The notes beneath the pieces are model-generated. The model was not told the origin of the DNA and searched no databases. It worked only from the letters and a program-made list of their open reading frames with translations. A stretch of 64,000 nt of DNA, from positions 1 to 64,000 of the forward strand of contig MEDX01000015.1 in assembly GCA_001724245.1 (NCBI GenBank). The letters are read 5' to 3'. The position numbers and the translations under genes are program-made. Below, in pieces: positions 1-64,000 of this stretch (position 1 is the first letter of the stretch; each line of letters opens with the position of its first letter). The stretch is from Fonticula-like sp. SCN 57-25. Lineage: Eukaryota.

Positions 1-299
1 CCTCGCGCACGCAAGGTCGGGGAAGCAGATGAACACGCACAATGCTCAAAAGACCATGAAGTGGTAGCTCTATGACTACTTAACAAAAAACATTAGCAAC
101 ACAACGCAAGACGAGACCAAATGCACGCGCACGCCAACTTCAAAGTGGACGCGATCGTGATCGCGCACGTCAGGGGGCGCGCGAAATCGAATCAAAAAAG
201 TCGGTTTCGAGTCCGTCTGGATTTTGCCATTTTGTATGCACCCTTATCCCTTGTGTGACACTGCTTCCCTCCGTTCGTCCGTTGAGGCAGTACGTAACA

Positions 300-1085
300 A
301 TGCGGGTCGTGGAAGGCGCCCTCATCGCGATGGGCATGCACTTGCTCCTGGTCACTGCCTTTGGCATGGTCGTTTTCCTGCGCGCTTCGGGTACGCGCGT
401 TTTTTCGTATTATGCGCGTTTTAGTAACGACCCGATGCAGGCCTCGCTGATCTGTACCTGGAGCCGCTCATGAGCCAGCTCGGCGTCCAGCGCGTCCTGT
501 ACCCGTACCTCGCCGTGTTCCTCTACTACGTCCTCACCGTCCTGGCCGGCGAGCTTGCCACCATCTTTGCCGCCTTCACCACCGGCTACGACAACAAGAA
601 CCCTCGCGTCTCCAAGGGCCCCGGTCTTCAGGGCTTGGGCTCGCGCCTCCAGGGTACGCCGTCGGCCTTTTCGATGCACCTCAGCTCGTTGTTGCTAAAT
701 GGCCCTTCTGTAGCCGCTCACCTTAACCTCTCCGAGAACATTGCCCCCTTTGCCGCCGCCGTCGTCATCTCGGCCCTCTGCAAGGTCCCGCTCGACTACC
801 GCGTCCAGTACGCACACGTATCCTGCTGCATCCTTCCTAACACACCGCCTCAGCTTCTCGCTCATCTTTTTGGCCTCCCGCGTGGTGTACATTGGTTTCT
901 ACGCGCTTAACCTCGACCTCCTGCGCTCGCTCGTGTACATGGTGAGCCTCGTGTGCATCTGCCTCCTCTTTGGCCTCTCCTTCTGGCCCGCCCTTGTCGA
1001 GGGCGCCATGACGGCCACCTTTCAGTCGGTCGTGGTCTATTCGCAGCCGATCAACGACGTTCTGGCCAACCTCTTTTCCGCGTAA
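300..1085 (+). CDS. MAPEG-family membrane protein (4 exons)
   Basis: Splicing GT-AG introns 391-440, 654-713 and 808-853 gives one ORF: MRVVEG...YDNKNPR...RLQAAHLNLSEN...FLASRVVYIGFY. R-x3-AH-x-N-x2-E and R-x2-Y are MAPEG motifs; hydrophobic helices present. Confidence 0.75.
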
Positions 1086-1150
1086 TTGAGCGCTGCTGTT
1101 ATTGTATTGACGTACAAATGCATTAAAAAACTCGTCGACCATCATAAATA

Positions 1151-2161
1151 TCAATAGGGGATGGGGTCGGCGAGCGGGTCGGCCGCGACGTACATTTCCG
1201 CCGCAGCGATGCTGATCTTGTCCACTTGCGCCCGCTTGGCGATAAAGCTTGCGGTCCTCGGAAAGTTGTCGAGCGCGTAGGGCATCGAAATGAGCTCCGC
1301 GTCGACCGGCGCCCAAAAGTCCTCCCAGTGGATCGGGACGATGCGCTTGGCGCCCGTCGACCGAACGAGCTCGTCCCAGTACCCAAACCTGCGCTCGGCG
1401 CCCTTGTCGCCGTCCAAGATGCCGCTGAGCCCCGCCGTGGCGAGGAACACGACGTCGGCGTGCACGTCTTTCATCATGCCCGGCAGGTAGTTTGCGCTGC
1501 CGTGCACCAGCATCGACCCGCCCGGGTGCTCGATCAGGATCGAGTAGCACTCGCCCATGCGGAACGCGCTCGCCGGCGCGGGGAACTCTATTGGCGACTC
1601 AATTTCGCCCGTAAAAAGGCCGCCCGCCGAGTGGACCGACCGGATAAGCGTCACCGCAAAGTCGCCAAACGTCAGCCGCGTCCGCTCGGCCTCGCGCGGG
1701 ATCACGTGGATTTTGGAGGGGCTGACGCCGAATCCGAGCGCAATGTTGGCCGTGGACGAGTCGCCGACGACCGTGGCACCGGTGATTTCGGACACGGCAC
1801 CGACATCGACAGCGTGGTCAATGTGCGAGTGGACCGGGATGACGGCCTTCAGGGCGCCTTCGCGCACGCCCGCACGCTCCAGCGAGCGGCGCACCAGCGC
1901 GAGATCCGAGTTGAGCGGCGTGCCCCAGATGGTCTCAAAAAAGCCCGGCCGCGTAAAGTACGCGTCCACCAACAGCTGCGTGTCGCCGTCATCAAACAGG
2001 ATCGTCGCCACGCCCAGCCATGTCACGCGAACCTTGGTTGCGTCCGTCGCAGGGGCAAGCTTGTGATCGACATACGTCGGCGACAGGGACGCCCGGCGAA
2101 GCAGGATCGAAACCGCCAAGAACAACAAAAAAGGCACCACTTTCTTAAGCAAGGAGCGCAT
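1151..2161 (-). CDS. Metallo-beta-lactamase-fold hydrolase, signal/anchor peptide, bacterial-like
   Basis: Intronless 336-aa ORF with TWLGVATILFDDGDTQLLVD, HSHIDH (HxHxDH) and PIHWEDF motifs. Confidence 0.85.
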   Translation of the reverse strand: MRSLLKKVVPFLLFLAVSILLRRASLSPTYVDHKLAPATDATKVRVTWLGVATILFDDGDTQLLVDAYFTRPGFFETIWGTPLNSDLALVRRSLERAGVREGALKAVIPVHSHIDHAVDVGAVSEITGATVVGDSSTANIALGFGVSPSKIHVIPREAERTRLTFGDFAVTLIRSVHSAGGLFTGEIESPIEFPAPASAFRMGECYSILIEHPGGSMLVHGSANYLPGMMKDVHADVVFLATAGLSGILDGDKGAERRFGYWDELVRSTGAKRIVPIHWEDFWAPVDAELISMPYALDNFPRTASFIAKRAQVDKISIAAAEMYVAADPLADPIPY

Positions 2162-2254
2162 GTTACGTCAAAGAGGCGCCTCGCGATCGCCGCCCGCCTC
2201 TATTGTTGTTTGCAACTGCCGGACGCTCGGAACAAGCAAGTAATATCACGTGAC

Positions 2255-3352
2255 ATGCAGTCCATCGCCGACACCGCCGTGGCGGCGGTGCAAGCCCTTC
2301 GGTTGCCGGACGATGCCGCGTCGCTTGCCGCGCTTGAGCAGCTGCTCGACCGGAGCACGCCGCCAGGTATTCGTGAGCGCGAGCGCCAGCTGCGCGCCGC
2401 TGCGGCCTCGCTGCGTCTCTCGGCGGGTACTTATGTCGTGCTCGGTGCGTCCGACGATGTCGCGCAGGTCGTGTCGGCGAACCCGGGGAGCGAGACGATC
2501 TCTGTCGTGCGTCTTCCGCGCCCGCTGCACGTGGCGAGTCTGCCAGACTCTATGCGCGAAACACACTGGTTTGACAATGAGGTGTTAATGGTGTCGGCAG
2601 AGGCGCCGACGGAGCGCGTCCCGCCAAGCGCCGTGCGGTGTGTCGCCCGCCTCGTCCGCATCCCCATGGTAGTCGCGCAGGACAGGGCCCCCACCGGCGA
2701 CAACCTCTACGTCACTCGCTTTGTTCTCATGCCCGGCGGCGTCAGTCTGACCCCGCTCGATGCGCTCGATGTCGCGAGCGGCATCAAGCCCGAGGTCGTC
2801 GTCGCATCCATGCCGCCGCGCCACGTCCCTTCGCCGACGCCAGCAGCGGCGATGTCAGCGCCGCCCGCCGCGGTCCCAATGACGTCACCAATGCGGCGCG
2901 CCGCCACTGCCGCGATCGCGCGCCCGCTCGCGCCGCCGCCCCGTGCGCGCCCCCCGCCATCCGCAGTCGCACCAAAGCCAAAGCCGGCCCAACTGCCCGT
3001 GGCAAAGACGACAGTGAGGGAGCGTTCCAAGCGCGTCGCTTCAGCAACACCGCCGCGGCGGCGTGCGCGCGCCATGACAGAGGAGGACGAGGAGGTCGCC
3101 GAGGCGGCCGCCCAGCAGTCGGACGACGACGAAGAAGATGAGGAAGACGACGAGGAAGACGACGACGACGAGGACGACGAGGAGGAAGAGGAGGAAGAAG
3201 TAGTAGAGGAAGAAGAGGTCAAGACCGATGGCAAGAGCGCCAAGCGGCGGGGTGCGCCGGGTGACGAGTCGGACGGCGAGGCGACCAAAGCTGCGCGGCG
3301 AGCTCAGCGGCGACGTGTGGTCAATGACGAGTCGGACCCGGATTACGAGTAG
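2255..3352 (+). CDS. Uncharacterised nuclear-type protein; possible BAH-like domain, Pro-rich linker, long acidic tract
   Basis: ATG 2255 (MQSIADT). Segment HWFDNEVLMV...ERVPPSAVRCVARLV resembles a BAH core. Poly-D/E run and basic KRR patches follow. Confidence 0.55.
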   Translation: MQSIADTAVAAVQALRLPDDAASLAALEQLLDRSTPPGIRERERQLRAAAASLRLSAGTYVVLGASDDVAQVVSANPGSETISVVRLPRPLHVASLPDSMRETHWFDNEVLMVSAEAPTERVPPSAVRCVARLVRIPMVVAQDRAPTGDNLYVTRFVLMPGGVSLTPLDALDVASGIKPEVVVASMPPRHVPSPTPAAAMSAPPAAVPMTSPMRRAATAAIARPLAPPPRARPPPSAVAPKPKPAQLPVAKTTVRERSKRVASATPPRRRARAMTEEDEEVAEAAAQQSDDDEEDEEDDEEDDDDEDDEEEEEEEVVEEEEVKTDGKSAKRRGAPGDESDGEATKAARRAQRRRVVNDESDPDYE

Positions 3353-3476
3353 ACTCTTGTACATTTTGTATTTTACCCTTTGTTGCGTGCATCGCAGTGT
3401 ACAACAATTATATTGACATGTTGATATAATACAATGGTCAATTCACACGATTTCTAACCAAAACTCGTCCGACACG

Positions 3477-5009
3477 CTACTTTTTCGGCTGCCGCGGCTC
3501 CCTCTCGAGCGACATTTCGAATGTGTCGTTCTCGTGAACGGTGCTTGCGTACGCAAACACCTGCAGGATGAGCTGCTGCAGCCCGTGCAGCGGCGTGATA
3601 TCCGCATATCGGTCGTTCTGGTACTGCTTGATTTCGCCGACTGCGCGTGCAAACATTCTCCTCTTGTCAAAGTTGACCATGCGCTCCGCCTCGACCGGCC
3701 TGTCGACGGGGAACGCGCCCGGCGTCGTGGCTGCCTCTGCCTTTGGGGTCTCAGCGGCGGGCGTGGCGGGCGCGGCGGCCGTCAGAGACGACGACGACGC
3801 ACCGCGCTTCTTGTACCAGTCCTCGTTTCCGTCGCAGATAAAGGTGAGGTCGGTGAGGTAGAGCCCAATGTACGGGACGCACGGCGGCGCGCACTCGCGG
3901 AGCGCAGCGCGGTACCGCTTAAAGCTCGACTCGTGCGACATGAGCCCGCGGAGGTCCTCGTACACGCGCATCTTTTCCTTTGACACGCCCTCCCACGAGC
4001 GGTGCAGGCGGTGGATCGCGGCGCCCTCAAAGGCGCTCACGACGCACATGACGCCGTCAAAGTTGTTGAGGTCGGTAAAGCGACGCATCGCCTTGATGTA
4101 GTACTTTAGCGCCTTGGCGCGCTCCTCGGGCCGCCGGAAGCCCAGCACGCTTAGCACCATCCAGCCGGAGAGCGAGTTGAAGCTCTCAATGAGGCGGTCG
4201 AGGTTCGGGTGGCTCACCGTCCGCGACGCCTTTTTCCACACTTTGCTCAGGAATTCGTACTGCGGGATGCTCCGGAACAGGTCCGAGCGGAGCAGCGTCA
4301 CCTGCTCGGCGACGCACTCGGGCGCAAAATCAAGCAGGCGCTCGTTAAGAGACTCGAGCGTCACCGTCGGAGGGACAACATCAAGCGCCATCGACAGGAC
4401 GGGGATCGAGCGCTGGCGCCACTCCACCTGCTGCCGAGAGATCTGATCGCGGAGCATCGCGCCAAGCGAATCATTCCCGTCGGTGCCAATGATCTTTTCG
4501 TCAACAAACCGGTTGAGCAGCGCGAGAACAGACGGCTCATCAAAGTCCATCCAGTAATTCTTGATCCACGTGCGAAGCACGTTCACAACACGCGACTGGA
4601 TGGTGTGGCACCGCTCGGCGTCCTCGGCAGTCGTCCCGCGGCGCACATGGTACCGGCGGATCAGCGCAGAGAGCAGTTCGGTCGGGCTCGCCATCGAGCG
4701 GTACGTCAGCAGAAAGGTGTCCACCAGCTCCGAGTCGGGGTACGCGTGGAACGTCAACCGCTCAACGAGCTTGGTGAACGTGGCCGCGCGAATGGCCGGG
4801 ACGTCCAGGCTGGCCCCCGACGACCACGCTGCCATGCGGCCCTCCTTGGCAACGAGCACAATCGTCTCTTCGCTGTCCGGCACCTCAAACACATACGGCT
4901 CAAGCAGGTACTCGGGGAACGGCTCGAGAAAGCGGCCGAGGACAGGGGGGAGGTAGTAGATAAGCGAGCGGCGTACCGACAACGGCACGTACGGCAGCAG
5001 CGTCGCCAT
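3477..5009 (-). CDS. RasGEF, REM + CDC25 domains (SOS-like catalytic module only)
   Basis: Motifs YVFEVPDSEETIV, KLVERLTFH, FLLTYRS, RVVNVLRTWI, LNNFDG, PCVPYIGLYLTDLTFICDGN and VNFDKRR. Confidence 0.92.
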   Translation of the reverse strand: MATLLPYVPLSVRRSLIYYLPPVLGRFLEPFPEYLLEPYVFEVPDSEETIVLVAKEGRMAAWSSGASLDVPAIRAATFTKLVERLTFHAYPDSELVDTFLLTYRSMASPTELLSALIRRYHVRRGTTAEDAERCHTIQSRVVNVLRTWIKNYWMDFDEPSVLALLNRFVDEKIIGTDGNDSLGAMLRDQISRQQVEWRQRSIPVLSMALDVVPPTVTLESLNERLLDFAPECVAEQVTLLRSDLFRSIPQYEFLSKVWKKASRTVSHPNLDRLIESFNSLSGWMVLSVLGFRRPEERAKALKYYIKAMRRFTDLNNFDGVMCVVSAFEGAAIHRLHRSWEGVSKEKMRVYEDLRGLMSHESSFKRYRAALRECAPPCVPYIGLYLTDLTFICDGNEDWYKKRGASSSSLTAAAPATPAAETPKAEAATTPGAFPVDRPVEAERMVNFDKRRMFARAVGEIKQYQNDRYADITPLHGLQQLILQVFAYASTVHENDTFEMSLEREPRQPKK

Positions 5010-5140
5010 GCTTTGCCGCGTCGTCGCTGGGCGCAAACAACAAGAATGCGCGGCAAACCGCAAACCAACGCTGAAATCAGACAAATCAGACAGAATCAGA
5101 CACGATTTTCGTACACCGAACCTGATTCTTACACGCGCGA

Positions 5141-5506
5141 ATGGGCAAGCGGAGCGCCAAGGGAGCGGCGCCTGCGCCTGCTGAGGGACAGCGCGCCGCG
5201 GAGGAGGAGGTGGTGACGCCGCCGCCGTCCGCGGGCTTTGTCATGGACATTTTCAATTCCATCTTTACGCCCGGCATCAACAACAGCGTGGTGCTCCTGT
5301 TCAACCTTGCGTGCGGATCCCTGCTGGTCGCACTGATCGCGCTGGGATTCATGTGGGAGTTTAACGTGCACATCCTCCTGCTCATCTTTTCCCACACTGG
5401 GCTCATGATCGCCATGCAATGGTTCATCCGCCAGATGCCGGCGGATTGGCGCCATGGCGTTGTCAAGCCCGACGGAAGCGCGAGCGAGACCAAGAAAACC
5501 GACTAG
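5141..5506 (+). CDS. PKR1: V-ATPase assembly factor Pkr1-like
   Basis: IFNSIFTPG, two TM helices with a central His, and a terminal QWF, as in fungal Pkr1. Confidence 0.75.
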   Translation: MGKRSAKGAAPAPAEGQRAAEEEVVTPPPSAGFVMDIFNSIFTPGINNSVVLLFNLACGSLLVALIALGFMWEFNVHILLLIFSHTGLMIAMQWFIRQMPADWRHGVVKPDGSASETKKTD

Positions 5507-5602
5507 ACGAACCTTTGGTTCACCCTCTTTCTATTTCTCAGTACAATGTATATATAATATGTGCACATAAATAAAAACATATTAATGGCTGCGGCATGAT
5601 GA

Positions 5603-6167
5603 TCAGAGGTCCTTGATTGCCGCCATCGAGAGGTGGACGCGGTCATCGCTCGACTTGAAAATGGTATTGAGCGCAGCGCGATCACACAACTGCTCCAGCT
5701 CAGCGAGCGGCGCGGCCGACCCATTGACACTCAAAGCGGAAAGAGTGCTCGCAAAGTCGTCGGCCGAGCCGCCAACCCGTACGACAAGCACGCTGGTCGT
5801 CTTGGCGGTCACACCAAAAGTCGAAAAGGCATCGCTAATCTGCAAGCCGACAATCGATCGGCAATGGGGCAAGAGGCGTGAGCAACGCGATGTACATTTA
5901 TAAACTGTGTCGTACACTTGTCTTTGGCGACAGGTTGTAGACAATATCGCCGTGCAGGGCCCGCGTGCGCAGCTTGCCAGCGCCCCGCGCGGTCACTGCC
6001 TTGCCGACGGCCATCCATAACCGAAACGGATCCCCGACGAGCCGCGCGTCCAGAACGGCGGCCTCGACCTGGCCCCCCTTCACGGCCATCGCCACGGCCT
6101 CGGCGTTCGTAACGCCCACAAAGAGCGCCGAGTGCAGCTCCTCCCCGGGCCAAAGCGCGCTCTGCAT
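5603..6167 (-). CDS. TPRKB: KEOPS subunit Cgi121/TPRKB (2 exons, intron 5840-5915)
   Basis: LFVGVTNA...KLRTRALHGDIVYNLSPKTS|ISDAFSTFGV...MAAIKDL. Confidence 0.9.
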
Positions 6168-6316
6168 CGCGTCGAGGTAACTGTCACGTGACGTGGTATT
6201 AGGGAATAGGCAGTCGACCTGTGTCCACTTGACAGATAAATGTGAACGACATATTCTCTGTATTAACAACATTATTGTACATTATACAGTAAGGGTGCGC
6301 GTATCAGCGAGTGGTT

Positions 6317-8696
6317 TTACAAGATGGTATCGGTGGCCGTGGCGGCCGCGAGCCGCTGGACGTGCGCGCGAATGGCGGCGCGCGCCTGCTCCGACCCCGC
6401 TTCGTAGTGCTGCCGGATGGCCTCGAATGCGTCGCCCCACGGCTCTGGAGCAGTGTCGGTCTCGAGTAAGCGCCGCCTCTTCCTCGTGTGCTGCTGTCCT
6501 TCGGTCTCTGTCACCGACCCCGTCGGCGCGGCCGCCCAGAAGAGCGGTGCCTCGCGGCGCCCTGGCGTGTCCGGCGGCCGGCTCTCGAGATACGAAACAA
6601 AGTGCATGCGCGCGTCGCCGGCGAGCACACGCTCGAGCGCCGCAGCGGGTACCTGCTCTGAGCGCGCAAATGCCTCGAACGCCGCGAGAGCGCTGTGCCG
6701 GCAGAGCCAGTGCTGCGAAGCCATTAGGGGCGACAGCGCCCCGCCTACAAGCCTGACCGCTTTGGGTGCGTCTTGCGGCGCCTCGGCAAACGACGCCGAG
6801 CCCGCGGCGGCTACAACGTCGAGGACGGCGTCCCATGCAACGGCGGCGCCGCCCCTGAAGACGGCCTCGTGCGCTGCCGACAGTAGCATCAGCATCAGCG
6901 ACGGCGGCGGGCGCTGCACCGATGCACCCAGCCGTAGGAACGACTCGACGACCGACGACATGGCGCGCTCGTCGCCGCCCGACGCCGAAAGAGACTCTAT
7001 GGCGCGTACGCACGCGTCCAGCAGCACCCGACTGTCGCTCGGGGACGGCCCGGCGCGCCGCGAAACGGCCTCCAGCATCAGCATCGCGTCAGCATCTGGG
7101 GGGGACTGCTGCAGCCCAGTGACGACGGCGGTGCGCAGCGGGGCAAGCTCGGATGAGCGCGCGCCCTGCACCAGCGGGGCGGCCAACGCGGCGTCGGCCG
7201 AGGTAAAGAAAGGAGACGCGGGCCAGTCGGACTGCTCCCACAGGCGGCGAAGCGCCACGGTCGCCGCAAGCGGGGTCGGCGGGTCCGCCTCCATCAGCGC
7301 GGCGGCAAGGCGCGCCGCCCACGCCCCGCGGTCCGGGCACGACGCATTCAGCACGTGAAGCCAAACGCGGCACGCCTCGGCAGCGACCGCCGACGAGGGC
7401 GATGTCAGCATCACGGCCAGAACGCTCTCGAGCAGCGCGCCAACGCGGTCGCCGGTCGCAAGGAGGTGCGCGTACACGCACGTGTGCAGCCCGACCTGCG
7501 TGAAAAGAAAACTCGTCGGCGCTGTGACGTGTCAGAAAAGCGCATTAAAAATGAAAAAACGTACCTACGCGCCCTAGTAGGGCAAAGGCCGCGTCGACAA
7601 GAGGGTCGGTCGGCGCGTCGGAGCGGCCAAGCAGCGCAGTCAGCGCGGCCTCGGGAACAGAATCGATGACCTGAATGAGCGAGAGAAGCCACATGAGCCG
7701 CGCGCTGGCAGTGGCGTCATCGCCGTTATTTACATATTCGTTTACCCACTCGGACCAGGCGCGCGGCTCTGCGTCGGTGGCTGCCCGCCGGTGAATGTGC
7801 GCAAAGAGCGAGTCCGCCGCGGCGGTCACGGGCGCAAAAGCGGCGGCTTCGGCGCCTTCCTCGAGCGACAAGAGACATGAAGAAAGCGATAATAACGAGT
7901 CCATGATTGGGCGGCTTTCCTGGCGACGGGCGACGACGGCGACGGCAATCACCGACGGCTGCTTGGCGAGCGTCGACAAGTGGCCGAGAAAGAACCTCGT
8001 TAGCGTAATGCGACGCCGCTGCGCCTTGCCCGCGTCGCCAGACGACGTGCGCCCAGACTGCAGCGCCGACAACGCAGCGACCGCTAGCGACTCGAGCGCC
8101 TGGTGCCAAAAGCCCGCCGTGGCGGGGCCGTCGGGCGGCAGCCGCGAAACGAGCCGCACGGCCGCCTTCCACGATGCGTTCAGCAGCTCGAGGTCGCTCG
8201 TCGACCTTGCGCACACGGCCAAAACAGCGCTACATGACAATGGAAGCGTCGCCATGCCAGCAAGGTGGCCGGCCAGCGCGGTCGTCAGGCGATCAAGATG
8301 GCCGCACAGGGCGGCCGACAAAGAAGCGTCGCTTACCTCGCACACGTATGCAACAAACGCGTCGACAACGTCCATCGCGCTGGCCTCCATTACCGCCGGG
8401 AGCGACTTGTGAAGAGCAACAGCGCCATAGGCGTTAATAAGCGGCGGGCTCGACTTGGCCGCCTTTTGCACGTCTAGTACGATGTCGCGCGGGAGATGCC
8501 TCGATTCGTTGATGGCCGCCGTCAGCCATGCGAGAGCCTCAACCGGCGACTCTCCCGCCTTGCACCGCTCAATACACCAGCCAAGCAATGTCCGTATTGT
8601 TTCTGGGCTGTCTGGCGCATGGGATAGCCGCGAGAGCTCCGAAGAGGCGCCGCCCGCTGCCACCGCCACCGCAGCGCACTCGGCCGCGGTGCTCAT
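6317..8696 (-). CDS. FIRRM: FIRRM/C1orf112/FLIP-like (FIGNL1-interacting) helical protein (intron about 7496-7568)
   Basis: Motifs LLNASWKAAVRL, EACRVWLHVL and HWLCRHSALAAFEAFAR occur in the order remembered for C1orf112/plant FLIP. Confidence 0.55.
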
Positions 8697-8783
8697 CGTT
8701 TTCCCGCCAAAATCACACAAGACTGCCGCATGCCTGTAGACTTGTAGGCCATTCGTAGCTGCCAAGCAGACATCCTCAGTGTC

Positions 8784-10748
8784 ATGGAGGGCTCGCGACC
8801 ACCTCCCCTTGCTGAGCGGGAGGCGCGCGGGGGCATATTCTATGCCCTGATGCGCCGTGAGCTTAACGGGTTTGGCAGTCGCGGCTACCACAGCCCGTGC
8901 AGCAGCATTTCGATGACGGGCGAGATCCGCAAGCGCATGCACGAGGCGATTGTGCCAAACCAGGTGTTGGAAGACATTGCCGTGCCCAACTGCACCATCC
9001 GCACGTTTTCACCAGACGGCACGTTGCTGTTGTGCATCTCTCGCTCGCTCTCGGCGCTGTGCGTCTTTGACGTTGTCTCCACGACGCACGACGACGATGC
9101 GCCCGCGCCATTGTCCGGCGAGTTCCCCGTCTGGTCATCCTTTTTTTCTCCTCGCTACGAGGCGGTCCTGACGTCGTCCTCGGAGCACCTTTTGTCGAGC
9201 TTTTGCCTTTTTGTCCCCGGGACGCCGTTTGTTCTGCTTGCGTCGACTGCGCGTATCGAGACGCAGGAGCTTGCCGCGCAGTACACCATCATCGTCATCG
9301 AGCTTGCGACGGGCCGCGTGATGAGCCGACGCTCCTTTGACGACGATCTCTTGTCGCCCAATCATTCGAGCGTATTCCTCCTTGGGACGCTCCTGTCCAT
9401 CCAGTCCTTCCGGCACCAGAGCGTCCGCGTGCTGCAAGTGACACCCGCCGGCGGCCTCGTCGACGTTCGCAGCGTCGGCCGGACGCTCTACGACGATGAT
9501 GACCTGTTCATGATGCAGACGGCCGGGGCTGCCGTGCCACCACGCACTGACGCCGCTCACCCCGGCGCGCCGCAGCAGCAGCAGCCACAGCAGGCGTCGC
9601 AGCCAGGGTCGCCAATGAATGCGGTGGCGGCGTCCCCGCGCGCCCAATCGCCCATGGTCCTGCCCGGCGCTCCCTTCTTTGCCGGGCAGCAGCACTCGCA
9701 GGCGGGCCACGTGTTGCCGCCGCCCGAGCAATCCCCGACGCCGGCCGCGCAGTCCGCGTCGCACGCCGACGCTTCAGACGCCCTCGCCACATGGCCTGAG
9801 CCGTCGCGGTCGCCGTCGCCACCGCCGATGCCGTCGCCCTTCCTGCAGCGCATCCACACATTTCTGCACCGCCGCGCGGCACGGGACGGGTCACTTGACC
9901 ACTTTTTCCAGCTGTTTTCGCTGCTCGAGACGCTCATGATGGTCAAGGCACAGCTGCTGGACAGCCAGCACCTCCTGATCAAGCTTCGGTCGGTCAAGGG
10001 CGCGCAGATGCACGGCCACAAGCGGTACGTTGCGCCGCCGCCGCCGACAACGTCCTTTGGGCCACAGCCCTTTGCCGTCTTTGTCGTGTACAACTTTATC
10101 ACGACCGAAATTGTCAATGTGTACGACCAGGGGTCGCACGAGCTGTGCGCGCTGCTGTGCGACTATGGCGAGTACTTTCGCGGCGGCGTCTGGAATGGCC
10201 CCGCGTCCGTCTTTGGCCCCGGGTCGGGCAGCACGAGCGGCGGCGTCAGCGGCGGCGCCGGGGGCGCGCCCGGCCAGTCGCCCATGAAGGTCAACTACGT
10301 GTGGCGGGCGCTGAGCACGCTGCCTTATTCGGCGCAGACCATCAGCGTGTCGCCCTACGTGGACAGGGCGCTCTTTTCGTACGACGAGCGGTTCATGTCG
10401 CCGTCCGACAGGCCAAAGCAGTGCCCGGACCCGGCGCTCCGCTTCTACAGCAGGCGAACGGGCCGCGTGCGCTTTCGCATGATTGCTGGGCCGCCGCAGG
10501 CACCAGTCAGGATGAGGCACACGATGAAGTACGTGTTCCATCCATTTGCGCCGCTCGTCATCTCGACCATGGCCATGGGAGGGTGGCAGTCGGCCGCCAT
10601 CAAGATTCACTATAGAAGCACAAGGCCAAACCCGGCAATGGGGCCAAACGCCGCGTTCCTCTTCAACGCCGGTGCGCCGGCAAGCGCTGCCATGGCAAAC
10701 GCCGCTGCAGTGTCGTCGCCGCTGCCGCTCTCGCAGGTCGACAGCTAG
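8784..10748 (+). CDS. DET1: De-etiolated 1 homolog (CRL4 adaptor)
   Basis: PNCTIRTFSPDG, LLSIQSFRHQ, QLLDSQHLLIK, LPYSAQTISVSPYVDRALFSYDE and FHPFAPLVIS. Confidence 0.9.
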   Translation: MEGSRPPPLAEREARGGIFYALMRRELNGFGSRGYHSPCSSISMTGEIRKRMHEAIVPNQVLEDIAVPNCTIRTFSPDGTLLLCISRSLSALCVFDVVSTTHDDDAPAPLSGEFPVWSSFFSPRYEAVLTSSSEHLLSSFCLFVPGTPFVLLASTARIETQELAAQYTIIVIELATGRVMSRRSFDDDLLSPNHSSVFLLGTLLSIQSFRHQSVRVLQVTPAGGLVDVRSVGRTLYDDDDLFMMQTAGAAVPPRTDAAHPGAPQQQQPQQASQPGSPMNAVAASPRAQSPMVLPGAPFFAGQQHSQAGHVLPPPEQSPTPAAQSASHADASDALATWPEPSRSPSPPPMPSPFLQRIHTFLHRRAARDGSLDHFFQLFSLLETLMMVKAQLLDSQHLLIKLRSVKGAQMHGHKRYVAPPPPTTSFGPQPFAVFVVYNFITTEIVNVYDQGSHELCALLCDYGEYFRGGVWNGPASVFGPGSGSTSGGVSGGAGGAPGQSPMKVNYVWRALSTLPYSAQTISVSPYVDRALFSYDERFMSPSDRPKQCPDPALRFYSRRTGRVRFRMIAGPPQAPVRMRHTMKYVFHPFAPLVISTMAMGGWQSAAIKIHYRSTRPNPAMGPNAAFLFNAGAPASAAMANAAAVSSPLPLSQVDS

Positions 10749-11022
10749 CAACGTTTCATCTGTCTGTGATATACTTTTGTGTACATATGTATTAATAGAA
10801 TTTCCAGTAATGCCCCAACACTTTTTCATATTGCCGAATGACCTTTACAAGTAGCAGCCATCGAAAGTGTCGCATGACAGTCCTTTCGAGTATGTTTTCC
10901 CAGGAGCATCGAAGTGAGCCTTGCACGTTCTCTATGATGATTGGTTGGTTGGCTGAAACCCTATTATTTGATTGGTCCGTTTGCGCGGAAGGTTCTCGTG
11001 ACCGCTGGACCCCTCCGTCGTC

Positions 11023-11988
11023 ATGAACTATCGGACGGCGATTGTGCTGGCCGTCCTGGCGGGGACCGCCATTTGCGCGCCCGTGTTGCTGAACTCTCGC
11101 TCTAATGCGCGCCTTGCTGAGCGCGTGGTGATGATTGGCATTGATGGCCTGACCTTTGATCCTGTTTGCCTCTCCCCGGGCACGATGCCCAACGTCGAGT
11201 CCCTTATCGCCTCTGGCTCGTTCACCCGGTTCGCCAAGGCCACGACCGACGCCGTTAGCGGCGCCGGCTGGTCGTCCTTCCTTTGTGGCATGCCGCCGCT
11301 CCTGACCGGCATCCAGGGCAACTTTTGGACTCCGCCGTGGCTCGGTGGCGAGCCGCCGATCACGCCCATCACTGGCAATGGCCCGATTCCGTGCTCCCTG
11401 GACGAGGCCAAGCGCCAGGCGCCCGAGCTCCGCGTCAACGCCTACTTTGACTGGGGCTTTTTGGAGTACCTCATTGATGACGCGGTCGTGGACAAGAGGT
11501 TCTACTGCGACGGCCACGAGAACGGCTACGACCCGTGCGACATGCTGATCGCCGACGAGGTGGTCGGCGATCTCTCGAGCGTGTCCGCGATGCCCGACCT
11601 CACCTTTGTGTACTTTGGTTCGCTTGACGAGATGGGCGGCCACCGCGCGTCGTGGTGCAGCGAGGAGTACATTTCGTACGCCGCCAAGGTTGACGGCTAT
11701 GTCGGCCGGATCGTCGCCACTCTCGAGGACACTGGCGTGCGCAACACGACCGCCATCATCCTTTCGGCCGACCACGGCGGCTCCTTTGGCACGAGGCACC
11801 ACGGCATGGCGCGCGACGACAACATCAACATCCCCTTTGTTGTCAGCGGGCCGTCGATCAAGGTCAACCATGTCATCAGCGAGACGCCCATCGAGGTCAC
11901 CGACGTGGCCGCCACGGCGCTCGCCATCCTCGGACTCGAGTCCAACAAGTGGTGGCGCGGCATCTTCCCCGAGGAAATCCTCGCCTAG
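11023..11988 (+). CDS. Secreted alkaline-phosphatase-superfamily enzyme (type I phosphodiesterase/NPP-like)
   Basis: Signal peptide; IGIDGL, VSGAGWSSFLCG, LDEMGGH, SADHGG and DVAAT metal-site motifs; intronless. Confidence 0.85.
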   Translation: MNYRTAIVLAVLAGTAICAPVLLNSRSNARLAERVVMIGIDGLTFDPVCLSPGTMPNVESLIASGSFTRFAKATTDAVSGAGWSSFLCGMPPLLTGIQGNFWTPPWLGGEPPITPITGNGPIPCSLDEAKRQAPELRVNAYFDWGFLEYLIDDAVVDKRFYCDGHENGYDPCDMLIADEVVGDLSSVSAMPDLTFVYFGSLDEMGGHRASWCSEEYISYAAKVDGYVGRIVATLEDTGVRNTTAIILSADHGGSFGTRHHGMARDDNINIPFVVSGPSIKVNHVISETPIEVTDVAATALAILGLESNKWWRGIFPEEILA

Positions 11989-12243
11989 GCTTAACTCTTT
12001 GTCTCTTTAATTAGTGTACTCGGCCTTGCGCCATATAAAGTTGTTTGAAATTGCACTTGAGCGCGTCAGTTAGGGGAAATACCCAAAAAAAAACGATGCA
12101 AAATTGTGCCAATGCTTTTGTATTAAATTGTCAGTATGGAATTTAGCCAAAGTAAAAGAAAAGTAGTAAGGGGGTAACACAACATTATAAAGACTGTGTT
12201 GGTGAGTGCGCAACGAAAAACACACAAAAGATAGGTAGGGGGA

Positions 12244-12927
12244 TTAGGCCGACGCGGGCTGCGCAAAGTTTGGCGAGCCAAACACGTTGGGGTCAATCTT
12301 GGCGGGCTGGAGCATCTGCTGCGCCTGCATCTGCATCTTCTGCTCATCTTCGTACGACGCGAGCATGTTGTCGCGCTCAATCTCGATGCCGAGGGGCAGC
12401 ATGACGAGAATCGCGGTCGTGGCAAGGATCCACGCGAGGCGGCCAACAAGCTTGGTAACACCCGTGCCCTTGGCGACAACCTGGTCCACCTTGCGGCTCA
12501 GCGTACGCCGGCGTCCAACGGGTACAATATCGCGGAGAGCAATAATCCGATCAAGGATCGACTCGTTGGCAACGGCCTCCTCCTCGGCCTCCTCATCGAT
12601 AATCTGCGCCTCGCCCTCCTCCTCCTCCTCCTCCTCGGCGTCCTCAATCTCCTGAATCATAGAGTCAAGGTCAACCTCAAAAGTCACGCGCGTCGTCTTT
12701 GTCTCCTCAATCGTGATCTCGGCCGTGGTGACGACCTCGACGTCGCCATCCTCTTCCTCGCCCTCCTCCTCATCAACGTCCTCATAGTCGCCCTCATCGT
12801 TAACCTCTACCTCCTCGCCATCGTCATTGATAACGGTCACCTTGCCTACCGAGGTATCGGCCTCGCTCTGCTCCTCGACGACCTCGTTCGGCCGCTCCTC
12901 CACCACCTGCTGCTGATCGGCTTCCAT
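12244..12927 (-). CDS. TOM22: Mitochondrial import receptor Tom22 with long acidic N-terminus
   Basis: ESILDRIIALRDIVP followed by the TM segment AWILATTAILVMLPLGIEIERD. Confidence 0.85.
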   Translation of the reverse strand: MEADQQQVVEERPNEVVEEQSEADTSVGKVTVINDDGEEVEVNDEGDYEDVDEEEGEEEDGDVEVVTTAEITIEETKTTRVTFEVDLDSMIQEIEDAEEEEEEEGEAQIIDEEAEEEAVANESILDRIIALRDIVPVGRRRTLSRKVDQVVAKGTGVTKLVGRLAWILATTAILVMLPLGIEIERDNMLASYEDEQKMQMQAQQMLQPAKIDPNVFGSPNFAQPASA

Positions 12928-13002
12928 GACCCGCACCCTTTTCCTCGTGGCAACGGTGACCAAGGATTCAAGTCCTTTTTTTTCTTGTCTGACCCGAGAT
13001 TC

Positions 13003-13074
13003 GCCCGTATAGCTCAGCGGTAGAGCGTCAGTCTTGTAAACTGAAGGTCTGTGGTTCAATCCCGCATGTGGGCA
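13003..13074 (+). tRNA. tRNA-Thr (anticodon UGU), intronless
   Basis: Acceptor stem GCCCGTA/TGTGGGC, D-arm AGCTCAGCGGTAGAGC, anticodon arm TCAGT-CT-TGT-AA-ACTGA, T-loop GTTCAATC. Confidence 0.93.
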
Positions 13075-13076
13075 AA

Positions 13077-13083
13077 TTTTTTT
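13077..13083 (+). terminator. RNA polymerase III terminator (oligo-T)
   Basis: T7 run immediately 3' of the tRNA. Confidence 0.7.
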
Positions 13084-13297
13084 GATTTTCTGGTCATTTT
13101 GGGCACCTGAATCCGCCCCTGAACATTCAAAAAAAGCGCGGGACCGACGTGGGGTGTCAAACCGGAAGCCAGCGGATCGCGCCGCTCGCTCGTACTTTTT
13201 TGCCTCTACTTGTTGCTGTACCAGTGCCCGCCTTGCGCCTTTTCCGTCTTCTTGCGAGTGCCGCAGTTGGTTCTGCAACGACCGGCTGGTCGCTTTC

Positions 13298-16200
13298 ATG
13301 TCGCCAAGGCGAAAGGCCCCGGGTCGAGTGGCGGCAGCGCCACCGCCTCGGCCGGACCTGTCAAGGACGCTTGTCTGCGTCAGTGGGCTCTCGCGCTCCG
13401 AAAAGGACCGCATTTACGCCTCCGTAGAGAAGCTTGGAGGCCGCTGGGACTCTATGCTGACCGAGCAGACGACGCTGCTGATCAGCAATGGAACGCCATC
13501 GAGCAAATCGTCCGCCGCAGTGCGGCTGGGCATCCCGGTAGTGTTCCCGGCGTGGATGACCGCGCTTGAAGCGGCTGTTGCCGCATCGGCCCATTGCGAC
13601 TTGCAGACTCTGGTGGAGTCGCACCGTGTCCCTGCCCTCTTTGGCTGTGTTGTGGCGGTCGTCGCGCCGAGCCAGGTCGACGAGGATGCGGCGCTTGAGC
13701 GGACGATATCGGAGAATGGCGGCCGCGTGTCGCGCTCCGTGGACGCGCAGACGACGCATGTTGTCGTAGCTGTGCGCGACCGCGCGGCGCGCTCCACCGC
13801 TGCGGTGCAGGCGGCGCAGCGGCGACAGATCCCCGTAGTCACGGACGCCTGGGTGCACCAGTGCATCGCCCAGCGCGGCCGTGTAGACGAATCCCCTTTT
13901 ACCTTTGGCGATACGCCTTGGCTCGGCACGGCGGCGCCGCTCACGGCCGAAGAGACGACGGACGGGTCAGAGCTGCAGGAGGCGCCCGCCGCGGTGGCAT
14001 CGCGGTGGCAGCGTGCCGCTCCCAGCCCGCTACAGGAGCGCCTCGCGCGGCTCCAAAAGGTGTCGGCGACCGCGCTGCAGGGCGTGGCCGTGGTGCTCGG
14101 CGACGGACTTCCGACCGACACGCTTCGAATGCTCAAGCAATTGCTAAACACGGGCGGGGCCACGCGGCTTAATAGCCTCGAGCCGCGCGCCACGCACTAC
14201 GCTGTGCTCTCAGAAGCGAGCGTGTCGCCTATAGAGCGCGAGGCGCTCGCCGCCTTCCCAGCCATCCGTGTGGTGCCGTTTGAGTGGCTCGCCGACTCGC
14301 TCGAGGCGGGTCGGCCGGTGGACATTACTGCGCCCGCGCCGCCCGAACCCGCTCAGCTGACGGCGGCCAAGCAGCCGCTTCGTCGCAAAGGCTCTGTTCT
14401 CGCGCTGGCGGCTGATTCGTTCGCGGACGCGCCGTCGCAGATGCTGCTCTTTTCTAATTCGAATGCCGCATCGGCCGCGGTCCCGACCTCACAGCTGCCC
14501 ACGCTGACGACGTCGCAACGGCCGCCGCCTCTGCAGCGGCGGCGCACCGCGGGCATCGAAGTTGAGGTCAACTTTGCCGACTTTTTCAACCCTGCGCGCG
14601 CAAAGCGAAAGCCGTCCGCCGCCTCAATTCCGGCGGACGACGCCGTCGAGGACACTATTGACGCATTTGGGGCGTCCGTTTCTGCGTCGGGGTCAATGTC
14701 GGCGGCGGCGTCTCTGCTTGCCGACGGCCCCAGCAGCAACCTCTTTGAAAACCATACGTTTGATTTTATAGACTTTTCGCCCGAGAATTTGGCTGACGCG
14801 ACGCTGCTGGCGCGCCAATTTGGCGCCAAAGTTGGGAGCGGCGGCCTCAAAGTCGTCCCCTTTTCCAGCGGCGCCTCTGCGCGCGGCGACGTGACCGATT
14901 TATGGTTTGAGGCGTGCGTGCATGAAAAGCGTCTTATCGAGCCGTCAGAGCAGCCACTCCTTTTTCGCCCGCCGCCGTGCGCGCTGCCAATAAGCGCCTT
15001 TCGGAACCTCCGCTTCAGCGTCACTGGGTTTGGCGGCACCGAGCGCCATGTGTGGTCGCGCGTCGTCGCGGGGCTCGGCGCCGTTTTCACCGAAGGCATG
15101 GACCGCACGACGACGCACCTCGTCGCGCGCAAGGAGACGGCCGACCAGCCGCCGTCAAAGAAGCTGCTCAAGGCCGAATCCTTTGGCGTCACTGTCGTCG
15201 AGCCCGATTGGCTCCTCAACTGCGTAGCGGCGGGGGCGCTCGTGCCCGTCAGCGACGAGGTAAACCCGCTGCCCGCGGCACCTCAAAGGGCGTTGCCAAC
15301 ACCGACACCGACATTGCCGACACCAAATGTGGCACTGCCAACACCGACGCCGACTCCGACGCCGCCGCCACAAGTAGCGTCGTTGGCGCCAACCGAAACA
15401 CAGACGACCTCGACGCAGGTGCCCGCGACGCAGGCGGGCTCGGCGTTGCCGCTTGTCGGCGTCGCGCTGGCGGTGAGCGACCGGCTGTCGCACCGCCGCA
15501 GCGACCTGCACCTCGTGGCGACGGCGCTGGGCGCGACGTGCCACCACCGCATCTCGCCGAATTGCACGCACTTTGTGCATGAGGGCCGCATCAAGGAGAC
15601 GTTTAGCGGCCTCCAGCTGGCGCAGCGTGCCAAGGCGCGTGTCGTGCACCCATCGTGGCTCTTTGCCGCGCAGCGCCTGGGAGTGCGGCCCGCCGAAGAG
15701 GCGTACCCTTTCCACCTGAACCCGCAGCGCGCCTTGCCAGAGGACAACTTTGAGCTCGACCTATCATCGTCGCAAAGCGCGTCGCAGGTCCTCTTTCCGC
15801 CCGCTGCCGCTGCCGCTGCATCTGCTTCTGCGTCTACATCAGTTTCTGCTTTGGCTTCTGCGCCAGCAGCGAAAGCGCCGTCATCGGGCGGTGCGTTCAG
15901 GTCGGTCATGTCTGATACTTCCCGCGATGCGCCGTCGCGCGAGATGCTTTCCAAGCTGCTTCCGCCGTCGCCGCCGCCGCCCGTGCTCGAGCCCGAGCCG
16001 GCGCTTGACGACGAGGAGCTGCTGCTGGACCGCAAGCTGAACGCCGCGCTCAAGCGCCGCCGCGTCACGACCTCTGCTGCAATGACGGCGGCGGCCGCAG
16101 CCATGTCGGCGCCGTCGGCCGCGGCCGCGTCGTCGGCGGACGAGGACACGCAGGACGCTGACGAGGTCGGGTACGCTGACACGGACGGTAAGCGCCGCCG

Positions 16201-17184
16201 CGCGCGCCTCCTTCGGCGCCTCACGAGCGGGAGCAAGGACTCGAATTCTGCATCTGCTGCCGCCCCGACCGGCCGCGCCGCCAGCCAGGGCGCCTCGGCG
16301 AGCCAAGGGTCACAGGCGGCGACGGGCGCGGGACCCGACCCGCAAGAGGCGCACTTTATGCTCACGTCCATGTCGGTGAGCACCAAGGACGCCATGAAGA
16401 CTGGTACGCGGCATCGTTTTTTCTGTTTGCCTTGCTTACACCCGCTGCAGCGATCCAAGAGCTCAAGGGACGCGTGAACAATGAGGCGACCTTTTCGGGC
16501 GCGTGCACGCATCTGATTGTCGGTCAGCCGACGCGGAGCGAAAAGTTTCTTGCGAGCATGGCGGCAGGCAAGTGGATTCTCAAGACAGAGTACATTTTGG
16601 AGAGCCGCGCGGCGGGCAGTTTCCTCGAAGAGACGCCCTTTGAGTGGGCCGAAGGCGCGCGCACCGGCGCGTCGTTCAAGGACGACACGGAGCGCGACCT
16701 GGCGCTCGCCGCGCGCCGGTGGCGCATCGCCATCGCCGACCCGCACGCGACGGCCATCGCCGGCGGCGCGTTCACTGGCTGGCGCGTCGTGCTCGTGTGC
16801 GAGCAGCAGAAAAAGGACGGCTTTATGCGCCTGCTCGAGGCGGGCGGCGCGCAGGTGCTGCTCGCGAGCACGCCGGCCAACCTCGCGTCTCTTCGCATCG
16901 CGCCGCTAAAGGAGGGCGCAATCACGCACGCGTTCGTCGGCGTCACGCTTACGGCCGACGTGCACGCGGTTCTCAGGCGAATCGTCCCGAGAAAGGTGCC
17001 CCTTTTGAGCCACGAGTACATTGCCGACTACCTCATCAGGGACCCGACGCCGCAGCCCAATGCGTCGTACATCATTCGCGAGGACGATGGGAGCGAGCAG
17101 GCGACCATGGTCGATGACGAAGCAACGCTCAAGAGGAGGAGCTCGAGGAGAGCGCAGTCGGGCTCAAAGAAATCACGGAATTGA
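13298..17184 (+). CDS. TOPBP1: Multi-BRCT checkpoint scaffold TopBP1 (intron 16404-16450)
   Basis: About 8 BRCT-like repeats (THVVV/THLV...W motifs). The C-terminal pair carries CTHLIVGQPTRSEKFLASMAAGKWIL and FTGWRVVL. Confidence 0.85.
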
Positions 17185-17202
17185 TTGTGTGCATTATCTT
17201 TT

Positions 17203-17241
17203 TGGTACATTAATAAACGCATTTTTGACGCAAATTTGACA
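17203..17241 (+). repeat. Imperfect direct repeat, copy 1 (copy 2 at 18422-18460)
   Basis: tggtacattaataaacgcatttttgacgcaaatttgaca versus tgatacattaataaacgcactcttagcgcaaaattgaca; 33/39 identical by manual alignment. Confidence 0.8.
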
Positions 17242-17357
17242 TATTTCCAAGACAATTTATGGCGGGATTAGAATGCATCAGATTATCCCACGTGGATGGC
17301 CAAATGCAGCTGCAACAATGCTGACAGGATGCTGACAGAATCAACAATCAGTCAACA

Positions 17358-18362
17358 ATGTCCGCCTCGGCGGCGGTACTGGTCAACAAGGGCGTCAATG
17401 ACGGCTTTTTGCGTGCTTGGGTAGAGTTTGACAGGACAAAGACGCTGCTGCCGACCTGCGAGACTATCAATTTCTCTGACAATTACATCACTGCCGACGG
17501 TTTGGAGGCCTTGGTTGACGCGCTGGTAAAATTGGGCGGTGCAAAGAACCTGCGCGAGCTCAACGTCTCCGGGAACCGAATTGGCGCCAATGAACGTCTT
17601 TTCAGCCCTTCTGGGGCATTTCGCAAGCTGCTGGACGAGAAACTGTTTCCATTGCTAAAGTCAATCGTCATTTTCCTCAATCCCTGCACGATGTACGGCG
17701 CGAAACGCTTCCTCAAGAACGCGCAGTGGTTCTGGGAGTCTTCAAAAGTGGTCTTTCTCGAGGCCGAATCTGTTGTGGAGCGCACGTGGATGGACCTCAT
17801 TGGGATTCCCATGGACGACGACAGTCTGGTGGCCAGCATGGCGCTCGCGCAGCGTGTTGTCGACAACCACCTTTCGCACTATATGCACCAGACGAGATTG
17901 CAACTGGACGAGGTATTAGGCCTAAACGAGTCTATCAGGCCGATTATACCAAGGTGTGAGGTGTGGTCTGCGCGACTATCGCTATCGCAAAAGTATATCC
18001 ATGACGCCTTGAGACAATGCACATCAAATGGCAATGGAGTCAGTGTTCCCACAAGACTGATTATGGAAGTTGGCTGCTGTCTATTTATGCATCAATGGAC
18101 AAGACGTGACTCGCGATACTGGCTATCAAAGCTAAAGTCAAACGAGGTCGCGAGTAGACTCGTAGAGTATGTGGGCTATGACTATGACATTGATGATGCA
18201 GACTCGTTAGAGATGGACGCATTCGCTCGGCAACCGAGCGATACTCCAGTGAACCTTGGCGGTCATGAAAGCACTCTTTCTGCTCTTTCCGAGCCGGCTG
18301 CCCTCCGATTCGCCATCAAGGTGCTCCAAAAGGAACTCGACCGTATCAGCGAGGGACATTAA
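17358..18362 (+). CDS. Orphan protein with N-terminal RNI-like leucine-rich repeats
   Basis: INFSDNYITADGLEALVDAL and LRELNVSGNRIG; intronless; visibly lower GC than its neighbours. Confidence 0.65.
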   Translation: MSASAAVLVNKGVNDGFLRAWVEFDRTKTLLPTCETINFSDNYITADGLEALVDALVKLGGAKNLRELNVSGNRIGANERLFSPSGAFRKLLDEKLFPLLKSIVIFLNPCTMYGAKRFLKNAQWFWESSKVVFLEAESVVERTWMDLIGIPMDDDSLVASMALAQRVVDNHLSHYMHQTRLQLDEVLGLNESIRPIIPRCEVWSARLSLSQKYIHDALRQCTSNGNGVSVPTRLIMEVGCCLFMHQWTRRDSRYWLSKLKSNEVASRLVEYVGYDYDIDDADSLEMDAFARQPSDTPVNLGGHESTLSALSEPAALRFAIKVLQKELDRISEGH

Positions 18363-18421
18363 AGGCACCACTAATGCCGTTCCTTTACTTTAAAAACTTT
18401 TTTATTGTGTGTTTTTTCTAT

Positions 18422-18460
18422 TGATACATTAATAAACGCACTCTTAGCGCAAAATTGACA
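18422..18460 (+). repeat. Imperfect direct repeat, copy 2
   Basis: Matches 17203-17241 and contains AATAAA. Confidence 0.8.
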
Positions 18461-18678
18461 CTTTTATGTTGCATTGTGCGACAAATTTACATGGCAAAAG
18501 TGTCAGCGACCATCAACCAACAATGACGTCATCATGCAAACAATTTGCACCACCGAGTTTGCCCTTGTCGTGCGGGCATCGACGCAGTTGCGACCGTCAT
18601 CTGATTCGCCGCGGCCATTTCCCTCGGATCTCGTCCATCTTCATTCCCTTCACGCGCCTGTGTGTGTTTATTTGAGTG

Positions 18679-19330
18679 ATGGAGAATCGCATCAACAAGG
18701 AGCTGCTCGCCATGGCGCGAGAACCGACGGAAGGGGTGAGCGTTGAGCCTATCGGCAGCGACAAGTGTACGCGCGCCCCTGACCTGCTGCTCTTTGCGCT
18801 TCATTGTGTTTTCTTGTGTATCTATGTATTGACGCTACTTTTCGTTAGCGAAACTTGTCGGTCGCATTGATGGCCCCACTGGGACGCCGTACGAAGGCGG
18901 TGTTTTCCTTGTGGATTTCGACATCCCTCGCGAGTACCCTATCCTTCCGCTCAAGGCCAAGTTCCGCACGCGCGTGTATCATCCCAACATCAGCAGCCAG
19001 ACGGGCGCGATCTGCCTCGACATTTTGAAGGACGAGTGGTCGCCCGTGCTGTCGATGAAGACGGTGCTTCTTTCGCTGCAGGCGCTGCTCTCGGCCCCCG
19101 AGGTGTCGAGCCCGCTCGATGCCGTCGTCGCCTCGCACTACACCAAGGATCTCGCCTCGTTCAAGGAGACCGCCCGCGAGTGGACCAGGATGTACGCAAA
19201 GGACGAGAACGCGAGCAAGATCGCGGAGCTTTGCGAGCTCGGCTTTGATATGGCCGCCGTCAAAAAGGCGCTCGCGGACGCCAACGGAGACAAGAACGCG
19301 GCCGTAGAGATCCTCCTCGGCGACGCCTAG
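18679..19330 (+). CDS. UBE2K: Ubiquitin-conjugating enzyme E2-25K/Ubc1 with C-terminal UBA (intron 18767-18848)
   Basis: GPTGTPYEGG, HPNISSQTGAICLDILKDEWSP and UBA segment ELCELGF...AVEILL. Confidence 0.93.
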
Positions 19331-19556
19331 CGCGCCCCAACACGTTGCCTAAACGCGCTTTGCCGTATTTTTTTGTTCCTTTTTCGCTTTAGTCTGCCCG
19401 CCCTTTCATGACCATGTATTATTTTGATTTTCATATGCCATCAAATTCTTATTCAAATACTTTACAACCTATATTACAAAAAGCGTCATTTTGAGCCTCT
19501 GAGCGTAGTAAGCGCCAATTCAAGCGCCATTAAAAAAGTGCCATTCTAGAGGGTAT

Positions 19557-20789
19557 TTACAGTGGTTCTTCATTCGAACTGTCTTTTTCGCCCTTGCCGA
19601 GCAGCGTATTGAGGTTCACGTGCGCGACAGTCCCGCTGACACTTACAGGCGCCTCGAGCTCCACCCAGCGCGTGATTGTCCTCGCCGCGCGTCCACTGGC
19701 GTTGGCAAACGGCGCGTGTGCGAGAAGGATGTGCGGCACCGAGTGGTCCGACCACGGCCAGTCGCTGCACCCGACGACGCGCGCGACGACAGTGCGCCTG
19801 CCCTCCCCCACGGCGTCGACGGTGAGGCCGCGCGCGTCGCCGACACTGCCGCGCGCCGCGTGGAGCCGCGAGATGGCGAGGACGAGCTCGTGGTCGGACG
19901 GCCGCGCCCACCCCGGCGGCGCGTACGTTTCTGCGAGCGCGCGGACGGCGGCAAGCGACGCGTCGTCGAGCCTCAGAATGGTCCGCTCAACGCGCGGCGA
20001 AAGTGTGTATTTTGACGGGCTCATGCTCATGAGGAGCTCAAAGAGGCGCATCTCGGCGTCGGCGCTGAGGTGCGAGCTGCCGCCGACCACGTTGAACACG
20101 TTGTAGCTGAGGAGGCGGCCGCGCCTTTTGTGCTCCTGTAGCTCCTTGGTGATCTCGGCGGCGAGGTACGACTGGTCCTCCCAAATGTTGACCCGCGTGA
20201 GCTGCGGGTGCGCGTTGAGCAGATCGCGCAATGCGGCAAGCTTGTGAGCCGACGTCTTGAGCGACGTGTTGGTCTTGTATACGTACTCGTGAAAGGAGAG
20301 CGAGCCGCCATCAAGCAGCTCGCGCACGCGGGGGGCGGCAAGCATCCCGCGGCCAGTCAGGAGAACAGTACGGCCGCCGGTGCGCCACGAGGATCGCGCG
20401 GCCTCGACGACCGATGAGTTGAACATTGAAGGGTCGCCGGGGGCGATCCCAAACGAATCGCCAAGGCTGTACGGATGCTCGAACCAGCCGAGCCCGCCGC
20501 GCTCGCGCGACCGCATAAGCAAGTCCTGTGCGTCGCTCGCCCAAAAGAGAGGCTGCGGGACAGGCGAGCGGAACAAAGTACCATCAAAGTCAAAGATGTT
20601 GAGCTCGCTGCGGCTCGAGTGAAAGCGAACATCAGAACGACCAACCATCACTGTCGAACCGCGGTCCGTGCATGGGCGAACTGACAGCGGGCCAAGGCAA
20701 TCTTCAGACGCGTCTACTACAAAGGCGTTTACCCAGCGGCCGCTTACGCGCGCCTGGCAGCGATGCCCTTTTGTCCACACCACGCTCAT
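19557..20789 (-). CDS. Swiss-Army-Knife-type HAD phosphatase with C-terminal 2H phosphoesterase-like domain
   Basis: IFDFDGTLFRSPVP...W, VLLTGR and IWED motifs; C-terminal DHELVL and PHILLA followed by ITRWVEL. Confidence 0.7.
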   Translation of the reverse strand: MSVVWTKGHRCQARVSGRWVNAFVVDASEDCLGPLSVRPCTDRGSTVMVGRSDVRFHSSRSELNIFDFDGTLFRSPVPQPLFWASDAQDLLMRSRERGGLGWFEHPYSLGDSFGIAPGDPSMFNSSVVEAARSSWRTGGRTVLLTGRGMLAAPRVRELLDGGSLSFHEYVYKTNTSLKTSAHKLAALRDLLNAHPQLTRVNIWEDQSYLAAEITKELQEHKRRGRLLSYNVFNVVGGSSHLSADAEMRLFELLMSMSPSKYTLSPRVERTILRLDDASLAAVRALAETYAPPGWARPSDHELVLAISRLHAARGSVGDARGLTVDAVGEGRRTVVARVVGCSDWPWSDHSVPHILLAHAPFANASGRAARTITRWVELEAPVSVSGTVAHVNLNTLLGKGEKDSSNEEPL

Positions 20790-21045
20790 CGTCGCGACCG
20801 AAAGGATGACACACCAAATGATAATCGCGCGCCAGAGCCACAGCGAAATATATTACGCAATAGGAATACTTTGGCCAAGCGGCAAGCATGGGCAAAGGAC
20901 CAGCGGTACTGCCAAAGCTTTATCTCGCTGAAATGTTGGAGATGCGCGTGTGTACAGTGTCGTGCAGCGGTGCACCCCGCATAAATAAACACGCGATCGA
21001 GAATCTGAAACTGTTTATTCTCGAGTGCCGATGTACAATTGATCT

Positions 21046-21422
21046 CTAAACCTTGACGTTGCCGACAACCGGATACCGGGCGGAAAAGAACTTGACCCAG
21101 TCGTCCAGAACCTTGAGCTGCTTCTCGGTGAGCTCCGAGTAGTCGCTGACGCAATCCTCCAGCTTGAGCGAGCTGGATCCGAGTGCCTACATTGCAGACC
21201 ACTCTGCATCAGCTTCACGTAACGACAGAAAAGTAATAGCCAAGGTAAAAGACGCACCTTCGAGGCATCCTTGCCAGCAAAGACGTGGTAGCTGCCCCCA
21301 GGGCCGTACACCTCGCGCTTCGCGCTCACATCGTAGATGACGCCCTTGATGGCAACATACGTCGGCACGGACGCATCCGAGCCGTCGTGCCGGGCCAGCT
21401 CTGCTGGTGTCAACTCAAGCAT
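21046..21422 (-). CDS. Cytochrome b5-like heme/steroid-binding protein (MAPR family; intron 21187-21257)
   Basis: ELARHDGSD...YVAIKGVIYDVS...YGPGGSYHVFAGKDASK|ALG...LDDWVKFFSARYPVVG. Confidence 0.9.
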
Positions 21423-21670
21423 GTCTGCGTCCAATGTGCACGTTAGACCTCTACAAAAAGCGTGCCCGCCGCCTCGCGCCCTGCTGTGTACGTACCGATG
21501 TCCCACCGCCCCACAAGATGTGACGTGATCCAACTCTTGGGTAGAATCAGGGGCAGAATCAGGTGTCATCCGCGCAGTCACGCGTCCGACCTGCGACGCG
21601 CCAGATCTAGCCGCATCTCGGTGCTTTCCTGAGCGCCCCGTGAGCGAACGTTTGAGCGCACCTTGTAGCA

Positions 21671-22180
21671 ATGGAGAATTCAGGGTCGTCGCCGGCGCCG
21701 TCGCCGTCGCCCTTGCTCTCGTCAGCCTCCGGCTCGACCATGTCTGGCAGCCGCGGCCCGGCCATCTCGCCTTCGCCGCCGCCGACCGTGGGCTTCACCT
21801 TCACTGTGAACCACATGAACCCTCAGCTGCGCCTGGCCGTTATCGAGTGGCTCGACCGCCGCCAGATGCGCGAGAACGCCGAGTACAACCTGCTCAGCGC
21901 GGTGCAGGCCGCCTCGTCACTCAGGAAGCGGCCAAAGCCGACAACGAGGAAGAAGCCCAAGGATAAGGACCCGCAGGGCGGGAATGTGCACCTTACGCAC
22001 AGGGGCGTCCCAAGCACATCCTGGGTGTCGCGCGGTATTTGCCTCTGGGCAGGCTGCGGCGCCGTTACACGCACTGTCTGCGATCTCGCCGAGCACATGC
22101 AGTCCGCCCATGAGAGAAAAGCCCCGGCCTCCTCCCCGTCTACCGCCCCCCTCAACGTCGTCGATGACGACGCTGTATAA
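21671..22180 (+). CDS. Small protein with one C2H2 zinc finger
   Basis: CLWAGC-x9-LAEHMQSAH; basic patch RKRPKPTTRKKPK. Confidence 0.65.
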   Translation: MENSGSSPAPSPSPLLSSASGSTMSGSRGPAISPSPPPTVGFTFTVNHMNPQLRLAVIEWLDRRQMRENAEYNLLSAVQAASSLRKRPKPTTRKKPKDKDPQGGNVHLTHRGVPSTSWVSRGICLWAGCGAVTRTVCDLAEHMQSAHERKAPASSPSTAPLNVVDDDAV

Positions 22181-22328
22181 ACCCTTTCCATGATTATTAT
22201 GCCTATGCTGTTTTGTGTACATTATTTTAAGTCAAACGCTTTCCTACTGTATTATACAAACGAAAAAGGAAATAAATAACGGATATATCAAACAACAACT
22301 AAACAACGAAAAAAGCGGCGCTGCCTCA

Positions 22329-24644
22329 TCAAAGGTTGAGCGAAATGGCCCCGCAGGCGCGCTCGGCAGCGAGCTCGGCGCGCAGAGCCGCCGCCTCCTC
22401 CTCCCACTTGAGCGCGGCCGCCTCGTGCTTCTCAATGAGACGGCGCAGCGTGCGCTGCTCGTACTCGCGCTTGCCGAGAATGTCGGCAATCTCAGTCTTG
22501 CTGTCGGCCAGCGCCAGGCGAAGCATCGACACCTCGGCGCGAAGCTCGGCAAGCTCGGCGTCGCGCGTGTCCTCCTCCTCCTTGGCGGGCGTCTCGGCCG
22601 ACGCGACCGTCTCGTCAAGAGGCGTCTCGGGCTCCTCCTCCTCCTCGTCGGCAGAGTCAGAGTCAGAGTCAGAGTCGGCCTCGCTCTCCTCAGCCTCGGC
22701 CTCGCTCTCCTCCTCCTGAGTTTCCTCCTCCTTCTGCTCGACCTCGGCGACCGCGGGCTTGGGCTCAACCTTTTCGCCGTGAGGGAAGCGCCACTTGTCG
22801 ATGGCGGCAAAGAGCTCGTCGGCGAGCGTCGGCGTGCGCGCGAGGATGTGGAAAGTGCTGACAACGCCCGGCTCGAGGACGAGCATGATGGTAAGGCCGC
22901 GGTCGCCGGCGCGCTCGCAGCGCAGCGCAGGGACGAGCCACGTGTTGATGGCGGCACCGCTGTAGACGCGGCCAGTGTCCTCGTCGCGCATAAAGATGAG
23001 GCGCGTGTTGCCCGAGGCCGACGTGTGCGCGACAAGAATGTCGCCCTTGCCAAAGCGGTCCCAGGCGCCGTCGCGCAGCACCTTGACGAGCACCGTCATG
23101 CGCGCAACGTTCACCTCGCCGCGGCTGAGACCCATCTGCGCGTCGGTCAGGTCGACGGCCGGCGGGGGCGCGGCCTCCTCAATGGGGCCGGTCGACGCGT
23201 TCACGCCGCTGGCGCTGCTGGCGGCCGACGTAGAGCGCGACACCTTGCTGTCAACCGACGACGCCGACGTCGAGCGGGCGGCGGCGCCGCTATCGCCGGG
23301 CACGTGGAGGTGCTGGCGCGGCGCGGCGACGCTCTTGCGCGCGCCGAGGATGGCGAGCCACGCGCGCTTGTCGTCCTCAGTGGACGCCTGCACAATCAAA
23401 AGGTCCTGCGGCTTGCTGATGCGCAGCTCAAACATGTGGCGGCCAAACTCCATGTCGGGGATGTCCATCGCGCTGACGTCGGCAATGTGCGCGAGCGGGC
23501 GGAAGAGCTTGTACGGCTTGGCGCCCGAGGCGACGGCGGCGGCAGCGGCGGCAAGCGCGCTGGGCGTGATGCCGTTGCACGCGGCGTGGCCGTCGGCGGC
23601 CTCAATAAGCAAAACAGTCTCGCCGACAATGGCGAGGGTAAACTCGCGGCGCGACTTGATCTTCATCTCCTTGATCGAGACGTGCGCAACGTCGCTCTGG
23701 CGGGTGATGCGCGTGCTCGTGTTGCGCGCAAGGGCCACGTGCTGGGTGCCAAAGTCAATGGCCTGCTGGAGCATGCGGATGCGGTCCCAGTTCTGCTGAG
23801 CGCGCGTCTCCTCGTTGATGCGCTGGAGCAGCTTGCCCATCTCGTCGACGGCAGCGGCGCACGCGGCATAGTCGGCGTGATCGGCGGGCGTCTTGGAAAC
23901 AATGCTCTGGAGCGTCTGCTTGTACTGGAAAAGGCGCGAGGTCGGGGCCGTAAGGTCCTCACGGATGTTGAGGCGGAGGTGCGCATTGTCGGGCGCGCCG
24001 CTCAGGGACGCAGTAAAGGTGGCAAAAGCGCGGTGGTTGGTCGACTGAAGGCGAGCGACCTCGGCGTTCATGCGATGCTGGTTGCTCGTGTACACGGCGT
24101 AGATCTCGCACTTGCGCACAAAGTCGGTCAAAAGGTCGCCAATGGTCTCGATGACGGGCGACTGGGCTGCCTGGCGCTCAGACAGCGAAGCCATAAAGGC
24201 AGAGTGGAGGGTCGAGACCTCGGACAGGTTGGCAAAAAGGAGGTCGCACTCAATGGCCGTCAGAACACGCGTCTTCTGGATCGGCTGCACATAGACACGC
24301 GAAATATCGGAAAGAACCTCGCAAAAGCTCTGCTCAGTGCGGATCAGCTCAAAGATGGCCTCCTGGCGCTGGCGCTCGGCAGGGCTGATGGCGGCGAGCT
24401 CGAGCTCAGACACATGCTGGGACCAGAGCGTGCCCTCGGGCGACGCCTTGGTGCGGATAACGGGGCGAGCAATAATTTTGCTCGACTTGGCGCTCGAGAA
24501 GATGCTGGCGCCAGTGCGGCGCGCCGGCGTCACGGGCTCCTTGCGACCCGTCGCGCGATCCTTGACAAAGTTGGCCAAATCATTCAACTCGCGACCGTTA
24601 TGCTCGGTCAGCACACCGCGAAGCTTCCTGTCGTCGTCACCCAT
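22329..24644 (-). CDS. RhoGEF (DH-PH) with a second PH-fold (RanBD-like) domain, acidic tract and coiled coil
   Basis: RQEAIFELIRTEQSF, LLFANL, PTSRLFQYKQTLQSI and DDKRAWL; downstream WDRFGKGDIL...RLIFMRD. Confidence 0.85.
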   Translation of the reverse strand: MGDDDRKLRGVLTEHNGRELNDLANFVKDRATGRKEPVTPARRTGASIFSSAKSSKIIARPVIRTKASPEGTLWSQHVSELELAAISPAERQRQEAIFELIRTEQSFCEVLSDISRVYVQPIQKTRVLTAIECDLLFANLSEVSTLHSAFMASLSERQAAQSPVIETIGDLLTDFVRKCEIYAVYTSNQHRMNAEVARLQSTNHRAFATFTASLSGAPDNAHLRLNIREDLTAPTSRLFQYKQTLQSIVSKTPADHADYAACAAAVDEMGKLLQRINEETRAQQNWDRIRMLQQAIDFGTQHVALARNTSTRITRQSDVAHVSIKEMKIKSRREFTLAIVGETVLLIEAADGHAACNGITPSALAAAAAAVASGAKPYKLFRPLAHIADVSAMDIPDMEFGRHMFELRISKPQDLLIVQASTEDDKRAWLAILGARKSVAAPRQHLHVPGDSGAAARSTSASSVDSKVSRSTSAASSASGVNASTGPIEEAAPPPAVDLTDAQMGLSRGEVNVARMTVLVKVLRDGAWDRFGKGDILVAHTSASGNTRLIFMRDEDTGRVYSGAAINTWLVPALRCERAGDRGLTIMLVLEPGVVSTFHILARTPTLADELFAAIDKWRFPHGEKVEPKPAVAEVEQKEEETQEEESEAEAEESEADSDSDSDSADEEEEEPETPLDETVASAETPAKEEEDTRDAELAELRAEVSMLRLALADSKTEIADILGKREYEQRTLRRLIEKHEAAALKWEEEAAALRAELAAERACGAISLNL

Positions 24645-24654
24645 TACGTTGAGA

Positions 24655-24696
24655 TACACACAAAACACACACACACACACACAAACACCCACACAC
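24655..24696. repeat. (CA)n microsatellite just upstream of the RhoGEF start
   Basis: Interrupted acacac run. Confidence 0.8.
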
Positions 24697-24864
24697 TCTC
24701 TCGAAACGCGGGCGCAGAAGCGATTCACAGACGTTTCTGCGATTATTTTTGAATTTTCGTAACGGCAATCAGAGGCAATCAGACGTAAAATCAGGCAAAA
24801 TCAGAGGATGCACACCCTCGCCACCCCTCGAGGGGATCATTTCTCATCTACCTCGACCCTGACG

Positions 24865-26292
24865 ATGGCGGCGCTGTCGGCGGTGTTTTTTGGCGGCAGT
24901 TCGTCGGCGCCCCCGGTCGACGCCGAGTATGCGCAGTACATTGAGGAGCTGACGTCGTTTGGTCTTGAGCGACTCAAGCGCGAGCCGCAGCGCCTGCACG
25001 ATGCGCGCGAGCGATTGAATAGCGATCTTCATCAGCTTTCCGTGCGCGAGTACCGCTCCTTTGTGGCGAATGCCGATGCGACGCAGGCCACGTCGGAAGG
25101 CCTCGCGGCCGTTCGCGAGCGCCTCGATAGCCTAGAGAGCCACCTGCCTGCGCTGGTAGAAGCGTGTAGTAACGTGGAGGAGCGCGCGAGCGCTATCCGT
25201 GAGGAGCGCCGCGCGGTTAATCTTGTGCTGGAGCATCACGGGACGCTGCTTGAGCTGCTCGAGATCCCGCAGCTTCTTGAGACCTGTGTGCAGAACGGCT
25301 ACTATGACGAGGCGCTTGAGCTGGTGCAGCACGCGCATCGCCTGCGCACCCGTTTTGGCCACGTGTCGGTTGTCCGTTCGATCACGCAGGACGTGGCTGC
25401 GCACTGCGACCGCATGGTGAGCCAGTTAATCCGCCTTCTCCGCACCGACATCAAGCTCCCGATGTGCCTTCGCGTGACCGGCTTCCTGCGCCGCACAGAC
25501 TACTTTTCTGACGCGCAGCTTCGCCTTGTCTTTCTTGATGCCCGCGAGGCGGTTCTCTCGTCGCAGCTCGCTGCGATCCCGACGAGCGATCCCGCGGCGC
25601 ACCTGAAGCGCCACATGGACTGCTCGCGCGATCACCTGTTTGACATCATCACGCAGTACCGCGCCATTTTCGCCGACGCGGCAGGCCGCGACCCCGTGCT
25701 GCACGCGTGGGTGCTCCGCCAGACGCACAGCTTCATCGACACGCTCACGGCGCAGCTCGCGCGCGTCCGCGAGGGCGCCGCACTCGCTGCCCTCCTCACG
25801 CAGGCGATGTACTTTGGCCTTTCGCTGGGCCGCGTGGGCGCCGACCTGCGCGTCTTTATCGTCGCGCCGTTTGAGGAGGCTATCTTCCGCGTCACGACGA
25901 GCATCCTCGCCGAGGGGCTCGGGCGCTTCACAAACGAGCTGCCAACGGCGCCGCGTGCCACGTGCACGAGCGCGCAGGGCAAGGGCGAGAGCGTGCTGCT
26001 TGACAGCCCGCCTCTCGGGCTTCTGTACAACACCTTTATGGCGGCCACGAACGAGCTCAGGCAGGTCGCGCCGCTCAGCCTCATTGAGCGGCTCGCCGAC
26101 GCGTACCGCCAGACACTCGCCGACGCGGCCGCGGCAATCGTCGAAAACAAGCGCGACGACCACATGGAGCTGTTTACCACGGTGCTCGCACCGGCGGCCG
26201 TCCGCGCGTTTGCAAGCGTGTACGCGTCGCACGCGTCAATGGTCACCGAGCGCATCGCCGTGCAGCAGATCTGCGCCCAGTTTTCGGCGTAG
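24865..26292 (+). CDS. COG8: Conserved oligomeric Golgi complex subunit 8 (Dor1)
   Basis: LLELLEIPQLLETCVQNGYYDEAL, LFDIITQYRAIF and MYFGLSLGRVGADLR. Confidence 0.95.
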   Translation: MAALSAVFFGGSSSAPPVDAEYAQYIEELTSFGLERLKREPQRLHDARERLNSDLHQLSVREYRSFVANADATQATSEGLAAVRERLDSLESHLPALVEACSNVEERASAIREERRAVNLVLEHHGTLLELLEIPQLLETCVQNGYYDEALELVQHAHRLRTRFGHVSVVRSITQDVAAHCDRMVSQLIRLLRTDIKLPMCLRVTGFLRRTDYFSDAQLRLVFLDAREAVLSSQLAAIPTSDPAAHLKRHMDCSRDHLFDIITQYRAIFADAAGRDPVLHAWVLRQTHSFIDTLTAQLARVREGAALAALLTQAMYFGLSLGRVGADLRVFIVAPFEEAIFRVTTSILAEGLGRFTNELPTAPRATCTSAQGKGESVLLDSPPLGLLYNTFMAATNELRQVAPLSLIERLADAYRQTLADAAAAIVENKRDDHMELFTTVLAPAAVRAFASVYASHASMVTERIAVQQICAQFSA

Positions 26293-26425
26293 AGTAGACA
26301 GATTCTTATGTGTAAATAATGTTGATATTCGTGTAATACTACAATAAACAATGCTACAAATTGCGTTCTGCCGCAAAAATGACAGCCGGCGACGCGCTAA
26401 TTAAACAAAAAACTGAAAACAATAT

Positions 26426-28041
26426 TTAGCGAATGTTCTTTTCCGTGTCCATGAGAACGTTGACGACGGCGGAGAGGTTGCCCTGGTACAGGCTGAGCAG
26501 CCTGAGGTTCTCTGCGCGGTTCGCGAGCCCAAGCTCCTTTAGCCTGGTGAGCTGCTCGGCGTACTTTTGCGACGCGACCGTCTCTGCCGCCGGGCTGAGC
26601 GGCTCGTTCCCCTTTGCCGGCGGCGCCTCGACGACCACCTGGCAGCTGACCGCCGCGCCAAAGCGGTGCCCCTCGAGCGTTGTGAGCTGCCACGACGACG
26701 CGTGCGTGCCGGCGCGCGCCGGCGCGACCAGCGGCGCCTCGAGCAGCACCTGCTGCCCGGGCGACACGCGCATCAGCACCGGCACAGACGTCATCGCGCC
26801 CATGCGGTCGCCATTGACGAGCTGCAGCTTGACGCCCGCGGGCCACGCGACGCGGCTGTTGTTGCGGAGCGTCCAACGCTGCACAAACGACTCGCCGGGT
26901 GCGAGCGGGCGGGCGCTCGGCACGCGCTGGTCGCCAACAGACTCGCTCGACAAAAACACACTCGAGCTGGGAAATACACGTCAGCAACAAACGAATGTTT
27001 AATTAAGGTAACGCACTCTGCTCCAGCGGCGGACGGCGACACGAGCCGAACAACCGCCTTTTCCTTTTCGTCGCTCTGCCCCTTGGGCACCGCAGTGTTC
27101 GAGTCGACCTTGGTCTCGGTCTGCACCTGCTTCTGTTCCTGCTCCTGCTTCGGCTGCTCGGTGGCTCCGACTGGCGGGAGGAGGACGCGATGGCGCCAAT
27201 GGTCGCCGGGGATGGGCGACCGGATGATCATAAAGACGTGCAACGTGTCGTGCCCGACGACCGCCTCGCACTTGACGCAGAGGTCAAAGTCGGCGCAGTG
27301 GCCGCACTTAAACCGGATGCCGCGGACCGCCGCGCCGCAGCGGCTGCACTCGACGCCTTCATGAAGAACAAGATCAGCATCGTCCTCCTCGTGCTCCACC
27401 TCGAAATGCTCAACCTCGACCTCGGCATCAACCTCGGCGTCATCAGACTCGACGACCTCAACAATGTCTGCGTGCGCCTCGTCTGCCGTCTCACCCGCCA
27501 ATGCAGTCAAAATAGAAATTACGGGGCCGTTGGCAGGTCCGGCGAGCGCGTCCTCAAAGACGTTCTCATCGTCGGCAACGACCGGGGGCGACGGCGGGAC
27601 AGAGTGGAACAGATCCTCCTCTTCGGCCGCCGGCACCTTTACCTGCAGCAGGTCGGCCGTTTGCGGCGCCGGCGCAACGGGCGGCGGGCTCGGCAAAGAG
27701 ACGACGACAAAGCCCTCCTCGATGGGGTAGTCGGCGGGGAGCGATGCCGTCAGAGTCAGCATCGCGGGGCGAACCCGCGCGGCCCTGCGGTAAGCCTCGG
27801 CGACATCGTCGGTGGATGCGATGCGAACAGTCGACTCTCCGTCGCCCACGCAATGCAGCGTGAGCGGCGCCGAGCCGTCCAAAAGAAAAACATCCTTGAC
27901 CAGCGCGAGGAGGCCCTCGTATGTCGGCGAAGCAGCAACGTATTTTGTCACGCCATTCAACTCAACCTTGACCGTCGTGAGTGGCAGTCGCGACGCGCTC
28001 AGCGACGACGACGCCAACGCCGCCGGCTCCACGGACAGCAT
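26426..28041 (-). CDS. NBR1: NBR1/p62-like selective autophagy receptor (PB1-ZZ-FW-UBA; intron 26967-27016)
   Basis: PB1 (VKVEL...DGESTVRIASTDD), ZZ (HEGVECSRC...RFKCGHCADFDLCVKC), FW (FVQRWTLRNNSRVAWP), UBA (LKELGLANRAENLRLL), and LIR-like EEGFVVV. Confidence 0.88.
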
Positions 28042-28174
28042 GGCTCGCGAAGAGTACGGGAGATTACGTGGCGGCCCTCAAAGACCAAATACTCTCCTCA
28101 GGGCAGACGCGGCACTGTGTTGGCACGCAGACGCGCGCTATTTTTCGATTGCGTCAGCGATTGCACAACACTTG

Positions 28175-28222
28175 TGACGTCACATATTAGATTGCTGACG
28201 TCACAACTTGCATCTGACGTCA
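28175..28222. promoter_or_regulatory. Three perfect CRE palindromes (TGACGTCA) in the NBR1/NOP16 bidirectional promoter
   Basis: TGACGTCA at 28175, 28196 and 28215. Confidence 0.7.
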
Positions 28223-28246
28223 CACGGCACACGCGGCTCGATCCCC

Positions 28247-28851
28247 ATGGTGAACCCTCGCCAGCGCCGCAAGCAGCGCAGCGGCACCGGCCGCGTCACG
28301 CGCCGCACGGCCAACAAGCACAACAAGAAGGTGCGTCACGTTGTGCTTGATCTGTAGGACTGCGCTAACACTGCTCGCCAGGTGGTCATCAACAATGAGC
28401 TCATCAAGGAAGTGTGGAACGTGAACGACACGCTCAAGCAAAACTATGAGCGTCTCGGGCTCGCCCACAGCCTCCACACGTCCGTCGGCGTGGAGGGCCC
28501 CTCTATCACCTCCCCTCTCATTCAGAGTACGGATCCCCAATCGCCCGTGCCGTATCACTTACACGCGCTCCAGAGCTCGAGGCGTACGCCGCCGCCGAGA
28601 TCCACGAGGAACACGATCTCTCCGATAACCAGACCAGCACGCTTCGCCGCCTCATCGCCAAGTACAAGGACGACTACAAGGTACCGGATCCTGCTTCTCT
28701 GCTCGTGCTTTTGCTAACCCGATCATCTCAGGCGATGGCGCGCGACATGAAGATCAACAAGTATCAGTTGACCGAGGGTCAGCTGCGCAGACAAATTACA
28801 AAGCTCAATGCCGCCACCGCCGCGCGTGAGGAGGCTGCCGCGAGCTCGTGA
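28247..28851 (+). CDS. NOP16: Nucleolar protein 16 (4 exons)
   Basis: MVNPRQRRK, WNVNDTLKQNYERLGL and LIAKYKDDYK|AMARDMKINKYQLTEGQLRRQI; three short introns. Confidence 0.9.
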
Positions 28852-29160
28852 GCAAATGGCCTTTCTTTTCTAGACGGTCCGTTTGTGCTCAACTGTGTTT
28901 TTATTAGTCGTGTCTTGTGCCTGTACATTCTTAAACGCATATCGAGCAATATATTTGCTGTACATTTGTGTTCCCTGGATGCATATTCCTTGCGCCCACG
29001 TTCTCTATGCAAACGCAAACATATAGGCCAGTTCAGCTGCCCCTGGATCGCGCACGTTTGGGCAGGGAAATACGCGGTGCATGCCGTCAGGAGGTCTGTT
29101 TGAAACCGACTGATCTGACGAAAACCGACAAAACCGACCGCCGCTGCACAACAAAAGCGG

Positions 29161-30933
29161 ATGGCCGACGTGGAAGATGGGGCGGCGGCGCCCAAGCCGG
29201 CGACTCCGACTGTACGCCTCGTTGTGCACTCTTGTGTGCGCTCTTTAGATCGTTATTAATGTGGTTTGTAGCTTTCCCAGCCGCAGCAGCAAACCCAACC
29301 GCGGCGTATTATGGTCATGGCGCATCCCAATGCGCAGCCGCAACATCCCGGCGTGTCAAACTCGCTGTATGAAAAGTCTGGCCGCTACGGTGCGCACTTT
29401 TGCTGCCTGCTTGGTGCTTTTCTAATGATCTGCTACAGTGACTGTTGGTGGAGGTCCGGCGGGGAGCAGCAGCTCGCAGTCTCTTTCGCCCGCGTCCGTT
29501 CCTCCGGCGTTGACCCCGGAGCAGATTGCCGCGATCGAGCGTCGCCGCGAAGAGCTTGAAGAGGCCGACGATCTGCAGCACTATGCCAAGCAGATCAGCT
29601 TAATTTTCCGCCCTGTGCTTGTGTGCATCCTGCTTGTCGTTTGGTGGGTCAAGGTCGAGCAGCAAAACATTCTTGCGATGGGATCGTGCGTACCTGCCCC
29701 TGTAGAGATCCTGCCTCTGACCCTTCTTCCAGGTATTCCTCTCTGCTGTTTACCAACAATGTGTCTACTGGCGAGGCCATCAGCGACGGCCTCATCAATG
29801 CGTTTATCATCATTGGCGTTGTTATCGTGATCACCATTGTATTCGTAATACTCTTTGTCAAGGGCTACATCAAGTTTCTGTACGGCTACCTGCTGGTCGC
29901 GACCGGCCTCCTCCTGGGCGGTACCGGCGGCCTCTTCCTGTACCTTCAGTGCGATGCCCTGGGCGTCCCGCTCGACATTATCACGCTCGTGTTTGTCTGC
30001 TGGAACTTTGCGCTCGTCGGCCTCGTCAGCGTCTTTTGGCACACGCCGCTGTGGTTGCGCCAGATCTACCTCGTGCTCGTCTCGGCCCTGCTTGCCTACT
30101 CCCTCACAAAGATCCAAGAATGGACAACGTGGTTCCTGCTGGGCCTCCTTGTCATTTGGGACCTCGTGGCCGTGCTGACGCCGTGCGGCCCGCTGCGCAT
30201 GCTCGTCGAGTCGAGCCAGCGCCAGAACCAGGAAATCCCGGCGCTGCTCTACTCGGTGACCATGGTCTTTTTCATGGCCGACGCGCCCGCCGACGCCAAG
30301 AAGAAGAAGAAGAAGAGCAAGAAGGCCGCCGCGGGCGCCGTGCAGCTCCGCGACGACGACTCGGACACCGGCGAGGCCGATGCCAGCAAGGATGTCCGCC
30401 TCGTCTCGTCCGAGAGCGACGACATGCCGACGCCCAGCGCGTCGGGCACAAACGTCCCGCTCAAGCCGTACAGCGACGACTACCGCGCCAAGGCGCCGTA
30501 CCCGATGAACTCGCAGATGAGCGGCATGAGTACGCAGGGCCTCCTCGCCAGGTCCGACTCGGTGGCAGTCGCGTCGCCGCCGACGCCCACCCAGCAGCAG
30601 CAGCAGCAGGCCGCTCAGCAGGCGGCGCAGCAGCAGCAGGAAGACGACGATGATGATGATGAGCGCAACGGCATCAAGCTCGGTCTTGGTGACTTTGTGT
30701 TTTACAGCGTGCTTGTGGCGCGCGCGGCGCTGTCGGACTGGACGACCGTCGTGGCGTGCATCTGCTCCGTCATGACTGGGCTCATGTCCACCATCATTCT
30801 GCTCGCCATGTTCAAGCGTGCGCTCCCGGCGCTGCCCATCAGTCTCGTGCTCGGCATCCTCTTTTACTTTGTCACGTCGCTCGTCATCACGCCGTTTGCC
30901 GTGAACAACGTCAGCGTCCTCGTCCACGTATGA
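29161..30933 (+). CDS. PSEN: Presenilin (gamma-secretase catalytic subunit), several 5' introns
   Basis: LQHYAKQI, EWTTW, WDLVAVLTPCGPLRMLVE, IKLGLGDFVFYSVLV and ALPALPIS; both catalytic Asp residues present. Confidence 0.96.
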
Positions 30934-31153
30934 TCAGCACATCATCATCATGCCTTTCTGCGCCTTTATTCTTTCTTTTGCTCTCTTTTTCCTATCGTGT
31001 ACGAGTATACCAACATGTTTCGTTTGCACCTCGTTTCCATTTTCCCTTGGCCGCGCCTTGCGGCCCTTCTTTGGCTATGTGTATGAATGCCCGCCTACCG
31101 ATAAGCGGGGGTACCCCAATGAAAAAACGCGACATTTTTGCTTTATTGAATGA

Positions 31154-31965
31154 CTAGTACAGGATGCGCCTCAAAAACTGCGCGACGTCCATGACCTCCT
31201 CCTCTGTGGCCGTGTGGCCGGCGCCGCTGTACGACTTCATGGTCACGTCCTTGACGCCGATCGACTCGAGGTGCTTGGCGCTCGCGGCGCCGTACTCGAA
31301 CCGCACGACGGGGTCCGCCGTCCCGTGCCCGCAGAACCGCGGCGTTTCATTGTTCACGGTACTCATGGGCGCGCTCGCAAACACGGTGCGGAAGAGGGGA
31401 AGGTACCCGCTCAGCGCGACAAAGCCGGCAAGCTTCTTGTCGGTGGTCAGCGACACGAAATGGGTGCTCGCGGCGCCCTGGGAAAAGCCGCCGAGAACAA
31501 TCTTGCTCGAGGGGATCCCGCTCGACACCTCCGCCTCAATGAGCGAGAGGACGTACGACGCGGTGCGCTCGAGACCGTCGCGATCCTCGTGCGAGCCGCG
31601 ATCCGTAAGCGACACAATGTCGTACCACGATGGCATCCGCATGCCGCCGTTCAGCGTCACAGGATGCGAATTGCTAGCAACAGAATCAGCAAAAGAGAAG
31701 AACAATAAAAGAGGACGCACGCATGGGGAAAGACCCACTTGGTGTTGGGCATGGCAGCGCCGAGCATCTGGCCCAGGAACGACCAGCCATCGCCGCTATC
31801 GCCGAGGCCATGGAGAAAGATGACGGTCGACTGGTGCTGACCCTTGGGCTCGCGAACCAGCGGCGCGCGGTGTGACGACATGCTTGCGGCGGTGGTACCA
31901 AAGCAACGGCTCGCGGTGAACACAAGCGACAGTACAAGGCCCCTCGACGAGACGGCCCGCAGCAT
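31154..31965 (-). CDS. LYPLA1: Acyl-protein thioesterase/lysophospholipase (intron 31674-31720; alternative start 31881)
   Basis: IFLHGLGDSG, VTLNGGMRMPSWYDI, GGFSQG, HGTADPVV and GAGH catalytic-triad motifs; upstream ATG adds a mitochondrial-like presequence. Confidence 0.92.
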
Positions 31966-32370
31966 GTAGGGACGGCCAGCGACCGACCTGAGATGTTGCA
32001 AACTGCAATGCAAACTGATTGCGTATTGTGTCAAAGTGGACCAGAAGTGGACCAAATTGGAGCCACTTTCGGTACAGTATCAACAGTTTGAGGCCATAAA
32101 AGACGCAATGCCAGGTAAAGGACAAGGCACCGCCAAACACGAAATGCGCGCAATTGTATAGTTTTACCCATGGTCAGCTCGGGAGAGACATTGATACACG
32201 TATATTGATGAAACCAAACTGATGCTGCACGGCACTGCATGGCAACGTTACAACAGACAAGCGGTTTATAGAAAAACAGGTAAATAAGATTGACAAACTA
32301 ACACTGAGAGATACCGCTGGGGCCAACTGCCCAACTGCCCGCATGATACTGAAGAGGCTAAAGAAAAAGT

Positions 32371-33498
32371 TTACTCGAAGGAGAGCTCAGGGTTCTCCAC
32401 GCGCATGCGCTGGAGCTCCGAGACGCCGGTGGTGGCGTGGGTGTAGATCAGGTCGATGTAGAACTGGCCGACGCACATGTTGCCGTAGGTGGCGCTGTAG
32501 TACTTGGTGAAGGTGATGTAGAGGTTGTTGACGGCGCCCTCAGTGTAGCCGGGAAGGCCGCGCTGGTAGAAGGGCGAGCGGAAGAACGAGTCGCCGTAGC
32601 AGCCGCACTTGTCCGTAAAGGCGGCGTCGGGGAAGGTGCTCGAGCCGATCGCAGTGTCGCTGAGCTTGACGGCGATCGAGGTGGGGTTGGACGAGTAGTA
32701 CGAGCGCTGCACAAAGTTGTACGAAAAGTACACGTCGGCGGCAATCAGGAGGGAGCCCGACGGCAGGGGATCCGTAAAGTTGACCGAGACGGTGGTGGAA
32801 AGGGAGGAGGTGGGGGTGCAGTACTGGTTGCCGTTCGAGTTGCACACGTTGCAGCCGACATCCTGGCCGCCGGGGATGCTCTTGAGCGGGACCGACTTGA
32901 ACACGTGGGGAAGGTACTGGCCAACATCCGAGTCATAGTCGATCTTGACGACAATGCGGTTCATGCAGATCGAGTTGCGGAACATGTCGATGCGCAGGCG
33001 GTTGGTGCCGCCGTGCACGTACTTGGGGGTGCCCTGGCTGTGCGAGAACGACAAGGTGTGCGGCGCATCGCAGGTGTTGCACTCGCAGTCATAGTTGCCG
33101 TTCTTGGTCTCGCGCGTGGCGTGGACAATGTCGTTCAGGGCAATGCCAAAGGCGGCATCCTTGAGGGTCGGCGAGCAGCTCCACGAGCCGTGGAACTCAA
33201 TGGTCCACTTGTAGGGGATAGCGTTCGAGGGGAGGGGATCCTGGAAGGTAAGAGTGCCGTTGTTCCACTACACGAGCACGGCTGGTGAGCTTACCGCCGG
33301 GTCAAAAGAGGCAATGGTGCGCACGTTGCCAATGGCGCCGGCCGTCTCATCGGGAGCGCACGCGTACTGGCCAGCAACACCGCACTGGCTGCAGAACGAA
33401 AGGCCACCGCCGAAATACAGAGTAAAGTTGGTGGAAGCGGCCGAGGCCGACATGGCGAAAAGCACCACCACAAGCGCGATGCGCATGCTGGTCGACAT
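32371..33498 (-). CDS. Secreted Cys-rich protein with two internal repeats (intron 33241-33294)
   Basis: Signal peptide; two units each with CxxC...YxC...DPLPS...CxC...Y-x2-G-x2-N-x-L. Confidence 0.75.
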
Positions 33499-33577
33499 GC
33501 TGGGCTACCTTCTCTTTCGCTAAAGGAGGCTAGGAGGGAGTGAGAGGCGACCGAAGGGGATCATGGCCCCTTGTCAA

Positions 33578-33690
33578 TGATTGGCTGCGCCTCGACCAAT
33601 GGCGGGCAAGCTCGGGATAACATTAAAAAGTGATGATTGGTGCGACGCGATTCGGACGGCGCGAGATGATTGGTCGGCCACCTCCCAATA
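33578..33690. promoter_or_regulatory. Cluster of five CCAAT/ATTGG boxes in a bidirectional promoter
   Basis: GATTGG three times and CCAAT twice between the divergent genes starting at 33498 and 33836. Confidence 0.6.
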
Positions 33691-33835
33691 AGGAAATTAA
33701 AAACATTCTCCCCAAAGTCGGAACCGTCAAGGGGCAACCGGCGGCGCTAATAGTGGCCTTACTCTCGGTAAATCCAGGGTAAATCGACGCACACTAGCTT
33801 GCAAGCAGCAGCAGCAGAAGCAGCAGAGGATCACC

Positions 33836-34477
33836 ATGGCAGTCACCATTGACCTTATGTGGGTGTCGTTCCGCAAGTTCGACAAGTCGAACGATGGCAA
33901 GATTTCCCTCCAGGAGATGCTTGACGCCCGCAAGAAGGGCCTCGAGATGACCAAGCGCGAGGTGCGCCAGCTCATGAAGGTTGCCGACCAGTCGGGCGAC
34001 CAGGAGCTCGACTTTGCCGAGTTCTTCAAGTTCATGACCAACTCGCCGCTCGACCCCCGCGTGTCCCCCGAAATCATCCGCGCGTTCTCGGCCATCGACA
34101 AGAACGGCGACGGATCTATTTCGCGCAAGGAGTTGCAGTCGGCCCGCCGCAACGGCACCATCAAGATCACCAAGGACGACGCCAACGCCATCATTGACGC
34201 CGCCGGCGACGACAAGCTCACCCTCTCCCAGTTCACCATGCTCATCGCTGGCAAGCCCGCGGGCGAGCCCAAGCGCGTCGTGCTCGACGAGGACGACCTC
34301 TACGCCCTCTTCCAGCTCCTCGACGAGGACCGCAGCGGCTACCTCTCCCCCGCCGAGGTCGTCCGCGCCGGCCAGCTCCTCGAGCTCCCCCCGGCCGAGA
34401 CCCAAAAGATCATGATGGCCGACCGCAACGGCGACGGCCGCCTCTCGTTCCCCGAGTTCCGCGCGCTCTTTGGCTAG
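33836..34477 (+). CDS. Six-EF-hand calcium-binding protein
   Basis: Loops DKSNDGKIS, DQSGDQELD, DKNGDGSIS, a degenerate fourth, DEDRSGYLS and DRNGDGRLS. Confidence 0.9.
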   Translation: MAVTIDLMWVSFRKFDKSNDGKISLQEMLDARKKGLEMTKREVRQLMKVADQSGDQELDFAEFFKFMTNSPLDPRVSPEIIRAFSAIDKNGDGSISRKELQSARRNGTIKITKDDANAIIDAAGDDKLTLSQFTMLIAGKPAGEPKRVVLDEDDLYALFQLLDEDRSGYLSPAEVVRAGQLLELPPAETQKIMMADRNGDGRLSFPEFRALFG

Positions 34478-34635
34478 GCGTGTATTTCGGCAGGCACCCG
34501 CACGGCCCACGACACCCTTGAATGCATCATTATAAAGCTGGGTCAACGTGTTTCAATTGCATCCTTAATATACGCTCAATTGTTTTTTTTGGCCAAAGTC
34601 TAAACTCTATATTGATAAGCACACAAAAAAGGCCT

Positions 34636-36718
34636 CTAACAGAAAATGAGGATGGCGAGCCCCACGGTAGAGATCATTGATATCAAATTCAACGGCAGCC
34701 CAATCTTTGCATAGTCTGAAAACTTGTACCCGCCCGGCCCCATGACCATGAGGTTTGTCTGGTACCCGATTGGCGTGCAGAAACTGGACGACCCCGCCAT
34801 CATGAGCGTATACACCACGGCCTTTTCCGTGGCGCCCGAGCCCGGGACGGCGGCCATTGCCCACGCGATGGGGAACATGAGCGTCACCGTCGCCGCGTTG
34901 GAAATAACTTCTGTCATGACTGTTGTGATGAGGTAGACGCCGCCGAGGATGCCGAGCGCGCCGAGCGGCTCGAGGACCGTCATGAGCGACTCTGCAATGA
35001 CGCTCGCCGCGCCCGAGAGCTCCATGGCGCGACCAATGGAAAAGCTCGCTGCGATGAGGACGAGGAGCTCGCCCTGCACGGCCATTGACGCGTCGCGCGC
35101 CTTGATGCACCTGAGCGCGAGGAGGAGGCAGGCGGCGCCGAACGCGGCCGCGACGAGCTCGATGACGCCGGCGGTCGTGACGGCCACCATGGCGACGAGG
35201 ATAAGGACGGTCGACACCGTCTTCCACACGCGCTGCTTCTTGTACACGCTCTTGCCGGCGAGCTGCGTGACCATGGCAAAGTCCTGGTCCTGCATGTGGT
35301 ACTTTGTAAAGTACTTGTTGGCCTCGGCGAGCAGCGTGTCGCCCGCCTGCAGCTTGACGCTGCCAATCGACTGGCGGAGGCGCACGCCGCGGCGGTGGAT
35401 GGCGATGATGGCCGCGTTGTAGCGCGAGCGGAAGCGGCTCTCGCGCACCGTCTGGCCGACGAGCGGCGAGTTGGGCGCCACCACGAGCTCGACAAGCACG
35501 CGGTTGCGCAGGCGGCCCGTCACCTTGGCGAGCTGAGAGTCCTCGGGCTCAAGGCCAGGCACAGTGTACACCATCGGCATCGTCTCTACGAGCCCGGAAA
35601 AGTAGAGAATGTCGTTGGCCTGCAGCAGGAACGTTTCGTCTGGCGCCGGGAAAGTTTCATTGCCGCGCTGCACTTCAAAGAGGAAAACGCCCGTGAGGCC
35701 GCGCAGGCCCGCCTCGGCGATCGACTTGCCGTGCAGCGGCCCCGTCTCGTCCGGCGAGACGCGCACGGCAGAGGTGAACTCGCGGGGGTTCTGCAGGAAC
35801 TCGTCCATGTTGGTCGTGTTGGTCGGCAAAAGGTACGGCGACGCGATCAGGATGTAGATGAGGCAGACCACCATGTTGGGGATGCCAATGTAGCCAATCT
35901 CAAAGAAGCCGAGGACAAGGTCGGGGTTCGCCTCCTCGGCCAGGTTGGCCACGATGAGGTTGGTGCTCGTGCCGATGATGGTCGAGCAGCCACCGAGAAC
36001 GGAAGCGTAACTAAGCGGGATCAGAAACTTGGAGGCGGGGAAGCGCAGGCGGTGCGTCCAGTCGAGCACCACCGGGATCATCATGGCGACAAGCGGCGTG
36101 TTGCTCATGAATCCAGACAGGAGCGCGACGGGGGCCATCATGCGAAGCTGCGCGTCCCACATGCGCGTGGGATGCCGGAGGACATGCTTGATAAAGACCT
36201 CAAGCGAGTTGTTGATCTCCATCGCCTTGGCAACGACAAACAAAACGCCAATGCTGATGACGCCCTCGCTGGAAAAGCCGCTCAGGGCCTCCTTCACCGG
36301 GATCACCTGCATCAGCATCAAAAAGGTCATTGCAAACACAACGACAATGTGCGGCTCGACGGCATCTTTGAAGAGAACCAGTAGCGTCAAGCAGACAGTC
36401 TAGAGGCAAACAAACAGTGAGACGCCCGCAAGCAGCTGCTATGTCGACACGTACCACCATCGTCGTCCATGCCTCGTAAGATTTGTCGCCGAAATCCCAC
36501 CAGAGCGTGCCCGCCAGCGTCAGGAGAATCGCAAGGATCACCGCCGCTACAAAGTACGGCACGTTGGCACGAAGCGTCGCCTTCAGGGCCGCCTTGGTGA
36601 ACTGGTTCTTCTTCTCCTCCTCCTCGATCTCTGCCTCCTTGATGGCATCATACGACGGCCCAGAGGACGACAGCAGCCGGCGCGACTCGATGTCGCCCCC
36701 ATCCTTTTCATCCCCCAT
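34636..36718 (-). CDS. SLC13-family anion permease with TrkA-C domains (SLT/SAC1-like; intron 36400-36454)
   Basis: LSGFMSNTPLVAMMIP, LGGCSTIIGTSTNL, two TrkA-C-like segments, and TPIGYQTNLMVMGPGGYKFSDY. Confidence 0.9.
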
Positions 36719-36737
36719 GCTCGTGTTGATCCCCAAG

Positions 36738-36757
36738 ATGCCGTCACGTGACGGCAT
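36738..36757. promoter_or_regulatory. Perfect 20-bp palindrome centred on GTCACGTGAC upstream of the permease ATG
   Basis: atgccgtcac/gtgacggcat. Confidence 0.6.
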
Positions 36758-37218
36758 AACCGACATGCCGGCCGCCTTGCAGGCAAAACGCCCGCTTTAT
36801 ATAAATTAACGCAAAAAACAGGGCCAGAGACCGCCCGCGGACCCTGGCTTTTGACGCCCGACGGAAGTGAGACCACGTGGTCGTGGGAGCTTGGTCTTAC
36901 GGCAATCACACTTTAGTCAGGGGCGGACTGCGACTTTAGAGAACGACGCGCTGGCTTGAAACAGAGCAAAGAGAAAGCTATACGGCATTCAAGATACGCA
37001 AATTCGCATGCGCGACACATTAACTTGGTCATAAATGCAGCAATTATGCTCGAAATATTTATTGCTATTCATTACTCTGAGGAGACTTTGATAAATTACT
37101 ACTTGCACTTCAAATCGACTTGACAACAAAACAAAACAATGCTTGCATAAATATAATGCGTGCATATCATACAATGCTTCTACTATACACCTTTATGACA
37201 CGGCGGCACTTTTCTGCG

Positions 37219-38271
37219 CTATATCCTATTTGAGCTTCTTGCGGACTTTCTGACGCAGAAACTGTCCTTTGGCAAGTGCGCGCACGCTGCGTCGACGAAC
37301 CTCTCGATGGAGCTCTGCTGCGTCTCGAGTCCCTTCAGCGCCTCTGCGAGCGCGCCGGCGAGCGTCTTGCCGCTCTCTGCGCTCCCGCCCGCGACGACGA
37401 CCGCCGCGCCGGCCGCGGTGTCGGGCAGCTCCAGCTGCGCGACTGCGCTCTCATCGTCACTCGAGAGGCGGCGATCTTTGACGGATGCCGCGACGATAAG
37501 CGCGAGCGGCGGGTGCGTCGCGAGCGCGCGGCTCACGCACTCGAGGGCGGCACGCAGCTGCGCGCCCGTACAGCATATGCTGACGAGGAGGAGCGCAGGG
37601 CACGCGTGCGTCTTGTTGCTGCACTCGCACAGCGAGCCAAACACGCCGCCCATCGCCGCCACGGCGGCCTCCTCAACGTAAAAGCCGAGCCTCCCGAGCG
37701 TGCTGGAAAGATCGGCCTCCTCGCTGTCGCCGGTCAGCGGGCTCAGAACGGCGCAGAGGGCGCGGCGACGGGCGGGTGAGGGAGTCGAGTACAAGAGGGA
37801 AGCGGGAAGGATCGGGTTCAGAGCCCATTGCGTGATCGCGATCTGCCGCAGGCCAAAGTCCAGGTCGAGAAGGAGGCTCGTCAGGGAGCGGTCCGCGTAC
37901 GCAGTCTGAAGATCCTCAAGCAGAAGCGACTCGGAGGAAAGAACCGGAAGGACATCGGAAAGACCAATCTGCTCAAAGAGGGCGACAGTGCGCGCGCGGG
38001 CATACGATGACTGCGTCGCAACGCGGGAACGCTTCGCGGAAAGAGAAAGTAAGGATGGGGCCGTGCTTTCATAAGAACGCTTTACGAGAGACACGGCGGG
38101 GGGGTCGCGGGGATTATTTTCGCCTTGTGCGCCCTCCACGAGGGACTGCGACACCACCGCAGGCACCGAGGAGGGCCAATGGGTGCAGTCCGGCGGCGGA
38201 CTAGCCGGCTCAAGGAGCGAGCGGGTTATGTCGCGCGCAATCCCCAAGCGAGGGGGCTGATCGGGCTGCAT
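37219..38271 (-). CDS. Uncharacterised protein; SAM-like segment followed by a possible degenerate caspase-like fold
   Basis: LFEQIGLSDVLPVLSSESLLLEDL (SAM-like); GDSEEADLSSTLGRLGFYV, PPLALIVAAS and SGKTLAGALAEAL. Confidence 0.5.
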   Translation of the reverse strand: MQPDQPPRLGIARDITRSLLEPASPPPDCTHWPSSVPAVVSQSLVEGAQGENNPRDPPAVSLVKRSYESTAPSLLSLSAKRSRVATQSSYARARTVALFEQIGLSDVLPVLSSESLLLEDLQTAYADRSLTSLLLDLDFGLRQIAITQWALNPILPASLLYSTPSPARRRALCAVLSPLTGDSEEADLSSTLGRLGFYVEEAAVAAMGGVFGSLCECSNKTHACPALLLVSICCTGAQLRAALECVSRALATHPPLALIVAASVKDRRLSSDDESAVAQLELPDTAAGAAVVVAGGSAESGKTLAGALAEALKGLETQQSSIERFVDAACAHLPKDSFCVRKSARSSNRI

Positions 38272-38998
38272 CGCCCGCGATGTAGCAAGGAAAAGAAAAG
38301 GAAAAAGGCGACCAAGTCGAAGCAAAGACCAGAAAAAAAGGCCAGTATGCAGAGAAAAGCGTATAAAAAAGCAAACGCAAGCTAGTCACCCGCCTCTCGA
38401 GCGGCTACACGCGCGTGCTCTCGCTCCCTGCCGGCCAACACGGGGCCACGGAGCAAAGCTCGAAGGCAACGCACAACGCAACGCGGGGGTCGTGAGAGCC
38501 GACTTCGGACTATGCGCACCTCCTTAATCAGGAGGTCGCAGCCGATTGGTCCACAAGAACATTGATGCAATGTGATTGGCCCGATGCACTCAAAATGCAA
38601 CCATGTTGGCCATGTGGTCGGCTAAGCCGCGGCCAAAATAGAAAGAGCAAAGACGCGGCGGGGACAACTAACAAAACACAGAAACGCGCGCAAAACACTT
38701 TTCCTGTACAACGCCAAGTGAACAATAGCCATGTGTGCGCTTGCTTTTCAAGTAAGCGTGTGGAAATTTTCCGCCGTTTTACCGCGCGATCTGCGGCAGA
38801 TCATGAGATTATTTTCCACGTGGACATTTCTGCATTGACCTGTCTCATGTCCTTTTCCACCATATCAGTTTCCTTTTCCACCATATCATTTTCCCACTTT
38901 GGACACTTTCAATGTACTTGCGGACGTGTTTATTACTCCGCTACTTGATAGTCTTACAGATTGCATTTTACGCTTTTTCGTCGCCGATCGATCTGCGC

Positions 38999-40952
38999 TT
39001 ACAGCTCGTCGTGGCCGTGGCCGTGCGCCTTTTCGCCGGCCTGCTCGCCGTCCTCCTCCTCCTCGACCTCGGCCTCGGCCTCCTGCACGGTCTCGCGGCA
39101 CACGATGGGCGTGGCGACCTTGAAGGTGTACTCGCAGCGCGCGGGCTCCTCGGCGGAGAGGAGCTCGGTGGAGGCGCCGCAGACAAACTCGACGCGCGTG
39201 AGGCGGTCGGGTCCCTGCCAGCACTTGAGGCCGTCCTTGTAAATCTGCTCGTTAAACGAGTCGCCGTCCCACTCGCCCCAGCGGCCGAGCAGCGTCGTCG
39301 CACCGCCCTTCTTGGCCTTTTGCTCGGTCTTGTCAAAGAAGCACACCTCGTACGTGTACTCGACAGTGTCGAGCGTGGCGCACTCGCCGTGCAGCGCGAA
39401 AAAGGCGTCCGACGGGCCGTACGGCGTTGACAGAATCTTTTCAAGGCTGGTAATCTCATTGTCAACGTCGCGCTTGGCGTCCTTGGCGCTGTCGAGCGAG
39501 GCGCGGGCGGACTGCGCGGCTGCAAAAGATGTGTCAGCAACGACACAAAACTCAAGAGAGAAAGAACAAGGACAGGCCTACCTGTCGGGGGGACATAGCC
39601 AAAGAACGAATAGAGACGACCCGTGACCGCTGACCACGTCTTTTTCATAACTAATCACCCAAGAAACACAAAGGAAAAGGTCAATACACCAATAAAACAC
39701 TGTGGAAACGGGCCCCAAATAATATAGCCAAATCCTCTTCCCCTACCTCTTCCCGTATCATCCCATAATATTCCATTGGCGTACCACTGACGACCTCCTC
39801 GGGGTAGGCCGACGGCGTGCCGTCGTCGTCGACGAGGAACTCGCCGTCCTTGCTTCCGTCCTCGAACGCGTTCACGGCGAGCGTGATTTCGTTGACAATA
39901 CCCTCGAGCTCGCTCGAGACGGTACGGCCGGCCTCTGAGCCGTCCTTGAGCTGCGTGGCGGTGCGGCCGAGCTTGGACGCGGACACCTCGATGGACTCGT
40001 GGAACGGATGGCGGGCGGCGCGCAGGGCGTCGCGCACCTCCTCAATGTCGCCGAGCGTCGCCTTGCTCTCGGCGGCCTCGCGGAGAATGTCAATGATGGG
40101 GTCGAGCTTGGAGGCGGCGAGCTCGGCGGCGTCGAGCAGCGCCTTGTGGACCGGCGAGTCGCGGCGGAGCGCCTCGTACTCTTCAAGCGCAATCTTCTCG
40201 GCCTTGGTGGCAGCGTCGGCGCGATCAGTAAGGCTGGCAACCTTGGCATCAAGCTCGGGGAGCTGGGCGCGGAGCGAGTCGAGGCGCGCGCGCTTCTCGG
40301 CGAGGCGGGTCGAGGCAAAGTCAACAAGGGCGGCGCGCGACTCGAGGCCAGCGCGCGTGACGCGATCACGCTCCTCCTGCTCCGCGCGGAGCGCAGCACC
40401 CTCGGCCTCGCACGTGTTCTCGCAGGTGAGCAGACCGCTGTTCTCGTCGGAGCCGTCGCAGCAGTCGCAGACAAGGTCATCAACGCGGTTCGACGGGATG
40501 CGCTTGCTGACAGAGCCCTTGTTCACGCAAAAGAAGGTGCCAGCGGGGCACGCCGAGGTTCCGGGCTCATCAGAGCCGTCAGTGCACTCGCAGAAATCAT
40601 CGTTCACGCTCATAAAGTGAACAGCGCCGCGGCCATCAAGGCACCGGAACTCGCCTTCAGGGCCAGGGACATAAAGGTGCTTGTCTAAAAAAAGCGCATG
40701 AGCACAACAGAAACAAACTAAGGCGGCAAGAAGGAAAAAGGACACAGTAGCTCAAAAAAAAGTAATGTACGCACCCTTGGGGTCAATACCGAAAACTTCA
40801 AAAGGCGCGCCCTGGCCGTCCATGTCGTCGGGCGACATGGAGAACGTTTGCGTCTGCACCTCCTGCCCCTCCTGCCCCTCCTGCGCAACGGCAACAACCG
40901 CCAAAGCGGCGACCGCCACAAGCAGCAGCAAACGCATTACCTTGCGTGCCAT
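38999..40952 (-). CDS. PRKCSH: Glucosidase II beta subunit (multi-exon)
   Basis: Signal peptide, VNDDFCECTDGSDEPGTSAC, CDCCDGSDE, coiled coil, MRH domain (KCWQGPDR...EEPARCEY) and C-terminal HDEL. Confidence 0.95.
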
Positions 40953-41297
40953 CCCCGTCTCACTTGAAACTACAACCAAAACCCTCTCTTTCCGTAGCTC
41001 CTGGCAGGATCGCCGACGCTACAGGCAAAAGAAAGGAGAGGAGGGACACACAACAAAAGCACAAGAACGTCTGATATTCCCACCATATCCTTTGTTATTT
41101 TCACCATAACAGTTTTGCGTGTGTCATCGTTTGCCCTGCAGCTCAGCGCTGCTGCTGGCCGGGGATTCACGGAAGCGTCTCGCCACCGGCCGAGTGCGGC
41201 GACGCGCGCGTTGGTGCGGCAAGGTGGACTACGCCTTGTTGAAAAGGTATATTTTCACGCGGCTGCTTCTTTGACGATTTAAACCACGATTCGAGCG

Positions 41298-41543
41298 ATG
41301 GCTGATGCGCGGTCGGCATTCCGTGCGGCTCTGCGTGTTGCGCGGCAATTTCCGAATGAGCGGTACCGGCCAAAGATGCGCGAGATGGTTCGCGAACTAT
41401 TTGAGGTGCGGCGAGAAGAGACGAATGCGGCGCCTCTGATTGCGCGTGCGCGGCGTGTCACCGCGGCGGTGCGTGTCTTTGGGTTCGCCGATCGCGCCCT
41501 CATCGCAAAGCTGCTGGAGCACGTGAAAGGCAAGGCAAAGTAG
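41298..41543 (+). CDS. Small LYR-motif-like mitochondrial protein
   Basis: AFRAALRVARQFPN...VRELFE pattern; 81 aa. Confidence 0.6.
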   Translation: MADARSAFRAALRVARQFPNERYRPKMREMVRELFEVRREETNAAPLIARARRVTAAVRVFGFADRALIAKLLEHVKGKAK

Positions 41544-41665
41544 CGGCCAAGGCATTCAACAAATGTATATTAATTAGCTTCAGTGTATATAGTCTAATTC
41601 TCAAATACTGGCAATGACATACTCTACTTTCCGTGTATGGATGATGCTGCAAAAAGCTCGCACAG

Positions 41666-43098
41666 TTAAGCTGATTCGTCGATGCGCGCGGGCTCGTCCA
41701 CGTCGTAGTGCACATTGGGCTCGAGCGGCTCGCTGGGGAGCTCCTCCATGGGCATCTCCAACGACGCCCCCGAGCGCTTCGTCCTGCGCCTCTCGACGTA
41801 CAAGACGATGCCTGCAGTGATCAGACCGACGGCCACCAGGATGGCAAGGAGGATACCGGCGACGGCGCCGCTGCACAGCACTGGTCAGGAATGCACACCG
41901 ACCGCGGGCCAGGCTACGCACCCAGAGAGGCCAAACACCCACGGCGTCGTCGGCTTGTCCTCGCGGTACACGACGACGACGTCCCAGCCGAAAGCGCTAA
42001 CGGGCGCGTCCTCGATCATGTTGGCGACCTTGTACCACGGCATGTGGTCGACGCGGAAGCACACGCGAGTGACATCCCTGTGCGCACAAATTAGCGACCA
42101 AAAAGAGTCCATTGCCCGCGCGTACTGTCCCTCAAAGGGCTCCGCCTCCGTGACGTTGAGGATCGTGACGTCCGACTCGGCGATGCCCGAGACCGAAGCG
42201 ACGCGGCTGACAAACAAGAGGTTCATCTGGCTGTTCCAGCTGGAGAACGGCTGGACGATCTCGGCGCAGATTGTCGGCGGGATGGTCGGCGGCGCGTCAA
42301 AGGACGGCGTGGACGAGCCGCGCGCCACCATGTTGCAGAGCGCAACTGCATCAGACACGGTTCCCGTGCAGTTGGTGCAGGTGATCCGGAGGTAGTAGTA
42401 GGCGGGGTGAGTCATGTTGGCCGGCGTGCCCGTCGCCACGTGCAGCCTGGACCCGGCCGACCACATCGGCTCGGGCGCAGCGTCAAAACCGGAAATCTCG
42501 CGCATCAGCAGCATCTCGCTCGCCGGCTCGCTCGCCAGCTCGTCTAGGGCAGCCTACGTCAGCAAAAAAAGGCCCAGTAAAACAGCACGAAAAGAGACGC
42601 ACTTGTTCCCAGGACGGACAGCGAGACGGAGCCCGGCTGGTCGTTAAAGAAGTAATACTGGAGGCTGAGGCGCGTGAACGACACGGCGGGGTCGGCGAGC
42701 ACCCTGACGATGACGGTCCCGTTGCCGTTCCACAGGGGATCCCAGCGGACGGCCATGCAGACCTGGTCGGCAATGTTGGTCGCGTATACGCCGGCAAGGT
42801 CGCTCGACGTCGGGAGAGCAGCAATGACGCCGCGCGAGTAAATCTGGTCCTCGCACTCGCTCGCCATCAGCGGGCAGCTGCCGGCCATCTCATCGCCAAA
42901 CCCGTAAAAGCCGACGCGTGACGTGCTCCCCGCACCGTCAACGACGAGGGACGGGTCGGCGATCAGCCACGCAGTCGCCGCGAAATCATTGGGCAGAACG
43001 GGAAAGTCGTTCAGCTTTTGCGTCAACACAAGCGACGCCTGCGTGCCGCACACGGCCGCCGCCACAAGCAATACCGCCACCGCCACAGCGCGCGCCAT
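41666..43098 (-). CDS. Orphan type-I membrane protein (at least 3 exons)
   Basis: Signal peptide MARAVAVAVLLVAAAVCGTQA, Cys-containing ectodomain, TM GILLAILVAVGLITAGIVLYV + ERRRTKR, short acidic tail containing NVHY. Confidence 0.7.
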
Positions 43099-43537
43099 CT
43101 CGTCGACTTGGCCTACACGGTTGTGACAGCCCTGTAGCAGCCACCCACTTGCAGATCAGAGCATTTTCCCTAGATAGGCCGACGGACACCCGCGACCAAA
43201 GCCTCGACCCCCGCCCACCCGCACATCCCGAGACGACCCGCGAGAGGCCTACCGGTTGCTCGAGGTGCACTATTGAGCTCGAGCCGGCGCCGGTTCTCGG
43301 ACTCCATTGGAAAAAGGGGAGGATCTGTGGCTGGACTGCGACACCCTTTGTTGTTTTTCGCGTTTTATTTAGTTTTGCGTGATCGGCGCTTTTTTCGACC
43401 GCGATTTTGGCATCGCAGATTACAAAGGACTTTATCTTTGCTTTGGCGTGTCGCGTTTACTCGGCCCGCTTTGCTTGTTGTGAGGAAAGGTGTGCTTCTT
43501 AGACTATTAAAGCGCCGCGCGCGCCAGCCTTGGTCCC

Positions 43538-46500
43538 ATGAAGAAGGGAATCGTCATATGGCTGCTTCTGGCCGCCGTCTTGGCGGGGGCCACAACCGCG
43601 CATAGTACGTCGACGTACCTTTCCGCCTGTCACTAACGTGTGGCGCATCTGTAGGCTCGAGGATACGTGTTATTGCGTCGGAAAGTGATATTTCATGCGA
43701 CGCAATGATTGTCGCCGAGACGGAGCACGGGATTCCCGCGGTACGCGCCTATCGATCTGCGCCCGCCATGCTCTGCATCTGACGCTGCGATCTCTTGCTT
43801 TCCGCAGGATTCGCGACCTATGACGTCGTTGACGCTGGACTATCTGGAAGACTGCATTTCAGCGCGGTCGTTCGTCGGCAGCCTCGTTGTTGTGACGCCC
43901 AATCCGTACGCCATCTATTGCCCTCTCGACCGCGTCTGACGCCCCACTCGCGATAGAAATTGCCCGCTCTTTTTTCAGCTAAATAATATTGTGGGCGCGG
44001 CGGCGATTGTAGTGATTCGTGAAGAAGTTGATCTTGTATTATGGCCCGCGGAGCCGCTCGCGATCCCCGTGTTTGCAGGCCCGCCCTCGTCATGGTGCGC
44101 GCGCCCTCTCGCCTTTTCCCTCCCCCCGCCAACGCCCTTTTTGTTGCTAGTCTTTTACTTTTAGCGCGCTCCCAACAGCGCGTCGTCCTGCGCCTCGATG
44201 GCGGCTGCAGCCAATCGTGCGCGATGCGGATCGGCGACGGCCAGTGCGATCCCGAGTGCAACACTGCCACGTGCGTGTACGACGGCGGCGACTGCTGCGC
44301 GACCACCTGCCAGGGTCTCTGCTGCGACGCGCCCGACGCGTCCACGTGCCTGTACGACCCGCTTGGCGCGGTATCTGGCGTGGACGACTGGGCGCACGGC
44401 GCCTGGGTGGACGGCGAAGCCTCGCCTTCCCTGGCCGGCGCCCCCGGCGTTCTCCTCGACTCGCACGTGTGCATTGAGGCCGGCCAGCAGCTGGAGGTGC
44501 GCTTCCGCCCGGGCACGTACAATTCGGTGACGCTCGTCCTCTCGCCGCGGTCCCTGAACGCCTTCGTGTTCATTGGCGGCTTCGACCCCGAGTCGCTCGG
44601 CTGGGGAATGATCAGCGCCGACGAAACGGTCGCGACCGTCAGCCTTATTGTCCCGTTTGTGAGCGACGCCGACGGCGCGCCGATGCAAATCTACGTCCCG
44701 TATGCGATGAACGCGCCCGTCTGCTTTGACTCTGTCGGCGTTTCTGGCACCGTCTATGCCGCCGCCGACCTCCCCGCCGTGTGGGACTTGGGCGGCAACC
44801 AGTACTCGAACCTGCTGGACGCCGACCACCGTGGCGCGCTGCTCACTTTCCCGCCGCTGCCCGCCGCGGGTGACGACGGCGAGTCCGAGTGCGTGCCGGG
44901 CGACGTGCCGCTTCACCCTGCCTGCGCGGCGGTGCTCGGCGATGATTGGCCGGTGCGCGCCGGCGTCGACGCCAAGGACGCCGCAAGGGCCGTCGACGCG
45001 TACATTGAGCGCGGGCGCGGCGCTTTCCTCGCGCAGGCGGCGTCGGAAGAGTGCCTCGCGCTGAGCCTGCGCGTCGTGTGCGAGCTGTCGTTCCCAACAT
45101 GTGACGTGCCGTGGATTTTGTCGGAGGTTGCTGCAAAGGTGTGCGACGAGGCGCTGACAAAGTGCGGGTTGGGCTTGGCGCGTGATCTCTTTGGCTGCGG
45201 AATGCCCGTTTGCGGTCAGCGCGCAATGTCATCGGAACCGATGCCGACGCTCATCCCTATCGACTTGCCCGATTTGCCTACGGAAGCGCCAACAGAACTG
45301 CCAACGATAGCACCTACTGAGGCACCTACGGAATTGCCGACGGTAGCACCTACTGAACTGCCAACGGTTGCACCTACTGAGGCGCCTACTGAGGCGCCAA
45401 CCGAGCCGCCGACTGCTGCACCGACTGAGCTCCCTACTGAGGCTCCGACTGCTGCACCGACTGAAGCGCCTACTGCTGCGCCTACTGACGCACCAACAGC
45501 CGCACCAACTGAGGCTCCGACTGAAGCACCTACAACTGCTCCGACCGAGTCACCTACAACTGCTCCGACCGAGTCACCTACAAGTGCTCCGACGACTGCT
45601 CCGACCGAGTCACCTACAAGTGCTCCGACGACTGCTCCGACCGAGTCACCTACAAGTGCTCCGACGACTGCTCAAGTGCTCCGACTGAGGCACCGACGAT
45701 TGTGCCACCTTCTGCGACTGCCGTGCCGTCGCCCACTTCGTCGGTCAAGCCGTCGTACAAGCCGTCATCCAGGCCGTCGACCAGTCCCCGCCCGACGTTC
45801 CGCCCTCCCCTTCCGACGCTCGTGCCATCGCCGCGCCCGAGCCTGACGCCGCGCCCGCCGATTGTCGACATTCACGATACGGACCCGCCGATTGACGAGG
45901 ACGAAACCGACGCCGATACGTCGTTTGGCCTCAGCGGGACGTCCATGGCGGTCGTCGCGGCGGTCGGCTCGGTCGTGGCGATCGCGCTGATCGCCTCTGG
46001 CGGCTACTACTGCGTCATCACGATTGGGCCGGCGGGCAAGAAGCGCCCGCCGCCGTCGGACGAGGAGCGGATGACTATGGCGGGCGAGCCCGTCGAGCTC
46101 ACGATCGTGGCAAAGTCGGACGCGCCGGGCGGCAGTGACGGCGACATTGGCGGTCGCGCTTCGCACGTGATGCTGATGACGAGCGTCGCGCAAGGTCCGA
46201 TTGGCTCCGACACGTACCTTGCTGCCGTCAAGCAGCTTGTGAGCGCGCGCGGCCGCGACGTGCTCGCTGCGCTCGACGCGAACGGCTTTAATGTTCTGCA
46301 CTATGCCGCGGCGCGCGGCCACCGCGACGCAATTCAATACTTTGCCGACCTCGGATTGGACATTGACGTGCGCGACGCCAAAGGTAACACACCGCTCGCG
46401 TGGGCTTCCCGCGGCGGACAAGTCGCGTGCGCACAGTTTTTCATTGCGCACGGCGCCGACGTGAATGCCGCCAACACGACCCGCGAGACGCCGCTGCTGT

Positions 46501-48287
46501 TCGCCGCGCGCGCCGACAGCGTCGAAATTGTTGCGATGCTGTGCGACGCGGGCGCCGACGTGAATGCTGCTGACGCGGACGGGACGACGACGCTGCATCT
46601 GTGTGTGGCGTCGGCGGCGGCAGAGCACCTTGTCGCGCTCGTGTGCGCGCGCGGCGCTGCTGTGGACGCGCGCGACCATCTCGGCGACACGCCGCTGATC
46701 CGCGCGGTAAAATGTGCTTCGCCGTCTGTGATTAGTGCGCTGCTTCAGCGCGAGGCGAATGTTCGCATCTGCGACGCGCAGGGCGAGTCTGCCGTGCACT
46801 GGGCGGCGATGCTCGGCCGCTGCGACGCGCTCGACGCTCTTTCGCCGACGCGCGAGGAAGTTAATTTGACCAATGCGCGCGGCGAGACGCCCTACTACCT
46901 TGCGTGCCGCGAAGGCCACGAGGCGATGGCGACTGCGCTGCTGGCGCGCCACGCCGACGCGCTCGCCGTCGACGCGCAGAGCCGCACCGTCCCGTGCGTC
47001 GCCACAATGCAGTGCAAGAAGAAAAGGGCGGCGTCGGGCGAGTCTGACGCGGCGCCCGCGCCGTCGCCGTCGTCGTCGTCTCTTTCATTTTTGCTGTCGA
47101 CGGCGGCGCTCGTGAACCCGTACTGGACGGCCATCGAGCGCGTCGTCGCGCAGTGCGGCCTTGACTGCCTCTTTATGGTCGACGTGCAGCGCCGCACTTT
47201 TCTGCACCACGCGGCGGCGCACGGCGACACGGTGACTGTCGCGCGCCTGCTCGCCGCCGCCTCCCAACTTCAGCCGAACAGCGCCGCACTTGCGCGCCTC
47301 GCCAAGCGGCGCCGCGGCGACGACGAGCCTGACTCTTCTTCGTCTGCGGCGGCGGCGCTCATGTCGCTTGCCGACGCCGCAGGCGACACTGCCCTTTTGC
47401 TTGCCGCTCGCTACGGCCACGCTGCCGTTGTGCGTTACCTTCTTGAAGCCGGCGACAACTGGAATGTGCGCGGCGGCGGTCAGGAAAGCGCGCTCGGCGA
47501 GGCGTGCCGCGGCGGCCACGAAGCCGCTGCGCGCGTTCTTCTCCTGCACGGCACCGCCGACGTGAATGCGCGCGACGCGCACGGCACGACGCCGCTTATG
47601 AGCGCCGTCGCGTGCGGCTCCGCTGCCCTTGTCGAGCTTCTCATCAGCGAGTCCGCCGACGTGAACCGCCGCGACGCCCAGGGCTCCACTGCGCTCATGT
47701 GCGCCGCGCGCTACCTCGAATGCCGCGTCATGTCGCCGCGCGACGGCTGCGAGACGGTCGAGATGCTGTTGAGAGCTGGCGCCGACGTTCAGGCGCGCGA
47801 CGACCGCGGCATGACTCCGCTCCACTGGGCCGCCGCCACCGGCAACACGCGCGCGTGCATGTCGCTCGTGCGCGCCGCGGGCGTTGACCTCGACGCGACC
47901 AACGCCAAGGGCCATACTGCCTTTATGCTAGCGCGCGCCGAGGGCCACGAGGCCGTCGCCGACATGCTCGCGAGGGCCGGCGCCGACCAGGCGTCCGACC
48001 CCGCCGACCTCGAGCCAAAGTGCAGCGGCGTCGCGGCCAAGCGCGTCGCCAAGGCGGCCAAGCGTGCGTCCGGCGGCGCGAGCAAGGCGGCCAATCACAG
48101 CCCGTCTGCGTCGTCGAGCGGCAGCGGAAATGTCAGCAGCGACGCCGACTCGCCGGTCCAGTTCAAGGTCGAGGCGTCGGCGTACCTTTCGCCGACGGAG
48201 CTCGACGACGGCGGAAAGCACCCGCGCATGCTCGGCGCGCCGATGCACGCAATCAAGCAAAGCACGTCGCCATTACCGCACTACTGA
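43538..48287 (+). CDS. Notch-like receptor: SP - PA-like - LNR - Frizzled-like CRD - mucin stalk - TM - ankyrin repeats; frameshift at about 45673
   Basis: Exons 43538-43604, 43655-43740, 43808-43905, 43957-44094 and 44151 onward join in frame via GT-AG introns. LNR: CSQSCAMRIGDGQCDPECNTATCVYDGGDCC. TM: MAVVAAVGSVVAIALIASGGYYCVITIG. About a dozen G-x-T-P/A-L-H-x-A ankyrin repeats follow. Confidence 0.8.
45278..45700 (+). repeat. Coding tandem repeat (PTEA/PTTA/PTES; 12-nt base unit, three perfect 36-nt copies at 45565-45672)
   Basis: ccgaccgagtcacctacaagtgctccgacgactgct x3. Confidence 0.9.
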
Positions 48288-48520
48288 TGCAATCTGCAAA
48301 CTGAATCTGCAACTGAATCTGCAGGGAATCTGTGTCTGTACAACTATACCTTTTCAAGCTTTTTCCACTTTAGGTGTCTTTTCGTGCGTTGTAAAATGCC
48401 TTTTTTTCATTATGCGGTCGCGAAAATGGTTTTCTTTTCGCGCCCTCTGCCCCGAATGCTGTACCATTGTTACCGATGTATTAGAATATTATTCACATTT
48501 CACGACACTTTTTGCCATAT

Positions 48521-49186
48521 CTAGTCCTTCTTTTCCTGCTCGATGGCCTGCCACTCGTGCACTGGCCTGAAGCTCGCGAGCAGCCCGATCTTGTCATTGT
48601 CGGCATTGGGAAAGAGCGACCACGCGTGCGTCTTGTAGACCGCCTTTGTGGCGTAGTACGCGACGGGCCGCACGATAAACATGACCAAGAGAATTAAGAG
48701 CGCGAGCGCGAGCAGGACGTACATGAGCCCCGTGCGCGCCGCCTGCGGCCAGAACGGCATCAGCAGCCCGGCGAGCACGATCGCGACAATGCCGCCGAGC
48801 AGCGCCCACCGGCGGCGCACAGAGCCCTCGTAGTACCACACAAAGTTGTCGCCGGCGGCGAGCTGCGCGCCGTCCTGCCGCGAAAGGTACGCGCGGCGCG
48901 TCACAGATGCGGGCTGGCCATCGTGCGCGGGATGATGCACAGTGTCCACATGGAGAGCGACGCGGCCGATCAGGCCGTCGCGCAGCATCGACTGCAGCAC
49001 AGAACGAGCAGAGTGCGCGTCGCGGCGCTTCAGATGCGCCGACACGGCCGCGGGGGCATCGGCCGACGTCAGCCACGATACGGCGGCATCGACGGAAGAG
49101 TAAAAGTAGCGGCGGCCATTCAGAATGCCCATCTCGCGAGGGACGCCGGCGTGAAGAAGACCAGCAAGGGCTTCAAGCTCGCTCAT
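48521..49186 (-). CDS. SEC62: Translocation protein Sec62
   Basis: FVWYYEG, TM with MPFWP, second TM, then WSLFPN...GLLASFRP. Confidence 0.85.
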   Translation of the reverse strand: MSELEALAGLLHAGVPREMGILNGRRYFYSSVDAAVSWLTSADAPAAVSAHLKRRDAHSARSVLQSMLRDGLIGRVALHVDTVHHPAHDGQPASVTRRAYLSRQDGAQLAAGDNFVWYYEGSVRRRWALLGGIVAIVLAGLLMPFWPQAARTGLMYVLLALALLILLVMFIVRPVAYYATKAVYKTHAWSLFPNADNDKIGLLASFRPVHEWQAIEQEKKD

Positions 49187-49302
49187 GGCGCGGAAAGAAA
49201 GAAAAAAGGCTGTTAAAACTGAAAACTAGAGATGCCGCTGCAAGGATGCAGGCAAGATGCGGCGCAGAACAAAAAGGTGCAAACTGAAACTAGTTTGCAC
49301 AC

Positions 49303-49971
49303 TCAATGGAGGGTGTTGGTGTCGTTGGCGAGCGAGGGCGTCTGGATGCGCTCGTCGGGGAGGCCGGCGCGCTTCAGAATGACCTGATCGAGAGACCACT
49401 CCTGGTCGCGACGGTGCGCCTTGACGGTAACGTCGCCGCGATCACGCGAGCCGGTCAACGAAAACTCGAGATCGGCAACGCCCTAGTAGGGACACGTCAG
49501 CCGCAGACAAAAGGGAAAGTGGAAAGTGGAAAGTGGGAGCATTAGAGAGGAGAGGGAAAGAAAAGATAAAGAAATGTAAAACTGGCCGCATGCCACATGG
49601 CTGGTTATACAATCACATGACGTATGCATGGCTCCGATGCGTGGCTCCGATGCACGGAACCGCATGGAATCGTGCATGGACGGTGCATTTCTCCAACAGC
49701 GTGTTGCAAGCCATTACCCGCGCACATGCCTCGCTTCCCTCCCTGCACTGCCACCAGCACGCACCTTGAACTGGTTGATTGATCCCTTGAACCACGCACC
49801 GGGCTCGAGATCGTCACCGAGAGCGGCGGTCACCTGCGGGGTGTTGCGGAGCGTAAAGATCAAGTCGCGCACAAACGGAGAGCTCTTCTTCTGGTAGTTG
49901 GTCGTAAGTGCAATAGAGGTTGCCCAAATGCCAATGCCAGTCGCTCCTAGTAGCAGAGTACGAGGGTTCAT
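49303..49971 (-). CDS. COA1: Cytochrome oxidase assembly factor Coa1-like (intron 49483-49764)
   Basis: NYQKKSSPFV...LRNTPQVTAALGD...KGSINQFK|GVADLEFSLTGSRDRG. Confidence 0.75.
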
Positions 49972-50739
49972 CAAGATGGCCGACCACACACGGAAGCGGC
50001 GCGAGGTGAGTCACACGACAATGTGCGAGTGTACAGGGCTGTGGCAGGGCTGTAGGATGAGGTCATTGTAAAAGTGTATGGGGTAGAATCAGGGGTGACT
50101 TTTCCTTTCCTCGACCACGCAGGCAGCGATGGCGACGTAAAAGCGGGATGAAGCAGTGGTACGTTGCTGCGGGAGGGTAATGGGGATGCGCATACGTTAA
50201 AAGGCTAGTATCAAAGCCGTCTACACGCTTTTCTGTTTGCAGACGGTGCAACCGATGCCGAGATTCCACTTTTTATTCCCTTTTCTTTCCCTTTTTCAAT
50301 ATTCTTCGACTGTCAACTGACATTTGTGGAAAGATGACTTTTCCTTGACAAGCACGGCATGAGACAATAGTCTGCTATTTCCGCATTTGCGACATGTCGC
50401 CGCATTCGGCTCAATGTGCAACGGCATCCCAAAGGACCCCCTATGAGGTCTGGCAAGTTCGCACCTGAGCTAGGCCGACTCGATCCATCGGACGCACCTT
50501 AAGGCCTTTTCCAACGTGTACCCACGAACAAACGATAGCCTTCTTCCCTTTATGTATTATTATTTGTAAAGAAGCTTTATTGTAGACTGCTTCAATGAAA
50601 ACGAAAACATGTCGAGATATGAACCCGCTCTCACGGCCAATAGAACAACAACAGTAACATTACGAATACAAAATAGTATACAATATGAAATAAAGTAATA
50701 CACTGTGGCCTGCGCTTTCTCATTCTCGTGCGCAGCACC

Positions 50740-53570
50740 CTACAGTCGCAAGCTGTCGATAACTCTCTTGCACAACTCCTTGTACGCCCACGTGTCTCCC
50801 TTTAGGCGCTTCAACTTGATGCCGTACAGCGCGATCCCCGGCAGTCTGCAGATCTCGATCTGGAACCGCACTCTCTTGAGCGCGTCCTCTGCGCTCCCCG
50901 TCCCCTTGATAGAGCTCCTCGCCGTGTCCTCTGAGCTCGGCGACAGCAGCGTGAGCGCACTCACAAGATCAATGCTCTCATCGCTGTTGCTGTCCTCATC
51001 GGCATTCATGGCTTCAATGATAAACTTGTAGTCGTCGATCTGCTCGTAGCGGAAACCCTTTGCCGTCAGCACGCGGTTCACTTCGGCGGCGATGACGGGC
51101 GGCCGCTTTGTCGACGTCGTGAGCATGTTGAAGATGCCCGTCTTGACCTTGCGGACCTTGGCGCCGCTGTCAGAGTGCACGCTCTCGCGGCGCGGCAGCA
51201 CGCCCCCGGGCGGCGGCGCCGGCGAAGCCGCGGCGAGCAGCTCAGCCGTCGGCGGCTGGCCAAGCTCGCATGACGAAGAGGTCACGAGCGCGCCCGACGC
51301 GCGCCGTACGGGCGGCGGCGACGGGCACGGCGCCGACCGCTTCACCGCGGCAGCCTGCTTGGACTTTGGCGCCTGCTTGTCGGTGTCCAGCGAGAAGCGC
51401 CGCCCGGGGCTCACATTCGCGGGCGCATTAGAATCGCACGGCGGAATGTCGAGCGACGGCGGCGGGTGAACGGCAGACGAGCTGCGCGCGTGGTGCGGCG
51501 AGAGCGGCGACGTCGTGGAAGAAGTGGGCGACGAGCCAAGCATCGGCGACGACGGCGGCGACAGCGACGTAGACGCGGCCGCGGTCGACGTGGCGGCGGC
51601 GTCGCCGCCGCGCCGCAGCGAATACACGGGCGGCGGTAGCATCAGCAGCGACGGCGACGACGACGCATTTCCCCACGCCGCGTTGGTGTCGGCAGCGCGC
51701 TCGCCGTGCCGAATCGCGCTCGACGACCGCGACCGCGAGCTCGAAAAGACAGCGCTGCCAGAGAACGGCCCATCAGCAGACGGCGGTGCGGTCACAGCAC
51801 CAGTAGCAGCAGTGATCGCCGGCCGCGCGTCATCCTCCTCGTCCTCTTCCTGGATAATGTTGTGGAAAAGCGACGCGGACGACCCGCCTGGCGCCGCCGC
51901 GGGCGCCGACGCGGCGCCCATGAGCGACGACGACGACCCCGGCCGCGCGGGAATGTCGCCGCGCAGCAGCATTTTCGCATAGCTTGACGGCGGCCCGCCC
52001 TTTGCCGACGGCGCGCTCACGGGCGGCAGCGGCGGCAGCGGCGGCGACATTAGCGAACAAGCGCTTCCGTACATCACGCCGGCATTCACCGCGCCAAGTG
52101 CAATGCGGGGTGCGGGCGGCAGCAGCGAGCTCGACGACTGCGCCTTTTTCTCCGGCAGGCGCATATCTGCAACACATTTAGCACTCAAAAAATAACTACA
52201 AATATGGCGTACCGTTCTTCTTTGCGTTTGTGGCGTTGAGCTGCTTTGCCACGACGCGCTTGACGAGAAAAAACATGGCAGTGTTGGCGTCGCACTCGTG
52301 CGCTGCGACGGCCTTTTTGAGCGCCGCCACGTCAATTCCAATCGACGCAAGGCGGCAAAGCACTTCTCGGTCCAATTCAGTATCGCCAAGCACTTCCGTT
52401 TCCTTTAAAAAGCAATGCAAAAAACAAGGCAAAAAAGTCGTCGTCAGCAACACAAAAGAGTCAAAACTGCTTTCGTACGTCCAAAAGAGCGCGCGCGGCG
52501 GCGACAATGTGCGGGTTGGCGCTCACGCCAATATCCTTGTGCTCCGCCGCAACGTCGTCTGTGCTTCCGCGGTCGTCGTGCAGCCACGGGTGCAGCAAAA
52601 TCTCCTCGATGGTGAGCCGCTCCTTGGGCTCCAACTTTAAAATGTTTTCGATGAGATTGCGCGCGCCGGCCGACACGCCAGGCGCAAACTCATAGTCGAG
52701 GCGGACAATCTTGTCGAAAATGACCTTTTCGTCGCCGTCGGGGTCGTCAAAGGGAAGGCGGCCGCAGAGCAGCGCAAACAAAACAACGCCCATTGACCAA
52801 ATGTCGCTCTCGGGGCCAGAGTACTTTGCCTTCATCACAAGCTCTGTGGCGTAAAAAAGGTAAGAAAACGTCTCAAAAATGTCGAAAAAAGCGTACCGGG
52901 CGCGGCGTAAGAGACGCTGCCGCAAAAAGTGTTGAGGAGGCGGTTGGGCTCGACGTGCCGCATAAAGCCAAAGTCAATGACCTTGAGGTCCAGGTTGTCG
53001 TCCAGGAGCAGGTTTTCCGGCTTGAGGTCGCGGTGGACATAGCCGTTCTTGTGGCAGTAGCCGATGGCGGCCGCCAGCTGCCGGAAAATGTGCCGGCCTT
53101 CGCGCTCGCGGAGCCGATCCCACGAGACAAGGTAGTCAAACAGCTCGCCGTAGGATGCGTACTCCATCACAAGATACACCTTTGTTTCGCTGTACAAAAC
53201 CTCGTACAGCTGCGCAATGTGGCAGTGGCGCAGATGCCGCCATGTTTCCACCTCGCGCTGAACAGCAGACAGCAGCGAGTGATCAACAATCTTGATGGCG
53301 ACCTGCTGCTTGGTGAACTGGTGAGTGCCGAGCTTCACGACGCCATAAGTCCCTGAAAAAAATGTCAGCGTGCAAGCAATAAACCAAGGAAAACGTGCCT
53401 TTGCCTATCGTCTCTCCGATCGCGTAATTTCCGATCACCTGCGGCGTGGAGGCGACCTAAAAGACGCGCAGGTCAAGGTCAACAACAATCGCGACAACAA
53501 ATCGGCGAAAAAAAAGACGCACGTTTCGTCGCCCCCGATCGCCGATGCTCTCCACGCTACCTCCTTTCAT
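50740..53570 (-). CDS. SNF1/MARK-family (CAMKL) Ser/Thr kinase with C-terminal KA1 domain (multi-exon)
   Basis: IGKGTYGVV, VAIK, HRDLKPEN, DFG, TFCGSVSYAAP and DIWSMG; KA1 FQIEICRLP...KRLKGDTWAYK. Confidence 0.92.
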
Positions 53571-54495
53571 TGTCCGACGTCTTCAGCACGCATGCACAGC
53601 GCCACTGACGCTTGCTCGCGGCGCTCGAAATACTCCCGATGGACAATGGGGAGCGCAGGGTGGCAGGCGAGGCCGAAAATCGGACGCTCCACACAGAAAA
53701 GAGCAAAAAACAACGCAAAAATAATACCAATGGAAAGATAAAGCTAAAAAGATTCAAATGACACTTACTCCGCGGCAAAAGACCCCGATCCACGAGGGAA
53801 ATCGGGCAGGAAGAAGTCGCCGGCGTCGAGCCTGCTCGGCGTCGGCAAAGGGGAGAAAGGTGCGTAGAGACGATTTTCAGAGACGATTTCTGTCAGCTCC
53901 TGACATCGGTGCACACGCTGATTGGTTGGAGCTCACGTGACATTCCTTGGCGATTTTCCGGCTTTTTTCTAAATTGCCCTTTTCTATGCGAGTATATTCA
54001 TTAAGACTGTGCCACCTGTATTGCTGTGTTCCTGGTATTATTTTTTATTATATTGTTAGAATAGGATAGCAAAATATATAAAACTTTTTTGTGAAAATCG
54101 TTAAACATTTTTTCGCTTATCTTTAAAAGATCGACTATGTGCACTTTGTATGTTACTAGCTGTTTCAGTTTTCAGCCAAGATGAAAAATCCTTTTTCTTA
54201 TCCAAGTAGCATATGCAAACAATGGTATTTTATATTAAGTCCATTGCGTCGTTTGATCGATTTCTGAACCGAAACTCCTCCTACATCATTATCGTTCACT
54301 ATGCTAAACGTGTCTCACCGCGATGTCTCATAGGGAAATTCATTCATTTTCATATATATTTACTCACTTTTCCTTATTTCAATACATACATCTATTTGTG
54401 ACATAGTATGTGAGCGTGTCATATAATGTTTTGTTCTACTAGTTATGACACGAAACCACATTTATCTCTTACTTTTTCGTCCTTCAAACAAAACA

Positions 54496-56321
54496 ATGAC
54501 ACACCACTTTCACCCACAGTCTGCCCCAGATTCACCCCCAATCATGGTGCGCAGGGGGGATGACGTGCCATCTGATCGCGAGCTAATGCCGTCCGCTTCC
54601 ATGCAGGCGGGCGTTCTTTCGGCGCTGTCGCTGTCCGTCCCCGGCGACGAAATACCATTTGCCTCTCGCTGCCGCTTTGGCTCCCCCAACAGTCTTATCC
54701 ACGTCGAGGATGACTCGACGGGGACATTCAAGCACGGCGGCCTCGCGCGCGTCTCGCCCGATGCCGATGCCGTGCGCCTCTGCTCGCTTTCTTTTCCTTT
54801 CTCACTTCTTTCCGCTTTGCAGTTAATACAAGCCTTTATTCCTTTCACGAGCAATCTAATAGTGGCATACTTTGAGGTCAAGATCATCCAAGCCGCATCC
54901 CGCAGGTACGCCTTCTGATCCCCGCCTTCCCTTCTGATTCCCCTCCCAGCGGCATCGGCATCGGCCTTGTTGGCCGCACTGCTCACATGAGCAAACCGCC
55001 CGGCCACGAGCACGGCACGTACGGCTACATTGGCGACAGCGGGTACAAATTCTCCAACGAGACGAGCAGCCGCACCCCCCGCGGCGCCACCTACGGCCCG
55101 ATCTTCTCCTCTGGCGACGTTGTCGGGTGCGGCATCGACTACGAGCGCGGCCACATTTTCTTCACGCTGAACGGCCGCGATCTCGGGATGGCCTTTCAGG
55201 ACGCGCGGCTGAGCGGCCCAGCGGCGCCGGCGCTGTACGCGGCGTGCTCGCTGCACTGCCCCGACGACACTGTTTCCATCAATGCGGGCGACAGGCCGTT
55301 TGTGTTTGATATTGCTGCTCATAGGGCGCTTGTCAAGGTCGAGCAGAGGCGCGCGATTGAGGCGACAGAGGTGGACGGGGCGGCGACATTGCACGTGGTG
55401 GCGCAGTTTTTGCTCGCAAAGGGGTACAAGAATACATTCACGCACCTCGCAGAGCACTACAACGCAACAGACACGGGTGCGAATAATTGAACAGTTTATG
55501 TTGATAGTATCATGTGTTTATTGATATTTGTTTAATACTTGTATCATTGATCATGTTCATGTGTATTGCTCATTGTGGTATTGATCATGCTCTTTGACCT
55601 GACCTGACCATATTGTGACTCTTTTTTTGGTTGGTATATTGCCACTTTGTGACACTTTTTTCTATTGTTTATATCTTCATTGTGACTCTTTTTCTTGATT
55701 TAATTGACATCATTGTGACACTTTTTTTCTTTGTTCATTGACATTGTCCCATCTACCCATTCCCACTACTCTATTAACCTCCTCTTCCTTTTAGATGCCG
55801 CTGCGCTGCGCACACTTGACCACCGCCACGCCCTCCGCCTCGCCATCCTTTCCGGCGACCTTTCCCGCGCAATTTCCCTAGCAACAACACATTTTCCCAA
55901 ATCCTTCCCCTCTTCCTCCCCCCTCTACTTTCGCCTCCAAGCACAGCGCTTCATCGAAATGGTCCGCGGCCACGTGGCGTCCCCATCAAGCACTTCGCTC
56001 GACGCCCTCATTGCCTTTCTGAGAAACGTCCTCGGACCCATCCACGTGGCCGCAATGCAAAATTCTTCGCTTTCTCCTTTCGAGCGCGACCTTCACCGCG
56101 ACGTGGCGGCGCTTCTCGCATATGCCGACCCGGCGGCGTCGCCCGTGGCGGGTTTATTGGACGAAGAGAGGCGGCGCGTGCTCGCTGATGATGTGAATGC
56201 AGCGGTGTTGGGCGGGGAAGTGCCGCTGGTGGAGCGGGCGCTGGGGCAGTTGGTGGGGGTGAATAGGGCGCTGGTGGAGTGTGTGTCGCCGGTGCATAAT
56301 TTGGCGTCGATTTCGTTATGA
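54496..56321 (+). CDS. RANBP9: RanBP9/10-like SPRY-LisH-CTLH-CRA protein (multi-exon; start approximate)
   Basis: YFEVKI, YGPIFSSGDVVGCG, IFFTLNG; LisH VAQFLLAKGYKNT; CTLH AILSGDLSRA; CRA LLAYADP. Confidence 0.8.
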
Positions 56322-56382
56322 ATTGAAGAAATGTATTGGCATATATTTGGCATTTGATATTGAATAACGATATATTGGATAA

Positions 56383-56440
56383 AAGTCAGAGAAAAGTGTC
56401 AGAAAAGTCAGAGAAAAGTGTTAGAAAAGTCAGAGAAAAA
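56383..56440. repeat. Short intergenic tandem repeat (about 22-nt unit aaagtcagagaaaagtgtyaga)
   Basis: About 2.6 copies between convergent genes. Confidence 0.7.
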
Positions 56441-56656
56441 TGACACAGTAGTGATGTGACATTGCTTTTGATATGGGAATGTCACACAAAAGAGGAAAAA
56501 AGTGTCCCTATTTCAACAACACACATTGGCAATGGTCATCTTTTGACGCATAAGATTACTCTTTTCCAACAGATATTTGATCAACAATCATATATACTCC
56601 TCATTTTTTACTCTTGTCTAATCATTTATTATTCTAGTTGCAAAAACATTTGGGCA

Positions 56657-57494
56657 TTACAGCTTTGCGCGCTGGGAGAGAAGCATAATGGCGGCCTCTG
56701 CCGTGTCGCCGTTCATGAACCTCTTGTGAAGCTGGTCCATTTCGTCGTGAAAGACGCCGCCCATCTGCCTGAGCTTGTCGGGCGATCTGATCAGCGACTT
56801 GAAGATGGGCAGGCTCTTGCTCGCGAGCGGCGGCGCGAGCATGTCCTTGGCGACCTTGATGGCGTGCGCGCGCACCTCATCGGCGGAAGCGAGCACGTCG
56901 CTCACGAGGCCGCGCTGGAGCGCCTCGGCGGACGTCAGCTTGCGGCTCGCGAGCAGCATCTCGTTGCCGAGGGACGGGCCGAGGATCGACGGCAGCAGCA
57001 GCGAGCTCACAAACTCGGGCACGACGGCGATGCGCGCAAAGGGGGTCCAAAAGTACGTCGAGCGCGCGCAGAAAACAATGTCGGCGTGAAGAACAAGCGT
57101 CGTTCCGATGCCGACGGCGGGGCCGTTCACGGCGGCGATCACGGGCTTGCGAAAGTGTATGAGCTCCCACATGAACTGGCCGACGGGGGCAAGGTAGGAG
57201 GGAGTGCTCGGATCGGCAGAGGCGGAGGAGGCGTCAGAGAGATCAGCGCCGGAGGAGAAAAAGTCGCCAGAGGAGGTGATCACCAGCACGTGAACGTCGT
57301 CATCCGCATTGGCCTCGCGGAGCACAGTCACGCAGTCAATGTACTAGAGCGATTGCAATGAGCAACCATGTGCCACGCATGCATCAGCGCACCATCTGAG
57401 TGTTCCACGCATGCTTGGTGGAAGGACGGTTCAGCGTCAGAACAAGCACGCCGGGCGACGGAGTGTCAACCAGCACCGTCTCGTACGCTGCCAT
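56657..57494 (-). CDS. ECI2: Peroxisomal enoyl-CoA delta-isomerase (crotonase family)
   Basis: LTLNRPSTKHAW|...FFSSGADL, KPVIAAVNGPAVGIG and VPEFVSS; C-terminal PTS1 -AKL. Confidence 0.85.
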
Positions 57495-57871
57495 CGGTGT
57501 CAGTCCAGCAGATCCCCCGCACAATGTTGTCGTACCCATGTCGGCCGTCTCGGTCAAGTCACTCTGATTGGTCGGTAGCCACGAACATCACGTGATGTAC
57601 GCTGACACAACGTGCCGCCAAATGCCTGTGGCAGGGGATGCGGGAGCGGAATTCCACTGTAAATCAGCCACACATATAAAAAAAAGCAGCACAGCATGTT
57701 GGCCACGACGTTAAGAGTGCGCGCATGCTGGCATCGCTACCAGCCAAAGCCAAAAGTCTTTCGAGCATCCCCGACCATCCTTTTCGGTCTTGCGATATAA
57801 ACAGCAATGCCACAACCCTGTGGCAGCATTGTCACATGCGTGGATCCTGCGACTGCAGGTTGCAAGCGGGC

Positions 57872-58747
57872 ATGGAGCCTGCCTCCGCCGGCGCTGATTC
57901 GGATATTTATCCCCCCGGCCTCCCATCTCTCCAGCCGCCCACCGCGCCCCTTGTGTCCGCGTCTTCCTCTCCCGATCCGTCTGCCTATGATCCCTCGTCG
58001 CCATCCCCGTCATCGTTTTTGCGCTCGCACATCCCTCGCGCCGTGTTTGACACGCGTTCCGAGCTCTTCACCTTTGCTCAGGGCTACGCGCGGACGCACG
58101 GCTTTTCGGTGAGCGTCGGCCGCTCTCACGAGCGCTATGTCTATTTAAACTGCAGCCGCGGCGGCCACTATACGAATCGCGGCGAGCTGACGCCGGCCAT
58201 GCGCCGCCGCCAGTCGCGATCGCGCAAAACAGGATGTCTCTTTCAGGCGCGCGGATGGCGCCGCGCGGACGATCGCTGGGAACTGTCGACGCTCATCGAC
58301 GCGCACAACCACCCTGCCGAGGCAGCGGAAGGAAACCCGCGGCACCGGCGGATGACGGCCGCGCAGCGCGAGGAGGTCGAGCGGCTCACGGCCGGCGGCG
58401 TCCGGCCCGCCGCCATCATCGAGGCCATCCGATCAATGGACCCGACATTCGCAGGGAACAGCAGGACCATCTACAACGCGCGCGCTGGTCTCAGGCGGAG
58501 CAGGGGCGCTGGCGCCGTCGCCGCCGCGGACGCATCCACCTCATCGGACGATCCCGCCAAGCGATCCGCGCACGGCGGCGGCGATGCGCTGCTCGAGGAA
58601 CTCGCCGCGCAGAGCATCAATAGAAGAAGCGTCGCCGCGGGCGAGGACGACGCGGCGGAGCGCAAGGACGCCGACGACGCTGGCGACAAACGGTCCGACG
58701 CGATCGCCGCCGCCGCCGCCTCGATCCCGAGCCTGCCCAAAGTTTGA
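57872..58747 (+). CDS. FAR1/Aft1-type DNA-binding protein related to the MULE transposase N-terminus; no DDE domain
   Basis: YARTHGFSV...LNCSRGG...SRKTGCLF...WEL...HNHP, then a helical segment ending TIYNAR. Confidence 0.8.
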   Translation: MEPASAGADSDIYPPGLPSLQPPTAPLVSASSSPDPSAYDPSSPSPSSFLRSHIPRAVFDTRSELFTFAQGYARTHGFSVSVGRSHERYVYLNCSRGGHYTNRGELTPAMRRRQSRSRKTGCLFQARGWRRADDRWELSTLIDAHNHPAEAAEGNPRHRRMTAAQREEVERLTAGGVRPAAIIEAIRSMDPTFAGNSRTIYNARAGLRRSRGAGAVAAADASTSSDDPAKRSAHGGGDALLEELAAQSINRRSVAAGEDDAAERKDADDAGDKRSDAIAAAAASIPSLPKV

Positions 58748-59122
58748 GAGTTTATATGGCCGGAAGACGCGCCCACATTTCGCGGCCCGCCGTCCTCTGT
58801 GAGTTGTTTTGTTTCCATTTTGAAAGATTTTAGATAGCAACGGGCAGCAACGCGGCAGCATTTCCGATCACATTCCGCTGCATTCTGCAATTCACAGATC
58901 CCTTTTGTGTCGTTTACCCCTACCACTCTTGTTATATCGCGTCATTTTTGCATTCCATACCGGTTGTATTCTATTCCATACATAGTCCAATAAAGCACAA
59001 AACACGAAAAATAAGCGAAAATTAAGCACAAAACAACGAAAAACAAGCAAAATATCTGCAAAAACCTTCAAAAAACCTGCAATAACCTTCAAAAACCTTC
59101 AAAAATGACCATAAAAACAACC

Positions 59123-62100
59123 TCAAATGGCGTCAGGTCCACCTGCGTCCTTTAACTGACTCACCATTTCCTGCAGCCTATTCACGTCCGTAACAATTGG
59201 CGGGTTCCTTACGTACATTGTGGCCGCGTCCGCGTGCGCTGCGTTGACACTTGGGTCGCGCTGAAGCGGCGCAGAGTGCATTGCCATAATGCGACTGACT
59301 TGAACGGTAATCATGCGGATCTTTTCAAAGTTGACGAGTGTGTGAATGAAGGTCTTGTTGCCGTCATGTGTAAACAACAAGTCCTTAATATGAACAGCTA
59401 TGAAAAGAGGGTAAGTATAAAGTGGAATTATAGTGATAAAAGTCATCATAAATGCATCAAAAAGAGGTAAAGTGCATCCAAAAAGTGTCACAAAAAGTAT
59501 CATAAATGCATCAAAAATAGCCACGAATGCACCAAAAAGTATCATAAAAATGCCATAAACACACCAAAAAGTATCATAAACACACATAAATACACTTACT
59601 TCCACCCTTTCTCTTCCCACGCGTACGCAATGCAGGCACGATTGGCGACACTACTCCAGCTATTCTCTCCCTATACGCCTTCATATTCTGATACGGACTC
59701 ATCACGCCCTCCATCTCCCTCAACCCATCCACCAACTTCCCCCCCACCTCCCCCCACATCCTCTTAAACCTTCTAACAGGCGCGACATTCAGCCCACCCA
59801 CAATCGCACACATCGAAAACATATTATTCGCGTCCCTGCACCGCATCGCAATCCTTATAAACGCCTCTGTCACCAAAACACGTCGGCGGTGATCCGCTTC
59901 AGAGCAGATTTCTGTCGCGACCCAGAACGTTTCTGTGTCGAATCGGCGAATAAACGCGTCTAAATTTGGAAACATACTCTGGTCTTGATATAGGACATTG
60001 TGGACGTACTCGGCGGGCTGAATGTTGCGGAAGAGCTCATAGTCCCAGAGGGTCATTTGGGAGGCGAGCAGCTTGGGGTCGTGGTGGAGGAGGAGGGAAG
60101 AGGTGCGGTGGTCGAGGGCGACGGGGATCGTGCGGAGGGAGCGGTAGGTGGAGAGTTGCGCGTGGACGCGGCCGAGGAGGCGGGTAAGGTGAGAAGTGAA
60201 AGTGGGGAGAGTGGCAAGAACATCAAGAAACTGTAAAAGATAGTCGAGAAGTTCGACATTTGTGTGGAAATCGATCCAAAAGTCTTTTACCCAGGCAATG
60301 ATTACATTCAATACTCTGAAAAAGTGGTTAGAAAAGCAAGAAGTGTTTCAATAAGAGTTAATAAGAGTCATTTCCAATACTGATACTGATACAAATATGA
60401 TACGAATATGATACTGATACAAATACTGATACTGTTACCAATACTGATACCAATACATGTACCAGTACCAATACATGTACCAATACCAATACATGTATCA
60501 TACCAATACTGATACCATTACTGATACTGATACTGATACCAATACTGATACTGATACTGATACTGATACCAACACTGATACCAATACATGTACCGATACC
60601 AATACCAATACGGATACTGATACCAATACTGATACCAATACATTTGCCAATACTGATACCAATACTGATATCAATACTGATACTGATACACATACCATAT
60701 ACCAATACCAATACCAATACCAATACACGTCATTTCCACTACTACTACTATCACCCTCATCCCCTACTTCTTCTCCCCCTTCCCCTTTTTCGCGTACTTT
60801 TCCTGAATAGAAATCTGATATTTCTCAAAGTACTTTGCCTCCTGCACCGTCGCATTCTGCGGCGCCCTAATATGAAACCTCAAGTACAACTGCTCAAACA
60901 GCCGCAGCGACTCCATACTAAACCGATAGCACAGCAATATGCACTGCACATACCTCATGTCCTGCTCATTCTCATCGGCCAGCCGTTCCAGCAGCTTTTC
61001 AATCGTCCCGGCAGTGACGAGCGCCTTGCCATTCACCATTTCCATGACGAGCACTTCAACGCCGCCCTCGGTCACGTACAGCGTCTTGCTCGGCATGGCC
61101 ACGTGCTCGTCGCCGCCGCGCGCGATCCGCACCTCTTTCGGGCCGATGACGACCTGCTGCCCGAGCTCGGCCACGAGCGCCGTCATCGGCACAATCGGCA
61201 TTTCGTGCACGCTCTGCCCTGGCTCGGTCGGCGGCAGCCGCGCGACGTACTCGTCAAATTTAAGGTGGCGGCGGTACACAATAAAGCGCAGCAGCTCGCT
61301 GACGAGCATGTTTCGCGGCACTTCGATGCGCGTCTTCGAGCCGTCGGGGAGGATGACGGCGAGCTGCGAAAAGCCGCCGAGCTGCGAGTCGGGCAGGGCG
61401 GCGGCGTCGAGACTGGCGCGCGCGGCGACTTCTTCAAGTAAACGGGCCTCGACTTGCTCGCCGGTAGAGGGGGCGACCTGCGCGCGCGCCGTTTGGAGAA
61501 AGGTGGTGAGGGTGGAGAGGGGGAAGTGGGCGTCGGCGGGCGAGAGGCGGCGCAGGTAGGCGGACTCGGGGGGGGTGTCGAGCGGGGTGGTGGCGTGGAG
61601 GGAGAGGGAGCGGCGCTGGGGGGCGGGCGAGCCAAAGGGTTTGATTTCGATGCTCGTGCGGGGGGAGTGGAAGGTGGGCGTCGGAGTGTTGCTCGACATG
61701 CCTGAGGAGGGAGATTAGAAAGAGGGGAAAAGTGGGAAAAAGTGACACAAAATGACATGAAAAAGAAAAAAATATGTCATGAAAATGTCATTTTATGACA
61801 CATAAAGCAGCAAAACATATCCAAAAATGACACTTTTACACACAAACAGCATCACTAATACGCACTTTTACGCTCGCGGGAAAGACGGGCGACGCTGGCA
61901 GGGCTGACGACAAAAAAGAGCGTTGAAAGTTCCTCGTCGTTTTCTATCGTTTGTAGGATGTCGTCGAGCGAGATGATGCGCTCGTTCGATGTCTCGATGG
62001 CCTCATTGCCGGCGGCCTGCAGCATGTCGGCGCACACGTACTCGAGCACGGCCGTCACAAGCACGAGGGCGTCGGGCGTCAAGTCAAGCTGGCCGGCCGC

Positions 62101-62659
62101 CAGCTGCTGCACAATCTCAGTGTCAAAGATGAGCCCGGTCGCCTTGATGCAGTCGGCGGGCGCCTGCTTGTTGCGCGCGGCATCATCATAAAGGCGCTTG
62201 GCATTGAGGCCGTCGCTCAGCGCCCACTCGGCAATCGCCCTAGGAAGGGTGAGGCGGATCGCCGCTTCGACGCGACGTGCGTCAGCTTTGATGCGGTCGC
62301 CTATTCACAGGTCAGCGGGGAAGGGCGAGAGATGCGGGCAGCGCACCGGTATCGCCGAGAACGGGGCGACACGTCTCCTTGAACAGGTAGGACACAAATG
62401 TCTCAAGCTTGCTCGTCACAAACTCGACCGCCTAAACAAGCAGTGTTAGTAAAAGGATAGCAAGGAAAGAAGCATAAAAGAAAAGCAATAGAATAACATG
62501 CAGCTTGGCGACATGCGGCACAAAACGGAGCCAAGGGATTTTAGGGGGGTGGCGTACGTCGTGGTCAATGATGTAGCCGGGATGAACGAGTTCCACGATA
62601 CACCGGATCATCGCGTCCATGCTCATGGGCCCTGGCCCGACATGCTCGCTCGTCGACAT
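59123..62659 (-). CDS. RasGEF with N-terminal SOS-type histone folds, RBD-like domain, REM and CDC25 (multi-exon)
   Basis: VELVHPGY and VTAVLEYVCADMLQAAGN (histone fold); LAVILPDGSKTRIEV (ubiquitin-like); AGTIEKLLERL; LASQMTLWDYELFRNI; KDLLFTHDGNKT...LVNFEK. Confidence 0.85.
60374..60726. repeat. Intronic hexamer microsatellite (ATACTG/ATACCA)n
   Basis: About 350 nt of degenerate hexamer repeats inside a RasGEF intron. Confidence 0.92.
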
Positions 62660-63032
62660 TACGTGTCAAACGCTGCGGCTCGGAAGAAGAAAAGTTCGCC
62701 TCGGCGCCCTCGTCTCGCGCCGATGGTTTGCGGCTTGGCCACTTCAGACAAAATGCCACGTGGATGAGATCGTCATGAGACGATATGAGATAGATCTATC
62801 GGCTATTTGCCAAGAGACTGCCCTATTGGGAACTCGTATTGCAGCATATTGCATAGTCGAAAAGCACGGAAAGACTCGCTTTTTTACAGGAAAAGAAGAA
62901 TATATTATAAAAACACGACATGTCAATTTCAAAGATACAATTTCACAATATGGCATCACAGTAAGCACCTGTTTCCAATAGGAACGAACTTGCCTTGCGT
63001 TGCCGCACGGCGTTTTCCAATGAAAATGGCAA

Positions 63033-63630
63033 TTAAAGGCGGCTTGTTTTCTCGAGCCGCCTGATGACGTGCTCGGGGCTGACGCTCCATCTGCTATTGT
63101 TGAGGTGGTGCTTGATGTACCCCATAAAGCCGGTGAGGGGAAGGGCGATGCAGTGCATGTGGAGATGCTCGACGGAATTGAAGGGCGGGCGGTGGAAAGA
63201 AAACCTAAATATGCATTTAAAACTTTGATAAAAAATAAAAGGAAGAGAAAATGCGCACTTGTGCTCTCCCGCGGGATCGATTTGTTGCATGACTCGATTT
63301 CCTGTTTCCATCATGCGTTGAACTGCACAGCGCCGTGAGCAAGTACAGATCGCGGAGGCGGCGTACCAAGTGGAATATCCGACGCCGTGAGAACATTAAC
63401 ATTCTTGTAGTGAGTGCGGGGGACGAGCTGGTAGTGTCCGCGGGCCATCGGGCGCGCGTCCTTGAAGCAAACAAACTCGTCATCCTAAAGCAAATCAGCC
63501 ACACGCAGCGCACAATCTCGCATACTTCATAAACAATTTCGGACGCTAGCTGTTTATTCACAATCTTGCAAAACACACAGTTGACGGTCTCGCGCTCCTC
63601 TGCGCCCCCCGCGCCTCCAGTACAGCCCAT
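63033..63630 (-). CDS. HINT3: HIT-family nucleotide-binding protein, HINT3-like (multi-exon)
   Basis: CVFCKI...HRPPFNSVEHLHMHCI. Confidence 0.85.
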
Positions 63631-63811
63631 CCTCGTCGCCGCCGTCTACTTTTTGGCGGGAACGATCAGTTTGCAGTTTGCACGCAATCGCTTTTGAAGT
63701 TCGAAGGCATAATATATTCGTATGCAAGTGTACATGACCAATAAGAAAAGAAAAGCAAACAAACAGCAGCGAAAAGAGTGCACAAGACGGCCACAAAGCG
63801 TCAGCGCGCGC

Positions 63812-64000
63812 CTAGAGTTGCCTCCAGTAGTACTTTGTGATCGGGATTCTCGTGTCGTTGTCGAGGACGACATCCTGCGCGGTCCATCGAATGTCGTCCC
63901 ACTCGATCTTGTCGGTGAGAACGTCCACGCCGCCGCTCCCCTTTCTCTTCACCACCTGGTACCTTTCCTCCTCCTCCTCGTCCTCCTGCGCGTCGGCATT
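63812..64000 (-). CDS. 3' end of an unidentified gene running off the window
   Basis: Open frame ...EDEEEEERYQVVKRKG...KIEWDDIRW...ITKYYWRQL* with GC-rich coding-like codons. Confidence 0.5.
   Translation of the reverse strand, partial: NADAQEDEEEEERYQVVKRKGSGGVDVLTDKIEWDDIRWTAQDVVLDNDTRIPITKYYWRQL

Follow-up and report, generated by a model that had tools for sequence, protein, structure and literature searches.

The locus lies on the plus strand at positions 43538-48287 of the window, by which we mean the whole 64,000-nucleotide stretch of contig MEDX01000015.1 (Fonticula-like sp. SCN 57-25) that was analysed. It is flanked upstream by a minus-strand open reading frame that ends at 43155 and downstream by the gene for Sec62 (48521-49225, minus strand). 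The features of the locus are compiled in the table. The preliminary description had proposed four small 5' exons that splice in frame and provide a signal peptide, and this was confirmed by the sequence itself, the donors and acceptors and the codon usage. Introns 1 to 3 share GTACG[TC] donors and YAG acceptors, and together with intron 4 their removal joins five exons in frame. In all five exons the frame of the model has the best codon-usage score and is the sole frame with a positive one. The N-terminus encoded by exon 1 is hydrophobic (KD 1.86 in the hydropathy analysis). The splice motifs prove little by themselves, since the window holds no more matches to a loose intron pattern (38) than shuffled sequences do (43.1 +/- 7.1).

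Table. Features of the locus at 43538-48287, in positions of the window
Feature	Position	Strand	Details
Exon 1	43538..43604	+	ATG at 43538; signal peptide MKKGIVIWLLLAAVLAGATTA; donor GTACGT at 43605; best codon score in model frame
Intron 1	43605..43654	+	50 nt, GTACGT...CACTAAC...TAG
Exon 2	43655..43740	+	beginning of N-terminal PA-like module
Intron 2	43741..43807	+	67 nt, GTACGC...CTGAC...CAG
Exon 3	43808..43905	+	…FVGSLVVVTPN, first half of PA-like motif
Intron 3	43906..43956	+	51 nt, GTACGC...CTGAC...TAG; contains in-frame TGA
Exon 4	43957..44094	+	NCPLFFQLNNIVGAAAIVVI…IPVF, second half of PA-like motif
Intron 4	44095..44150	+	56 nt, GTGCGC...TAG; least certain splice; alternatives with non-consensus donors
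Exon 5, first reading frame	44151..45675	+	LNR, beta-rich region, Cys-rich domain, initial part of PT stalk
LNR (Lin-12/Notch repeat), single copy	44206..44295	+	PF00066, E 6.3e-9, 36.6 bits vs cut-off 21.2
Predicted beta-rich region	44419..44871	+	~150 aa; strands in low-confidence AF2 model, pLDDT 39
Cys-rich helical domain	44872..45222 (core 45040-45177)	+	9 Cys; divergent Frizzled-type CRD probable
Pro/Thr/Ala/Ser-rich stalk	45241..45860	+	~206 aa; PF04886; spans frame break; P57, T47, A32
Perfect tandem repeat	45559..45673	+	period 36, 3.2 copies, 100% identical
Frame break	45671..45677	+	16 nt of repeat period missing; codon starts ≡1 mod 3 to ≡0 mod 3
Exon 5, second reading frame	45678..48287	+	remaining stalk, TM, ANK blocks, tail, stop codon
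TM helix	45945..46028	+	MAVVAAVGSVVAIALIASGGYYCVITIG, then KKR; KD maximum 2.32; first residue is first Met of second ORF
Ankyrin block 1	46281..46985	+	7 repeats
Linker	46986..47189	+	KKKR patch 47016-47027, Ser-rich stretch
Ankyrin block 2	47190..47990	+	7 repeats; first holds insert with KRRR at 47304-47315
C-terminal tail	47991..48284	+	Ser-rich, basic

The ectodomain contains an LNR, a mobile calcium-binding Cys-knot module. The claim of one such repeat was borne out by a profile match above the cut-off, and the repeat has six Cys and a DGGDC-type motif. When it was compared with the PDB, the LNRs of Notch1-3, the pappalysins and GlcNAc-1-phosphotransferase accounted for 15 of 23 rows, the other eight having E-values above 0.5. 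Likewise, the mucin stalk that had been described is present as a Pro/Thr-rich stretch matching the PT repeats of PF04886 (E 5.9e-17). The beta-rich region gave no Pfam family at E <= 10 and no homologue in the database searches. The PA-like domain fared less well: it found no support in Pfam or the PDB, but a custom profile gave a weak signal. Neither the PA domain (PF02225) nor any other Pfam family was detected when exons 2, 3 and 4 were scanned singly, and a read-through of exon 3, intron 3 and exon 4 (with X) yielded no Pfam family and no PDB hit. The custom HMM, trained on 30 PA stretches from bacteria, scored 3.3 bits on residues 73-109 of the spliced N-terminus, a value that was reached by 5 of 3000 shuffled sequences and by one of 94 natural windows.

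The Cys-rich domain is probably a divergent Frizzled-type CRD, judging from its sequence. The Frizzled-like character that had been ascribed to it holds insofar as Fz (PF01392) is the top Pfam family, but the match stays below the cut-off (E 0.039, 14.9 bits against 32.1). In the Atlas feature search, which uses a language model, Fz clusters also came first, with 185 of 256 features shared and a value of 0.89, which is under the 0.9 line. The domain resembles PF01392 in the C-x8-C-x6-C spacing inside a helical segment. However, it has nine Cys, whereas the canonical Frizzled CRD has ten, it is not accompanied by a 7-TM part, and it had no hit among the PDB sequences. The AF2 model of the domain is poor (pLDDT 52), and the lack of Foldseek matches at E <= 0.001 is uninformative with such a model. 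Since the AF2 models are poor (pLDDT 39 for the beta-rich region and 52 here) and Foldseek is meaningless with them, both the Fz and the PA assignment rest on sub-threshold signals.

On the other side of the stalk, a single dominant hydrophobic segment agrees with the one TM helix expected. The signal peptide and this strong TM segment were recognised by inspection and hydropathy, and they belong to the same protein only if the break at ~45675 is bridged. The ankyrin repeats are matched by PF00023 in 11 stretches (E 1.1e-63); a motif scan resolved them into 7+7 at a spacing of 33 residues, so that the dozen or so repeats in two blocks reported before are in fact 14. The basic patches and the Ser-rich tail are present in the sequence as well. 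In the PDB, the ankyrin part matched ankyrin-1/2, DARPins, NOMPC and TRPA1, and there was no Notch among the best 60 of 350 matches (E <= 1e-10). The best 120 ankyrin relatives in the database are generic ANK proteins with 24-33% identity, none of which contains PF00066.

A search with the ectodomain against 1.84 billion representatives gave 322 hits, and the best 150 of them align only to residues 5-103, i.e. the LNR region; no orthologue was found among these 150. A 136-aa fragment (P0013) is 43% identical over ectodomain residues 8-93, and the JGI metagenomes gave no match. Multi-LNR proteins make up the best database matches; one of them could be traced to a diatom and another to a brown alga. 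An LNR module is what the protein has in common with the pappalysins, GlcNAc-1-phosphotransferase (GNPTAB) and the multi-LNR secreted proteins of stramenopiles. In contrast to the present protein, however, none of ten scanned matches contains ANK repeats; nine contain an LNR, and the partner domains are ricin-B, fn2 or PMP repeats. The organism itself appears to group next to Fonticula among the opisthokonts of the fungal side, according to a presenilin tree that comprises one gene only and in which the tree partner sits on a long branch.

The expectation of a single open frame after splicing (43538-48287) did not hold. The ectodomain ORF (44032-45846) and the TM-ANK ORF (45525-48287) overlap but occupy different frames, so that the locus as assembled does not encode a single protein; the change of frame falls within the PT repeat. 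The position of the break coincides with the end of the perfect 36-nt tandem repeat, and the shortfall of 16 nt equals the offset between the two frames. Both halves are strongly coding, with codon scores of +0.30 and +0.42 and a GC3 of 0.85 and 0.82, while the continuation of the first frame past the break scores -0.64. The 89 residues ahead of the first Met of the second ORF (Met 45945) extend the PT stalk and are coding-like only in the second frame, with a codon score of +0.28 there versus -0.54 and -0.37 elsewhere. To us, this looks like one gene that runs across the break and has either suffered a mis-assembly or sequencing artefact or been frameshifted very recently. The layout of signal peptide, LNR, Cys-rich domain, stalk, TM helix and ankyrin repeats would be real if an artefact or a recent lesion accounts for the 16-nt break.

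Two other readings of the gene structure have to be weighed against this. The small 5' exons might belong elsewhere, the protein starting at the in-frame ATG at 44041 with LFVASLLLLA as signal sequence. The ectodomain frame is indeed open from 44032, and this ATG is followed by a hydrophobic stretch. However, the frame starting at 44041 has a codon score of -0.22, compared with +0.19 for the overlapping frame of exon 4, the chain of small exons encodes a textbook signal peptide at its start and stays in frame across the three GTACG introns, and the alignment to the custom PA profile spans the junction of exons 3 and 4; a start at 44041 is therefore very unlikely. A real frameshift is a possibility to be taken more seriously, although we doubt it. 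The locus would then be a very recent pseudogene, or it would encode a secreted protein of signal peptide, PA-like module, LNR, CRD and PT repeats that ends at 45846, possibly next to a separate membrane-anchored ANK protein starting at Met 45945. The sole available sequence does have the two ORFs in different frames, and these are not bridged by any consensus intron: none of 380 GT/GC-AG candidates has the GT[AG][CA]G[TC] donor of introns 1-4. Moreover, Met 45945 as the first TM residue, with KKR after the helix, fits an N-out signal anchor, slippage is typical of perfect tandem repeats, and no protein from this window covering either half was found in the two database length ranges searched. 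Against this reading stand the strong coding signal retained by both halves, the coding-like 89 codons that continue the stalk upstream of Met 45945, and the fact that neither intergenic space nor a promoter region separates the halves; since the flanking genes are close by and the two large ORFs overlap, there is no room for a second promoter. Repeat regions are likewise classic sites of assembly errors. Overall, we assign a probability of roughly 0.6 to the reading that the locus is one protein-coding gene for a lineage-restricted, domain-shuffled type I membrane protein of ~1,500 aa. The gene is genuine though lineage-restricted, and its product is predicted to be a single-pass membrane protein.

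It had also been suggested that this protein is a proto-Notch, a view that we do not share. There is a likeness to animal Notch in that this protein, too, is predicted to be a type I membrane protein with an LNR outside and ankyrin repeats inside, and the DGGDC-type LNR matches the LNRs of Notch1-3 in the PDB at E-values of 1e-6 to 2e-4. However, the absence of EGF repeats and of a RAM W-x-P motif, already remarked upon before, was confirmed: a Pfam scan of the ectodomain ORF gave no EGF family at E <= 1, exons 2-4, scanned singly, gave no family at all, and no W-x-P occurs in the 869-aa C-terminal part, where the first Trp after the TM helix is residue 242. NOD and NODP are missing as well (Pfam, E <= 1). 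Whereas animal Notch has three juxtamembrane regulatory LNRs, here a lone LNR is placed close to the N-terminus and separated from the membrane by 548 residues, among them the 206-aa PT stalk. The 14 ankyrin repeats in two blocks are consensus-like rather than Notch-like, and the PA-like and Fz-like modules and the long stalk are additional. Together with the lack of an orthologue among the matches listed, these differences lead us to reject Notch homology; on sequence grounds, we take the protein to be no Notch homologue but one that copies the order of parts (LNR, TM, ANK) only, and we would class it as an independent domain-shuffled receptor or adhesin.

One could still imagine a convergent or ancestral receptor working in the style of Notch, in which ligand binding at the LNR or CRD would lead to shedding, presenilin would cut the TM stub, and an ANK fragment with NLS patches would move to the nucleus. 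The predicted type I orientation, which puts the ANK part in the cytoplasm, would suit this, as would block 1, which has seven repeats like the Notch ANK domain, the basic patches KKKR and KRRR, and a complete presenilin gene at 29560-30933 of the same window, 12.6 kb upstream (PF01080, E 3.9e-116). The existence of LNR-TM-ANK proteins in choanoflagellates, as given in the available text of two papers (PMC2770060; PMC6040629), also speaks for it. However, presenilin occurs widely in eukaryotes and is silent on this substrate, and none of the Notch partners DSL ligand, ADAM10/17, nicastrin, APH-1, PEN-2 and CSL was found among 20 other large ORFs of the window that were scanned. Since, moreover, a juxtamembrane LNR-HD regulatory region, EGF, NOD, NODP and W-x-P are all missing, the ANK repeats are generic and the assembled sequence has an interrupted frame, we consider such a mechanism highly improbable. 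The most far-reaching form of it, in which a fungal-side opisthokont protist would have independently built a regulated-proteolysis receptor with an LNR and Frizzled-like sensor on a mucin stalk and a nuclear-acting ANK/NLS part freed by the presenilin 12.6 kb away, appears to us a very long shot. If true, signalling by cleavage and transfer of an ANK part to the nucleus would predate Holozoa or have arisen twice.

The layout as such is not entirely new. LNR-TM-ANK 'Notch-like' proteins of unicellular opisthokonts, namely choanoflagellates, are on record in the available portions of Gazave 2009 (PMC2770060) and Richter 2018 (PMC6040629), so that the novelty implied before stands only in part. 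The latter paper lists a protein of Mylnosiga fluctuans whose domains are, in sequence, EGF, Notch, TM and Ank. As far as these portions go, the diagnostic Notch set of both papers includes EGF repeats, and the rule for 'strong evidence' in Richter 2018 demands at least one EGF. Compared by description only, the present protein shares with the choanoflagellate proteins a unicellular opisthokont host and the order LNR, TM, ANK, but it lacks the EGF that they are described to have. It further differs by the Fz-like CRD, the PA-like module and the 14 ankyrin repeats, and its host groups, in the presenilin tree, with Fonticula and fungi and not with animals.

Assuming one intact gene, the product would begin with a signal peptide and ~110 aa of N-terminal module in which the PA-like signal is weak, followed by the LNR, the beta-rich region, the divergent Frizzled-like Cys-rich domain, a presumably O-glycosylated stalk of ~206 aa rich in Pro and Thr, the TM helix and the ankyrin part. 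On the cytoplasmic side, it would carry the 14 ankyrin repeats (7+7) with a basic Ser-rich linker and the Ser-rich tail. The protein may reside in the plasma membrane, where the stalk would hold the LNR and CRD away from the cell. Going by the domain types only, the ectodomain could bind an external ligand or surface, and a signal might be relayed via partners recruited to the ankyrin scaffold.

As Notch is the textbook case of an animal receptor made of older domains, LNR-TM-ANK proteins outside animals inform the question of whether this layout arose once or repeatedly. The present protein carries limited weight: orthologues are lacking, two of the domain assignments stay under their thresholds, the only available sequence has an interrupted frame, and the cleavage is a proposal. 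Within these limits, its apparent position on the fungal side and the added Frizzled-like CRD speak for the same parts having been shuffled more than once.

Judging from the sequence, we conclude that the ectodomain half and the transmembrane (TM)-ankyrin half of 43538-48287 were one gene. The two halves are large ORFs in different frames and not the one continuous reading frame of the preliminary description, which was mostly right overall but left out this frame break. An ATG at 43538, upstream of both large ORFs, starts a stretch of 22 codons encoding MKKGIVIWLLLAAVLAGATTAH. Exons 1-4 are in frame once introns 1-3 are removed, and for the connection of exon 4 to the large ORF, which intron 4 provides, all other frame-keeping donor/acceptor pairs have non-consensus donors. 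A codon-usage score, trained on eight ORF stretches from the window that have Pfam support, is positive in the model frame alone for five of five exons, the value of +0.42 for the C-terminal half being partly circular because one training stretch, 46200-48284, lies within its own ankyrin ORF. Since a loose intron pattern (GTRMGY...CTRAY...YAG) occurs 38 times in the window, no more often than in shuffles (43.1 +/- 7.1), the gene model is supported by the in-frame chain together with the codon scores and not by the motifs alone. A single-exon start at 44041 was rejected, with a codon score of -0.22 vs +0.19 for the overlapping frame of exon 4. In-frame chain, codon scores and hydropathy bear out the small 5' exons and the signal peptide described before.

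Coordinates of the features in and around the gene
Feature	Position	Strand	Details
Long ORF, 734 aa	1148-3352	+	no Pfam family at E <= 0.001
Long ORF, 487 aa	7545-9008	-	no Pfam family at E <= 0.001
Long ORF, 852 aa	22194-24752	+	no Pfam family at E <= 0.001
Presenilin, complete, single-exon	29560-30933	+	PF01080, E 3.9e-116
Glucosidase II beta subunit-like	39681-40751	-	E 5.6e-42; upstream of the gene
Divergent ORF	42559-43155	-	signal-peptide-like MARAVAVAVLLVAAAVCGTQA at start; no Pfam family
Intron 1, 50 nt	43605-43654	+	GTACG[TC] donor, CTRAC box, YAG acceptor
Intron 2, 67 nt	43741-43807	+	GTACG[TC] donor, CTRAC box, YAG acceptor
Intron 3, 51 nt	43906-43956	+	GTACG[TC] donor, CTRAC box, YAG acceptor
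ORF (stop-to-stop), 604 aa	44032-45846	+	
Intron 4, 56 nt	44095-44150	+	GTGCGC...TAG; connects exon 4 to the large ORF
ORF (stop-to-stop), 920 aa	45525-48287	+	
Perfect tandem repeat, period 36	45559-45673		TRF: 3.2 copies, 100% identity
Ankyrin repeats, 7	46281-46985	+	33-residue spacing; motif scan
Ankyrin repeats, 7	47190-47990	+	33-residue spacing; motif scan
Sec62	48521-49225	-	E 1.9e-20; convergent with the 3' end of the gene
ORF with FAR1 DNA-binding domain	57680-58747	+	PF03101, E 4.7e-7; lower-GC part of the window

The frame switch is located in the Pro/Thr repeat of the stalk. Directly after the perfect tandem repeat the period is 16 nt short, and this shortfall matches the offset of the two frames exactly. 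The new frame reads APTEAPT..., i.e. the stalk continues, and 45678-45935 is coding-like in this frame alone (+0.28 vs -0.54 and -0.37), while the old frame past the break has a codon score of -0.64 and runs into a stop at 45846. The TM helix begins with the first Met of this second ORF (45945), and the 89 preceding codons are meaningful only within a longer protein. An intron bridging the frames was rejected, as none of the 380 stop-free GT/GC-AG pairs has the GT[AG][CA]G[TC] donor of introns 1-4 and the stretch to be skipped is coding-like. The break is either an artefact of assembly or sequencing in the repeat or a very recent lesion; no second copy of the gene was found in the JGI metagenomes. 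The PT repeat as a whole (45262-45675) consists mostly of A/T-ending codons (in-frame GC3 of 0.38 vs 0.82-0.85 elsewhere in the gene) and has a negative codon score in all three frames; these atypical codons suggest recently expanded repeat units.

The ectodomain contains one LNR, at residues 14-43 of the ORF translation (PF00066, E 6.3e-9, 36.6 bits, Pfam cut-off 21.2). A PDB search with the ectodomain agrees with this earlier assignment: 15 of the 23 rows at E <= 10 are LNRs, namely those of Notch1-3, pappalysin-1/2, GlcNAc-1-phosphotransferase and a fly protein, and the remaining eight have E > 0.5. The PT repeats are also above the Pfam cut-off (E 5.9e-17). The Pfam scan of the translated ORFs gave no EGF, NOD, NODP or Fz at E <= 1, and a sequence scan found no W-x-P, so that the absence of EGF and W-x-P holds as described. 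The stretch of about 150 residues from the LNR to the Cys-rich segment matches no Pfam family at E <= 10.

The Cys-rich segment (117 aa, nine Cys), described before as a Frizzled-like CRD, is probably a divergent domain of this type. When it is scanned alone, Fz is the best Pfam family (E 0.039; segment residues 57-102 aligned to profile positions 42-90 of 110), the score of 14.9 bits lying below the cut-off of 32.1. In the Atlas feature search, which is a lead only, Fz clusters are nearest (0.89, 185 of 256 features in common), and the ten best family-assigned matches all belong to one family or clan. A PDB sequence search with the segment gave no matches. Single-sequence AF2 yielded a low-confidence model of this domain (pLDDT 52.2), and the AF2 model of the 365-aa ectodomain was also of low confidence (pLDDT 39.4). 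Foldseek with the poor model of the segment found 41 PDB matches at E <= 10, none at E <= 0.001 and none to Fz; the AF2 and Foldseek runs were uninformative and are not counted against Fz.

For the PA-like domain of the preliminary description, exons 2, 3 and 4 scanned singly gave no Pfam match, and the read-through of exon 3, intron 3 and exon 4 (with X at the intron stop) matched neither Pfam nor the PDB. A custom profile built from 30 bacterial PA stretches (source scan: 77 of 151 genomes matched at E <= 0.001) aligned to the spliced N-terminus at FVGSLVVV...GAAAIVVI with 3.3 bits. Five of 3000 shuffled sequences and one of 94 natural windows scored at least as high, and the PA signal is weak.

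Next to the signal peptide, the hydropathy profile has one dominant segment (KD 2.32) at 45945-46028, in line with the single TM helix noted earlier. The two blocks of ankyrin repeats were likewise recovered, as 7+7 repeats in the motif scan and as 11 stretches of PF00023 in the second ORF, above the Pfam cut-off (E 1.1e-63). The basic patches are present as well: KKR follows the TM helix, the linker carries KKKR, and in block 2 the first repeat has an insert with KRRR.

With the 365-aa ectodomain as query, phmmer found 322 matches at E <= 0.001 among 1.84 billion representatives, and the best stretch of all 150 matches listed lies within residues 5-103, i.e. the LNR with its own Cys-rich tail. 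An LNR was present in nine of ten scanned matches and ankyrin repeats in none; two named matches trace to one diatom and one brown alga. Among the matches listed, only P0013, a 136-aa protein fragment from a public contig of 1,507 nt, has similarity that runs past the LNR (43% identity, residues 8-93). This fragment may be the sole genuine relative, and may represent an orthologue fragment from a related organism. No longer homologues were found among 8000 candidates of a word-indexed search, and an Atlas search with residues 55-365 gave no usable match. In the JGI metagenomes, none of 131 pattern matches was a relative, and a separate search with a 42-nt stretch gave no exact match. Among the 120 matches listed for the ankyrin half there were generic ankyrin proteins alone (24-33% identity), none of them with PF00066, and Notch was absent from the best 60 of its 350 PDB matches. 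tblastn of both halves gave self matches alone, i.e. no paralogue in the window.

The surrounding DNA is GC-rich and eukaryotic (55-69% GC in 2-kb bins, 49-56% from 52 kb on), with tight gene spacing and few, short introns. The neighbours are housekeeping genes (Sec62, glucosidase II beta, COG8, Det1, a BRCT protein, RasGEF and a transporter), and the FAR1 ORF may be a transposase-derived gene. The divergent ORF and the gene studied have an upstream region of about 380 nt in common. Presenilin, Sec62 and the glucosidase II beta-like gene place several secretory-pathway genes within 20 kb, a grouping that is probably due to chance.

Compared across most of its length, the window presenilin has no more than 47% identity to any named protein. 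In a tree of 22 rows it pairs with Fonticula alba (support 98/97), and the sister of this pair is a group of an aphelid and fungi (100/99); animals and Amoebozoa branch elsewhere. The organism is thus provisionally placed beside Fonticula, near aphelid and fungi, provisionally because this is one gene with a long-branched tree partner.

The preliminary description considered the protein a proto-Notch or a convergent receptor. In the available parts of the sources, the diagnostic Notch set is LNR/EGF/ANK (Gazave 2009, PMC2770060) or EGF-Notch-TM-Ank in order (Richter 2018, PMC6040629), and by these sets the protein is not Notch because it has no EGF. It also differs from Notch in lacking the juxtamembrane LNR-HD region, W-x-P and Notch-like ankyrin repeats, and a proto-Notch finds no support. 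The same parts of both sources already describe choanoflagellate LNR-TM-ANK 'Notch-like' proteins with weak Notch similarity, and in the available part of PMC7649014 the 'Notch'-named proteins of protists and bacteria are grouped by annotation only. The LNR-TM-ANK core is known; no description of an LNR + Fz + TM + ANK protein was found in the literature searched (main texts), nor was the combination with a PA-like module, and 'Notch' and 'ankyrin' have no occurrences in a nucleariid genome preprint. New here are the joining of this core to Fz-like CRD and PA-like modules, the number of 14 ankyrin repeats and an organism that is apparently placed outside Holozoa. A Notch-style release by presenilin after shedding is possible; however, it is so for any type I protein, and nothing here points specifically to such release.

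The best-supported reading, drawn from the domain types, is that the protein would be a surface receptor or adhesin. Such a protein would hold its binding modules out on a glycosylated stalk, and its ankyrin scaffold would recruit cytoplasmic partners.
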